Below, piece after piece: positions 1 through 64,000 of a stretch of DNA of 64,000 nucleotides (position 1 is the stretch's first letter; every line of letters starts with the position of its first letter). Made by a program: the position numbers and the translations under genes. The notes beneath the pieces were generated by a model that ran no database searches, was not told the DNA's origin, and saw nothing but the letters and a program-made list of their open reading frames with translations. Origin of the DNA: Phyllosticta citribraziliensis (taxonomy: Eukaryota); NCBI RefSeq assembly GCF_038025025.1, contig NW_027117342.1:1240001-1304000 (forward strand), read 5' to 3'.

Positions 1-639
1 AAACAAAGCCCGCATGTGCAACCATCCAAGCCAATACAGTACACCCCCCACACTGCAAACTCCCCGACTGCATATGGTCCGCGAATGGACGCCAGCGGAG
101 ATCATGATCAGCGAGCACATGCAACACCAAAAGAGGGCCAAGAAGAGAGAGGCGACGAAACGAGACGAGACGCAGCGATATGCAGTAACTAAGCGCCCGG
201 CGACGGTGGGCCCCGTACATGAAGCTAGCAACTGCAAGGAAAGGTTCCGAACGACCCGGGACCCCATGCATTACATGCGCGCGGCGCAGCAGCAGGAAAG
301 CAATAAACGTAAACCCCAAAAATCCAATGCTGCAAAATGACAACTATCCTCCGGACCGGACCGCGTTAGAAGCATGGATGTCCCATGTATTGGTATCGAA
401 AATGCTTCAAGGTATCCTCCCGCTCTTGATGCAGTGTGACGAAGGAGAATCTCAAAGACAGGTGCACGCGTGTAATGCTTCTTGAGCAACAAATCAAAGA
501 ACAGGCCCAATCGTGCAGGACAAACTGCTTGACCGACCGGGCAAGGCCGGATAATCGGCCGGACAGACGAACCCAAAGACGATACGAATATCAGACGAGA
601 TGTCTGATACTACTGGCGCCGCCTCCTCTTCCTCTGCTT

Positions 640-2401
640 CTAATCTTCGTCGTTCGTAAGCGCAACCTTGACGCCGTTTGCGGAGCTCAGGCTGATCGTG
701 ACCATTTCGGTCCAGGGAAGCGCATCCCTGGGCTGCAGGCGCGCAAACTCCTGCACCAGGCGAATTAAGACGTACGACGCCTCCGTAAGCGCATATTGCT
801 GGCCCAGACATATCCGGGGCCCGCCGTTGAAGGGGAGGTAATCCTGTGCGGTGGCCAAGGCGGGTCAGCTATAATGCACCAACGACTGACGAGTTGAGGG
901 GTGGTTTGTTCCGTTTGTGATGGGTGGAGTGGAAAGTATGGGGGAGCAAGAGGCAGAATGTCCTGGTGACTTACCCATGCGTGTCGTCGTCCCTCCCAGC
1001 GCCCCGGTCGAAACTCTTCGGCATCCTCGCCCCACAGATCTTTCCGACGGTGCATGGCGTAGACGGCGTAGCTCACTGTGCAGCCCTTTGGCACTAATAG
1101 GGGTTCATCTCCGTTGAGACCGCCGCCGCGCGGGAGCACCGTGTCGCGCACTGCCAGGCGCGTGTTGGTAGGGATGGGCGGCCATAAACGTAAGGCTGAT
1201 TGATCGTCAGTGGATCCTTCTCGCCACAGCTTGCGAGCGGCTTTGCTCGATTTGTCGTTGCTCACTCACCTTCTTGCAGGCAATACTTGACATGCTTCAT
1301 GCTGCGGAGCTGCTCATACGATGGCGGTTTCCCTGCGAGGGAGCTCGTCTCCTCGCGTAACTTTTGCCAATCATCGGGACTTCTAGCCAACGCAAAGAAC
1401 AGGTTGCTCAGGAGGCCGGCCGTCGTATCTCTTCCAGCGATGAGGACGTTGAGTAGTTCATCCCGGATCTTGGCCTTGTCGTCTGTTGCCTGGGCCAACA
1501 TCTTGAGGAAAAAGTTTCGAGGGGCACCTTCTTCGACCTCTTCCGGATCTTTCAGATGTGGACTCTGCTTGAGTGCGACGGCTTGTTCGACAAACCTCCC
1601 AACGTAGTCCCGGCAGATCTTGTAGGCATTCTGCGCTTTGGGGTTTCTCCTGAAGCCCCTCAGGGGCCCAAGGCGGAATTGAATGGCGATTTCGCCCAGG
1701 GCGTAGTCAAAGGCGTCTTCGAAGGTGCGATCGAACTCGCTGTTCTCGCTCAAGCTGTGCACCGAATGTCCAAACAAGAAGTGAGTCGCCGAGTCAAGCG
1801 TGAAGCGGAAAAAGAGCTTTTGCAAATCGACGGTTGAGCCGTCCCGCGGTATCAGTCTCAGGAGGTCTCGCATGTGGTGCTCAAACGTTTGAATGTCTGC
1901 GACCTGATCTTTGCAAAAGTTTGGCCGCAAAAGACTGCGCGAGTGGCTCCATTCTTGTCCATCAAGTGTGAATATTCCGTTTCCAAGCATAGGCCCCATG
2001 ATAGGTGGGCGTTCACCCAGGGAGAAGTCGTTGAACCGGAGGGACAGGATCGTTTTGATATTCTCGGGCTCGATTGTCATGATGAAAGTCTTTGCTGGGG
2101 TGTGGACGCTGTAGGTATTGCCGACGTTTCGATAACGCCATGTCAATGTCTCCAGGTATTTCTTCTCTCGTGAAGCTTTGATGCTCGACCAGGTAAAGTC
2201 AAGGGGAAGTATCGGAATCTTAGAGGGATACTGGCATCGAATCGGTCGACATTCGTTTTGTGCGATGAATATCCTGCGTGCTCGGCGTCTTGAAATGTAT
2301 GAAGATAATGTGAATATGACAAACAGAACAAAAGCTCCTGCGTAAACGAATCTTCTTCCAAGCAGCCAGGGGGCAATTGCTACAGTGAGTGAGTTTTCCA
2401 T
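640..2401 (-). CDS. Cytochrome P450, CYP52-clan (alkane/fatty-acid hydroxylase-like); 3 exons (2401-1270, 1195-975, 843-640)
   Basis: [15 protein letters not shown]-helix AGRDTTA, E-A-L-R across intron 1, FRPGRW and heme motif [17 protein letters not shown] introns join three ORF-track frames in phase. Confidence 0.92.
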
Positions 2402-4415
2402 TTTTGATTATGGGAGGATTAGAGACTCAAGCCACAAAGGCGTGTCCGGAGGTCGTGGAAATTTAAAAGATACCCACACAACTCGGCTTGAAGTGTGGCC
2501 AAAAGCAGGCGCACTCACACTGGACGATATCTCATTATGCGTGGCTCGGCTGCGGTGGAGGAGGGTCATGGCAGGGGGGGCTGCATCGCGCGCATAATCC
2601 GCAGCCATTGCTCGGCAAAGGCGGCTGACTCTTACGCATGTTCGCGAGAGTGGCGCTCCTGAGCCCCAAATTCGGAGTCAGAACGGGGTGTCGTCAGATT
2701 CGTCTGTGCGACCAACTCAACGAAGTCCGCGTCCTGGCCATTGACACCAACGTCATACGTCGCGGGGCGCCCGACCAAAATACCTCCCAGCTCTGTTCGG
2801 AGAACCCGCATGTACTGGATTTCTAATAGTGAACTTGGGGCCCGGGAGCTGTGCCGCAGACGACCAGACTCAATATTCGTGTACTTGAGTTCCTCATGAA
2901 GTTTTCGCAAGCCACCCGAATGTGCTTTTCATGTGTCGTGTCTCGTTGACTTGCCGCGTGAACAGATTTTGATCTTGACACACTCGTGGATAAAAGCCAG
3001 ACGTTGACGCCGGTAGGCAGAGAAAAACAATCTTGCCTACTGATTTCAGCCACGGTGCTACGACGTCTCCGCTCGTCGAAGTGATCACCCAACCATTTGT
3101 TCAGATGATCTTTCCCGTCTTTATTCCTGTACGAGAGTGCACCCACTTGGAGCAGTCTTTAGTCCGAGTTTGATGTCCAGATTAAGAACCGTGGATGGAT
3201 GGCCCCAAGAGAGCCACCGGCTTAGCCCTGAATTGGCGGAGGCCTCAGTGTCACAGCCATGAGATTAGCTTAGGACTGGAGTTGAGGTCCAAAATAGCCG
3301 TTTTTGTTGCCTAATTTGGGCAAGGCAGAGCTTCAATTACTGTTCCACAGCCTTACGTATTGAGCGATGCAATGCGTTGACTCAAGGTCGTTTGGTTGCT
3401 CGGGTACCGAGACTCGGCTATGGTCTTTTGGATAGCGTGACTGGACGAAAGGGCTTATCTTGGACCAAGGAGATGAGAATTACGGTCGCAAAGAGAACGA
3501 TTTCTGAATTCGCTTTCCTGGATGGCCGAGACACCGAGGCAGAACTGACGAAAGTGCCCTTGTTGCCTACAATTGAGATTGCACCAAATTTGCTGCATCT
3601 TGCCATTCGCTTCCCGAAAATCGTTAGTAGAATCGTGGCCTGTCGTCAATCGCGACGGAAACATTGCGTTTTCCCGGAATCGAATTTTCTCAGCTGCGTC
3701 TGCATATCGCCGCCGAACTTTCCAGCTCGGTCTTCTCTTCACCTCTCAGCTCATCTCGCTCCCAACCCTCGAGACCACGGAAGAGCAAAGAAATGAGACT
3801 TGGTTTCCTAACGGGCGGAGCCTGCTGATCTCCACTGATCCGAATGTTGTGCCCAGAAATCCACCAGCAAGTACTCCCAACGCGACTGGTAGGCTCGACC
3901 ATGGCCGGTAGAATCCAGTGGAAGCTTGCACGTCAACGAATTGGCCGGTAGCAGCGCAGTTGATAAGGCATCCGGAGCATCGGAGATAGAGAGGGTGAGG
4001 AGTTGAAGGACAGAGACAGCAAGTTGGGGGAACAAGTAGGAAATCACAGCGCCGGCCGAAACGGCTAAACCCAAAAGAGTCTAAACCAAAGTGACCGCGC
4101 AAAAGGGGTAACTTCGGTATCCCTCCAACTTCGAACGTAGGAAACGACTTGAAAAAATAAAATGGCACTCAAGCCCACCCACCCCGAAGGAAGCTTGGTC
4201 GATTGCGTCAGTCATACCAAGTTTATCATGCCAACACCACACGGAGACACCAACTCAAGTCAAGACGGACAAGTTACATGCTATCACGGATTACCAGTTC
4301 CCTCGCCTGTCATCCATCCCATCTGCAAATGGTAAGAAAGCCTTCCGTTCGAAGCATGGGGATTCTCAACATTAGAATACATATATATATGTATATATAT
4401 AATGCGCATCGCAAC

Positions 4416-5405
4416 CTACGAAATTTGCAAAAACTCCTTGATGCCCATCGGCTTGACGAGAAAGCAAATCTGATTGCAGACTGGCTCCAGAGCTGCCTCG
4501 TCGTCAAGCATAGCAAGGTCCAATTGTGCCACCATCTTCCTATGCATCTCCAGCGGAGTCTGTCCAATCCCTTGTATTCCATCAGCTCTTCGCCACAACT
4601 CTTCCTTGCTCAAGCCGATAATCTCAAGTTCAATTCCCAACACGCTCCTCACCAGCTCAACCACGTCATCCAGCCGCATCGTCTCGCCCACCATGCTCAT
4701 CTCCTCCAGCCAACTCCCCTCAGTCAACATGCACGCCGCCGCAACGAATCGGCCCACATCATGCAGCAACGTGAAAGACACGCGCGGAAACGCTCCCGCG
4801 TCCCTCACTGGCAGCTCTGCGACGCCTTGTTGAAAATCGAACAAGAACGGCTCGTCCTGCAGACCCGCCAGCGCAACCTCGCGTGCCTCGCCCGACGCGA
4901 AAGGCCGCCCGAGCGCAAGGTAGTTCATGAAGACGCCGCACGAGAAACGCGTGCACTCGAGCCTGCTCGCTCGACACGCCGCCCAGACGCGCTCTTTCGC
5001 CACCCCGGTGATGGCGACGTCCTTCTCTGCTGCACCGAAGCCAAACTCACACGGCACGAATCGTTTGCAGCCAGCAGCTTCGGCGGCGTGCAGCAGCTGT
5101 GTCTGGACGGCCACCCATTCGTCGCTGTCGGCAACAAAAAGGACGCAGATGAGGGTGTGCACGCCAGCGAGCGCGGCTCTGAGACTGGCGGGCGACGAGT
5201 AGTCGACATAGCGCGTCTCTATTGCGGCGCCTGTGGCACTATTGATAGACGTGGAGGTTGAGAGGTTGGTCTCGAGGTCTGGAGTTGGGGTGCTTGCTGT
5301 TTGACGTGACAGGATGACCGGGGTGTTGGGCGTGAGGGATAGGGCGGAGACGATGGCGTGGCCGAGGGTCGGAGAGGAGCCGCCTGCGACTGCAATGATG
5401 GCCAT
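4416..5405 (-). CDS. NmrA-like / isoflavone-reductase-like NAD(P)-binding protein
   Basis: 329 aa ORF with N-terminal IAVAGGSSPTLGHAIV Rossmann motif, AGCKRFVPCEFG, CGVFMNYL, DVGRFVAAA. Confidence 0.85.
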   Translation of the reverse strand: MAIIAVAGGSSPTLGHAIVSALSLTPNTPVILSRQTASTPTPDLETNLSTSTSINSATGAAIETRYVDYSSPASLRAALAGVHTLICVLFVADSDEWVAVQTQLLHAAEAAGCKRFVPCEFGFGAAEKDVAITGVAKERVWAACRASRLECTRFSCGVFMNYLALGRPFASGEAREVALAGLQDEPFLFDFQQGVAELPVRDAGAFPRVSFTLLHDVGRFVAAACMLTEGSWLEEMSMVGETMRLDDVVELVRSVLGIELEIIGLSKEELWRRADGIQGIGQTPLEMHRKMVAQLDLAMLDDEAALEPVCNQICFLVKPMGIKEFLQIS

Positions 5406-5850
5406 GTCGTGATAATATCAGTGTGACCGCCGTATGTACATTCGTCTACCGAAGTGGTGGATGTTATGAGCTGAGCAGTTGAGGCAATTGCAATCTCGAC
5501 AGTAGGTTGAAGGCAGAAGAGCGGGGAAGCCTGTCACGCTTATGCGCCATGAGATTTTTCGATCGTAAGATGACGTTGTCAGGAAGGGGGAGGACGGATT
5601 GGCGATTCCATTCGCGTGCAGCAAGCTCCACTCAACACCCTGGGAAGGTCTAACTTCTGAAATTCGGAGTTTCTACAAACAAACTCTATGGATATATCCT
5701 CTTGCGTTCCTGTTGTCTTTTCTATAAGACCATAAAGACGCTCCTGCGCTATGCTGATGCTCAAAATTTCTTTCTTTGGTGTCGTGAGTGCGTTCGTTGA
5801 ATGCCAGAATTGCTTCCGTTCTCTGGAGCGATGAGGGCGGCAAAACCTCA

Positions 5851-7500
5851 TCAATGCTGACTGGGTCGATGGCGAAGGCTGCTAACGATGAAAGCAAGGG
5901 CAACAACAGCACCAAGTCCACTCAACCCAATGCCCGTGTACCACGCCCCTCTATAACCCTTCAAAGTGTCGGCATCCGTCAAGCCTCCGTTGTTGACATT
6001 CACTTCAACGGTGCCAGCGATTCCAAGGCCCCATGAGATGCTGTAGTTGACAACTGTCGTGACCAGCGATGCGGCAATTCCTTGGTGTCGCCTGGGCACA
6101 TGGTTTGACAGAATGATGGTCGCAGCTGGGAACGACATGTCCATTCCCCATGGAGTAATAAGAGTTGCCCAGAAAAGTTGCTTCCAGTATAGGCGGCCGA
6201 CGGGAAGGACAGCGAAAATGATGTTGCCGATGCAGAAAGCAATCATGGCACACATCATGATGAAGGAAGTCGGGACCTTTGACAACAGTTTGCCGACAGT
6301 GAATGCGGCGCAGATGCCCGCAACACACGTTGGCGCGAGCTGCGCGGCAACGTTGAGCGGAGTGTTTTGCTGGAGGTTGACAGTAAACTGCCAAATGTAG
6401 TAAAGCCATATGCCGAACGACGACCATCCCAAGGCCATGCACATGAGAACGAAACACACGTGACTGTCGAAACTGGCGACAGGGACAAGTGGCTGGTCGA
6501 CTCGACATTCAATGAACAAGAAGGCGACGAAGATTAGGACTCCAAGGATAAGCAACACAATAATGTAAGGCTCGGACCAGCCGACAATTGGTGCCTGGTT
6601 CCAGGCAATGTTGAACAAAACGAGTCCAAGCACTCCGGTAACGGCGCCCTTCCAATCAAAGGTTTGCTTCGTGTCTTTCTGGCTTGCCGTGTCGTCCTGG
6701 TGGAAGTAATTCGGGATGATGAAGATGGCCAGGACACCATTGACACAGCAGAAGATGGCCATGAGCCAAAATGTCCAAGGCCACCATGCAAGCTGCGCCA
6801 TGATACCAGAAAACACAGCTCCTAGGGTGAAACCGTTCGGAGCAGTGGCGCCGAAGAAGGAGAACACCATTTCCTTGCGTCGTCCAGGGGGGTACGCTTG
6901 TCCAAGAATGGCCAGTGAACTTGGGAGCAAGACGGCTGGTCCGATTCCTTGGAGGGCTCGACATATGTCCAGGAAAATTTGGGAGTGCGAGTAGACCGTG
7001 AATCCAGAGATTAGAGACCAGAAAGAGAACCAGAACCAGCCAAAAACAAATAGCTTCTTGTGACCAAACATGTCTCCCAGTCGGCCAGCGATCAGGATGA
7101 AGGTCCCAACAGTCAAACTGTGTGCGGCAGTAAACCAGCTTTGCTGCCCAGGGCTCGGGTTTCCGAAATCTTTGCTCATGATGTTCAGCGGTGCAATGCT
7201 CTCGGCGAGAGCCGCTTGGGTGAAGAGTTGAGCGCTGCTCGCCAATACGACAAAGGCAATTTCGTGGGCCAACCCCATCGGCGGTTTTGTCGATTGAACG
7301 CTGAGCCTGTGGTTTTTGTCTGGCCCAGATTCGCGCTCTGGTCCAATTTCGACATCGCTGTCGCCTGCGCTGGGCCGTCCAAAATCGCTGAGCTCTTTTT
7401 CCTCCATCGAGGTAGGTGTCGCTGGACCAGACGCGGTCGAGGAATGAAAATTCCGGCCAGCGGGACTCTGGGCCTTTTCCAGGTCTTCTGGGAACGACAT
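5851..7500 (-). CDS. MFS drug:H+ antiporter, 14-TM DHA2 family (Atr1/aminotriazole-resistance-like)
   Basis: Intronless 549 aa ORF; GRLGDMFGHKK motif A, RALQGIGPA, WGMDMSFPAATI; many hydrophobic helices. Confidence 0.92.
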   Translation of the reverse strand: MSFPEDLEKAQSPAGRNFHSSTASGPATPTSMEEKELSDFGRPSAGDSDVEIGPERESGPDKNHRLSVQSTKPPMGLAHEIAFVVLASSAQLFTQAALAESIAPLNIMSKDFGNPSPGQQSWFTAAHSLTVGTFILIAGRLGDMFGHKKLFVFGWFWFSFWSLISGFTVYSHSQIFLDICRALQGIGPAVLLPSSLAILGQAYPPGRRKEMVFSFFGATAPNGFTLGAVFSGIMAQLAWWPWTFWLMAIFCCVNGVLAIFIIPNYFHQDDTASQKDTKQTFDWKGAVTGVLGLVLFNIAWNQAPIVGWSEPYIIVLLILGVLIFVAFLFIECRVDQPLVPVASFDSHVCFVLMCMALGWSSFGIWLYYIWQFTVNLQQNTPLNVAAQLAPTCVAGICAAFTVGKLLSKVPTSFIMMCAMIAFCIGNIIFAVLPVGRLYWKQLFWATLITPWGMDMSFPAATIILSNHVPRRHQGIAASLVTTVVNYSISWGLGIAGTVEVNVNNGGLTDADTLKGYRGAWYTGIGLSGLGAVVALAFIVSSLRHRPSQH

Positions 7501-8278
7501 GGCTAGGAGTTGAGGTCAGCTCCGTATGCCGGAGGGGATGGAGAGGAAGTACCAAAAAGGGCTCCAGACCCAAGGGAGGATGTTTGGAGGTTTTGGGGCA
7601 GGGTCGACGTAGATTAATGTGGAGAATGCACAGACGAGTGGCTACTGCTCGGGGTGCTTTGGCGATGGAGCGCGTTGTGTGACGGTTTCAGGAGGACATC
7701 AGGTACATAAGTAGGGGATGTCGAGTGCTGTGGTTCGGCCAGCTCGGTGAGCAGATGCGAAGAGAAAAGAATGGTTTGGCAGCCATGACTGATATCGGAG
7801 TAAAGGGCGGAATTGAGGCGCTCCACCGCTGAAGATGGGCTTTGAAATGCGCTCTGGTGTTCTTGTGCTGCTTGCGTCATATCCAGTCAACGTTCGGCGG
7901 CTAGATTGTCGGTTGCCAGAGCCGTGTTGGGCCTGAAACGAGGCTGCGACCCGGACCGTTCAACCGTTGTTGTTCTGTCGAAGGAGTCAAAAGGCGTGCC
8001 AGGTGCATACCTACATATCATCGTGAAGGGCCTGCCACTGAGTCAGCGAGAAGCGAAGAAGCGCAGAAGGAACCATCGAAGGCGAAAGGCAGCTTTCGGA
8101 TTTAGGCCTTCGGACTTGTCGGATTTGTGCGCTGTGCGTGGCCTGGCGTGCTGGCCCGCTGTTTGTTCCTCCGATGGCGGCGTCGGCCTGTTTCCACTCC
8201 TGGCCACTCCACTCTGCACTCTCGGTCTGTTCGACGAAACATGTTCCATTGCTGCCTTTGTCAGAATTACCTACACCG

Positions 8279-9778
8279 TCACTGAGTCTTCCAGTCTGCG
8301 TCTCCTCTGTTCTCCAGGATTCTCTTGTCCGCATCCTGGTCCACGACACCAAACCCGCCCCAACCTCCGAATTCCGTGGCAAATTTGACTGCCGCTTTGA
8401 GATAGAATTCCTCGTCGCCCCAGGTTTCGGCTGCCGACTTCATCGCACGCAATGCTACACATCCATCAGTTTCGCGCTTACAACATGCTCCTCCAAGAAA
8501 CTTACCTTTGACAAAGTGCGCGTCGTTTCGCCAGTGTCCTTCAAGAGCCTGCTGGACGACAAAATCCCAACCCTGTCCTTGTCGATCAAACTTCTCGATT
8601 CGGTCCAAGTCAATCTCTGGTCGAAGCTGTGAAATGTACGTTGCGATGACAAACAACCACCACTGCCTCACAAGCGGAACGTGCCATTTGGCTGGGAACT
8701 CGGGCAGCAAATGCCGCACAGCGTGGCTCGTTGTCAAACCGTGGACGAGGAAGAAGTCGTACTTGCGCCCAGACTTGTGCGTGGCGATGACAAGGGCCAC
8801 TGCAAGCCGCTGGCATTTCTTGAACAACTCGGTCGGATCCTTGATTACCAAATCATTCCAATACTCGAGCACCGCGCCTTCGCGCTTGTCAAAAATGTCG
8901 TACGTGTTGGTGTCCCCTGTCGCTTGGAAGACATTGTCGAAACGCTTGTCGTTGGCCACATAATCTTTAAGAATGACCATTGGGTCTTCAGTCGGCCTCA
9001 CTGGAGGCTTGGTGTACGACGGATCATCCAAATAAATGTGCATCGAGTTATGGAAACAGGAGCTCAGAGTCAGTGCTTCGGGCGCCAAGGTCTTCGAGCT
9101 CAATTCGTACGCGTATTGCAAGTGGATCAAAGGATGGCCAACTGCCACTGTCAGCGTTGAAGACTTTTCCTACCGCCTCGAATAACGTACGACCGCAGAT
9201 CAAATTATTCACCAACGGCTCTTTGCCGCTGAGCAGGAATTTCTCAACCAGTTTCTTCCAGTCATTTCCCAGAGCAGCAAGCTGGTCCTCGAAAAAGTCC
9301 ATGTACGCACGCTGGTAGCTTTGATGTGCGTCAACACCAGCCGAAAACCGACATCGCGCACTTACTGCTTATTCCCCAGGAACTCTCGCCAATTAGCTTC
9401 AGTGATTTCCCCTGGAGAGTCGGTCCATGGCTCCAAAGTCTCCGATTCGACTTTGAAAATCTCCCTCAAATGGTCTGGATTGGATCCCAAAATGTAAGCA
9501 GACCCCAGAATGTGAGGCAGGTGGTTGTGGAACTCCAAATTGTGGTATATCACACTGTGTTGCGTGTGGTTCTCGTGAAGCAAGTGCTTCAGTGCCCGCG
9601 CGCTCTTTTCTGGCTTTTCCTCAAAGTCACACACCTTGTCCTTGGAAATTTTGACGCGTGAAGAGAGGAGGAGGTTTGGAAACTGATACCAGGCATAGGA
9701 AAGCATGGCGGCTGTGATGGCAGTAGCTCCCGAGTAGACAGCAACGGATTTGAACTTGTCGGAAGCAGGTCGCGCCAT
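8279..9778 (-). CDS. Questin oxidase-like (HypA/AflY-type) oxidoreductase; about 4 exons; start may be 9778 or 9706
   Basis: FHNHLPHILGSAY, HPLIHLQYAYE, YDFFLVHGLTTSHA and DAHFVK-ALRAM motifs across ORFs 9362-9958, 9048-9302 and 8279-9148. Confidence 0.85.
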
Positions 9779-10280
9779 GACTGTGGTGGCCAGTCGAACT
9801 GCAGAGCGGGCTGTCCTGCTCTCAAATATGCAGCTCAAGATTGGTTGTTTGGAGGTCGATGATGGTCCCGTGCAGGAGCTTTCCCCGCATTTTAGCTTAG
9901 CAAGTAAGTGGATGGACCCCTGCCCCTGCAGTAGGTGGAGTTTGAGAGGCGCCAACAACGGCCAAGTAACGACTACTGCTTACTTTGTTCTAGCGATTCG
10001 CCCATTTGCGCAGACTACCCAACCCTATAACCATCGCGCTTCATTACTGCCAGATACACTCTGCTCATTAAAATGCCCGAGTGTTTCGAGTCGGCCTTAA
10101 AATCGCATCAGCTCAAGATCGCACTGCCGCACTCGTGATGTGGCATACGACTAACCCAGTCCTTGTCTTAAGTTTCCGCTGTTAAAGATCAACGGCCTGG
10201 ATTTCCCTCGCTGTTTATTCTCGGTGCGCTCCAGCATCGAACGCTCCTACGTCTTCACTCGTCCACCCCCCAGCTTTGCC

Positions 10281-11686
10281 ATGGCGACGAAAAACAAGGC
10301 GGCTTGGATAAGAGCGAAACATGACAAACCTCTCCAGGTTGATACTGCTCTCCCGCCCGCACCCGGTCCTGGAGAAGTTGTCATCAGAAACGCTGCGATT
10401 GCTATCGTAAGATTCCCACGACTCAAGCCTTCTACCTACACTGTCACTAACGTGCCGCGTCCTTTCAGAATCCCATAGACTGGAAAATTCAGGTTAGTTT
10501 AAACCAGTTCCATATTGACGCTTCTCGCTGACCTCATCTCCAAAGGACTATGGTAGGGAAGACTTTCTCTCCGCCGAGCTAGGACTCTAAAGTACATAGG
10601 CTTCCTCGTCGAGCACTACCCGACAATTCTGGGCGAAGACGTCGCAGGAATTGTTCAGGATGTCGGGCCGGGTGTGATGCGACTTCGCAAAGGGCAGCGT
10701 GTTATTGGGTGAGCATTTACTCCACGTAATGTCTGGGGTGCAACGGTGTTGAAAGATCTCTCTTCCTTCGACGTCAAACATTGATGTCGTATCTGCAATA
10801 GGAATGTCCACGGCCTCGACAACGGGAACCCTGCGCAGGGCGCATTCCAGCTTTTGACGACTGCCGAAGAAACGTACATGTCACCCATTCCAGAATCACT
10901 CTCTTTCGAACGTGCAGCGGTACTGCCCTCGGCCATCTCGACCGCCTCATCTGCGCTTTACAGCAAAGCCAACTTGGCACTTCCGTTCCCATCACTGGAA
11001 CCAAAACCCTCCGGCAAGACAATCGTTGTGTGGGGCGGCGCATCATCGGTTGGGTCGACAGCAATACAACTTGCTACTGCCTCCGGGGTCACAGTTTTGG
11101 CCACGGCTTCGAAGAAGAACTTTGAATATGTCAGGAGCTTGGGCGCAAGCAAAGTCTTTGATTACAAGGACCCAAGTGTCGTTGATCAAATCCTGAGTTC
11201 TCTGATCGCAACCAGCTGTGCCCAATTTTTGGGGTCAGTCGAAGAGATACTGGGCTTGATTGATAGGCCCGAGACGGACGCGGACTTTGTTGGCGTTCTG
11301 GACGCAGTTTCGACCGATGAAACAATCGCCTGTTGGAAGACAATACTTCATCGATTCGAGAATGCGAGGGCCGTGGTGACTCTCCCTGTGCCCGCAGGTT
11401 TGGACGAATTCTTCAAGGTGACATCAGGTACGGAAAAGCCCCGAGGCCTCACCGCAGATCCACCATGCACTGACACGGTACAGTCGAAATACATTTACTG
11501 GATTCGAGAGACAAAGATGCTCGAGACGCTGTATGGCGGGACTATGTTCCAACCGCTCTCGCCACAGGCAAGCTTCAGGCAAAGCCTGAGCCAATCGTTC
11601 TTAACGGAGGGTTGGAAATGATTCAGACCGCCATGGACCGGCACAAAGCGGGAGTTTCCGCCCAGAAGGTTGTTGTGCAGCTTTAG
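10281..11686 (+). CDS. Zinc-binding alcohol dehydrogenase / MDR enoyl-reductase-like (CipB-type), multi-exon with microexons
   Basis: MATKNKAAWI..GEVVIRNAAIAI|NPIDWKIQ|DY|GFLVEHYPTILGEDVAG; VVWGGASSVGSTAIQLA; ends KVVVQL-TAG at 11684-11686. Confidence 0.88.
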
Positions 11687-12320
11687 ACGCATGATAGCGT
11701 GCCGTGCTGAGCGAGTGCTACTACGCGTTGTCTCATGAATTCTGGCGGCCCTCAAGTTCTGATGTAGTTTTGCAGGTTCGATGGATGATGAACTTCCGCG
11801 CCCAGATATTGAGGTGCTTACTTGATGCTGCCAAAGCGTCTGCTGCATTCGGAGCCCAACATTTTACTCATTCGATGCAGTTTACGAGATTTCTTGCCTA
11901 GAAGCTGAGGAGCTTAGATGATTAAATCCTTGAAAATCCGTCCGAAAGCTACCCCACTTCTTTTCGCGGGGAAGCCTTGTTTACAGCGGCGCCTGGTCTC
12001 TGGGGAGAAGCTCTGGTCCTAAGGCAGTGTCCCCTATCGGAGCCGACGGGAGTCCATATCGCTAACCGGAGACGTGCTCACCCTAGCTAGCATTGGCATC
12101 CCGCAAGCTTGCAAGTCATGCTCCCGCGCACCCGCACCAACGTCACTGATCTGCTTCCGGCAGCCAGGCCAAGAGCTCTTCTGCTCAACTATTTATTCAA
12201 ACTCCAAGATAGCAGTCGCTCTTGCCTGTACTGCGCAATCTCAAATGCCGATGTCTGCTGTGAGCCATCGTATACTGCTTCTTGTGTGATAAAACAGCAA
12301 TCCACAAGGATCCAGAAAAG

Positions 12321-14086
12321 ATGGCCACATACTTGACATTCTCCTCTTTACTCACCATTGTACCGGCACTGATACTTCTTTGGTTCGCTGCAGTTGCTGT
12401 ATACCGATTGACTCTACACCCACTTGCTGTAATTCCAGGACCAAAGCGAGCAGCAGTCTCAACGCTATACGAAAAATGGCACAATGCTGTCAGACGAGGC
12501 CGGTACTTCCTGATATGGGAACAGATGCACGAGGACTACGGCAAGTTGTAGACAGACCAATATCTCTCAGACCAAGATCTCTCAGACCAACTAATAATTA
12601 CGCTGCAGGACCTGTCGTGCGCATCAATCCGAATGAAGTCCACATTCGAGATCCGGACTACTTTGATGTGCTATTTAGCCACAATATGAAAATAGACAAA
12701 GACCCGTTCGTCTATACGCTAGCATTTTCAAACGCACCGTCCGCCTTCGCCACTATGTCTGCTCCCCACCATCGCGTCCGGCGTAATGCGATGAACAAAT
12801 TCTTCTCCAGCAAAGCTATTGATGGCTACGAACCTTACGTCCAAGCCACCTTCGACAAGATGATCGAGCGGCTAGACACTTACCGCAAGACTGGCGAAGT
12901 AGTCCGAATGACCGCCGCATTCAAGGCCTTTGCCATGGACGTAGTCTCTCACTTCACACTGGGCCATTCTCGAAACTACCTTGACGAGCCAGACTTGGGC
13001 CATCGCTTCCAGTTTGCCCAGCTCGCGACCACAAGCCTGATGCACTGGAACCGAGTATCGATGAGGCTGGTCGGAATTTTCAAACGGCTTCCCATGTGGA
13101 TGACTCCCATCCTGACCGAAGCGCCCGACGCCGTCTTCCAGGATACCCACGGGGCGCTGGATCCGCGAAAGCTGACCGACACCGAAACGAGACTCATGAC
13201 GGACGCCTTAAACATTGCCAAAACGGCAAACAAGGTCGCCTCCAGCGCCCCAGTCGATCTCAAAGACTCCGACTTCCCCTCTGAAACCTCAGGACACGTC
13301 TCCCTCATAGAATTCCTCCACGCATCGTCTCTCCCGCCGGCCGAACGCACTGCCGACCGCCTCATAAACGAAGCACATTCGATGCTAGGAGCAGGTGTTG
13401 ACACTTTGTCCAACATCTTCATTCAGTTTGTGTACGAGATGCTGTCGGCGCCGCGCTCGCGCTTCTTGGAGCCTCTGTTCACGGAGCTCCGCGAAGCCGA
13501 AGCAAAGCTGTCGTCTCCTTCTGACCTGATTCCCGCTCGCACCGCCGAAAAGCTGCCCTACCTCAACGCCTGCGTCCGTGAATCCATGCGCTTAATTCCC
13601 GCCGTCCACAGCCGCCTGCCGCGCGTCAACCCGCACGAGACGATGACATACCCCGCGACTCCGCCAACGGCCGCCGACAGCAAAGGGGAGAAGCAGCAGC
13701 GAGCCTACCGCTTCCCGCCCGGCACCATCATGTCGATGAGCCTCACGGACCTGGCGTTCGACGCGGAAGCCTTCGGACCGGACGCGCGATCGTTTCGGCC
13801 CGAGCGATGGCTGCCAGAAGCGGGCGGCGCGGCGCCGGGCTCGCCGCAGTGGGCGCGCATGGAGCGCTGCTTCGTGCCGTTCAGCAGGGGCGCGCGCTCC
13901 TGCATCAGCCACGAGCTGGCCAAGCGCGAGCTCTACATCGTCTGCGCAAACCTCTTTCGCCGCCTGCCTGGCCTCGAGCTGTTCGAGACGACGCGCAGCG
14001 ACGTCGAGCCCGCGTTTGAGCTGTTTGGCCCCGTGCCGTGGGAGGGCAGCCGTGGGCTGCGTGTCAAGGTCAGGGATGTCGAGTAA
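12321..14086 (+). CDS. Cytochrome P450 (trichodiene-oxygenase/CYP58-clan-like); first intron GC-AG at 12541-12608
   Basis: N-terminal TM, HPLAVIPGPK, HEDYG|PVVRINPNEVHI, AGVDT, ESMR, FRPERW, FSRGARSCISHELA. Confidence 0.9.
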
Positions 14087-14634
14087 AGGAATGGTTCTCG
14101 TTGGCTTTTTGTGTGTGGTGGGTGCGTGCTTCTTGGTGGATGTTGTTGTCGTGAGAATCGTTACCCCTTCCGACCCCTGCCAGGCCATGATTCAGGGGGC
14201 GCTTTTGGTCGCGGACGTCGCCCCGAAGCGAGCCGCCCGCTCGTCCCGAACGCGGACGGGGAGCTCGGAAGGAAGCGAGAAGAGGGGTCAAGGGGTTATT
14301 GGGATCTTCGTGCCGCGGGGTATTCACCAAGTTGGGATCAGCAGTTGGTGGTGTGCGATCAGATCGGCAGAAGGGGTGGAGGGGTAGACTGTTAGACATG
14401 ACGGCCAGGTGGGGTTGCTTGATTTTTTCATCACTTCTCTATATTTGGGGACTTGCCGCCAAGTCTTTTCACGAATTGACAAAATTGGTTGGGTCATCGG
14501 AAATGGTTCCTCATTATTAGTCTATCTTTTTTCTCTCTCTTCACCATCATGCTCTATGCAGTACCTATCATAATGATCCCGTCAAATGCCCAAGATGAAT
14601 GCCGCTCAAGAAAAGGAAATGGCTCAGACTCTTT

Positions 14635-16140
14635 TCATGTCAAGTCGAGTCCAGGGGGTATTTTAGTTGGAGTAGTGGGCGACCTTGCCCGAGTACTCGG
14701 GCCAGCCGTACTTGTTAAGGTCGGCATTGTCGGCCTGGTCAGCGCCCCAGGCACCGACGTCCTGGACGTAGTGCTGGAAGTGCTCCTCCTGGGAGAGGTC
14801 GGCGGAGACCTCGTCCTTGCCAATCTGCTTCATGTGCATACCTGAGACAGAGCGAGTCAGCTATGATTCGGGATGGGGGATTATTTCAATTCAGGAGTGT
14901 GTCACTTACCGGCAGCGATGGTGTTCATCAGGTAGTCACCAGGGTCACCCTTCTGGATGATGGCGCCCTTGATCTCGCCAGAGAGGATCTTCTTGGCAAA
15001 GTCAGACTCCTGGCAAGCAGGGCGGCCGACAGCGACAGCATCGACGGTGCCAAGGCACTTGACCATGGCGCCGACGGTGCGGAGGCCACCGACGAGGTAG
15101 GTCTTGGTCTTGGTGAAGTTGGGGGCAATGAGCTGAGCAAACTCGAAGAAGTAGGCCTCGCGCTTCTTGGTCGAGTCGCGCTTGTTGTGGAGGAAGCCCA
15201 GGTCCTCGTACGAACCACCGGAGATCTCAACGAAGTCAAAGGTGGCGTCCTCCAAAACCTTGCAGAGCTTCTTGGCCTCCTCGGCCTGGAAGTCCTTGTC
15301 CTGGAACTCGGTGCTGTTGACCTTGATGCCCATGACGAAACCAGGGCCAGTGCGGGCGCGGACAGCCGCGGCGATCTCGGTAAGGATGCGAGCGCGGTTC
15401 TCAATGGAACCACCGTACTTGTCAGTACGCTTGTTGGTCTCAGGGTTCAGGAACTGGGCGAGGAGGTAGCCGTGGGCGGAGTGGACCTGGATACCGCTGT
15501 AGCCGGCCTTCTGGCAGTACTCGGCGGTGTGGGCGTAACCCTCGATGATGCCGTCAATGTCCTCCTGGGTGGCAGGACGGGGCTTGCCGAAGTTCATGCC
15601 CATGACCTGCTTCTCGATCTGGACATCACTGGCAGAGATGGGGTTGGGCTGGATGGCATCCCTATCGCACTGTTAGATTCTTGCTGCAAGCGGTTTTCAA
15701 CTCTTGAGAACCTACCAAACCTGACGGCCAGCGTGGCTGACCTGGGTCAGGATCAGGGAGCCCTCCTTCTTGGCGCCCTCGGCCATCTCCTTGAAAGCCT
15801 CGAAGCGGGGGCCCTCGAAGGGAGCGTCCTTGGGAATGATGGGGTTACCCATGGCCTCGAGGTGCTCAGGCTCGAAGAAGGTGTTGCCAGTGACAATGAC
15901 TCCGTAGCCACCCTCGCCCCATCTCCTGTAGAGGTTGATCAGGGTCTTGGAGGGGATACCGCGGGACGCAACATCCTTGTAGTTCCACGACGAGATGCGC
16001 TCAGTCAGAGGAGCCTTGAGGAAGCGGTTCTTGGCGGTGACGCCAGAGAACTCGAACTTGAGGGGCTGGGCCAGAGGCGTGGGGTCCGCGGGCTCAGACT
16101 CGAAGCGAGGAGCGTTGGTGAAGGCGGCGGAGGTAGACAT
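14635..16140 (-). CDS. NADH:flavin oxidoreductase (Old Yellow Enzyme family), 3 exons
   Basis: KNRFLKAPLTER, QVSHAGRQ, GIQVHSAHGYLLAQFL..TNKRTDKYGGSIENRAR, ELSGG-like EISGGSYE. Confidence 0.93.
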
Positions 16141-18651
16141 GGTGAAGATGTTGTCGAGGGTGGTGAGGGAGATGGAGCTTCCAGAAGGGCGGCCGGCGCA
16201 GTATTTACGATGAACCCAACGCCAGTGCGTAGTCCGACCAGTGGGTCATTGATAATGCCATGAGGTTTCATTTGGGTGAATGCTAGAGAGGTGGCACGGG
16301 AATAACCCCAATTCGAGCCAGAGGGCTGACTGTGCTGGGGTCCAGCATTATTCACAGCAAAGTCGAGCTCGAGCTCTGGTGAATGGGACCAAAGACGACG
16401 AATCAAGACCTTTTCCGAGCTTAGCGCCGTCGTCACTACTTCCTGGGGCAGCACGTGTATTCGTTGGAACTGAAGCCTTATCTTGGCGGCGTGAACAATA
16501 GGAGATGGAAGAGTCCAGGCTGTGCGTCCGAGAGGGGAACTCAGGGGGAACATTGGGTTTCGCGCGAGTCACGAGTCGTGTGAGCCGCCCCAAGAGCCGC
16601 AAAATCGTCCTCTCCCGAGCGTTGGGCGGATGGACCGAGCCGCGTGAAGCGTCGGACGAATTCACGGGCGTTCTTGAGCGCGCGTCTCTGCCCCCTGTTG
16701 ACCCCCTTCTTCTGAACGCACAACGTTTGCCAGCAGAGGTGGTACGATCCGACAGTGACCTGAGACGCCGCTTACCACGGGATCGACACTCGGATCGGCT
16801 CACCGACCTGCATCCGGGCCGCATCGAAGCTTCTTCGAAAAGCCGTCCGTCACCCGCTCCAAAACATGCAGCCGCCACCCGTCTGCGCCGCTCATTTTCT
16901 TCTCTTTTTTTTTGCGGGTCTTATCACCTTCTTCGCTGTGGCAAGTGGTCTCTCACAATCTATGATGGCGAAATCTTTCATATTTTCTGGACGAGGAAGA
17001 ATTTTTGTCAATGCTCTCCTCTCTCCCGGGAAGAACCCGCGTCCAGGCAAGCAGCTGCAGCCGCAGAACCACCGAGTCTACTGATGGCTGGATACGCGGC
17101 AGGGTGTGTTTGGTCTGGCATCGGTTCGAGTTTGTGGCGTTGGTGACGATGCTTGTGGCTTCCTGAAGACCCTCAATGCCGCAGCCAAGTGGGTCCAACT
17201 GCCAGTCGTTTGCCAGCTCGCCACGTGTACTCCAAACGAATGAAATGGCAGTTTTAGTCTTTGTGAGGGAAGACTCTGATGGGTACCCTGCCATCATTGC
17301 ATTTCGAGGTAACAGGGCTGACGGGATGGTCGTTTTGGAAGGTGGTGAGGTCCATTCAAGGTAAAGTTGGCCATCTTCCCCACAGAAGACATGCCACAGA
17401 GGGGCTCTTCTCCGCTCCCGATGTTCAGGGTTGATAGTCAGGGTTCTCGAAAGGCCAAAAAGGGGAACCAGCAACTGCCTAGGTTGGAAGTCAATGCGCC
17501 GATCGCAAATCTGGTCTGTGATATCTGGAATCAGTCCCGAACACCCGACAGCTTGCCAATCTGTCTTCAGTCAAGATGGAAATGGCATGTTGTCAGTCCG
17601 GGAGTCTTCTTCAGTTCTCGCCCTCTTTCCTTTGGATTCCGCCAATGTCAATCGCCTCTTCGAATGGGCTGCTCCGGCATCCTTGCGTGGCCCGACTTCC
17701 CAAAGCCGCATCTGCTGAAGACATTCCTCGTGTCTGTTGACATCAAGCTTATGTTCCGAACCGGCTGAGGTTTCATGGTAGCATTGAGCCTTCATGTCTG
17801 GATTTGATCCTGGTTCCTGGACAACCTCAAAATCTACGGGCACATTGACCCCAAGGCAATCGGCCGGTCGCTTAGCCCTACCGTTGGTGTCAGTGTTTAC
17901 CAAACCACACAAGTGCGACCATGTCCAGCATTCTCGCCAAAATACGAGAACCTCATTCCGCAATGAACATGACCTTTCGTCGACTCTTTGTCTGCCCGGG
18001 CGTCTAGAACCAATGGTCTCCACAATGGCGCCATTCCAACGTCAACACGACAGTCGTCAAGCCAGACGTCCAGAGTTTGTTTAGAAAGATTCGGGGCGGC
18101 GGACCGCAAACGAAGCAGTCGCAATAAACAAACGGTGTAAACGGGCGTCAAAACGTTTCAAAGTCGAAATAGCGAGTCCTGGACATCAGCATAATATGCT
18201 CAATCTCACTCAAAAAGCGAATTCCCAAGCCAGGAAGCTTGGCTGTGGTACCCGCAGCGCGCGCGCCATTGGCCGAGCAGGCGACAGAGAAAAATTGAGG
18301 GCATATTGTAAATTGGACTTGTTGAATGGCAAACAATTTTCCGTCTGACCATGGGCCTTTTTGCTGTCACCGCCAGGGCCCGAGTCCAATCAAGTCACCA
18401 TTTCGGCCTGTACGTGGCAGAGCCGGCGGCTGCCAAGGAATGCTTTTGAAATGTTGGTGCTGAAAACAGAAGAGGCGGTTGCAATTGTGCGACCTTCGTA
18501 CCTGCAGGCAGCTTCTGGACAACTGTTTGCCTGTCAGCGGGAAGGTGCAGGGGAGACAGTCGTGGGAGTATTTAAGAGTTGCTGTGCTGTGCTGGACATG
18601 GCCTCGGCAGGTGCTCGCTCAAGCCATCGATCCTGGTCCTGGAGATTGAAG

Positions 18652-19514
18652 ATGCGTCTTCCAATTCTGTTCTCGCTGTTGGCCTCCAGCATGGCGGTTC
18701 CGTTGGAGCGAAGAGACGAGAAGGATTCCCGTGGTAAAATGTACTATCCTTACCTTGAATATGTCCACTGACCACTGCAGAACAAAACATCGTTGCGGTT
18801 GCAAACCCACCAGTTCACTACTCAGTCATCCTCTTCCCCGCCTTCGATGCGCTGGATGTCATCGGGCCCGTCGAAGTCCTCGGCCATCTTGCAAGATCAT
18901 TCCAAATTACCGTCTCTTTCATCACGACCGCATCGTCTGCATCATCGCTCAACAACTCCTCTCGCAATGCGTCGCTCACACCTGTGTCGACAAGAACCCG
19001 AGCCGCGTCGATGAACCCGTTCAACAGCAGCGCCTTCGTCTCAATCCCACCGACGCACAGCTTGACTGACCCGCCCGCGCAAATCGACGCGCTCATCGTG
19101 CCCGGCGGCGCTGGAACGCGTGCCCCCGACCTCACACCCACGATATCCTTCGTCGCCTCGACGTTTGCGCGCCTGCAGTACCTGCTGACGGTGTGCACCG
19201 GGGCGGGCATCGCCGCGCGAGCTGGCGTGCTGGACGGGCGGCGCGCGACGACGAACAAGAAATCGTGGAACGAGACGACGGCGCTGCGGCCGCAGGGTCC
19301 GCTGTGGGAGCGCAGCGCGCGCTGGACCGAGGACGGCAACGTTTGGACTTCGGGCGGCGTGGCGGCGGGCATCGACATGATGCTTGGGTTTGTGGCCAGG
19401 ACGTATGGAGGCGCAGTGGCGAGGAGTATCGCGCTGGATATGGAGTATGAGTGGCGCGATGATGGGAGCTGGGACGCGTTTGCGTATGCGCAGGATATGG
19501 CAGATGCGGAATGA
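18652..19514 (+). CDS. DJ-1/PfpI family, isonitrile (isocyanide) hydratase-like protein with predicted signal peptide; intron 18734-18780
   Basis: Spliced product MRLPILFSLLASSMAVPLERRDEKDSR|EQNIVAVANPPVHYSVILFPAFDALDVIGPVEVL..ALIVPGGAGTR..TVCTGA..DGNVWTSGGVAAGID..IALDMEY. Confidence 0.85.
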
Positions 19515-19875
19515 TCGGAAAACTGATCCTGCAATGCCACGTCCAAAGGTAAGCGAAAGAATCCTGGAGAAGACGCAAGGATCGCAAGGCAAGACGCGTG
19601 GAAATGAAAAGGTCAGGAACATTTTCGCCATGCAAGGTTGTCTTGCGGTTGTGGCTGCGGCGAGAAGCGCCTAGATGCGTAGCCGCTTGTACCACACAAC
19701 CAAGACGCGCAGATAGGGGAAACAGGGTGAGACCACTCAACGTGCTCCAGGACTCCAGTAGATTGCAGTAAAGAAGGGTGAATATTGAAGCAAAAACAAA
19801 CAGATGTCCCCCAGCTGAAAATGCCACTCAAATCGCACGCGCTAGATTACTTTCCCAATACCATGCTTATAAGAA

Positions 19876-21603
19876 TCAAACAGGCTGCACCGCCCGGCTG
19901 TTGTGCGGGAACATGGGCGGCGAGCGACCACCCATCGCAATCTCATTCACCTGGACCAGAGCACTGCCGGTCTTCTCGTCGTTGACAGCCGGCAGCAGCG
20001 CACTGGCATCGATCGTAACCAGCACTCTTTTTTGCGTCAAAGCAAAGTGCCCGCCGGTCTCCGTCTCGACCCACTGGCCCTCGAACAGACCGTCGTCAAT
20101 GGCCTTGTGCGCCGCCCGCGCCTTGACGAGATATGGCGCCGCCTCGCCGTCAATGTAGACGAGGCAGTTGTGCCACGCCGTCGGTGTGTGGTACTCGTCG
20201 AGAGAGACCTGAGCGCCACAGGAGGCGAGGTCCTCGACTACGCGGACCGACTGCTTGGGGAACAGTCGAATGCCAAATTTCGGGCCCGAGTTGTCGTGCG
20301 CGTGGATCGAGAGGCGAATGTGGGAGGGGAAAAGCAGCTCGACGAGGTTGCTATATGCGTAGTTTCGGATAATCATGACCTTGGCAACGCGAGAGATGAT
20401 CCTTTTCCGCTGGTTGGAGCCTTTGCTAGCAAAGCTCTTGTTGTGTGCCAAGTCGTCAGACATGAACTTCATCAAGCCACGATATAACTTGAGTGTGGGG
20501 ACGTCTTGCGCGGCGACCATCTCGAGAAGGGCGGTCTCGTCGATTTGGCCCACGGCCATCATCAACTTGCGGCACAGTTCGGCCTCTTCCGAGATTGTTG
20601 ATGCGATCGGATGTTCGAGCTGCATCGATTCGGTCCACTCGGGCTTGAAGCTGGCGGTGACATCCTTGTTCCCGAAGAAGATTTCGGTAAGTGAAGTGAA
20701 TTGGATGCTGGAGAAATCCTCGCCAGCGGCGCTTGCGCGGCGATGCATCTGTTTCAAGGCTTCGCCGTATATGTCGACATTTTCATCCCGTACACCAACT
20801 GCCAAAAGTGTCAGACTCCAGAATGAACGTGACGTCCAGGGTTACTTACGCAAGTCGGAGAACACATGACCATCGCTGACAATCAACAGCGTAGCACCGG
20901 GATGGTAAACGTCGGCAACAGCTCTCGTGAAATCCCTCAAGGTCGAAAGAGCAAGATACTCTGCCCTGTCCGGATACATTCCACTTGTCTTTTCGGGATT
21001 CGGCGACTTGCAAGGAAACGCTGGCAGGCAGAGGTCGATGGGCAAGCCCCTGGCGACAAAGTCCAAGATGCGCTCTTCAAAGTAGTTACGACCAGCATTG
21101 TACCATTGGTCATTGGGAGCGATATTGCGCAGTTTGCGGTTGAAGATGTCGGTGACCAAGCGCGTGGTCCTAATGGCGCTGCGGGAGACCATCGTTTCGG
21201 GAGGTGGCAGGAGTCGAGTTTCAGACAAGACGAAGAACTCGGCCCAGGTTAGGAGGTCTTTGCTAGTGGAGTCGAAATCGGAGCGGATGGTAAACAGTCC
21301 CAAGATCATATCGCTCTCAGGATATCGCATCTCGAGAGACCATAGCGATTCTCCGTCTCCAATGTCCAAATCGTCAAGAGATTTCTCAACGACGCGCTTG
21401 GAGCTGACAATTTTGCCGGAAGGCAACTCGACCTGATTATCTTGTTGAGCGGCGTCGACCACGTGGTGTTGAATGCTTGGCCACGTCTTTTTGATGGTTG
21501 CGGAACTCCTGCCTTCCGCTGAAAGCAAAGTGCCGTCCTGGTGCCGCCAGTAAAAGGCCTGAATGGTGTGGTACACCGAGGAACCGCTGTTGAGGGAAGG
21601 CAT
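19876..21603 (-). CDS. DIT1: Isocyanide synthase, DIT1/PvcA (pyoverdine/dityrosine biosynthesis) family; intron 20799-20849
   Basis: LPAFPCKSPN, IVSDGHVFSDL|LGV, AYSNLVELLFPSHIRLSIHAHDNSGPKFGI, TPTAWHN. Confidence 0.93.
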
Positions 21604-22456
21604 GATTAAGAATTAGAGGAAGCAATGAGAAGAGTAGTCTTTGGATCTCGCTTGACTGAATGCAGCTGAACTGTTGATGCGGTTGTGATGCTGCAGAGCC
21701 ACAGCTCAGGAGGGGACTTTTATACGATATAGGAGAGACAGCTGACAGTCGGTGATAGAGACTTGAAGTCGGATGCGAGAAGAGTTGTCGCCTGAGCGAT
21801 GCGACGAGTCCACGGCAGTTCGTTGGCACTGCCCTACTCGAACGGCAACTTCGAGACCGCGCCGCACGCAGTCATCCACAAAAGATCCAGGTATCAGCCA
21901 GCGAGGGGGCCAAGGCTAGACGATGATTCGAAATAGGTCACTGAGCCGGAAAGACCGACTGAGGCTCAGTTGATGACTGCGGTATTTGCGAACCCTACCC
22001 TATGCAGCAGGGCGTAAGAGGTGGGAAAACTCGACATGGCGGTGGCCGATGGATCAGGGCCTTGTGCATGGAAGCACGGTTGTTTTGGTATCAATCAAAC
22101 AGGTCCACACAGCGTGAGAATTAGTGAGATTCCCTATCTTGGATCCGGGGGCGCACGTAAGGAAGGTAGCTGGATGTAGGTACAGCTAGTTGGCCGAAGC
22201 TGTTAGCCGGGCTTGGCGCTGCAAAGGGGTGCACCAAACGTTCGGCCTCCAACTCCACCACTGCGAAACATCCCTGGCACCGCCCATGATTGCCAAGAGT
22301 CTCGCGTTATACCACTCTAAATTTGGTGTCTTCTTCCCGATCTCGTGTTGCAGCAAGTTGTCGCGACTCGCGAATATTGAACGACTGCCTTTCCAGTGAG
22401 CTCGATATGAATGTGTCTGCAGCTTGATTCCACTTGCCCTTAGAGTAGCATCCAAA
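21604..22456. promoter_or_regulatory. Divergent intergenic/promoter region shared by DIT1 and DIT2
   Basis: Head-to-head ATGs 853 bp apart; TATA-like TTTTATA near 21658-21664 upstream of DIT1. Confidence 0.6.
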
Positions 22457-23999
22457 ATGATTTCCGCGCTTGTACTTGCTTTTGCTGCGTTGGCAGCCCT
22501 CACCATTTTCCTGGCATGGGCTTTTCTGTTACCGCCGAGCGACTTTCCGAAGAACATCCCCACCATTCCGTTTTACTACACGTTGATCCCCCTGTGCCGA
22601 GACGTCGATCAGGCTACGCTTTACCGAGAGTATCTGGAAGAGCCGCTGCGAAAGTACGGTGCTGTAAAGATATTCTTCGGGGCTCGCTGGAATATCCTCG
22701 TCCAGCGGCCAAAGTACGTGGCTGAAGTCTTCAAGTATGAGGACATTTATGCGAAGAGCGGCAACCAGAAGAAGATTCCCTACAGCGTCCTCGCGGAGTA
22801 TACCGGCACCAACATCATCTCAGCCCACGGCGCCGACTGGAGGCTGTTTCGCTCTGTGATACAGCCTGGCTTGCAAGCAGACTTCAAGCCTGAACCGATC
22901 CTGAAGAATGCGCAACTCTTGTTGCAGCTGATACTCGAGGAGAATTCCAAGAAGCAGAGCGTCGTCGTTCCGCCCCTATTCCAGAGGTTTACCCTGGCAA
23001 CTTTGTCCGAAGGACTCCTCGGCACCAGCTTCCAAACTCTGCAGTCACAAAATGCACCTCTCCATCGACTCCAATTGGGTGTGAAGCGCGAAATTTTCAA
23101 ACCCCTTTTTCTCAACTTTCCATTTCTGGACCTGTTCAACGTTCCGAGCCGCCAGCGTGCGCGAATCCTCGTCAGAGACTTCACCACAGAGCTCTGCAAC
23201 ACGGTTCTCCAGAGCCATCAGCACAACTGCCATGAAAAGACCAATGAGTCGCTCGGATGCCGCATGGTGGACGCCTATCGGACGGGAATCTTGACCGAAA
23301 AGCAGTTCCGCCACAACATGATCAGCGTGTTCCTTGCCGGGCACGAGAACCCTCAGCTGCTGCTGGTCTCGACCATCTTCCTTCTTGGCGAACACCCCCA
23401 AGCCCAGGCTCGTCTACGCAGAGAAATCCTTCAGGCTGAGGGAAGCGGGACTCCCCTGCAAGACGTGCCATACTTCACCTCAATCCTTTACGAGGTCCTC
23501 AGGATGTATCCGCCCATCTCTCAGCTGATCAACCGGAAGACCACGGAGGCAGTTGTGCTCGGAGGCAACATTGCGATCCCCAAGGACACATATCTGGGGT
23601 ATAACGCATATTCCACGGGCCGAGACAAGGTCTTTTGGGGCGAAGACGCAGACGATTTCAAGCCCGAGCGGTGGGGCACCACCAATGACGAGATCAACTC
23701 CCTGTACCGCAACGCAAACAGCAAAGCAGGGTTCATCGCCTTTCATGGTGGACGCCGAGCCTGTCTGGGGCAAAAGTTTGCTCTGTTCGAGGGCCGTCTT
23801 ACGTTGGCGCTGCTGCTCAAAAATTTGCGGTGGACGATTGATCCCACCTGGCGGCGACGAATGACTCCAGTGAGTACCAGGAAGGTGTATAACCGAGAGT
23901 AAGCGCTAACATCAGATACAGGCTGGACCACTCTACCCTATGCTCTTGCGGGTAAAGTTTGAGGAATTGGAAACGGTTGCCATTGGGTCGAAAGCTTGA
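22457..23999 (+). CDS. DIT2: Cytochrome P450 CYP56 (Dit2, N-formyltyrosine oxidase / dityrosine-forming); intron 23870-23921
   Basis: FPKNIPTIPFY, YGAVKIFFGARWNILV, YAKSGNQKKIPYSVLAEYTG; atypical I-helix AGHENPQ lacking the Thr, as in CYP56; FHGGRRACLGQKFA; MTP|AGPLYP. Confidence 0.92.
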
Positions 24000-25433
24000 G
24001 TGGACGGCATTTTCCCTGGCACAAGTGGTCGTTCTATTTTCTCGTCGGGTATTGTATTTGGAAGCACTGGCCAAGAATTGGATCAGATTCTCTGCAAATG
24101 ACGTCAAGAAGCTATTCCCAAAGTCTGCTGTGAATGGATAATTTTTGCTGCTCGAGTACTTGTGTCACGCCATTTCTTGATTTCAGATCTGTTTGGTCCA
24201 AGTGAATCGAGGAATTGTGAGAACCATCTGGATGGAGTGGCTGGATTCCACAAATCTGTGCAACACACTGGGCTAATCAAACGCCAGGTGCAGGTGTGTG
24301 GGTTACGTAGACCTGGGGAGCATTCCAACGCCGGGTGGTGGCTGAGCGGGTGTCCGGTTGGGCTGCAGCCCTAGGCTTCCGCGCCCCGTCCCGTAGCGTC
24401 AACCCATTCGCGCATCGAGGTTCCGACATCTGGTCAAACGGTGTGGAGCTCGGCATGTTCAGCACCATCCTGGCGTCCCAAGAGCGCCATGTGGCGGCCC
24501 AGCGGCGAAAGCATGGGCTCTGGCCCCCGGACCACGAGACAGAGGGCTCCGACAAGACGGCGAAGGCGGCGAAAAGTAGGAGAGAGGTCGTTGAGATTTA
24601 CCGAACTCGGGCAAGCGAGCTGACGGTCGTCGGAGAGGCTGACAAGAGATGATGGTGTGAGCGGAGAAGCAGAGGGAGTTCGCCGTGGACGCGATTCATG
24701 GCTGAGGCACAGCGTGGAGTCGAGATGGTGGGTGTTGGTGGTGGACGGGAGAGACGTGAGAGTGAGAGAGAGAGGTGAGGTGGTGAGCCACGGCCGGGGG
24801 CTTGGACTGGACTGTGCTCTCCTCCTCTTCTTGGCGGGCTGTACATCTTCCAAAAACAACCCGGGCTGCGTCGACTGGCTGACACGCGTCGAGGCGGTGT
24901 ATCGCTATTGGCTGCCCGCCCTATAGCCCATGATGCTTGGCCTATACCGCCCTTAGTCGCTAAAGGTCGTCCGCAGTCTCTGCCTCCATTTCGGCCCCAG
25001 AGTGACATCCAACGACTCGACGGTAAGCACCTTTCCTTTCCTCATGCCACCTTCCCCAGCCAACAGAGTCTTCACGGTGCTGCGGTTGGTGGACAAAATT
25101 CCTCATCCTCTCCAGGCTTCAACGACAGTGGGTGCAAGACTGCAAGTGCCGAATCTCACGTTTGCTCATCTACATGCAAGTACGGTAGGCAAAATGGGAA
25201 ACATGGCCGCCCTACATCGTGTACTATTCTTGAATGCCTTCTGGGCCAATCACGGTAATTTCATCATGCGCCGTTTGTTCGACCTCACTGCACAGGGCTG
25301 AGGCACCTTGCGTCCTTTTCCTCGTGTAAGCCCTTTGCATTTCTGTCTGTCTCAATATAAAGTCTTGTTCAATGCTCTGCCCAAAGGTCAACGCACGTGC
25401 TCGCGCGTCCAGTCTCTCTCAAACTTCTCTGAA

Positions 25434-26995
25434 ATGGGTCAATCCGACGCCGTCCGCGTGGACCAGAGCATCCCGGCTCCGACTCCGACTCCGGAAAAGA
25501 CGACCATAGAACAACCAACACCTCCGTACTCTGCATTTCCACAATCCACTAGACGGCTCATCCTTTTCGCAGTCACCTGTGCAGGTTTCTTTGGACCATT
25601 GGCTGGGGCAGTCTATCTCCCAGCAATCCCTCTCTTTTCAAGCATATTCCACACAGAAGACGATGTCATCAGTGCCACCGTGTCAGTTTACATGGCAATT
25701 TTTGCCGTATCAGTACGTTATTTTCACAAACACCACGGGAAACTTGCTTACACAAATCCTACAGCCTCTCGCATGGGGAGCTTTTGCCGACCACAAAGGT
25801 CGCCGCCCAGTCTACCTCGTCTCTCTCGCCATATTCATCATAGCAAACGTGATTCTCGCCGCCGTTCCAGCCAACATCGGCGCTCTCTTCGTCCTTCGCA
25901 TCTTTCAGGCAATTGGATCGAGTGCGGTTGCATCTGTCGGCGCCGGAACAGTGGCAGACGTTGTCGAGCCCAGCAAACGGGCATCCGCTTTATCCATCTT
26001 CTTCCTCGGTCCGCAACTTGGGCCAGTGCTGGGTCCGCTAATCGGCGGACAGTTTGCCGCGCCGGATCGTTGGCGCTGGTCTTTTGGATTTCTAGCCATT
26101 GGCACATCTGTCGCGTATGCCCTGATCGTTTTTTGTTTGCCAGAGACGCTACGAGCACTGGTGGGCAATGGACAAGGGTCCATCGCCAGTTCTGAAGGCT
26201 GGAAGATTCCTCCATTTATCCAACGACCAACCGTCGATCCCTCAGTCAAGCGGCCGCAGAAACCCAGCCTCAAGCTCTCGTTTACGCTGCTGTGTTACGT
26301 TCCCAACCTCATCATCACATGCAGCGGTGCGATTCAGTTTGCGGCGCTTTACTGCATCCTGGTCAGCTTTACACGCATGTGGAAAACACTGTACGGTTTC
26401 ACAGAGGCTGAAGCGGGCTATGCATATCTTTGCCCAGGCGTTTTGCTCATCGTGGGCTCTCTCAGTAGCGGCAAGGTGTCTGACCGGTGGCGAGCTCGCG
26501 CCATCAAGGCTAGTCCGACGGGAAAAGTGCCCCCTGAGAGCCGCATAATTCTGCAGACGTTTGGCTACGCTCTTGCCGCAGCGGGGCTGTTGATGTTTGG
26601 TTGGTTTTGCGAGCACAAGATCCACCCCGCTGCGGTGATGATTGCTTCTGCCATTGGTAAGTGGTCTAGTATCCCCTGATCTTTGTCCTGAATCTGACAA
26701 CGCGGTAGGTGCATTTGGTATGGGATGGGTGTTTGTCACGACAACTAGTTACCAGACCGAGTGCTACCCCAGCTATGGCGCCAGCCTAGTCGGACTCGGG
26801 CAGATGATGCGAAACATCGGAGGCGCAATTGCGGCAGTAGTGATCCAGCCGTTGATTGAAGCAATGGGTTATGGCTGGTGTTTTACCGGACTATCGATTT
26901 TGACATTCAGCTGTATCTTTGGGGTCATTTATCTCCGGTTCACAGGAGACTCGTGGCGCAAAAAACTGGAAGAGCGAACAAGAGCGACATCTTGA
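25434..26995 (+). CDS. MFS 12-TM DHA1 transporter, Dtr1/Qdr-like (candidate dityrosine/isocyanide exporter); introns about 25714-25764 and 26657-26708
   Basis: PPYSAF, YLPAIP, WGAFADHKGRRPVY, GAGTVADV, GPQLGPVLGPLIGG, WRWSFGF, LPETLR. Confidence 0.88.
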
Positions 26996-27693
26996 AGACA
27001 TTGTTGAGGCGTTGGTGGTAGATTTGAGCGTTTAATCGCATAATGTATTTATCGATGATGGCGTAGATGGTTTGGGATCATGAGACAGTCTGATGCATCA
27101 TCAGGCAAATGTTGTTGAGGACGGGCAAGAATGTTCCAACTTGAAATTGCCGTGGTGCATTTACCTAATCTAGTCGGCACATGCGTTGAGGATGCGTTGA
27201 TGCGGGGTGTGGTGTCCTGTTTTGAGATTCCATTTGCAAATTGGAAAGAAAAGGTAGCGCCTGCCATGGCACCGTCCCGCAACCTCCATGAATCGCACAA
27301 CCATAACCCTACATGTAGTACTGTGCTCAGCATCCATCACGTCTCGATGTGTTTCTCCTCCGCGTCCTCCTCTCAAGTCGAGCCATCGGCGACCAACCGT
27401 GATTCCATTATGCCCACACCATGTCGCCGCCCAGTTCTCACTCTGCGTTTGACCGGTCAGATCATGCAGCATACCTGCTCGCATCTTGTCTCCGACGGCA
27501 GCTTCCTTGGTTCCCAAGCCAAGGGACTATGCTACCACATTCAGTCTACTCTGTCTCAACCATCACCTGCCAAAATTTCTGTGCACCTCATCATTTCTGC
27601 GCCGTGGTTGAGTGCGCAAAGGCACGATCCCACCTGATCAACATTCTGTCTTTCGTCGTTCGGAGCTATTCTCTTATTTCCAGACCGCCGAGG

Positions 27694-29768
27694 ATGACCA
27701 ACGTTTCTTTAAAAGATCTCGATTTGTCGCGCGCAACGATGAATGGAGAAACCTTAAGAGACGAACGATTGCGAAAGGTAAGGAGCTCAAGCAATGCCTT
27801 GCTCCAACTTCGTTGACGACATACTCACTACTACTCCAAAAGCTGGATGATGGAATTGTTGAGGAGATTTCAACGGGCTTTACTGTAACCAAGCTCCTCA
27901 TTTTCACCTTTCTTTCCAATGCCATCGGGCTCCTCCTTTTCGTCCTTCGTTTCGTAAAGAAGACTAGAAGGCCAAAGACCGTGGGGGAGATCCTTCCGGC
28001 GGATTTCAGTGCAACCGCGCTCCCCATTTCCGAGGTTCGTTTCATAGTGGAGACTGGAAGACCAGAGATCACGGATGCCACCGACATCTACAAGAACCTC
28101 CCGATCGAGCTAAAACTCCGTGTCTACAACCTGACTGCTCCGTTGGACTCGAAAACCATACCGCCTGATCTCGGCGACTATCAGCATCCTTACGTTCTGC
28201 TCAGCAAGACGCATTACCCACGCTCCAGCATCATATTTCCGTTCAAGCCGATTCCACAAGGAACGAATTCCGAGTCGGGCAAGCTCTTTCCTCGCCGGAG
28301 CCCAAAAACTCATCTGCAATGGATCAAGGTTCTGAGAGCTGATGTTTCTGTAGCGGCTAGGCATTGCAAAAGAAACCTCCGGCTATACGTCCGCGGCAGG
28401 GACCAAAACGGTAACTCAACGTTGATGAAGACAACCATGTCTCATTCCAATCTCAGCAACATACTTCTCGTCCTCTGGCGCGTGCATGGTTTCCCCAAAC
28501 CTCTTATGGATGAGCAAAATGAGGTCTGGACATACCTCAACCACGTCCGTCTTCGATACTTGGAAGAGGTTGATCAGTTCCTCCTGGAGTCTGCCAGCAA
28601 AATGGGACTTTCTCCGCAGGCTCATAGAAGCCCCAAATACGCATGGCGATCTCTGGAAGAGCTCAAGGGGATAGGGATGGAGATGACGTTCCTCAGGATG
28701 GCTGTTTGGAATCTCCTACTCAATGGTATCCATGTGACGGCGTCTGGACGCACTGCGAAGCTCCGTGAGGCCGTGATGGCCAAGGAAATCCTAAAGTCAC
28801 AAAAGCATGACAAGAAAGAAAGAAAGATGATGAGGGATATGATCCGCATGCTTTGTGCAAAGTCGCACACCACCACATCCTCCGTTCCATCTTGCTTCGG
28901 CGAGAATGGAGGCTTCCCACGCTGGCATTTTACGGGTGCTGGTCACACCTTTAACCAAAAAAGTCCAAGTCAACTGGCTCGTGCAGGATATCATGCCCAT
29001 TTTCGTGGCATTCGTGGAAACGGCCTCTGTTCTTTGAAGCTTCCATCGATACAGACTCAAAGGGCCTCGCAGTGGCTCGGCGGTCTTCCACCAAGCCGTG
29101 ACCGCTTCAAAATGTTTCACGACGTTTTGCCGCTGCGCCGTCGAGGAATCAGCAAGACCTTTCAACAATGGAGTCTCGAAAATTCGGGTGACGCAAGTTA
29201 TACATTTATGCGTTTTGCGTTCTGGCACTGGGCGCACTGGAAAATCCCAGCAGACGAGACGCTCGGAATCCTGGGCATGGAGACAAAGGTTGTGAAGGCT
29301 GGATACAAGCCCGAATCAGGATACAAGAGCATCAGATTCCCCGTGCAAACCATTCGGTGTTCGATTGTATACTCCTACGTTGCGGTGTTCGAGGTAGCCG
29401 GCGTGGAGTGGGTGCAAGATGCTTGGAATTCTCTGGTGTCCATAGATAAAAGTATCAAACCCGTGACTCTTCGTAAAGGTTTACTTGACGCAATTTTGCC
29501 GGGACTTCCTTCCCGTATCGGAAAGCGGATACGTGACGGACTTTATCGTTTTGGCCGCAACATTTCTTTGGTATGGCGTTACAGACCAGCCCCATGGAGA
29601 TTTCAGGACTTGTGGTTGAGGAGACAGGCTAGAAAATGGATCGAAAGACAGAACTCACTTTTGTTTGGGCTATTGGTGGGGTTCCTGAAGACGTTTTTCT
29701 TTGCTCTTGGTGGAGCACGGTATCTAGAAGAACTGGACAGACAGAGACAGGTCCACGGTCCAATATAG
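27694..29768 (+). CDS. Hypothetical protein (about 670 aa) with N- and C-terminal hydrophobic segments; intron 27778-27842
   Basis: 718-codon open frame; upstream exon MTNVSLKDL..LRK|GTAAGG splices in phase to LDDGIVEE; no recognised domain. Confidence 0.6.
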
Positions 29769-29817
29769 AAAAAGTCGCGAGGTTTGAAATGGGTTCCAAG
29801 ATAGAGTGGTTTGCGCA

Positions 29818-29870
29818 AAGATAGACAGACATAGACAGAGGTAGACAGAGACAGATAGAGATAGACAGAA
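29818..29870 (+). repeat. Imperfect (AGAY/AGAC)n purine-rich microsatellite
   Basis: agatagacagacatagacagaggtagacagagacagatagagatagacaga. Confidence 0.7.
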
Positions 29871-31181
29871 ATATAATGGTTTTCTGATTCAAGTTTGGCC
29901 TGGTTCCTGTTGGGGTGTTTGCTACGTTGTAAGAAGATAACGTCAGCAGCTGCACATAGAAAATCCATTTTATCACTACCACGGGGTTTCGGCGAAACCG
30001 TTTTGCGGAGGGCAGGTGGATTCGTAGTTTCAACAATACAACGAAGTGTGCCTGTAAAACTGTGGGCAATGTTGCACGTACGTTTTTTGTTTGGCCAATC
30101 CAGATGTCCGTGACGGCAATGCTCGTAGGGAAGGACCAACATGTTTGTGACCAGCGCTCGTGAGCAAGGCTTGGTAGGCAAAGTCGTGGCACACATAACC
30201 CTGGCTCCTGCTCTCGTCGACTCTTGAATCTCTTGAATATGTGCTCTGGTCCAGGTTGGCTTGCTTGCTCCACACGTTTCGGTTGTTTAATGAAGCGTAT
30301 GAATAACCCTGGTTGGTGAGACGGGTCTCCTACTACGTATTGTTGTACGGGCACCGACTTTTCGACAAAGCCTCCTTGGACGGACCTCGAGGTTTTCTGG
30401 GGTTCCTGTGGTGGCAAGCTCGTGGAAGGTGCTCATTCGAGTTCTCGTCAGGTTGGGTGCTCTGAGGCAGTCCCGTCGTCCGCACACACTCCACGCGAGG
30501 GCCGCACAAAAACCTCTTTGCTCCATCTTCGAGCTCTTCTCTTCCACCCTCCGCACCTACACCACACTGCACCTCAGCTTGAGGTGCTTCTATCTTCTCT
30601 TCTTGATCGCACCTCCGCCAGGGTGCCGCTTTCCCCTCTACCAGTCCTCATCGCGCACTCGCTCGTGCACCACGCGCTACTACAACCTGGGCGCGGTCGT
30701 GCTTCAGGTCTTCCTGCTTCCCGACGCTGAGAGGGGCGTCTGGATCGTTGCTCCGGGGGGCGGCTAGCTCATCAGAGGCTAATCGTCACTTTGCTTTCGA
30801 GACTGGGTTTTACTCGGGCATTGCTGCTTGGGGGGGCTTCTCTGTGGGACGCGTCGGCTCTAGAAGCGTATCTCACTTCAGACCTCTCTTGCAGTCGGAA
30901 GGGTCTTTGAGCTGTCAGGTGACTCTCCTTCATCCAAATGTCAGATGTCAAATCACTGACTGATGCCCGCATTCAGGTCGCCACGCTGCAAACTCCGCCT
31001 TGGCCTCACCTCCAGACCGGCTGCCGGGGTTTCGACTGCGATATTTGCTTGCTTGAATCGAGTTCCAGTCAGCAACCATTACGGATTTGAACACCCACTC
31101 CTCAAGTGAGGCTTTCAACATTACCACCACATCGATTTCTGTACATGACGTGCTTCGGAATCGACAATTCGACAACCCACT

Positions 31182-32396
31182 ATGTCGGATCCAACTATCG
31201 ATCTTGACGGAGTCGAAGTTTCCCACAAGGACATCGAAATCGCTAGAGATGGTGACCTCACAGTGAGGGTTATCGAATACGAGGAGATTGACAGCGACGG
31301 CAACATGGAACCAGCGTTTGCCACAGACTTCTGCGTCCAAAAAGAGATATTGAAGAAGCGTTCGCCTGTTTTCGCGTCTATGCTGGGACCCCATTGGCGT
31401 GAAGGCAAGCAAAAGCTCATCGAGCTACACGAGGACACAGGTATCAGCACGACAGCCATCCATGTGTGGTTGCGAATTTTCCATGGCGATGGAGATTCGA
31501 AGGAAACCTGTGGAAAGGTCAACCACGAACACCTTTGGCACGTATACGAAGCGGCCCAAAAGTATCGACTTGAAATCGACGACGCCAAAGCATGGTTCGA
31601 TTTATGGTGGAACGCCCATGAGCTGGAAGTCGACTGTCGGATAGCAAACCAGCTTCTCTTTCCTTGCTGGGCCTTTCGTCACCTTCGCGCATTTGGATAC
31701 GTAACGAAGATAGTCGTCTACAACGAGGCCGGCTACATTTCTCCGGTCAATCCGACCCCTCACAAGGACCTTCAGCTGCCCGACAAAATCCCTCGTAAGT
31801 CTGCTGTTGAGTGCGATTATGAATCCTCTGAGTTCAGCTGACAAAGCACAGAACAACTTAACAAAGCCAAGCTCAAATTGAAGGATACGGTCCAAAAGAT
31901 GCTTTGGGAGCCCATGGCAGAATTCTTGCAGAAAGAAAGGAGCGGCTCTGAGGACAAGAGATTCGTCCAGCATCAACGGCGCCTGGTTCGGAAAAATATT
32001 TGGCCATCCGAGAAAGCTCGCGTCGACAATGGCATTGAGCACCTGCTCGAGCGCATTGAGTCCCTGAAAGTCGATCGGGCTGAGGAAAACTCCGACCTGC
32101 ACGAATACACGCAGGGTGATCACCTTGACGCGAGTCTGGGACTGGCCGTTGAGAAGACAAGGACACAATTTGATGGGCTGTGCCTGAAGTGCATGGCCAT
32201 GAGCGAGTCTGGTAGGGGAAAGTCAGATGAAGCCTATTTTGCGAAGAACCGTAGAAAGGACTGGGATGACGAGTGCCGCGACGAAGGAATGGACCACGGC
32301 GACGATTCGTGGTTCTTTTCTTATTTGGGCCGTCGTCCATTCACAGAGAGGCGCGAGTATTGGTGGGATTCCTGGAATGACGACCGATGGTGGTGA
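31182..32396 (+). CDS. Fungal BTB/POZ-domain protein; intron 31795-31851
   Basis: IARDGDLTVRVIEY..FCVQKEILKKRSPVFASML..WRE, LWHVYEAAQKY, LLFPCWAF, |QQLNKAK, FDGLCLKCM. Confidence 0.85.
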
Positions 32397-33196
32397 TGCT
32401 CAGCCTCAAGCCATTGCTATGCCAAGGATCGACAGTGTGCGATTCAGCTTTGGGGTTGCCTTTGACGGCTCTGGACTATGAACATTGGAGGAGAAAGTTG
32501 CGAGTTGGACAATGGACGGAACAATGATTGTTGCCGAGGATAACGCTGGATGGCGAATAGCAAAGGGCTTTGGGAACCATGGGGAGAGTCAGTCCCGTAG
32601 GTAGCATATGCGTCGGGACAGCAGATAGAATGAAACAATGCCGACGTGGCGTTTGCACGCAATACAGGAAAGTCAGTGAAACGAATGGCAAGTTCCAAAA
32701 TAAGGCCAAGCATCCCCAGGAGGTGTATTGGACGTCCAAGGTGTTTTGAAGTGAGCGGTGAGGTCAGGGCTCGGTAAGTGGTTCGGAAGCGTCGGCCCGC
32801 TGATAAGGTGAGATAGGTAGCCCACCCGGACCGCAGGGCCTGAGAGGTCAAAGCTCGGGGCGTTTGCGTCAGTCCGAGTCCGTGTCCTCGACCGGACTCG
32901 ACACTCTCCCACCACCACACTCTCCTCCATCCACCGCTCTACCCTTTTCCACCTCTTTCTCGCCTACGGAGTCTACATGATCCCCCCGCCCAGCTCGCAA
33001 TGCAACTTTGCTTCTTTGGGCCCTCGGATATTGCCAGTTCTTTTGCTCCGACTTGACATGCAGCTGGGCCTCTGCTGAGTACCTCTCTCAAGCTTTCGAT
33101 TGGAAGCACGTCCACTCCGGCTCGCCAACCAGGTCGCCACTCGCTCGCTCACTTTCGACGCCTTCCATTCCGTGATCTGTCTTCTTGGCCGGCACC

Positions 33197-36100
33197 ATGA
33201 AGCATCTCTACACCAACTTGCTCGATCGCGAGATCGGCCTGCGCAACAACAAGTACCGCCGAGTTCATGATCTCTACAGCGACAAGCAGTTCATACGTGA
33301 CTTGGACATTGTCAACGAACTGAGTGGTCACACTGGATGTGTGAATGCTCTAAGGTGCGTGAAACCACCTCTTCATACATTCAATACTGACACGAATCGC
33401 TACGCAGTTGGTCCAAGTCTGGAGAACTCCTTGCCTCGGGCTCAGACGACCAAATGGTCAACATCCACAAGTACCTTCCTGAATCCTCTTCAAACCAATT
33501 CGACTTTAGTACCACCATTAGCACTGGCCACCGTGCCAACATATTCTCAGTGAAATTCATGCCCTACACCAACGACCGCACCATTGTTACCGCCGCCGGA
33601 GATTCCGAGGTCAGGATATTCGACATTGAATACTCTGGGGGCACACATGTTCCGGCTGGAAACGGCGGAAGATATGATGGAGTTCGCCTTCTCAGCGAGC
33701 GAGACGCCAATTGCAGGGTATTCAGATCTCACAGCGACCGAGTCAAGAGAATCGTAACGGAGCAGTCTCCGTGGCTGTTCTTGACATGTTCAGAAGACGG
33801 GGAAGTTCGGCAATGGGACCTCCGTCAGCCAGAGTCACACTATCCGGCTCCAGGCTCGTCTTCCCTTCGAAGCCACGACGACGAAGACAGGGTCCCTCCT
33901 CCCCTGATTTCTTACAAACGCTACAACCTCGATCTCAACACCATTTCGTGTTCTCCAAGCCAGCCGCACTACATTGCCCTTGGCGGCGCGCATCTACACT
34001 GCTTCTTGCACGATCGCAGAATGACTGGGCGTGATCGACTGCAAGAGAGGGGTGCTCCGCTGTCTTCGCCAGACAAGCTTTCCGACCACGATAGGGACTT
34101 GATGAGACAGGCCACGCAGTGCGTCCGCAAATTTGCCCCCAATGGACAGAAGCGGATGAAGCGAACGGACAATGGTCACATCACCGCTTGCAAGATCAGT
34201 GACCACAACCCAAATGAGATGATCGTGAGCTGGTCGGGCGAATGGATATACAGCTTCGACCTTGTCCGCAGCCCAGATGCAGACGAAAACCAGGATGCTG
34301 AAGAACACAAAAAGGCAAGAATGACGAAAGAATCCGTGATCCGCAAGCGCAAGCGGGCGAGGACAGGCTTGTCTCAGGCCAGCACAGAGCCGACCAGCTC
34401 GCGCCCCCGCACAGGTTCTGTGGAAGGGGATGAGGAAATGTCGCTGATGGTCCACTATGAAAATGGCCAGAGCGAGGAGATCCCAATCGAGGCGCCTCGT
34501 CCTCGTAGTCCTATTTCTGAAGCGCGCGAAGCAGTATTGCCCGAGTCACAGAGACAGAGCTTCCGTGTTGCGAAGAAGACAGTTAGCCTTCGTAAAAATC
34601 TTTTTACCCTGGGGACTCGCAAAGAACCATCAGACTCTGACCCAACTGGTTATGCCGTGCCCTTCACGTCCGTTCTGGGACTTGCTTCCTCCGTCCTGCC
34701 CGAGATGGACGAGATCTCCCGTAACTGGCACTATCCTGTCAACCCTTTGGATGTCGATGTGGCTTTCCAAAACAATCTAAGGGAAAAGCGCGGATCTGCT
34801 CGTCGCTTTGTGCAAGCGGCTGGCACCCTCGCTCGTGTCCTCGGAGGAAGACTACGAGCCGCTGGCGGTGATTCAAGCGCGATACTCGCAGACTTTGAGA
34901 AGATTGTTCCGGCTCCGAGGGAGCCAGCCGAGATACCTCGCCACGAACAGTTTGGGTATGACTTTTTGAAAGCCATTCTACTGTGGCTAGATAGTGGTGT
35001 GGGAACGCTCTTGGAAGGCTTTACCAGACCAAGAAACGTCTCAGCAGACTCCCGCCGCTTCCCCGTCCCCGAAGACGCGAGCATCGACGCCATAGACGAG
35101 CATCTGATTCCATATCTTCTCCAGCTTGCCGGCGAGGACCCCATCATAAATATTGATACTTCGCCATTTGAGGTTAACGAGAACCGCGTCGTGTTTCCGA
35201 CTGAGAAGGCTGCTGTTATTGCCTTTGCCCAGGCTCTCAAAATTCCTTTTGCAGACTTGTCGAGCGCTGTTGTCCATTCTGCTTCTGGCGAGGGCAGCTC
35301 TGCACCAGAGGCACTCGGTGCTCAAGATCGAAAGGCCGCATTGAGATTCTGGGGCTTCAAGGTGGGCAGAGGAGTCTTGATGAATGCTGGCCAGCGCGTT
35401 GATTTTGCCTTTGTCGACAACGCTTTTGGCGGGCTGGGCCGCGGTGACGAAAGCGTCAGACAGGATGAGGAGACCATCAATAGGGCGCTGAGCACCGTCG
35501 ACGCTGATTCTGATGACGACGATGTTGTCGAGAGCGCCAGACTTGTACGCCGTTCCAGGCCTGTGGTAGAGGGCACAGGATCCGAGTCGGCTTCACGAAA
35601 TGAAGATACGGACATGGGAGACGACGAAGATGTCATTGCCATGGAAGACTTGCGCGACATCATGGGCGATAACGAGGACGAGGAGGAGGAGGATGAATAC
35701 GATGATGACGACGACGAGCCTGGCGACTCTGATGAGGAGAGCGAGATGGAAGATGATGATGACGACGACGAGGATCTACCTTCGCGACAACTTCTGTTCC
35801 GGTCGGCATTCGAGCGTACAAGGCTCAAGGAGAAGGTCGAAATCGACAAGCCCTGCACACCGCACACACGTTTGTACCGTGGCCACTGCAATTGCAAGAC
35901 GGTCAAGGATGTCAACTTTTTTGGTATGCAGGACGAGTACATCGTCAGTGGTAGCGATTCTGGCCATGTCTTCATCTGGGATAAGAAGACCAGTCGAGTT
36001 GTCAACATCCTCGAGGGAGATGGCGAGGTCGTCAACGTCGTGCAAGGCATGTTCAGCGGTATCTTTCGAAGGCGGCAAATACTAACTTTGAGCAGGCCAT

Positions 36101-36738
36101 CCTTACGAACCCATGCTTGCAGTGTCTGGCATCGACCACAGCATCAAAATCTTCAGTCCAGACGCCCGCGCTCGCCGCAATGCCCGCCTTGGTGTTGGTG
36201 TTTCTCCTGCCGACTCCTCTACTTTTTCCTCAATATCCTTTGGCCGCATGCGTCGGCGCCATACTAGACAGTCAACATCCGCCCAAGAGAACGAGATTGA
36301 CTCCTCATACGTACCTGAAGGTGACGAAGAAGAACCAGAGAGCGCTGCTCCGAACGGCCTTGCCAGTCGCCGCCGCATGCATGATGAGTACCGCATCACG
36401 TCCGAGAATGACGTCAACCGCGCTGGAGGAAGTAGAGAAAATTTCATAACGGTAAGTGCCCGGCACAAAACTTTCCGTCCCCTGTCTCGTGGAGGCGCTG
36501 AACGCTGCAGCAACTCTTTCGACTTATCCACGTCGACGAGGTTCTGCAGATGATGCAGAGCTGACATGTTCATCCAAGTTTTGAGTGGGTTGCTGATTAT
36601 TTTTTGTTTTTGCAGCGGACGATGCTCGAAGAGTTGGCGCAACGATTTTACCTGGGCGCTGACGGCGATACCGATGCCGAGGACTTTGGAGGCCCACCAC
36701 TGGTTGTCAGCGCAGAGCAAAACTGCGTTGTCATGTAA
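33197..36738 (+). CDS. WD40 repeat protein, DCAF8/Iqw1-like CUL4-DDB1 substrate receptor; C-terminal CaaX (CVVM)
   Basis: LSGHTGCVNAL|SWS..LASGSDD, TGHRANIFSVKFMP, HSDRVKRI, YRGHCNCKTVKDVNF, SGSDSGHVFIW, VSGIDHSIKIFSP; last exon 36616-36738 ends NCVVM*. Confidence 0.9.
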
Positions 36739-37679
36739 CATACGTCCCTCCACCACGTGGGAGATAGCGGTAGGACTCTTTTCGACCTCTTCCTCTCACC
36801 TGCTTCAACTTTTCAATTCTCAGGGTGTGTTCTCAAATTCCTTCTTCCTCACCCCTTATTCTAAAGTTGGCACAATTCAAACTTCTTTTTACGTTTGCTT
36901 GACTTCCTGCAGTACATATGGAATCGCTTGTCTTGTAGGTGGTTGTCTGGACACTTGTGTTGATTCTGCCAGTGCGACTTGTACTCTCCATGTTGTTTCT
37001 GAGATCTGTTTTGCTGTGCATTTTCATCGTGGCGAGGAAAAGTTGCTGCTGTTGCGAAAGACTCGTCCGCTGGTTGCGTAGGGTTGATTTGAAGACTTGG
37101 TCACGTATCATGCGAAAAGGAAAGCACACAAAGGAGTGGATACAAAGGCATAGGTTTGAAAATGTGCTGTTGCTCCCACGCGGGAGGTCATGCTGAAGGT
37201 TATTAAAGAGTTTCACGGACAGGAGGATGCGGAGCTGCATGACCTGCGGGATATACTTGTTTACCTTGACTTCAATTTGGAACATGTGCGGTGGCACTAA
37301 CGAACGGCTCATTGAACGGGAAATTTGCTGTAGGTACTCACACGAAGTCTGGAAGCCTTCATGACCCACTCTCTTTCATAAACTCACCGAATCCCTGGCA
37401 CCGTGCACGCATCAAGGGTCAGGATCATTGTGTCCGCGACTCTTTGACAAGCACAACGAAGGCTCCTGATGACACCGTGACCCGAACAGCATTGAATCCA
37501 ACTTCGAAGCGCCCAGTTTGCAACGATATATATTCCACCACCCTCCACTCTGTGCCTGGATATCTTGTCCTTCAATTCGAGGCTCCATTAACTAAATAAT
37601 CGAGAAGATCAATCTGACTGACTTATTGTACTCAACACTCGTCAGAAAACCGAAGGATTCTTTTTCTGGCAGACGCGCA

Positions 37680-38306
37680 ATGTGCGCAATGTGCAAATGC
37701 CAAATCGCCGTCTACCACTGCGGCCACGAAGTCACTTTCCTACGCCACATATGCCCCTTTTCCCACATCGACGCCGGCGCGGACACCGCTAGTATCAGCA
37801 CCAGCAATGGCAGCATCGCCAGCAACACCCCATCACCATCACAAACCACAAGCACGCCATTATCCTCGCAATCCACGCCCCTTACTGTACCCCCGTCCCC
37901 GCCACTAACAAAACACTACACGCACCTCCCCACACGCTGCAGCCCCAGCTGCCCCTACATCCGCCCTCCATCAGCATACCTTGCGATGCGCGTGGGCCGC
38001 GACAGCGACGGCGCGTGGCTGCGTGACGAGGCGACTGGACGCGTCCTGGGGCCCGCGGCGAGGATCGATCCGGCGGTCAGCACGGCGCCGCATCGTTGTG
38101 CGTTGAAGATGGGCGAGGGCGGAGTTGGTGGGAGAGAGGGTGATGTCGTGTTTGTGTACGGTGTTTGCAGGGTCTGCGATTTGGGGTATGAGGGGAGGGT
38201 TGAGAAGGCGTGGGATGGTGAGAAGGGGGGAGCGAGGGGGAACGGAGAAGGGGGACTGGCGAGGGTGGAGATGGAGGCGTTTCGGAGGGGGCGCGTGGAT
38301 TGGTAG
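37680..38306 (+). CDS. Small Cys-rich fungal hypothetical protein (MC..Y.CGH start, CxxC near the end; possible Zn binding)
   Basis: MCAMCKCQIAVYHCGH..CSPSCP..HRC..VCRVC; 208 codons. Confidence 0.6.
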   Translation: MCAMCKCQIAVYHCGHEVTFLRHICPFSHIDAGADTASISTSNGSIASNTPSPSQTTSTPLSSQSTPLTVPPSPPLTKHYTHLPTRCSPSCPYIRPPSAYLAMRVGRDSDGAWLRDEATGRVLGPAARIDPAVSTAPHRCALKMGEGGVGGREGDVVFVYGVCRVCDLGYEGRVEKAWDGEKGGARGNGEGGLARVEMEAFRRGRVDW

Positions 38307-38500
38307 TTGAGCGAGAGAGTGGTTGAAGGCGAAGACGGTGGATGATTCCTTTTACATTGGCATGAATCTACGTCTACCTTTTCAGCTGCATCTGAGCAAA
38401 ACCATTTTGATTGCTTTTATGTGTCCTCTCACTTAGCCAAAACTCCCATTTCTCATGCAAGAGATGTACCTGAAACCTCTGTAGATAACATCCCAGCTTA

Positions 38501-39497
38501 TCACTGCTGCGCGGCGCCGCCGATGGCCGTCTGAACAGCCTTGACAGCCTCCGCGAGCTTCTGTCCCTCGATCAAGATCAAGTGGCCTTGAGGCTTGATG
38601 CCCAACTCCTGGAAAGCTCTTTTCGCATCGCTCGCACCCTCGTCGGCCTGTCTCGTGTACTCAAAGTTTGCGTGCGCCAGCGCATGCTTGTGCAAGAGCT
38701 CGTCCTCGGGATGGAAGAAGAAGGTCTCGCCCGCGCCGTCGCCCTTGTTCTTCTTCTTCGGCCTGCTGTCTTCCATGTCCAGCTTCGACTCAACCTCGGC
38801 GTACGTCTTGGAAAGGATGAGGTAGTGCGTGAAGTTGTAGGGCTCCTTTGCGTCGATCGCCCACTGCATCTCTTCCAAAAGCATGTTGTACATGGGAGGA
38901 ACAATCTCGGAAGGCATGTTGATGAAGCGCTCGGTCAGGATCAGTCCAACCTGTGCGGAGGAGTTTTCGGGAGACAGTAGGGACGGCAGTTGGGAGAACG
39001 AAGGCTCTAAGGCGGCCTTTTCGACAAAGTACTTGGCGAGGTCCTTGATCACTTGCTTGTCCTACATCGTGTTAGGAAAGATTCCGAAATTGGCCGCAGG
39101 AACCATACCTTGTGCTCTTGCATGTTGAGCACAGTCAGAAAGGCATACGGATCCGACTCAATACCGTCCACCTTGACGGTGGATCCCAGGAGCGGTTGGG
39201 CGACAATCATGTCGGCGAGCTCGGAGAGGTTGAACAGCTGGTTGTCGATGTCCAGCAGCTGGCGCAGGAGAGTCTTGAGCCCGTGGAAGTCGACCTCCGG
39301 GTTCGGGTCAAACCATTCAAAGTCGACATCGAGCATTTCCATTTCCTAGCTTGCGTCTCCCATCAGCAGGTCGTTTGCAAGGTTATTTTGTACGGCGCAG
39401 GTAGACTGACCTCGTCGCTGGAGGAGTCGTCATCCTGCTTGATGGCTGGCGCATCAGCGAGCTCCTCGGGATCCTTTCTCTTCTTGCTCTTGACCAT
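38501..39497 (-). CDS. BCP1: Bcp1/BCCIP (Mss4 nuclear export, uL14 chaperone), 3 exons
   Basis: [67 protein letters not shown]. Confidence 0.93.
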
Positions 39498-39767
39498 GGT
39501 TGTTGATTGTGGGGTGTGGTGATGGTGGATCGTTGGTGCAGCTCCGGCGGCGTTCCATAGCGCTCAAAATTGGGGCCCAAGTAGTGATGGCCGGTGTTTG
39601 GGAGCGTCATTGCGCAGCTTGCGGCCACAACATCGGCCGCTTATCTTATCGCCTTGACGCGAGGTCAGTTTCCGCGGCGAAAAAAAAGTTGGCGCGTCAC
39701 CCGCTCACTCTTCTCCTCTGCGTCTGCAAACCTTTCCAGTCCGCAGAACGCAACACCACTAGACACC

Positions 39768-41502
39768 ATGGGTAGCACCGGCGAACTTCCGATTGAGCCT
39801 CACAAGACGTTCGACACCATTCTGGTGTTGGACTTCGGTACACACCACCAGTCGAACGCTCCGAGAGCGCATTATGACTAACAGTAAACAAAGGCTCCCA
39901 GTACTCCCACCTGATAACCCGCCGCCTGCGCGAGCTCAATGTCTACTCGGAGATGCTGCCGTGCACCCAAAAGATTGCCGACCTGACCTGGAAGCCCAAG
40001 GGTGTCATTCTGTCCGGCTCGCCCTACTCGGTCTACAAGGAGGGTTCCCCTCACGCCGACCCCGCCGTTTTTGAACTGGGCGTTCCCATTCTCGGAATCT
40101 GTTACGGTCTGCAGGAGATTGCGTGGCAGCAGGGCAACAACGTGTGCGCTGGTGACAAGAAGGAATACGGCCACGCTTTCCTGAAGGTTGAGAAGCATCC
40201 CGGAAAGGCTCCGCACGTCGACAAGCTCTTCCAGGGTCTCGAGCAGGATCTCGAGGTGTGGATGTCGCACGGTGACAAGCTTTCTGCCCTCCCCAAGGAC
40301 TTTGCAATTCTTGCGACCACCTCCAACGCTCCGTTTGCTGGAATTGCTCACGAGCAAAAGGAGTGGTACGGCATCCAGTTCCACCCCGAGGTCACCCACT
40401 CGAAGAAGGGCAAGGAGGTCCTCCACAACTTCGCCGTCGGCATCTGCAAGGCGAACCAGAACTGGACCATGTCCAAGTTTGTGGACCAGGAGATTGACCG
40501 CATCAGGGCGCTCGTTGGCGACAAGGGACAGGTCATTGGTGCCGTCAGTGGTGGTGTGGACTCTACCGTTGCCGCCAAGCTGATGCAAAAGGCCATTGGC
40601 AGCCGCTTCCACGCTGTCTTGGTCGACAACGGCTTGCTCAGGCTCAACGAGGCCAAGACTGTGAAGGAGACGCTTGGTGAGCACCTGGGCATCAACCTGA
40701 AGGTGGTCGACGCCAGTGACCGCTTCCTCGGCAAGCTCAAGGGCATCCACGACGACCCAGAGAAGAAGCGCAAGGTTATCGGCAACACCTTCATCGAAGT
40801 GTTCCAGGAGGAGGCCAAGAAGATTGCGGCCGAGGCGCACAACACCTCGGACGAGGGCGAAATCGAATGGCTTCTCCAGGGCACGCTTTACCCCGATGTC
40901 ATTGAAAGCATTTCCTTCAAGGGCCCGAGTGCTACCATCAAGACGCACCACAACGTTGGTGGTCTGCTTGAGGGCATGCACCTGAAGCTCATTGAACCTC
41001 TTCGCGAGCTGTTCAAGGACGAAGTCCGCGCACTCGGCATGCAACTGGGCATCCCAGAGGAGCTGGTCTGGCGCCACCCCTTCCCCGGTCCTGGTATTGG
41101 CATCCGTGTTCTCGGCGAGGTCACTCCTGAGCAAGTTCGCATTGCTCGTCACGCCGACTACATTTTCATTGAGGAGATCAAGGCGGCAGGTCTTTACAGG
41201 AAGACGAGCCAGGCGTTTGCTGCACTTCTGCCCGTCAAGGCTGTCGGTGTCATGGGCGACCAGCGCGTGCACGCCCAGGTCATTGCTCTCCGGGCTGTTG
41301 AGACGACGGACTTTATGACTGCGGACTGGTATCCGTTTGACGGTGATTTCTTGAAGAGGGTGAGCAGGAGGATTGTAAACGAGGTTGACGGCGTGTGCCG
41401 CGTGGTTTACGACAGTAAGCTTTCTGCAGAAGAGCGCCGGGCTACATTTGCTGACGAGACACAGTTACGAGCAAGCCCCCGGGAACGATTGAGATGGAGT
41501 AG
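39768..41502 (+). CDS. GUA1: GMP synthase (glutamine-hydrolysing), 3 exons
   Basis: [71 protein letters not shown]. Confidence 0.97.
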
Positions 41503-41919
41503 AAATGGAGCACCACGAGGAGAATCGGTCGGACATGAATGGGCGTTTGGGGATTTGGGATGGCTTTTAGACACATGTAGAACATGCCGCGTGGTGGCAC
41601 CACAGCAATGCAAACGTCTCGATACCCAGCCCAGGGGCAGCATCAGCATCGTCATCAGCGCCGATGGGCACGGTAGCGGATCGGACGCAGGAGCGGGGAC
41701 GGGTTGACGCCATTGACCTGCATTCCCGGTCCTTGGCGGGGGCCCGATGGATGGTCGACCTGTGACGTCAGTGCCCGGACAGCATGTTAAATATGGCGTT
41801 TGGCTTGCACACGTCTCACAACTCAGCATCACACACATCTCTCTCCCAAACTCTCAACAACTCTACGCAATCCACGAACCCTTCCAATTCCAACAACCAA
41901 CACACCTCCAACAACCATC

Positions 41920-42396
41920 ATGTCTTCCAACGTCGGCTCCCACAACATCTACGAGGATGGCGACCAGCGCAACTACAAGCAGAGCGAGATCAACGAGATG
42001 AACGAAGCCCAGAGGTTCAAGGAGGGTCAGGCCAACAGCCACCTGTCTCTCGACTCCAGTAAGTCACCATGAAGCTTCCCGCGGTTGGACACCATCCTAA
42101 CAGTTATCTTGCAGAGGACGAGCGCTCAATTGCCAACAAGCTCGCCCGCGAGGAGCACCGTCAGAAGGAGTCGGAGCCTAAGGACTTCGAGAAGGTTCAG
42201 CTTGAGCACGACGCCAGACTACCGGTACGTAGAGACTGCGCCTCACCACCAGATCACAAAGCTTATACTAACTTTTGCGTAGGCTGCGTCCCACGGCAAC
42301 AAACCGAGCAAGGGTGCAAAGATCGACCAGGAGCTCCGTGAGGAGGACGAGGCTGCCGCTTCGCACAAGGGCTCCTGGGGCTCGAAGAAGCAATAA
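41920..42396 (+). CDS. Small hydrophilic conserved fungal protein, 3 exons
   Basis: MSSNVGSHNIYEDGDQRN..NSHLSLDS|KDERSIANKL..ARLP|AASHGNKPSKGAKIDQELREEDE; exons in phase; TTAAATA upstream. Confidence 0.8.
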
Positions 42397-42705
42397 GCCA
42401 GATATCCTCTACATGATGTAACAAAAAGGCGTCTGGGATGGTTAGAGGCATTGGGAGTTGCAAAATGCTGGATACCTGAGATCTAATGACATGATGATAT
42501 TTCCACGTCAAAATCGACGTCCCGATACGCTGTGCATGTAATGTGCTGGAAAATGATGACACAACCTGGTTGAGAATTGGAGACAGGAGTTTATGCCCCA
42601 CCAACGTGCCCCGCCCTTGGATGGGAGGAACATCGAGCCATGACATAATGTTGATGATCGATGTGCTAGTCCGGATTTGGACATTGAATTGATGTCTTGG
42701 CATCC

Positions 42706-42738
42706 ACGCGCCCAACGCGTCGGATACGCGTGTCGCGT
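42706..42738. promoter_or_regulatory. Cluster of MCB (MluI cell-cycle box, ACGCGT) elements upstream of MCM6
   Basis: ACGCGT at 42715-42720 and 42726-42731 plus CGCG cores, about 120 bp before the ATG. Confidence 0.7.
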
Positions 42739-42846
42739 CCCTCAGCCGAATTTTAGCGCCAAACTCACCTCTGTCAACTTGCCCTGCGCTTTCTCTAAAC
42801 ACCTCCACCACCATCACCCATTCGACCCTACCGAACGTCGCCCATC

Positions 42847-45800
42847 ATGTCTTCCTTGGTCGACGCTGTAATCAACTCCGAAATTGATCTCAATGCGCCA
42901 ACCCCCACTCCAAGCGAGGGAGCTCCCGGCGCACGGCAACCCAATGGCCGTTCCTCTTCGCGTCCCAGAGGGCCTCCTTCGGACAGCGCAGGACCCAATA
43001 GCGAAGCCAACATTCGCGATGACGATATTGCAGCCTCTCGGACTACTGTGAGAAGAGCAGCTGGCCCACGACAGGACATTCCTAAGGTGGTGGACGTAAC
43101 GGGTGAGACTTTGAGCCAGAGATTCGAGGAGTTTTTGGAATCGTGAGTTTTGCCCTGGACAAGAGAAGCACAACCTGCTGACCCCAATCAGGTACAGGGT
43201 AGAACCACAGCCAGTCTCTTCGGGAGTCCCGGCATCCAGCGTACAGACCACCGACAGGTATTACGTTTCCCAAGTCCACGGGCTCCGATCCTACAACCTA
43301 TCGACTCTCTATGTCGACTTCAACCACCTCATGCAACATGAAGAAGGCGTCCTTGGAGCGGCAATTGCGGACGAGTACTATCGTTTCTTGCCGTACATGA
43401 CGCGGGCCATGCACAATCTCATCGCAAAGCATGAGCCGCAGTACTTCAGGGACCATCGGCAACCAAACTATTCGGCCTCTAGCGTCGCCGCAACGAATCC
43501 AAACTCTACTGGCGAGACAATCGACTCGTTGGGCGACACGTTCGAATCAAAGACCCCCCACCAGCAGACGGACAAACTGTTTACCCTGGCTTTTTACAAC
43601 CTCCCGCTTGTATCAAGAATTAGGCAGTTGCGGACGTCTTCGATTGGAAGGCTTCTGTCGATATCTGGAACAGTAACAAGGACTTCAGAAGTCCGACCAG
43701 AGCTCTCCCTTGCAACATTCGTTTGCGAAATCTGCAACACGATTATTCCCAACATCGAGCAAACGTTCCGATATACGGAACCGACACAGTGCCCAAATTT
43801 GACGTGTGGCAACCGGACAGCTTGGCGTCTGGACATTCGGCAAAGCACTTTTGTCGACTGGCAAAAGGTGCGCATCCAGGAAAACAGCTCGGAAATTCCC
43901 ACAGGAAGCATGCCACGAACTCTCGATGTTATCTTGCGCGGCGAGATTGTGGATCGTGCCAAAGCTGGTGAAAAGTGCATCTTTACCGGCACGCCTATCG
44001 TCATCCCAGATGTCAGCCAGTTCAGAGTCCCCGGAATCCGACCTCAAGCGACGAAAGACTTGAATGGTCAACGTGGCACAGATGTCGGCGGGAATGGAGT
44101 TTCTGGTCTCAAGGCTCTCGGAGTGAGGGATCTGACCTACAGATTGGCCTTCATGGCCTGCATGGTGACACCGGATACTTCGACCCCCGGTCAAGCTTCC
44201 ACACAAGAGTTACATGGCCAAGCAGGCAATATTCTTCAGTCGCTCAACCAAATTGGGCCTACCGACAATTATTTGCGTCTTTCCTCCGAACAGGCGCAGT
44301 CCGAGCTTTTGGCTACCATGACACCAGCCGAAATCGAAGACCTCAAGAGCATGGTGCACGGCGACAACATGTTCATGCGGCTTGTCGACTCTATTGCACC
44401 CATGGTGTACGGCCATTCCGTCATCAAGAAGGGCCTGTTACTGCAACTGATGGGCGGTGTCAGCAAAGTTACGCCGGAAGGCATGGCTCTCCGTGGTGAC
44501 ATCAACATCTGCATCGTTGGCGATCCCAGTACCTCCAAGTCGCAGTTTCTCAAGTACATCTGCAGTTTTCTGCCGCGGTCTGTCTACACCTCTGGTAAAG
44601 CATCTTCAGCTGCTGGTCTGACGGCCGCCGTGGTCAAGGACGAGGAAACTGGAGACTTTACCATTGAGGCTGGTGCTCTGATGCTGGCGGACAACGGCAT
44701 CTGTGCGATTGATGAATTTGACAAGATGGACATCGTCGACCAGGTTGCCATTCACGAAGCCATGGAGCAGCAGACAATCTCGATTGCCAAAGCAGGTATT
44801 CAGGCTACGTTGAACGCACGTACGTCAATTCTTGCAGCGGCAAATCCAGTCGGCGGTCGTTACAACCGCAAGACCACCCTCCGTGCCAACGTCAACATGA
44901 GCGCCCCCATCATGTCCCGTTTTGACTTGTTCTTCGTCGTTCTTGACGAGTGTGAGGAGAGCGTCGACCGCCACCTTGCCGAACACATTGTCAACATCCA
45001 CCGACTGCGCGACGACGCCGTCGAACCGGAATTCAGCACCGCCCAGCTGCAGCGCTACATCCGCTTCGCTCAGACCTTCAAGCCGGAATTCACCCCTGAG
45101 GCCAAGGATTGTCTCGTGGAAAAGTACAAGGAGCTCCGCGCCGACGACGCCCAGGGAGGCATCGGCCGCAACAGCTACCGCATCACCGTCCGTCAACTCG
45201 AAAGCATGATTCGTCTGTCCGAAGCCATTGCAAAGGCCAACTGCGTCGAAGAAGTTACGCCCGAGTTTGTGCGCGAAGCGTACAACCTGCTGCGGCAGAG
45301 CATCATATCTGTCGAAAAGGACGACATCGAGGTCGAAGACGACGAGCCGGCGGCGCAAGACGCGCAGCCGGGCGCCAACGCTGCCGACGAAGAAATGGCT
45401 GATGCGGGCGGCGAGAACGATGCCCCCGCTGCTCCTGCCGTACCTGATGAAGCCGTGCCGCCAGCTCAGCGAAAGATCACCATCACTTACGACAAGTACA
45501 TGTCGATCCTCAACCTCATGGTGCAGCGCATCAACCAGGACGCGGCGACAGCCGAGGACGGCGTCGAGGAGAATGAGCTCCTTATCTGGTACCTCGAGCA
45601 AAAGGAGGCTGAGATTGAGACGCCGCAGGATATGGAAATTGAGAAGGTGTTGGCCAGGAAGGTCTTGAAACGCATGGTTCGGGTGAGTAACGGCAACACG
45701 GAGTCCCCTTATTATTTTCGAGGCAGAGCTAACTTTGTCTGCGCAGGAAAACATCCTCATGATGTTCGCCGGCGAGGGTCTTGCCGACGAGAACGGCCAA

Positions 45801-45863
45801 GGCTTGGTCAGCGATACCGTCATGTACGTCATGCATCCCAACTGCGCGATGGAGGAGATGTAA
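42847..45863 (+). CDS. MCM6: DNA replication licensing factor Mcm6, 3 exons
   Basis: GTVTRTSEVRPEL, CEIC..CPNLTC zinc finger, GDPSTSKSQ Walker A, IDEFDKM, SRFD arginine finger; ends YVMHPNCAMEEM*. Confidence 0.97.
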
Positions 45864-46562
45864 AGCACCCGTCTGTAAAAGAAGCGATGAGAAATAAAAT
45901 GGGCAACAATGATGGGCTTTTTGGGTCTGGGCGACGACCCCGGCTCTTGGGGTTAATGGCGTTTGGAGCGCTCAGGGGTTGGGTGATACCAAGATATATT
46001 TATGACGGCACTGTTTCGCCAATCAATGAATGCCACTGCTGTGTTTCGACGGATTATTGCACTGATGAGATTGAATCAAGTGGAAGATTCCAATTCACCC
46101 GTGGACTGCTTGTAATGCTGAGTTGACGACACTTCATGAGCCCTCGCTCGAGTCCCAACCAGACAGACATCGAATGAGGGCTCCCTCCGCTGGCTGAAAG
46201 ATGGTAATATCAAATGAGTTAGAATCGGTATACATCATGTCAAAATCAACGTGAGCCATTATTGTTGCTATTCTTCGTTGCAAACAATAGTAGGTAGACG
46301 CAGCCTTCGTGAGGAGGCGATGTCCGCAACCCCCCTGGACCTGTCGAAGCCTCCATATCTTGTTGAGACCTGCAAGAAGAAGTTCCCGAGCAAATTACGG
46401 CTGGAGAATTTGGCGTGACGCAGGCATTGGCCAGCAGTGGCAAGCTACTGATATCGCCGTTCAGGAAGCAAAGGAGGGGACTCTGCTTTGACGGCCTATA
46501 GAGTAGTTGGCTGGTGTATATTTCCCCGCATCGCCAAGATCTATTCAATAACGAGCAAATAG

Positions 46563-46746
46563 TCCATCGTGGTGCAGTGGTAGCACGCCAGACCATACAC
46601 GTTGGTGCGCCGCATTGCTTACGAGCGTGCCGCGCTGGTCCCAGAGCCGTCGATGTCTCGTACATTGACCGAGCTCAGGGATAGGTGCGAGTAGTGCAGA
46701 ACGGCATGTCAGTCTGGAGGCCCGAGTTCGACTCTCGGCGATGGAA
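46563..46746 (+). ncRNA. tRNA-like Pol III-type RNA, copy 1, with a 118-nt insert (46594-46711) in place of the anticodon loop
   Basis: Acceptor TCCATCG/CGATGGA, D arm GTGC-AGTGGTA-GCAC (A box), stem CCAGAC/GTCTGG, T arm CCGAG-TTCGACT-CTCGG (B box), T4 at 46763-46766. Confidence 0.8.
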
Positions 46747-46870
46747 CAATTGAGTGTATCTCTTTTGCACTCTCAAGATATAAGAGAAGGAGAGACCTCA
46801 CTTTTGGTGGCCAGCAGAAAGGTGAAGTGGCGTCTATGGGCCACGATCACCAAGCATTCAAGTCAGTAAA

Positions 46871-47045
46871 TCCATCGTGGTGCAGTGGTAGCACGCCAGA
46901 CAAAAGACCGCTTGCGCCGCATGTCTCACGAGGCATGCCGCACGACTGTTGTTTCTCCCGGTCTTTGACCTGTTGAGCTTACGCGGTGCGCGTAGCGCGC
47001 GAGGCACGGCAGTCTGGTACCCGAGTTCGACTCTCGGCGATGGAG
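46871..47045 (+). ncRNA. tRNA-like Pol III-type RNA, copy 2, with a 110-nt insert (46902-47011)
   Basis: First 31 nt identical to copy 1; identical T arm and acceptor 3' strand; 3-nt variable region; T-tracts at 47052-47062. Confidence 0.8.
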
Positions 47046-47051
47046 AGTGTC

Positions 47052-47062
47052 TTTTGTTTTTT
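47052..47062 (+). terminator. Putative RNA Pol III terminator (TTTTGTTTTTT) of tRNA-like copy 2
   Basis: Oligo-T runs 7 nt after the discriminator position. Confidence 0.7.
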
Positions 47063-47437
47063 GTCGGATGGTGGTTGATGTCGTGGGTAGCTCTTGGTTT
47101 TTGCGGAAACCCGCTTCGAGGGGTGGATAGGGGGCTAGCCTCAGACTTTACTGATGCTCATTGAGCGATGGGGGAGGCGGTCCACCATCGGGGAGCACAT
47201 ATCGTCATGATAGGGAAAGTTGAGGGCGTATTTGCTTGATCGAGGCGAAAAGGAAAAGGTAACACGCCTTAAGAGTGATCCGGGGCCGTAGAGCTAGATG
47301 TGAATGGTTTGAATTCGAGAAAAGAAGTCAGGAAACTGTAAACAAGCCGTACCATACCGCTCACAATAACGCCACCAGCGCCCCCTCAAAACCAGGCACA
47401 CCAGTCATCCAAGACTACAGCGAGCATCACTTTGATT

Positions 47438-49087
47438 TCATCCCCTGATCTCATCTTTGAGCGCATTTCCCTCTTCACCCAGATGTCCCAACAAGAAGCT
47501 GCGCTTGAAGTATTCGTTCGGATGGAGAATCGTGTCGAGTTGAGCGCCACTCCACGTGCCATCATCCTTGACCTTCTTAATCTCATTGCGATGCTTGTAC
47601 TCAAACACGCGGTTGCACGCAATATGGTACCGCTGTCGCTTGACATCGTCGCGCACCTCGTTGAGCGTCTGCCTGTCATTGATGCCCGTGTGTTGGAGGA
47701 GGCCGATCAAGTTGTCTGGCGCAAATGTGCGGTAAGGGCAGCCATGAGTCTGCCCGGGCCCGGGCAACGCTTCCGTCATCAGCTTCTGGCACGAGTACGG
47801 CGTGTAACCGCCACCCCGCCGGTTCGCATCTCCACCTACGTCGCCGTAGGCGTGGCGCACATTGTAGCGGTACTCTTTGTTGAACTTCTCGTCGGTGATG
47901 AGCTTGAAGCTGCGTCGCCAGAAGATGAGACACTCTTCCAAGCTGAGACCTATTCCCTTAAGGAAGAGTGTGTACTGGAGTCGTCCAAAGTGTTTGAGGT
48001 GCGAGTTTTGCCGCAGCGTGCGGTGGAGGTGCTGCATGCAAAGAGGAAAGTGTTGACTCAGGGCGTCGACGGAGGCAGCAGTGGGAGTGGTGAGGCCATC
48101 AAGGGCAGTGTCGGAGGAGTATGCGGTCTCGGGGGCTGTAAAGCTTGTGCTCAAGTGCGAGAGAATCGGTGAAAGGCGGTCGTCTTCGTCGAGGCGAGGG
48201 AGGGCGCGGGCAGTAAGCTGGCACTGTTAGTTTGCTGTTGGCATTTAAGTTGGACATACGCACCTCCATTGCCGTCTCCAATCTTCTGCTGAATTCAGCC
48301 AGCACAAGACTGCTTTGCTCCCGCACGGGTACGTAAGCCTTGCCCCTCTTCAAGAGCACCTTTCTTTGTTCGACCAGTTCCGGGACCTTTTCCCAGTCCA
48401 CCTTGAACCAGCCGTCTTCCTCTCCTTTGCTTTTGCCCCATGGTGTTGCAGCTCTGAGCTCCTCGCCAAACGACTTCCTCTCCTCTTCGGTCACCTTTTC
48501 CCACTCACTGCCCATGTCCAAAGAGTCCACAAAGTCTCTACGCTCACGGGTGTCGTCCTCATTCCATCTTAGACGAAACAGTGCGGTTTCCAGGCGGACA
48601 AACCGGCGGCGGAGGTCTTCGGTCGCAGAAAATGCCAGGCGCAGGATGAAATGTGAATAATGGTCCTTCTTCCTTTGCGCGTCTAGCTGAGTCGAGCGGC
48701 TGCTGTTTGACTGTAGTGGGAGATGTTTTTCAAGGATGGGCTTCATGTAGGATGTTGTCTCTTCGGGACCACGGTTACGAAACGAACAGGCTTCGAGTTC
48801 CGACAAGACTGCACACTTGTTAGTGGCCTTCTTAGGACGGAGCGCTTCGTAATAATCTGTCCTTCCAGGACAGAGCCGCCAGACTCAATTCACTGACCCT
48901 TGAGACGCGCGATTGCCCATTCTTCAAACTCTTCGAGTGTGATCTCGGCCGTGGGTGGTATAGTGTAAAAGTTGAGGCGGTGCTTGTATTCTTGGTCCCT
49001 CCATTTGGGAGCCGCAAACTGGCGTTTCTTGTAGTCGAGGTCGGTCCGGCGCTTGGCGTCGATGCGAGCGATAGATGAACGCTGCAT
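47438..49087 (-). CDS. PRI2: DNA primase large subunit, 3 exons
   Basis: RLNFYTIPPTAEITLEEFEEWAIARLK, KDHYSHFILRLAF, HFPLCM..HLKHFGRLQY, YNVRHAYG, HGCPYR, HPNEYF. Confidence 0.96.
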
Positions 49088-49176
49088 TGTCTCAAGAGCT
49101 AGGTCAATTACTCGAAGGTCTCGACTTCGTTGGCGCGGGAATAGGGTTGGGTGTGTAGGTAGGAGCAGAAGTGGTT

Positions 49177-49225
49177 GACGCGAGACGCGTCGCTCGGTGC
49201 ATGCACCGCGTCTTTGCCGACGCGC
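49177..49225. promoter_or_regulatory. MCB-like elements upstream of PRI2
   Basis: ACGCGT at 49185-49190 and three further CGCG cores within about 140 bp of the ATG. Confidence 0.65.
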
Positions 49226-49364
49226 TAAATGAATCCCTGTCCGAGGCAGCCAGCCAATTCGGTCGAACCTATTGATGCATCTCCTTCCACCATACTCTAG
49301 CCCGCTACTCTTTATGCGTGGTCTAAATACACAAATCTATCCTCCTCTATGATGCGCTGTACGT

Positions 49365-50615
49365 CTATCCCAGCAAGTCGCCCAACTTGTCCGCATAGAA
49401 AGCCGGCTTGACTCCAGTCCCATCTCCCTCGCCCAAAAAGTCCTCCTTCTTGTTCACGCCACTCAGCACAGCCAGAGTTCCGCCCAGCTGGCCTTCGATG
49501 CCAAAGCGAATGTCGGTGTTGAGACGGTCGCCAATCATGCATGTCCTGCTGCGATCGAATTTGAATTTGCCCTCAACCGCGTCCATCATAGCCTGGCTTG
49601 GCTTTCCAAGAGCCAACGGCGATTTCCCCGAGGCTGTCACCAAAGGTGCTTCAATGGACCCAGCCCCCGGGAACAAGGTGTGCGCCATGGGGAGTGTAGA
49701 GTCGGTGTTTGTTGCCAAAAACGTGGCTCCCCTCTTCAAGTATCCAAAGGCGTGCGCCAACTTCAAATAGTTGACGTGAAAGTCGAGACCGGCGAGGACG
49801 ATCCCAACATCGGGATCGAGAGCAGAGCCATCGGCAATGTTGGTGAAGTCCTCAGGCTCAATATCGCGGCGGAGGGAGGCATCTGTGCCGCCGATGAAGG
49901 GCACGTTTTCGGCACGGAGTTCCTCCTCGATGCCAGACTCCCCCAACACAAAGACCTTGTTCTTGGGAGCCGGAAGCTTGAGGATTCGCGCAATGTACAC
50001 CGCAGCGCTATACGCGGAGCCAAAGACCTCGTCCTAACTCATGTCAGCGGCCTGAAATACATGCGTTGCTAGAATCCATTGGTGTGCCGTTTTCTGAGAC
50101 ACGTACCACCGTCACAGGCACGCCGAGTTTGTCAAACTTCTTCTTGTAGTCTGCGCGGCTCTTTGTGCTATTGTTCGTCACAAACACAAGTTGTTTCCCT
50201 GCAGAGTGGTCGTTAGCAGGTCAGACACTAAGCAAGCATACCTTTCCCGACGCTCACCTTTGCTGCGAAGCATTTCCAGAGTTTCTGCGGTTCGAGGAAA
50301 GATGTGATCACCAGACCATAGCACACCTATCCTTCATGCGATTAGTCCCGAAGTCCGAGGTGCTCCTAGCCATGTCGGCTTTCAAAACCACTCTGCGCAG
50401 GCGCGTTGCCTTGGCTGCCATATTTCGGCGCGCGGGACTGGGTCGAGGGAATGCGCGTACCGTCACAGTCGAACAGGAAGGTCTGGGTGAAGTCTTTTAG
50501 TTCATGGTTCTTGGTGTCAGGATGGTTTGAGAAGAAATGTGTGACGCACATCAAACTTGGCAAGGAATTCCTCGATGGCCGGCTGGTCGCCGGACAAATA
50601 TCTTGGCTCCCCCAT
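49365..50615 (-). CDS. PHO13: 4-nitrophenylphosphatase / phosphoglycolate phosphatase (HAD IIA), multi-exon
   Basis: MGEPRYLSGD..KFD|TFLFDCDG|VLWSG, VFVTNNSTKSR, FLATNTD, LGKPSQ, MIGDRLNTDI. Confidence 0.93.
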
Positions 50616-50871
50616 TGCGACGGATGTTGATTCTCAAATCGAGCGTGTTGAGGTGTAGAGTGGAAAGATGTCAGGCTAAACTGCCCGAGGACTTTACAGT
50701 CCGCCGACGGGGGCAGATCCCTGGTGGGGCCCGCTGACGTGATGAGTCCGATCGGAGCTCAGCGCCGCGGGGTTCAACAATCCACCGCTGCAGACCTGGT
50801 ACCTGGGATTTATTCGAACACACCACGCAAGCGCACGTTGATGGGAACGGAGACCTTCAATTGGTTCTTGT

Positions 50872-52425
50872 TCATTCGCTACTCGAGTTGGCTTCCTCTG
50901 TTGAGTCTGTTTCTGGCCCCGAGGCCCTCGCCTGTCCCTGTCCATCGTAGCTTGTTTTGCGAAAAATTCCAACAAATCCTCCAATGTTGCTTGTTGTCAG
51001 TTTCGGTCTGCAAACGACCCTCCACTTCTCACTGGTGGCAGACTCGATGGACAGTCCTTCTAGGCTGTCTGGCGCAGGTTCTGCTTCAACCGAGGGCGCT
51101 TCTGGATTCTGCTGCTCCGTTTTGGCCTCTGCCTCATCAACATCATCGTTCCATTCGTTTGCCTTTGCCAGCTGTTTCTGGAACGATACATTATCGGCCG
51201 CGGCGGCTGATGTTGTTTTGGCAGTCTTCGTCTCTTTCAGGAGTTTGATTTCCCATGGTCTCGCGGTCTGACCGCCCCTCAATTCGGCCACATGTTCCAG
51301 GGCCAAAGGCAGGCGCGATTCTTTGATCGCTTTCAAACAGTCAGCAATTTGCGTTATGCTGGGGTTAAACACTGCAAGAATGCCATCGACCTGGAGAGCA
51401 CGAGCAACAGAAGGAAGATGATCTTCTGAGGCTGGGAGATCGAGGAAGACACGCGACAAGAATGGCTCAGGCTCATCTGCGCTTGAGTCGGACGACTGTG
51501 GTTTAGACATGGACTCCAGGCGCCTCTCAATCCACTGCGTTACGTCGCCCAAGTGAAAGTCGACGTGACGGGCATAAAGGCCGTGTCGAAAGTGTTTCAC
51601 GATTTGGCGGGCATGCACCATGTTGCGGCGCTTTGCCTCGACCGTGTGGACGACGGCACGTCGCTTTCCCTTCCACGCTTCGAAGGTATCTTCGTTCGAA
51701 ATTTCAGCGAGAGGTGAGTCGTATGTCGCATCTTCGGACGGATCTTCAGCGTCTGGCGAGGGCTGGATCGCTTCCGGGGCTTTGGGTAGTGGAGGGTTCG
51801 CAGCATGTATAGCCCTAGCAAGGTGTAGAGTCACTCCACCATGACCAGTACCAGCTTCCAAAACCTCCAGTGGAGAAGTGGAAGCATTCTCTTGGCTGGG
51901 TGGGTCGACGTGTATGTCCATCAACCCCACAATCACATTGGCGTCATCGTGGTAGATCTGGACAGGGCCGGGTCAGCGCGACCGCGGAGAGATGGACATG
52001 GCGTGCAGTGAACGACGAACAGGAGTGGCAATCCGCGGGCTCAGGCGGACATACTCTTCAAGCGTCGGCTCGTGCAACCGAAACGAAGTTTTGGTTGATT
52101 TTATAACGTCGCGCGCGCGTTTTCCGATAATCTCGTCGTGGGTGATGGGGCGGCCGGCAAAGGCGGTTTGTCTGACTTGGCCACCCGATTTGAGAGCGTA
52201 AGTCAAGATGCCATCGTTGTCAGGCTTCTTTTTGTCGCGCAACAGAACCACGTCGCCCTCTGGCGGTGGGATGTCAGCATGGAAGGAGGGAGAGAAAGAA
52301 AAAAGTGCAGGGTGCGGCGTACCAGCGAACTGTCGAGGCCCGGAGCGTGAGGATATGGAGCGAAGACATTGACGGCACACGGGCAGGCGGAGAGGCCTCG
52401 GTGCAGGGCGACAGGCGGCGAGCAT
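50872..52425 (-). CDS. tRNA (adenine58-N1)-methyltransferase catalytic subunit, GCD14/TRM61-like, probably mitochondrial
   Basis: Arg-rich N-terminal presequence, HDEIIGK, PTLEEYVRLSPRIATP|IYHDDANVIVGLMD, VLEAGTGHGGVTLHL, FLDLP, VFNPSITQI. Confidence 0.87.
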
Positions 52426-52864
52426 GAGAGAGAGCAGCGATAATGATGGGATGGTGTGGTGTTGTTCGGTGCCGTGGTGCAGATCTGGGGAAAGCTCTGG
52501 CGGGAGAGGCGTCCCCCGTCGCCGTCGGGTTGCAGGGGTCGTGTCATGCCTGCCGGTGCCTCCTGTGCGACCAACCCTACATGTACCTACCGTACATGCA
52601 CCCGGTACTCCCTCTGCACCACCTGCTCCACGCTCCCGTCGCCCGCCGCCTGCTCACCACCGCCTCTTCCTCCTCCGTCCACCAGGCCAACTTCCTGCGC
52701 CGAAGCAGGAGAATGGCTTGCTCTTCTTGTCTTCTTCCAGTCTGCTGCTCCTGAATCACCAAGCTCTTTAGCTCTACACCTGCCGCTTCTCCGCCTCGAC
52801 CTGCCTCTTCCCAGCAGCCACCTTTCTCCGACCTGTCCGAGCGCTTCGCGCATCACCCCCCAAT

Positions 52865-54633
52865 ATGACCAGAAGAATTGTGCGTCTCGTCTCTCCGTCC
52901 CGCCTCTGCGTGCTCACGCCTCTTGCGCCCATGTGCTGACAGAATTGCTTGTTTCCCCCAGGTCCGCACCAGCTTTCAGCTGGGAGCTCTCACGGCCGTC
53001 ATTGTCATGATCGTCATCTTCTTTGACAACCATTTCCGCGTCCTACCTCAAAGCATCCATACACACCTTCCGGCTCACCACCCCGGCCTCATCATCACCG
53101 ACATTACTGTACAAACCTGCTCCGCTCTCAATCCACTCAGCAGCTGCAAGCTCGACCAAGATAAATGGCATCGCGTCGAAAAGGACTTATATCTCGGGAC
53201 CGGATGGTTCAACAAAGCCTACGTCCATGTCAAGCGCAAGCGCGAAGAGGAACTCAAGTCCGACGAGAGAGTCGTCATCGACGTGCGCGTCGGCAGACTC
53301 GACCCGTCCATGGGCGAAAAGGGCCAAGAAACGGCAAAGTGGGAAAACAGACCTGCAGGGATTTGGCTTTTGCGATCGAGCAAGCGGCACGACAGCGACT
53401 CCAATCAAGTCGTGACTGCCGTAGATGTCTTGTTTGGCGCCGATGCTGTTGAGCCCCGTCCTAGTTGGGAAGTCCGAGACACCCCGCTTCTGTTGGATAC
53501 TTCGGGTGAGGCGCAAGAAGCTCGCCTTAGCCTCAGGCGTGGTCCGCCTCACAAGGTCGAGAAGCCAATCCCAAGAATCAAAAGGGATGGCAAATTCAAA
53601 ATCCTCCAAGTCTCGGATCTCCACCTCAGCACTGGGATTGGCGTGTGCCGGGATGCCGAGCCAAAGGGCCACAATGGCGGAGCTTGCGACGCGGACAGCC
53701 GGACCCTGGAATTTGTGGGAAAGATTTTGGATGACGAGAAGCCCGACATGGTCGTGCTCTCGGGAGACCAGGTCAATGGCGAGACTGCACCGGATTCTCA
53801 ATCTGTAAGTCAAGGGCTACTCCTGTTCGTCATCACCGCTGACACTCTAGGCCATCTTCAAATTCGCCGAACTATTCATAAAACGAAAGATCCCATACGC
53901 CGCAATCTTCGGGAATCACGACGACGAGGGCTCACTCAGTCGCTCCGCGCAAATGTCCCTCCTTACGACACTCCCTTACTCCCTCAGCGAGCCCGGGCCA
54001 AACACAATCGATGGCGTGGGCAACTACTTTGTCGAGATTCTTGCCCCTGGCACCTCGACACATTCAGCCTTGACACTCTACTTTCTCGACTCTCACTCAT
54101 ACTCTCCCGATGAACATAAGTTCCGTGGCTATGACTGGATCAAGCCGAACCAGATTTCGTGGTTCAAAGACACGGCCAAGAGCCTCAAAGAACAGCACAA
54201 GCACTACACACATATCCACCTCGACATGGCCTTCATTCACATTCCAGTCCCAGAGTATAGCCTTCGCGAGAACCAGTACGTGGGCGCATGGAAGGAGGGT
54301 GTCACTTCCCCTGGATTCAACTCTCACTTTCACGATGCCCTCATCGAAGCCCAGGTCCCTGTTGTGTCCTGCGGTCATGATCACGTCAACGACTACTGTG
54401 CCCTCTCCAGACTTGGAAGTGATCCAAGGTTATGGATGTGCTATGCCGGCGGCAGTGGCTTCGGCGGCTATGGCGGCTACAATGGATATCACAGACGAAT
54501 AAGAGTATGGGACGTTGACGCGAACGAAGCCAGGATCAGCACGTGGAAGAGAGTCGAATGGGGTAACACGGAAGAAAGAGTGGACGAACAGATCGTGGTC
54601 GAAGGGGGGAAGGTGTACGACAGCACTTCGTGA
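52865..54633 (+). CDS. DCR2: Calcineurin-like metallophosphoesterase Dcr2-like, 3 exons
   Basis: MTRRI|VRT + TM, FKILQVSDLHL, VVLSGDQ, FGNHDDEG, FLDSH, AFIHIP, SCGHDHVNDYC, GGSGFGGY. Confidence 0.88.
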
Positions 54634-56472
54634 GCGCATGGAACGAGCATGATTTCCCGCCGCGATCGTTCCCTCTCCTTTTCTGCAGGGTTGGCAATGG
54701 AAGAGATTGTAAGAATTGATCTGAACGCCGGACAGCTGTATCGTGGCCGAGGGGCGGCTTTGCACAGCATCACAGTACAAAAAAAGGGCTGCCAGCATGG
54801 AGTTCGCCCACACTCATTCTTGGTCGCGTCGACGCGTCTGTCATACTCTACAAGGCGGCCCGCGCTTGTCCGCCTACAACCGCCTCATCGCCCTGCCGCT
54901 CGCTTTCGCAACACATACCCGGCAATGGCCAAACGCCAGAATACAGACCTCAGCCACATACGAAGGCCCAAATGGTTGCCGCAACTTTGACTAGGCTTGC
55001 CTTACTTCGGTCTGTCCTTGTCGATGCACAGCACAAGGCAAGGGCGCAAATCGAGCTACCCCAAGGATCTCACTCTTCCTCCACGGCAGGTTGAGATTCA
55101 AGTGGCCACGACGACGCTCAACAATCGAAGACGACCTCCTCGCTCTCATCGATCTCGGCCTGCGCGAAGCTCTCTCCGTCGGGCGAGGGATAGCAATGCC
55201 CCCTCGTGTTTTTGCGTCACGCTGACTGGCCCTTTCGTTCGCTTCTTTCTCCCGGTCTCGGTCTCGGGCCCTTTCCGATCTTTCTTTGCTGTTGGAATTG
55301 TTGTTTCTTGTCGACGCCGTCTCTCTTGTTTTGTTTCCGGCAGGTCGGATCAGTTCGATGCAGAATACGAACGAGCGCGAGCGAAGGAGGACGAGCTGTC
55401 TTCACCTAGCATGGCGTTGTGGGCGTTGCTTTTGCACCTTTGCGTATTGGCAGCGATGCGACGACGATGTCGAGAACGGAGGCACGGGCAGAAAGACAAA
55501 TCGGAGGAGCGGTTTCGCTCGTAAGAGCATCGGAGGGGGGGTTGTCGTGGTCGTGGTATTGTGATTGAAGGTATACTGACCCAGTGGATGTGGGGTTGAT
55601 GCGTCTTGTAGTCGTCGACGAGGAAGAGAAAGTCGACTTTGTTGTACCTACCTTCGTGCGTACGGTAGTACTGGTTGTGAGATGAAATCCCAACTCAACA
55701 AGAGGAGTTCGGATTATGCTTCCATATATCTGCCCGGCGCTGGATTGTTGGTTGATCTCATAGCATCTTGTCTGCTCAGAAGTCACGCGCTCGAAGCCAC
55801 CTCGCCATGAATGATCCACACGTCAATCAAGCAAGCGATCAAATCCAATTTTCCGTTGTCGTAGCCAGAGTAGCAAATCTATCTGTCCTCGACCCCCAAA
55901 AAGCAAATGTGGTGCTGGCACCTTTGAATAAGACGCAAGTAGCGCCATACCCTCGTTCTCACTCCCTCGCCGCACTGCGAATTCCGACTGGTCGTCAATC
56001 ATGTTGAGTCGTGTAGTGTCGTGAAAAACCAAAGTGATCCGTGGTTCGCCTGTGTCCTTGCCGCAAAACGCCCTTGAAGACAAAGAATTTGAGAAAATGA
56101 GAAGCCCGTAAAGGCAAGGCTGACCGTGTGCCAGCAAGGAAATCAGAGGAAAAGAAAGAGGGCAAACAGAAAGGGTGTGTGATGACGGTGGGCAAGTAGA
56201 AAATGTCTCCCAATTTTGTCCTTTCGTTGGAATGCCGTTCGAAGTCGGATAAAGCGGGGTTTGTAAGAGATGCGATCAAGCAAGGAAAAGTAAGTTTGTG
56301 TTGTGAGAAAGTGGAGCAGCCGTCGACGATGAAGTAGGCAGAGCAGCAACGGTAGAGGAAAGGCTGCTCAGGGAATTGCAACTCTCGTGCCGCATGATGG
56401 CCGATTCGTTATATCTGCCACGGTCCCAGTATCTTGCGCTTCAGTTTGTAGCCACCCGTATTAGGAGAGCAC

Positions 56473-58647
56473 CTAATGAAACAGACGGCGGTTCAGCGCG
56501 CCAGAACTCTTGGGAATAGGAGGCGTCGGCCGTCTCGGCGGGACACGGAATGAGATTTTCGTCTTCCCGGCGTCATCACCATTGTGCGTGGTGGTGGATT
56601 CTGTGGACTCCTCCTCCGCTTCCTCAAAGTCCGAATTACCGCGAATGAAGCCGTTTTCTCGTCGTGTCAATACCGAAGCCGCGGTGGAGAGCGTTGGAGG
56701 CTTGCGTTTTGCGGGGCTTTTGTCGGCCTGAGTGGACTTTGATGGAGTAGTGGTGCTCCGGGGAGAGGCGGCCGAGGTCTGGGTCTTGGACTTGGAAGCA
56801 TCTGTATCGATTTTGGATGACTTGGGTTGCGCAGGCGCTTTCTTGGTGGCTGCGTCGTACATGGAGTTGGCCCGGACCTTCTCAGACGGAATCGGAGTCC
56901 TCTTCTTGGTGATTGTAGGCTCATCAAAATTGAATTTTGGGTTTTCTGACGGAAGGGAAGAAGTTTTGGTCGGGAGTCTTGAAAGGATTCCTGACCCTTT
57001 CCTGGGGACAGAGGGACTCTTCGCCTCCGATGGCAAGGGAACGGGCGGACTCCCCACCTCCGATGGCAAAACGACTTTGCCGTTGACGACACGGGTGCCC
57101 GGCTTTCGGCCGCGTTTCTTTGGTGTACCACTGCTGCCGCGGGACACTGCCAGTGCTGTCTTTTGTTTTCGAGGTGTCGTCGGGCGCGGAGGCTCTGTCG
57201 GGCGAGACAATGACTTTGTTCTCGGCCGTCGGACAACACTCTGATCTGAATCCTGGTCCTCGTCATCTGAGTCCACCACGTGGATGAAACTAGTTTCATC
57301 TCGAGTCTTTGGTGTAGAGTCCAAGAATTTGTCGGCTGGGTGTTGGTCAGCCCGATACAACGGCGTGCTGTTGCTGGCCGGCCGTCTTGACCTGCGCACC
57401 CAATTGGGCACACTGCTGTCTCTCGACTCTGGAGAAGTCTCTTTTTCTTCATCATCAGTGAGGCCAATGTCCTTTCCGTGGGATTCTCCACCGCTTGCCC
57501 CCGAGTCTCTGCGAAGTTTCTTCGACGGCGGCTCAAGGGCATCCATAGGTCCTTCGTTTGCGCGTTTTGGGGGGTCGTTGGACTCTGTGGTTGCGCACGG
57601 AATATCTCTGTCCAGGGCCTCGTTCGCACGTTTTGGGGTGTCGTTGGACTCTTTCGTCGCGCGCGGAATGTCGCTGTGCAGGGCTTCGTTTCTCGATACA
57701 AAATCACCCGGCAACTCCGTGAATTTTTCCTTGAGTACCGACAGGGGAATCATTTCTTTGAGTGCCGATAAGGGTACCATAAATTCTCCTGTACGGGGAT
57801 CAACGAAACCTTTGGTCCCCTTTGAAGCGTTTTGAGATGATTCGGGCTGAGGCGCTGAACTTGGTAACGCAAAGGGAGGCTCTGGTGTAGTGCTTCGCGG
57901 GGATGAAAGTGGTGAGGAATCCTCTGAGCTGCTCACACCCTCCAACTGCCTCATATGCCTTCTGTGCCAAGCAATCTTTTCCGGGGCCATTGGCTCGTCA
58001 CAACCCTTCCACCAGCTGAACATGCGACGATAGCTGTCCGGTAGAATTGGGTGTGACTTGTCGATTTGATCGAGCTCTTCCATATATTGCCGGAAAGTTT
58101 TGCCTTTTTTGAACTCGTCCCGGGCAGCCTTCGCATCTTCGTCGTCGTCGAGCTTCATTTTGAGCACTGCAGAAGACTCGCTCGCGCCAGCCTTCAGCCG
58201 CCTTTCAAAAGCATCCGCCATAGCTCTTTCCTCATGGCGTCTCGACTTGATCGCAGCACGCTTGGACTGCTTCTTGTTGCTTACCCTCGCGGAGAGGGTT
58301 GGGGGTCCATCACTGTCCGACTCGCAAGGTATGCTACCTCCTTCGCGGTCTTCGTCTGTCGAAGGGTAAGCGCCGTACACATCTTCATAATAGCCTCTGC
58401 GGGCTACGTTTTTCAGTATCTTGTAAGACCTTGCAGGACTTGGAGATATTCCTGTTGAGATGAAGCTGAGGCGGCTCTTACTTTGTCGTTTTGATGCCGA
58501 TGAAGAGTTGTTCCCACTACCAGTCCCGGGCGTCTGTCGAGGTGACTTGGGTTCGGATTTGGATCTGTCATGTGAGGCATTGCTTTCTGGGATTGCGCTC
58601 CGGGTGTCTTTGTTAGAGTGGTCAAGCGACGGTGGCGGCGATGTCAT
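56473..58647 (-). CDS. Low-complexity Ser/Pro/Lys-rich protein with AT-hook-like motif; 5' end uncertain
   Basis: 732-codon ORF; TPKKRGRKPG motif; PPSKKLRR NLS-like; internal repeats. Confidence 0.7.
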   Translation of the reverse strand: MTSPPPSLDHSNKDTRSAIPESNASHDRSKSEPKSPRQTPGTGSGNNSSSASKRQSKSRLSFISTGISPSPARSYKILKNVARRGYYEDVYGAYPSTDEDREGGSIPCESDSDGPPTLSARVSNKKQSKRAAIKSRRHEERAMADAFERRLKAGASESSAVLKMKLDDDEDAKAARDEFKKGKTFRQYMEELDQIDKSHPILPDSYRRMFSWWKGCDEPMAPEKIAWHRRHMRQLEGVSSSEDSSPLSSPRSTTPEPPFALPSSAPQPESSQNASKGTKGFVDPRTGEFMVPLSALKEMIPLSVLKEKFTELPGDFVSRNEALHSDIPRATKESNDTPKRANEALDRDIPCATTESNDPPKRANEGPMDALEPPSKKLRRDSGASGGESHGKDIGLTDDEEKETSPESRDSSVPNWVRRSRRPASNSTPLYRADQHPADKFLDSTPKTRDETSFIHVVDSDDEDQDSDQSVVRRPRTKSLSRPTEPPRPTTPRKQKTALAVSRGSSGTPKKRGRKPGTRVVNGKVVLPSEVGSPPVPLPSEAKSPSVPRKGSGILSRLPTKTSSLPSENPKFNFDEPTITKKRTPIPSEKVRANSMYDAATKKAPAQPKSSKIDTDASKSKTQTSAASPRSTTTPSKSTQADKSPAKRKPPTLSTAASVLTRRENGFIRGNSDFEEAEEESTESTTTHNGDDAGKTKISFRVPPRRPTPPIPKSSGALNRRLFH
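57551..57690 (-). repeat. In-frame 66-bp tandem duplication (about 2.1 copies) inside the AT-hook ORF
   Basis: NEALHSDIPRATKESNDTPKRA / NEALDRDIPCATTESNDPPKRA / NEG. Confidence 0.8.
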
Positions 58648-59325
58648 GATTGCTGAGCCACGTCTTGACAACCAGAGTCCCGGCTTCTGTTACGGTGAGC
58701 GGCCAGGCGAACCAAGCGAATGAGAATAGTGAGAGCTAATCACGAAGTATTGGTAGCAGTGGTGTATTTGGGTGGGAGTAGTGGGTGGGAAGGTGAGGCG
58801 AGGGATGATGGCAATGAACGGCCAGGTTTAAGAGGAAGGGCGAACAATGGTTCGAATGGGCAGGTGAGCCAGATCAAGAGATGTGTGGTCGTGCAAGTTG
58901 GCGTTCGCCGTGTTCCACGGGACAACGGGATGGACTCCAAACGGAAGCAGAAGTCGTTGGATGGCGTCTGCAGGCCGTGAGGAGTGTGTGCCGGTAGAAC
59001 GGCAGAATGTCTCACAATTTATGCCGTTCGTTGTGACATGGTGACTCCGTGTCGGAGAGGCTGCAGGTGGTTCGGTTGGGGTCGAGGTTAGCAGGGAACC
59101 CTCTCTGTGGTTGTCTTTGGTGGGGTACAGGTATCGCTGTGTGTCGGCAGGCAGGGTCAACGGTCTACACAGCCAACACAGTCTTGCGTGTAACGGGAAT
59201 GTTTCTTCGCTTGTGAACTACCATGGGTATACTTTTGAATCCTCCAGAAACCCTGACTCTAAAACCCCAACGCCTTCCAATGCCGCTATACATGACGTCG
59301 TGAACAATCCTCTCGACCCTTCCCT

Positions 59326-60372
59326 CTACAGGTCCTCCGGTAGAACCTCCTCCGCTGTGTAACCTATCGTCTCTCCAATCCTGCGCACGACCTCCTTGAT
59401 GCCCTTGCATGCCGGGCTATCCGGGTAGGCGTCAAGAAAGCTTTCTCCATAGTCGCAAGCCATGCCAATTCTCGGGTCCAAAGGCACAGCGCCAAGGAAA
59501 GGTATTCCCTCGTCCTCCGCCATTTTCCTCGCACCGCCGGTCGATGCCCTGAAGATTTGGCTTTGATGCCGACACCCTGGACAAACAAAGCCTGACATGT
59601 TCTCCACAATCCCGAGTATCCTGATGCCAGCCTTCCGACAGAAATCCACCTCTTTCCGCACATCCAGCAAGCTGACTTCCTGTGGCGTGCTCACTAGGAC
59701 CGCACCGTCAACGCCCGCCTCTTTCAGGAAGCTGTTGACGCTCAGGTGCTCGTCGCTTGTCCCAGGTGGTGTGTCGACGACCAGAAAATCCAGCTCTCCC
59801 CACTCGACGTCTTTAAGAAACGTCTTTATAAGCCCGTTCTTTTTCGGCCCGCGCCAGATGACCGCGTCGTCGCGGTTGGGTAGCATGAACTGCACACTCA
59901 TAACTCCCAGGTTGTCGCTAACCCACACAGGCTCCATGCCAGTGCTCGTGACGTGTATGCTCTCCTCCTCCACTCCCATCATCTTTGGAATACTCGGTCC
60001 GCAAATGTCCGTGTCCATCAGGCCGACGCTGCTGGCGGGGTTCGCGGCGAAGGCGTGAGCTAACATAGTGCTCAAGGTAGATTTCCCCACGCCGCCTTTG
60101 CCTGACAACACCAACAGTTTGTGTTTGACACCTGCGAGGCGCTCCGCAATGATTGGTATATCTGGGTCGGGTCCCTTGGGCGCTGACGCGCATATGGCTT
60201 GGTTGGGGCATCCGGCGCACGAGTCTGCCTTGCCAGCTGATTGCGACTCGGGTCCGGGACAGTGTTCCGGCTCTGGCGCGACGAGTTTCGGTGCAGACTT
60301 AAGTGGCGCCTCGAGAGCAGCAGCGCCGTCGGTCGTGGTGGGCGCGATGGGTTCTTCGAGAGAGGGCGCCAT
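59326..60372 (-). CDS. NBP35: Cytosolic Fe-S cluster assembly factor Nbp35
   Basis: [62 protein letters not shown]. Confidence 0.96.
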
Positions 60373-60779
60373 GGTGGCGATCGGGTGTGAGTTGTTGGCT
60401 GGTGAGAATGTGGCAAGGCCTAAGATTCGGTGAAAAGGTTGAGGGAGTATCTTTTGTTGGTTATGCTTGGTAAGATTTGTTTGGAATTGGTCAAGTCAAG
60501 GAACGACAAAGTGAGATGGTAGCGACAGCGGCTCTGCCCGTTGTGTCATGGTCCACTTGCTTGGTAATTCGACTCCGATGCCACTCCGATAGGGCCAGCC
60601 CTTCCCTGCCCCGCATCACGTGGTCAATCCCAATCCGGCAGGTAAGGTACGTAGGTCATAATGTAGTAGATGGACGGCATTCGCTTTTGCCTGTCCAATT
60701 TCATTCTACAAAGTCATGTCTATTTATGACGCCAGCCAGTCAGCCTGAGCATTGCTGTAGTTCCCACTCCGGCCGCCGT

Positions 60780-63700
60780 CTATTTGCCGAGCTTCACCAT
60801 CACATATGGAACCTCGACATCCTCCTCGGCCGTGTCCTCGGCCGTGATTTCAAAAATGACGTTCTTCTGGTGGTCGGGAATCTTCTTCTTGGAGATGGTC
60901 TCGACAAGTTCGCTGAGCCTGTTTGAAAACGTTAGCCAGCCTTCAAAGTGAACGCCACGTTTGATACGTACTTGAGCGGCAACCGATCCTTCAGCTTGTT
61001 CGGGGGGTAGAAGCTTGCGTACAGCAAGCTGACTCCCGAGCTGATCATCATAATGCTGAGACCCTTCCTTTCAAAGTCATCCAAGAACTCCTGCAGGGTG
61101 GTGTTTTCGACCTCGAAGCGATCCCAGAGCTTGTCAACAACGACTTCGCCGTTGGTTCCCTGGTACTTGCCCTTGGGGCTTGCAATTGGCTCACTGAAGC
61201 CGAAGAATGGCAGAGCCAGGTTGACAAAGCCATTCTTGTACTGCTCAATGTCGGTCTTGCCGTCCAACACCTTGTACAACTCAAGATTGACGAGACCAGT
61301 AACGAGCGCCGTCGTCGTGGCAATGGCAGGAATGATCTTGCCAGCAATGAACTTGGTCTTGTGGCGGTCGGCCTGTTGGATTTTGTAGTTCTCTGCACGG
61401 AGATTGCTAGCCGCAGTGATGAAGTCGATGTGGTAGTTGGTGTCATCGTCCTTCTCGAATTCGACCGGCTCGAGCTTGAAACCGGCCAAGGACTTGGGCG
61501 GCGGAAGAGCATCGACCATCTTCTGAAGGTCGCTTTCGTCGTCCCTTGCTTGCTGTGCGTTCGGGTCCGGATCATTGTCACTAGCCTGGATCCTGACACC
61601 GGGGTCCGGCTTGAAGTCTGGGATGATCATATTGTCCATCACCTTGAGGTACTGTTCCCTAGAGACACCCTTGCGACTGATGTTGTAGTTGAACGCGTGC
61701 AGGTTTGCTGCCGCCTCGACGAACTTGAAGTGCGTAGGGTTGTTGGGGTCAAACTTCAGTGCATCAGGGGCGCGCTTGGGGCCCGACCAGAAAGGCTGAC
61801 CACTCGAGGTAGTCGAGTCCTTGGGAAAGTTGAACAGCAACTGCTGGATGTTGTTGTTGTACTGCTTCTCAAATTGCTGCCTGGCCCAGATGATGCAGTC
61901 ATCGAAAGTCAAGGGCTTCTCCTTGACAAGATAGTCGCGTAGCGTTTCGAGAGTCTGCTTCTCATTGCCCGACTGCTTCAATGCACTTCCGAGGTAGTTG
62001 GGTTGCGTGAGGTACATGTTGACAACCTCTGCAGGCTGCGCAAAGTAGCTGTGGAAGAGATCCTTTGCCCAGGCAATCGTGTGCTCGATCCTGTTGGGGA
62101 AACTCCTGAGAGTACACATCGGGAAAGACTGCTCGGGGGGATCCTGGGAGCTAGAGTACGACTCGGTGATGTTGGGCAAAACGACCTGGGTGTTGCCCTT
62201 GGTGCCAAGAGTACCGCTGTCGAGTAGAGGCTTGCGGAAGAAGACGCAACGACGGTCGACGTAGGTACGAGCCTCGACGTTGTCAAGAGCGTTGGTGACA
62301 CCATCAAGGTTATTCCAGAAATCCTCGTTGAAAATATGCTCGGTATCGGCGCCCACCCGTTCCCTAAGAGTAACAATGTGACCCTTCAAGTCAGGGTTCA
62401 TGGCCTGCACCGCCTCCGCAGCGCAGTCGCTCTTCAACTTGCCTACATCCTTGGGCCTGAACAAGAATTGGCGGTTGAGGTTGCTCTTCTCGATCTGATC
62501 CATGTCCGTCACCCAGATCTTGCCCTCCGGTCCAGCACCAACGCCCATCATCGCCCAGTTCTTCAGCATCTCGCAGCCAATGGCACCGGCGCCGACCAGG
62601 AACTCCTTGACGTTGGCGAGCTTGTCCTGGTATTCCTTGCCAAAGACTGCGATCTGGCCGTCGTAGCGGGTTCCGAGTGGCTTGCACGAGTCCTCAGAGC
62701 GAGTGGTCGAGGAAGGCAGGGACTCCAAAGAGTCAAAGTAGAGCCATTGCAAGATGGGGTGGAACTTTCCGGACACAGACTTGAGGACTTCTTGTGCGAC
62801 CAGGCCACCAAAGAAGGCCGCGATTGGGCTCAGGTCACCCTGGGCTTGGAAGCTCAGCTCTTTGATGATCTTCTCATCCAGCTCCACCTTGTCCTCACCC
62901 TCGCCGGCGAGGCTTTGGGCAATCTTGAAAACTTCGGCCGCATCTGCTTGGTGGTGTGGTCTCGGGAACACTCCGTTGTGTTGCTCAGCAAAGGCATGGA
63001 GCGCCTGAACACCAACGTGCAGTTGCGGGGGTCGGTCGAACTTGGCAAAGTCTGATTCCAAGATTTTGGGCTTCTTGAGCTGTTCGCTGAGAGGCTCAAA
63101 GTCCATGATCTTTGGCATCTTGACCTGGTGGAACAAGCCACCGCGCTTGTACTGGCCCAATCCAGAGACATCGCCAATGTTGAAGGTGTATGGGCCCTTG
63201 ACGGTAACCTTTCGAGGAGCGGATTCGTTGAGGCCTTCCATACCCTCCAGTTCAGAGAAAGTAACGTAGTCGCCATCCTCGAGACCGTGCCTCGTCTCGT
63301 CCAGCGCTGAAACCGTGCCATCTTCGTCGATTGCCGCAACAATCCCGCTAGTCGGGTTCTCTCCAGTTGGGTCGCCGCAGGTAAAGTTCTTGCCGAAATC
63401 CGTGAAGACGTGACCGAAGAGACCGAAGGTGTCCGAAATGACGACGTAGATGCCGTTTTGGTGGCAGAAGTCTGCAATCAGCAGCTGGTCGCGGAGCGTC
63501 GTGTCGGTAAGAACAACGCATTGGTACTGCTTGAGCAGACTCAAGTCGGAGGTCAGGTCTTTCGCGGCGTGTTCGCGAATGGGTACGTAGGGATTAAGCT
63601 CCGAGACTCGAGGGATGGTCACAGAGGCGCGCGGCTTGCCAACATCTTCGGGGTGGAGGAAGAACTGGGAGGAGAGGTCCTGAATAGTGGCAGGCTTGGG

Positions 63701-63919
63701 GTCGAAGAGCGTTAGAGACTTTACGCCTGCAAGCGCAATGTTCTTCGCAATCTCGACACCCAGACCTCTCAAACCAACGACGAGGATGTTGGAAGATCCC
63801 ATGCGCTTCATAGCCTCGTGTCCCAGGACGTACAGCTGTCTGCTGTAAAGTGACTCGTCAATCTCACCAGGTCCATCCTTGAGCTGCTCGGCCGCAGCTT
63901 GCGGGTTGTCGATCTGCAT
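60780..63919 (-). CDS. UBA1: Ubiquitin-activating enzyme E1; last intron about 60920-60970; first exon probably lies beyond the window
   Basis: [41 protein letters not shown] (catalytic Cys), FEKDDDTN; final exon ..[13 protein letters not shown]. Confidence 0.97.
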
Positions 63920-64000
63920 TTTGTCCTGAGAGAGCTCATAAGTATGTCGACTTTTGACAGCGCGGCGCAGTTTGAGGCCCAAGGTGGGCTGAGCCAGCAC

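Follow-up and report, generated by a model that had tools for sequence, protein, structure and literature searches.

Two tRNA-shaped genes with long folded inserts between fungal MCM6 and PRI2 as candidate members of a tRNA-derived small RNA family

Introduction

The introns of tRNA genes are usually regarded as short, fast-evolving spacers in genes that make adaptors. SINEs, another group related to tRNA genes, retain only a 5' tRNA-like part, which is joined to an unrelated body and tail. In addition to these, systems have been described in which the intron of a tRNA gene transcribed by Pol III is a product in its own right, namely, the Drosophila tricRNA from the intron of tRNA:Tyr-GUA CR31905 and the fitRNAs of yeast. 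One report describes covariation in the predicted structure of tric31905, the insertion of the Broccoli aptamer into a tRNA intron, and a rule for splice geometry that was used in the present study, which consists of a C:G proximal pair, a 3-nt bulge, and 6 nt to the 5' cut (PMC6614914). In yeast, free tRNA introns act on mRNAs and circles are formed by one family, according to a second report (PMC13079951).

We herein describe a 64-kb stretch of fungal DNA (the window), in which the MCM6-PRI2 interval holds two tRNA-shaped genes on the forward strand (copy 1 and copy 2, Table 1). The presence of a complete tRNA body together with a conserved folded domain of 110-118 bases in place of the anticodon loop suggests that both genes probably encode a new small RNA rather than a functional tRNA.

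Results

Two tRNA-shaped shells between convergent genes

MCM6 and PRI2 are convergent, and the gene pair sits between their 3' ends. When introns were allowed (ARAGORN -i), exactly two genes were called in the 64-kb window, which were copy 1 and copy 2; default ARAGORN found no tRNA gene at either copy. The acceptor (7-bp), D (4-bp), and T (5-bp) stems are perfect in both copies. The initial annotation, which was made before any database search, had described identical 5' halves, an identical T arm with acceptor 3' strand, perfect stems, a downstream oligo-T in both copies, inserts of 118 and 110 nt between CCAGAC and GTCTGG, and a 3-nt variable region in copy 2, all of which were reproduced. 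The 31-nt 5' half occurs exactly twice, with a spacing of 308 nt, as does the 24-nt strand comprising the T arm and acceptor 3' strand (46722-46745 and 47021-47044), and neither was matched in 100 shuffles.

The two shells are identical across 31 nt, 6 nt, and 24-25 nt, whereas the flanks and inserts align at only ~55-60%. This identity of the shells could stem from gene conversion among tRNA-like paralogues, and not from selection on each copy. The variable regions are AGGC in copy 1 and TAC in copy 2, and the discriminators are A73 and G73, respectively. By eye, the A-box and B-box regions of both copies match the consensus sequences.

Table 1. Coordinates of the features of the two tRNA-shaped genes in the window
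Feature	Coordinates	Strand	Remarks
Copy 1, whole tRNA-shaped gene	46563..46746	+	184 nt, position 1 to A73; ARAGORN -i score 114.6; fold z = -3.40
Copy 1 shell, 5' half	46563..46593	+	acceptor 5' strand, D arm (A-box region), CCAGAC strand of 6-bp anticodon stem; exact 31-nt repeat, cloverleaf
Copy 1 inserted domain	46594..46711	+	118 nt; enclosed by the 6-bp stem
Copy 1 hairpin, UACG loop	46612..46630	+	within the block common to copy 2
Copy 1 long hairpin	46631..46689	+	24 bp, 59 nt; -32.4 kcal/mol, z = -4.50
Copy 1 shell, 3' half	46712..46746	+	anticodon-stem 3' strand, 4-nt variable region, T arm (B-box region), acceptor 3' strand, A73
T4 run, 17 nt past copy 1	46763..46766	+	sequence; possible weak Pol III terminator
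Copy 2, whole tRNA-shaped gene	46871..47045	+	175 nt, position 1 to G73; ARAGORN -i score 107.0; fold z = -1.71
Copy 2 shell, 5' half	46871..46901	+	same as copy 1
Copy 2 inserted domain	46902..47011	+	110 nt; 37/38 cuts would excise 46907-47011 (105 nt)
Copy 2 hairpin, 8 bp, CACG loop	46919..46938	+	counterpart of 46612-46630
Copy 2 shell, 3' half	47012..47045	+	variable region only 3 nt; G73
T4 (47052-47055) then T6 (47057-47062), 7 nt past copy 2	47052..47062	+	sequence; predicted Pol III terminator-like site

Predicted folds of the inserts

Both inserts are enclosed by the 6-bp stem CCAGAC/GTCTGG, share the block TGCGCCGCAT..CT.ACGAG, and are homologous but diverged. The insert of copy 1 folds at -51.8 kcal/mol (z = -3.17) and its opposite strand at -41.5 kcal/mol (z = -1.89), and the stability of its 59-nt hairpin was reached by none of 200 shuffles. 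A constrained fold that includes the hairpin at 46612-46630 lies no more than 2.5 kcal/mol above the optimum. The insert of copy 2 is no more stable than its shuffles (z = -0.56), and the two inserts have no single shared fold, both of which we count against the view that the insert is a cargo RNA. We considered a three-way junction shared by the two inserts and rejected it because of its cost, which was 2.5 kcal/mol in copy 1 and 9.3 kcal/mol in copy 2. In an informal look by eye, no group I or spliceosomal boundaries, box C/D or H/ACA motifs, or terminal inverted repeats or target duplications were seen in the inserts.

Splice registers and decoding

The removal of 46594-46706 from copy 1 at 32/33 gives the loop C-U-GUC-A-G and, thus, Asp(GUC); the same cut in copy 2 gives C-GGC-A, which lacks GUC. 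The initial annotation had noted this Asp register in copy 1 only, together with A73, and ARAGORN -i returned the same loop. Cuts at 37/38 leave CCAUACG (excised 46599-46711) or CAUACAA (excised 46600-46710, in the 6-bp register) in copy 1 and CAAAAGG in copy 2; position 33 is C or A, and the absence of U33 from the 37/38 loops CCAUACG and CAAAAGG had also been recognized at the outset. With the intron fixed at 37/38, ARAGORN reads copy 1 as Val(TAC) with A33 and copy 2 as Phe(AAA) with A33. No intron placement in either copy provides a U33 loop together with matching identity bases, and, on this ground, the earlier statement that these are not ordinary intron-containing tRNAs was upheld. The sequences support the view that both genes differ from ordinary intron-containing decoder tRNA genes.

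A strict bulge-helix-bulge scan (two 3-nt bulges and a 4-bp helix) yielded 10 candidates from copy 1 and 6 from copy 2; no candidate has its cuts at 32/33 or restores a cloverleaf with a 7-nt loop. By eye, copy 2 has a C32:G(-3) pair adjoining a 3-nt bulge at the 3' cut, with 6 nt from the C to the 5' cut, in the register with a 5-bp stem; copy 1 shows the same geometry only in a register shifted by one base (6-bp stem). The initial claim that the anticodon loop had been replaced is too strong because both copies appear to carry these hallmarks of a 37/38 splice substrate. Considered together with the breaks in paralogue homology near 37/38 described below, these hallmarks suggest that the insert may be removed in the manner of an intron rather than necessarily remaining part of the RNA.

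Comparison with related organisms

Comparative data consisted of Logan contigs seen as difference tables only, with alignments at 80% likeness, the ends of which may be trimmed or extended by chance. Contigs of related organisms carry both copies with inserts, plus further members at other loci. In the syntenic contig of organism B, 5 visible differences in copy 1 are all compatible with the predicted fold, while the contig has 11 differences in all, and the 6 that are not visible could break pairs. Four of the 5 combine into two compensated pairs within the 59-nt hairpin (46635:46685, C-G to U-A, and 46656:46662, U-A to C-G), and the fifth is in a loop; organism D has a U:G intermediate at 46635:46685. 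In simulations, the chance of two or more compensated pairs was 8e-5, and 4e-4 with transitions only. The compensated pairs, the intermediate, and the stability of the hairpin support selection on the predicted structure of the copy 1 insert.

The insert of copy 2 differs from organism B by 3 substitutions and 1 deletion in 110 nt, whereas the next 99 nt of the same contig contain 14 substitutions and 4 indel events (Fisher p = 0.004 for substitutions). All 4 changes in the insert are at unpaired positions of the optimal fold, and T at 46927 in organism B gives the hairpin a UACG loop, as in copy 1. Therefore, copy 2 is apparently kept although it is unable to decode. In organism D, the copy 1 stretch shows 15 differences and 9 gap letters in 185 nt versus 9 differences and 3 gap letters in 122 nt of flank; with such similar counts, the insert sequence is not clearly slower than the flank, which argues against the cargo reading.

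Both halves were found in 6 non-orthologous contigs (five in X5 and record 4 of X3), and the 5' half only in record 21 of X7. At least CATA after C32 is retained in all 7 copy-1-like paralogue contigs, and a TGTCA remnant in only 2 of the 6 contigs showing both halves, so paralogue homology breaks near 37/38 (at 46597, 46599, and 46599), like an exon-intron boundary. Most 3' flanks contain T4-T6 runs, and homology among family members does not extend past position 73, where neither a tail nor a 3' body unrelated to tRNA follows. Organism B has at least 8 family members, and at most about ten contigs were seen per organism. One contig of run X3, the RNA label of which is a guess, is identical to 46511-46794, i.e., unspliced copy 1 and its flanks, and says nothing on expression or splicing; this run does not cover 46939-47005.

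Database and literature searches

A search of Rfam 15 at the gathering score, which had been proposed with the initial annotation, gave no match in the whole window. Within 46400-47200 and with E up to 10, only two matches were obtained, both of which were sub-threshold. A partial match to RF00005 (17.0 bits versus a gathering score of 29) weighs little as a miss because the long insert breaks the model, and a match to mir-320 at 46753-46801 on the reverse strand (18.1 bits versus 55.5) was treated as chance. The exact 5' half had no match in metagenome, genome, and viral contig collections, nor did the exact 3' half in the genome contig collection.

A synteny search with the C-terminal half of MCM6 matched 594 stretches, among which 363 relatives were identified, and 80 loci were retained. 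At these loci, blastn-short of both copies gave only two chance matches of 14-15 nt, ARAGORN -i found no tRNA gene, PRI2 was matched at none of the 80 under either of two cut-offs, and DNA similarity never extended past MCM6; all 80 loci are too distant for comparison. In the literature searched, no description of fungal genes of this kind was found.

Discussion

The initial annotation had interpreted this pair as something other than ordinary intron-containing tRNAs, in which a tRNA scaffold may supply the promoter and processing signals for a cargo RNA. The parts of this interpretation that stood are that the genes are not ordinary decoders and that their inserts appear to be selected and folded, while the replacement of the loop was overstated and the pair is not isolated. 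The inserts behave like selected, folded RNA, as supported by the compensated pairs in copy 1 and the low rate of change relative to the flank in copy 2; these two features also indicate conservation of structure or sequence beyond the needs of splicing, as expected of functional tRNA introns of the tricRNA or fitRNA type. We consider it an even chance that both genes are members of a tRNA-derived family of Pol III genes that is small, dispersed, and restricted to one lineage, with the inserted domain as the selected product and the shell as a frame for the promoter and processing.

In this family, the internal A and B boxes of the shell would recruit TFIIIC and Pol III, and the shell may direct end trimming by RNase P and tRNase Z and offer the domain to the tRNA splicing endonuclease. 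The C:G pair, 3-nt bulge, and 6-nt spacing that are apparent in both copies suggest that the endonuclease would cut at or beside 37/38. The RNA set free by this cleavage would be structured, ~105-113 nt in length, and either linear or circular, and the ligated shell left behind would have one of the 37/38 loops given above, which, without U33, would not decode. Alternatively, the domain may be retained in a tRNA-like RNA of ~175-185 nt. Whether released or retained, the domain would be the functional product, and the tRNA part its promoter and processing frame. A more specific proposal, which we advance tentatively and with more doubt than confidence, is that a fungal lineage made tRNA genes into dedicated expression cassettes, in which a perfect shell does not decode and is kept solely as a promoter, a signal for end processing, and a handle for the splicing endonuclease, the released intron RNA of ~105-113 nt, possibly circular, is the product, and the fold of the cargo varies by member.

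The competing explanation that survives best, which we nevertheless consider unlikely, is that copy 1 and the paralogues keeping TGTCAG are genuine tRNA-Asp(GUC) genes with a 113-nt intron at 32/33 and an unusual endonuclease mode, with copy 2 as a degenerate twin. Selection on the structure of the insert would then serve splicing, acting only to present the splice sites and to prevent misfolding of the body. Asp(GTC) has the best ARAGORN -i score of all readings (114.6), and its loop has U33 and A37. The exact placement of U-GUC-A in copy 1 and at least two or three paralogues fits a real tRNA-Asp, and is counted against the cargo reading. In three other contigs (X3 record 4, X6 record 17, and an X5 joint to 46702), the match to copy 1 starts at 46707 or before, so TGTCAG is retained to within 2 unplaced differences per matched piece. 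The UCC start and 4-nt variable region of copy 1 are typical of Asp/Glu-type tRNAs, and a membership of at least 8 in organism B is close to the usual copy number for tRNA isoacceptors. Furthermore, a yeast tRNA family with an intron in one copy has an intron in all (PMC13079951).

Several observations oppose the Asp reading. The set of yeast Asp identity bases is G73, C38, and G10-U25, whereas copy 1 has A73, G38, and G10-C25, and its loop would be closed by C32:G38. Strict bulge-helix-bulge candidates never cut at 32/33 in either copy. Among the paralogues with two halves, the anticodon is kept less often than CATA, which would be on the side of the intron. Copy 2 lacks the anticodon, yet its insert is the best-conserved part of its contig. 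By a rough estimate, the fit between the anticodon and body would arise by chance in ~5-10% of cases given a free intron position. Under the ruler mechanism of eukaryotes, the cut would fall at 37/38 (PMC4090602). If true, the Asp reading would provide a fungal 32/33 intron without a bulge-helix-bulge motif, for which no mechanism is described in the literature examined (PMC4090602).

A further explanation, to which we assign a rather low probability, is that both copies are tRNA pseudogenes in decay or belong to a selfish, SINE-like repeat derived from tRNA, that their RNA is functionless, and that gene conversion with active tRNA genes keeps the shells alike. The lack of a sound anticodon loop in either copy, the 3-nt variable region of copy 2, the dispersal of family copies, and the similar divergence of the copy 1 stretch and flank in organism D are consistent with decay, and tRNA-derived repeats with odd cloverleaves are known from some fungal genomes (PMC8450103). 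However, decay does not account for two compensated pairs with a wobble intermediate in the hairpin of copy 1 or for 3 substitutions in the 110-nt insert of copy 2 against 14 in its 99-nt flank. Member homology stops at position 73, where a SINE would continue into its body and tail, and contig counts point to about ten copies, not hundreds. Moreover, inserts would not survive gene conversion from ordinary tRNA genes.

It is very unlikely that the genes truly decode, with an aberrant loop and an intron at the canonical 37/38 position, e.g., that copy 1 is a tRNA-Val(UAC) with a 6-bp anticodon stem and A33. ARAGORN at a fixed 37/38 gives Val(TAC) a score of 109.3 with a 111-nt intron, copy 1 carries A73, A35, and C36, which are the valine identity bases, and the three breaks in paralogue homology fall close to this cut. 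In contrast, A replaces the near-universal U33, the D and anticodon stems are two bases apart, the UCC start of the body is unlike that of Val tRNAs, and copy 2 read in the same manner is Phe(AAA), again with A33. The register concerned is the one in which copy 1 appears to have the C:G proximal pair, 3-nt bulge, and 6-nt spacing of the rule given in PMC6614914. A role at the DNA level only, in which the two tDNAs bind TFIIIC as a boundary between convergent MCM6 and PRI2, accords with the placement of the pair between their 3' ends and its intact A- and B-box regions, but is highly improbable because only the boxes would be required, leaving the perfect stems, conserved inserts, and compensated pairs unexplained, and other members are at unrelated loci.

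The genes described herein may reverse the common view of tRNA introns because their tRNA part looks like the frame and their insert like the selected part. If the small RNA reading is correct, they would represent a natural route by which fungi make stable, structured RNAs through Pol III, a new class of small RNAs to be sought where tRNA finders and Rfam see nothing, and a test case for site choice by the eukaryotic splicing endonuclease on long, folded inserts. If they are indeed cassettes, they would be the first tRNA-gene family kept for its intron rather than its tRNA, and would be nature's equivalent of the tRNA-scaffold and tricRNA vectors that have been engineered.

Among known systems, eukaryotic tRNA genes with 37/38 introns (Sen/TSEN and Trl1) are similar in their Pol III gene type, full cloverleaf, insert in the anticodon arm, oligo-T end, apparent C:G pair beside a 3-nt bulge at the 3' cut, and paralogues with related inserts. 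Differences are that the cut loops of both copies lack U33 and have no usable anticodon and that the insert appears to be conserved by compensated changes; eukaryotic tRNA introns range from 6 to 133 nt (PMC4090602), and the inserts of 105-118 nt are near the top of this range. The non-canonical introns of Cyanidioschyzon merolae, nucleomorphs, and archaea resemble the insert under the Asp reading in being located in the anticodon loop and not at 37/38, but have a bulge-helix-bulge at their junctions (PMC4090602), which the strict scan did not find at 32/33 here, and such introns are not described in fungi in the literature examined.

Similar to tRNA-derived SINEs and tRNA-derived Pol III RNAs such as BC1, the genes are tRNA-derived, have an internal Pol III promoter, occur as dispersed copies, and would not decode; unlike SINEs, both tRNA halves enclose the insert and homology ends at position 73. 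The hosts of tricRNAs and fitRNAs are essential decoders, whereas the shell here appears unable to decode, and, thus, the insert would be the purpose of the gene. Engineered tRNA scaffolds and tricRNA vectors also place a cargo RNA in the anticodon arm of a tRNA; these are artificial, while the genes in the present study would be a natural, evolving counterpart.

Results

The window comes from eukaryotic nuclear DNA, in which MCM6 and PRI2 converge; the tRNA-shaped pair sits in the gap between their 3' ends. The sequence statements of the initial annotation, on repeat halves, stems, insert lengths and T runs, all hold. The 31-nt 5' half occurs exactly twice, at 46563 and 46871 (308 nt apart), as does the 24-nt T-arm plus acceptor strand, with 0 of 100 shuffles having any match in either case, and in both copies CCAGAC pairs with GTCTGG over 6 bp around the insert. 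With introns allowed, ARAGORN reported only these two genes in 64 kb, and the acceptor, D and T stems of both are perfect; by default it detected no tRNA. Exact scans with the 5' half of the shell (the tRNA body around the insert) in three sequence collections, and with its 3' half in one of them, gave no match, and the Rfam check proposed in the initial annotation returned no family at gathering score; at E up to 10 it gave just a partial tRNA match (17 bits, gathering 29) and a mir-320 match rejected as chance.

Coordinates of the tRNA-shaped pair, its parts and neighboring genes
Feature	Coordinates	Strand	Evidence or property
GMP synthase	39878-41704	+	Pfam
MCM6	43115-46123	+	Pfam
Copy 1, tRNA-shaped gene	46563-46746	+	
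Copy 1 insert inside 6-bp stem	46594-46711	+	118 nt
Copy 1 hairpin	46631-46689	+	59 nt, 24-bp, z = -4.50, 0/200 shuffles equally stable
T4 run 3' of copy 1	46763-46766	+	sequence
Copy 2, tRNA-shaped gene	46871-47045	+	
Copy 2 insert inside 6-bp stem	46902-47011	+	110 nt
T runs 3' of copy 2	47052-47055 (T4) plus 47057-47062 (T6)	+	sequence
DNA primase large subunit (PRI2)	47441-48884	-	Pfam
HAD hydrolase	49368-50033	-	Pfam
GCD14/TRM61, weak match	50875-51972	-	Pfam, 28.6 bits vs cut-off 26

Between the copies there are T4 runs only (a second at 46802-46805), while copy 2 is followed by T4 plus T6; Pol III could conceivably read through and give a two-unit transcript. The weak GCD14/TRM61 match, a tRNA m1A58 methyltransferase subunit, lies 4 kb from the pair, a closeness that is probably coincidental. 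PRI2 was absent from the fetched flanks of all 80 metagenomic fungal MCM6 loci, and the MCM6-PRI2 neighborhood is therefore not general; these loci, too distant, held no tRNA and no similarity outside MCM6.

Relatives were compared through Logan contigs from four runs at a likeness of 80%, at which alignment ends may shift by chance. One organism B contig runs from the 3' end of MCM6 into copy 1 (46563-46739, 11 differences, no gaps), and a second covers copy 2 and beyond (46872-47504, 48 differences, 13 gap letters). Organism D (run X7) has one insert-bearing copy (46562-46746 matched, 15 differences, 9 gap letters), joined to DNA that here lies 3' of copy 2, with 16 other letters in between (46746 to 47060). 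The flanks of copies 1 and 2 differ by about 40%, far above the A-D distance, and we therefore infer an old duplication, after which one copy was presumably lost in D through recombination between the tandem copies. Over MCM6 positions 45824-46012, run X5 gave two distinct organism B contigs of different depths (14 versus 7 differences in 189 nt), a sign that this run may contain two strains or two diverged copies of the genome. A run X3 contig begins at 47281, immediately after sequencing-adapter letters, and this start may be the 3' end of a PRI2 transcript in that library.

Six contigs (five in X5, record 4 in X3) matched the shell alone with both halves, and X7 record 21 with the 5' half only; letters between the two matched pieces of a contig are not visible. 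By implication, record 4 carries about 126 nt at the site where the window copies have their inserts. At least CATA was retained after C32 in all seven, with 5' pieces ending at 46597, 46599 and 46599 in three and at 46631-46634 in four, and 3' pieces in the two-half contigs began at 46702, 46707, 46709, 46710, 46714 and 46715, TGTCA being retained in only two of the six. From these break points and the rarity of TGTCA, homology stops at the borders of a 37/38 intron, not a 32/33 one. T4-T6 runs occur in most paralogue 3' flanks, and the 5' flanks are A- and C-rich.

The copy 1 insert folds at -51.8 kcal/mol (z = -3.17); its opposite strand reaches -41.5 kcal/mol. Five of the 11 organism B differences in copy 1 were visible, the other six being hidden either beneath paralogue contigs that overlap there or close to where the contig ends. 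The change at 46635 (C>T) is compensated at 46685 (G>A) and that at 46656 (T>C) at 46662 (A>G), while the fifth, 46659, is in the loop; organism D has the U:G intermediate, T at 46635 and G at 46685, a pair that forms only as + strand RNA. At least two compensated pairs among five randomly placed substitutions have a probability of 8e-5, or 4e-4 if only transitions are allowed, and the aligned bases indicate that the 59-nt copy 1 hairpin evolves through compensated changes.

In organism B, the copy 2 insert has three substitutions and one deletion in 110 nt. The 99 nt that follow it in this contig have 14 substitutions and four indel events (Fisher p = 0.004), and the flank as a whole has 45 substitutions in 459 nt (p = 0.013). 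The insert is the best-kept part of that contig; the difference list is taken as complete there because all 13 gap letters were placed. All four insert changes fall at unpaired positions of the optimal fold (chance about 0.007), a fold that is itself no steadier than shuffles (z = -0.56).

Both inserts share the ordered blocks TGCGCCGCAT..CT.ACGAG..TGCCGC, TTGACC, GAGCT, GGTGCG.GTAG and GGCA, and a YACG-loop hairpin (46612-46630 in copy 1, 46919-46938 in copy 2) with wobble and paired changes between the two; the organism B change at 46927 turns the copy 2 loop into UACG. A single overall fold for both was rejected, a three-way junction costing copy 1 2.5 and copy 2 9.3 kcal/mol.

With free intron placement, ARAGORN called copy 1 tRNA-Asp(GTC) (score 114.6), its 113-nt intron following C32, and forced copy 2 into Ala(AGC), where the variable region is 3 nt. 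Fixing the intron at 37/38 changed the calls to Val(TAC) for copy 1 (score 109.3), in which the five lower of the six stem pairs are used and position 33 is A, and to Phe(AAA), again with A33, for copy 2. Because one setting switches Asp, Val, Ala and Phe, the isotype call carries little weight here. No tRNA identity fits either copy, and the loop bases hold no sound anticodon.

Discussion

The most economical reading, which we consider an even call, takes the pair as members of a small family of Pol III genes derived from tRNAs, in which the inserted domain is the selected product. It builds on what was observed: the anatomy, the persistence in relatives, changes neutral to structure, and the presence of further family members. 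As judged from the alignments, the shell is perfectly kept, both in the two old duplicates and in paralogues dispersed elsewhere. No reading lets copy 2 decode, yet its insert is so well kept. The initial annotation, whose observation is confirmed, had proposed a tRNA scaffold providing promoter and processing signals for a cargo RNA, and this is partly supported. The shell would act as the promoter for Pol III transcription, would provide the end-processing signal for RNase P/Z trimming and would probably also serve as a splicing handle for an endonuclease cut at 37/38, and the inserted domain may have an activity.

The main rival, a real tRNA-Asp family with an intron at 32/33, is rather unlikely. 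A loop containing U33 is obtainable only with that cut. Yeast Asp identity rests on G73, C38 and G10-U25, in place of which copy 1 has A73, G38 and G10-C25. A strict bulge-helix-bulge scan gave ten candidates in copy 1 and six in copy 2, none at 32/33 and none restoring a 7-nt loop, and the eukaryotic splicing enzyme sets its cut at 37/38 by measuring from the body of the tRNA (PMC4090602).

In all 16 intron-containing tRNA genes of Drosophila, according to one report, the proximal pair is C:G, the bulge at the 3' cut is invariably 3 nt, and the distance from the C of that pair to the exon 1 end is 6 nt (PMC6614914). By eye, copy 2 has C46901:G47009 with a bulge spanning 47010-47012, and its 5' cut would follow 46906; copy 1 repeats the pattern shifted by one base (C46594:G46708, plus A:U and U:A; bulge 46709-46711; 5' cut after 46599). 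This geometry in both copies makes a cut at or beside 37/38 plausible, by which copy 1 would lose about 111-113 nt and copy 2 would lose 105 nt.

Inert pseudogenes or repeats are a still less probable explanation; in their favor, the whole of copy 1 in organism D is about as diverged as the flank. An aberrant canonical decoder is very improbable, given loops of CCAUACG (copy 1) and CAAAAGG (copy 2) in the plain 5-bp register. A DNA-level boundary role is the most improbable.

Genes of this kind were not found described in fungi in our literature searches, which covered a limited set of texts. Tandem tRNA-shaped genes with both halves, as here, differ from tRNA-derived SINEs, which are without the closing 3' tRNA half. 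The non-canonical tRNA introns of red algae, nucleomorphs and archaea have bulge-helix-bulge motifs (PMC4090602), which are absent here at 32/33 by the strict scan. The nearest in function to these inserts are the Drosophila tricRNA from tRNA:Tyr CR31905, the structure of which covaries (PMC6614914), and the yeast free tRNA introns, which act on mRNAs (PMC13079951); in both of these systems, however, the host gene still yields an essential tRNA, whereas the shells described here have no sound anticodon.
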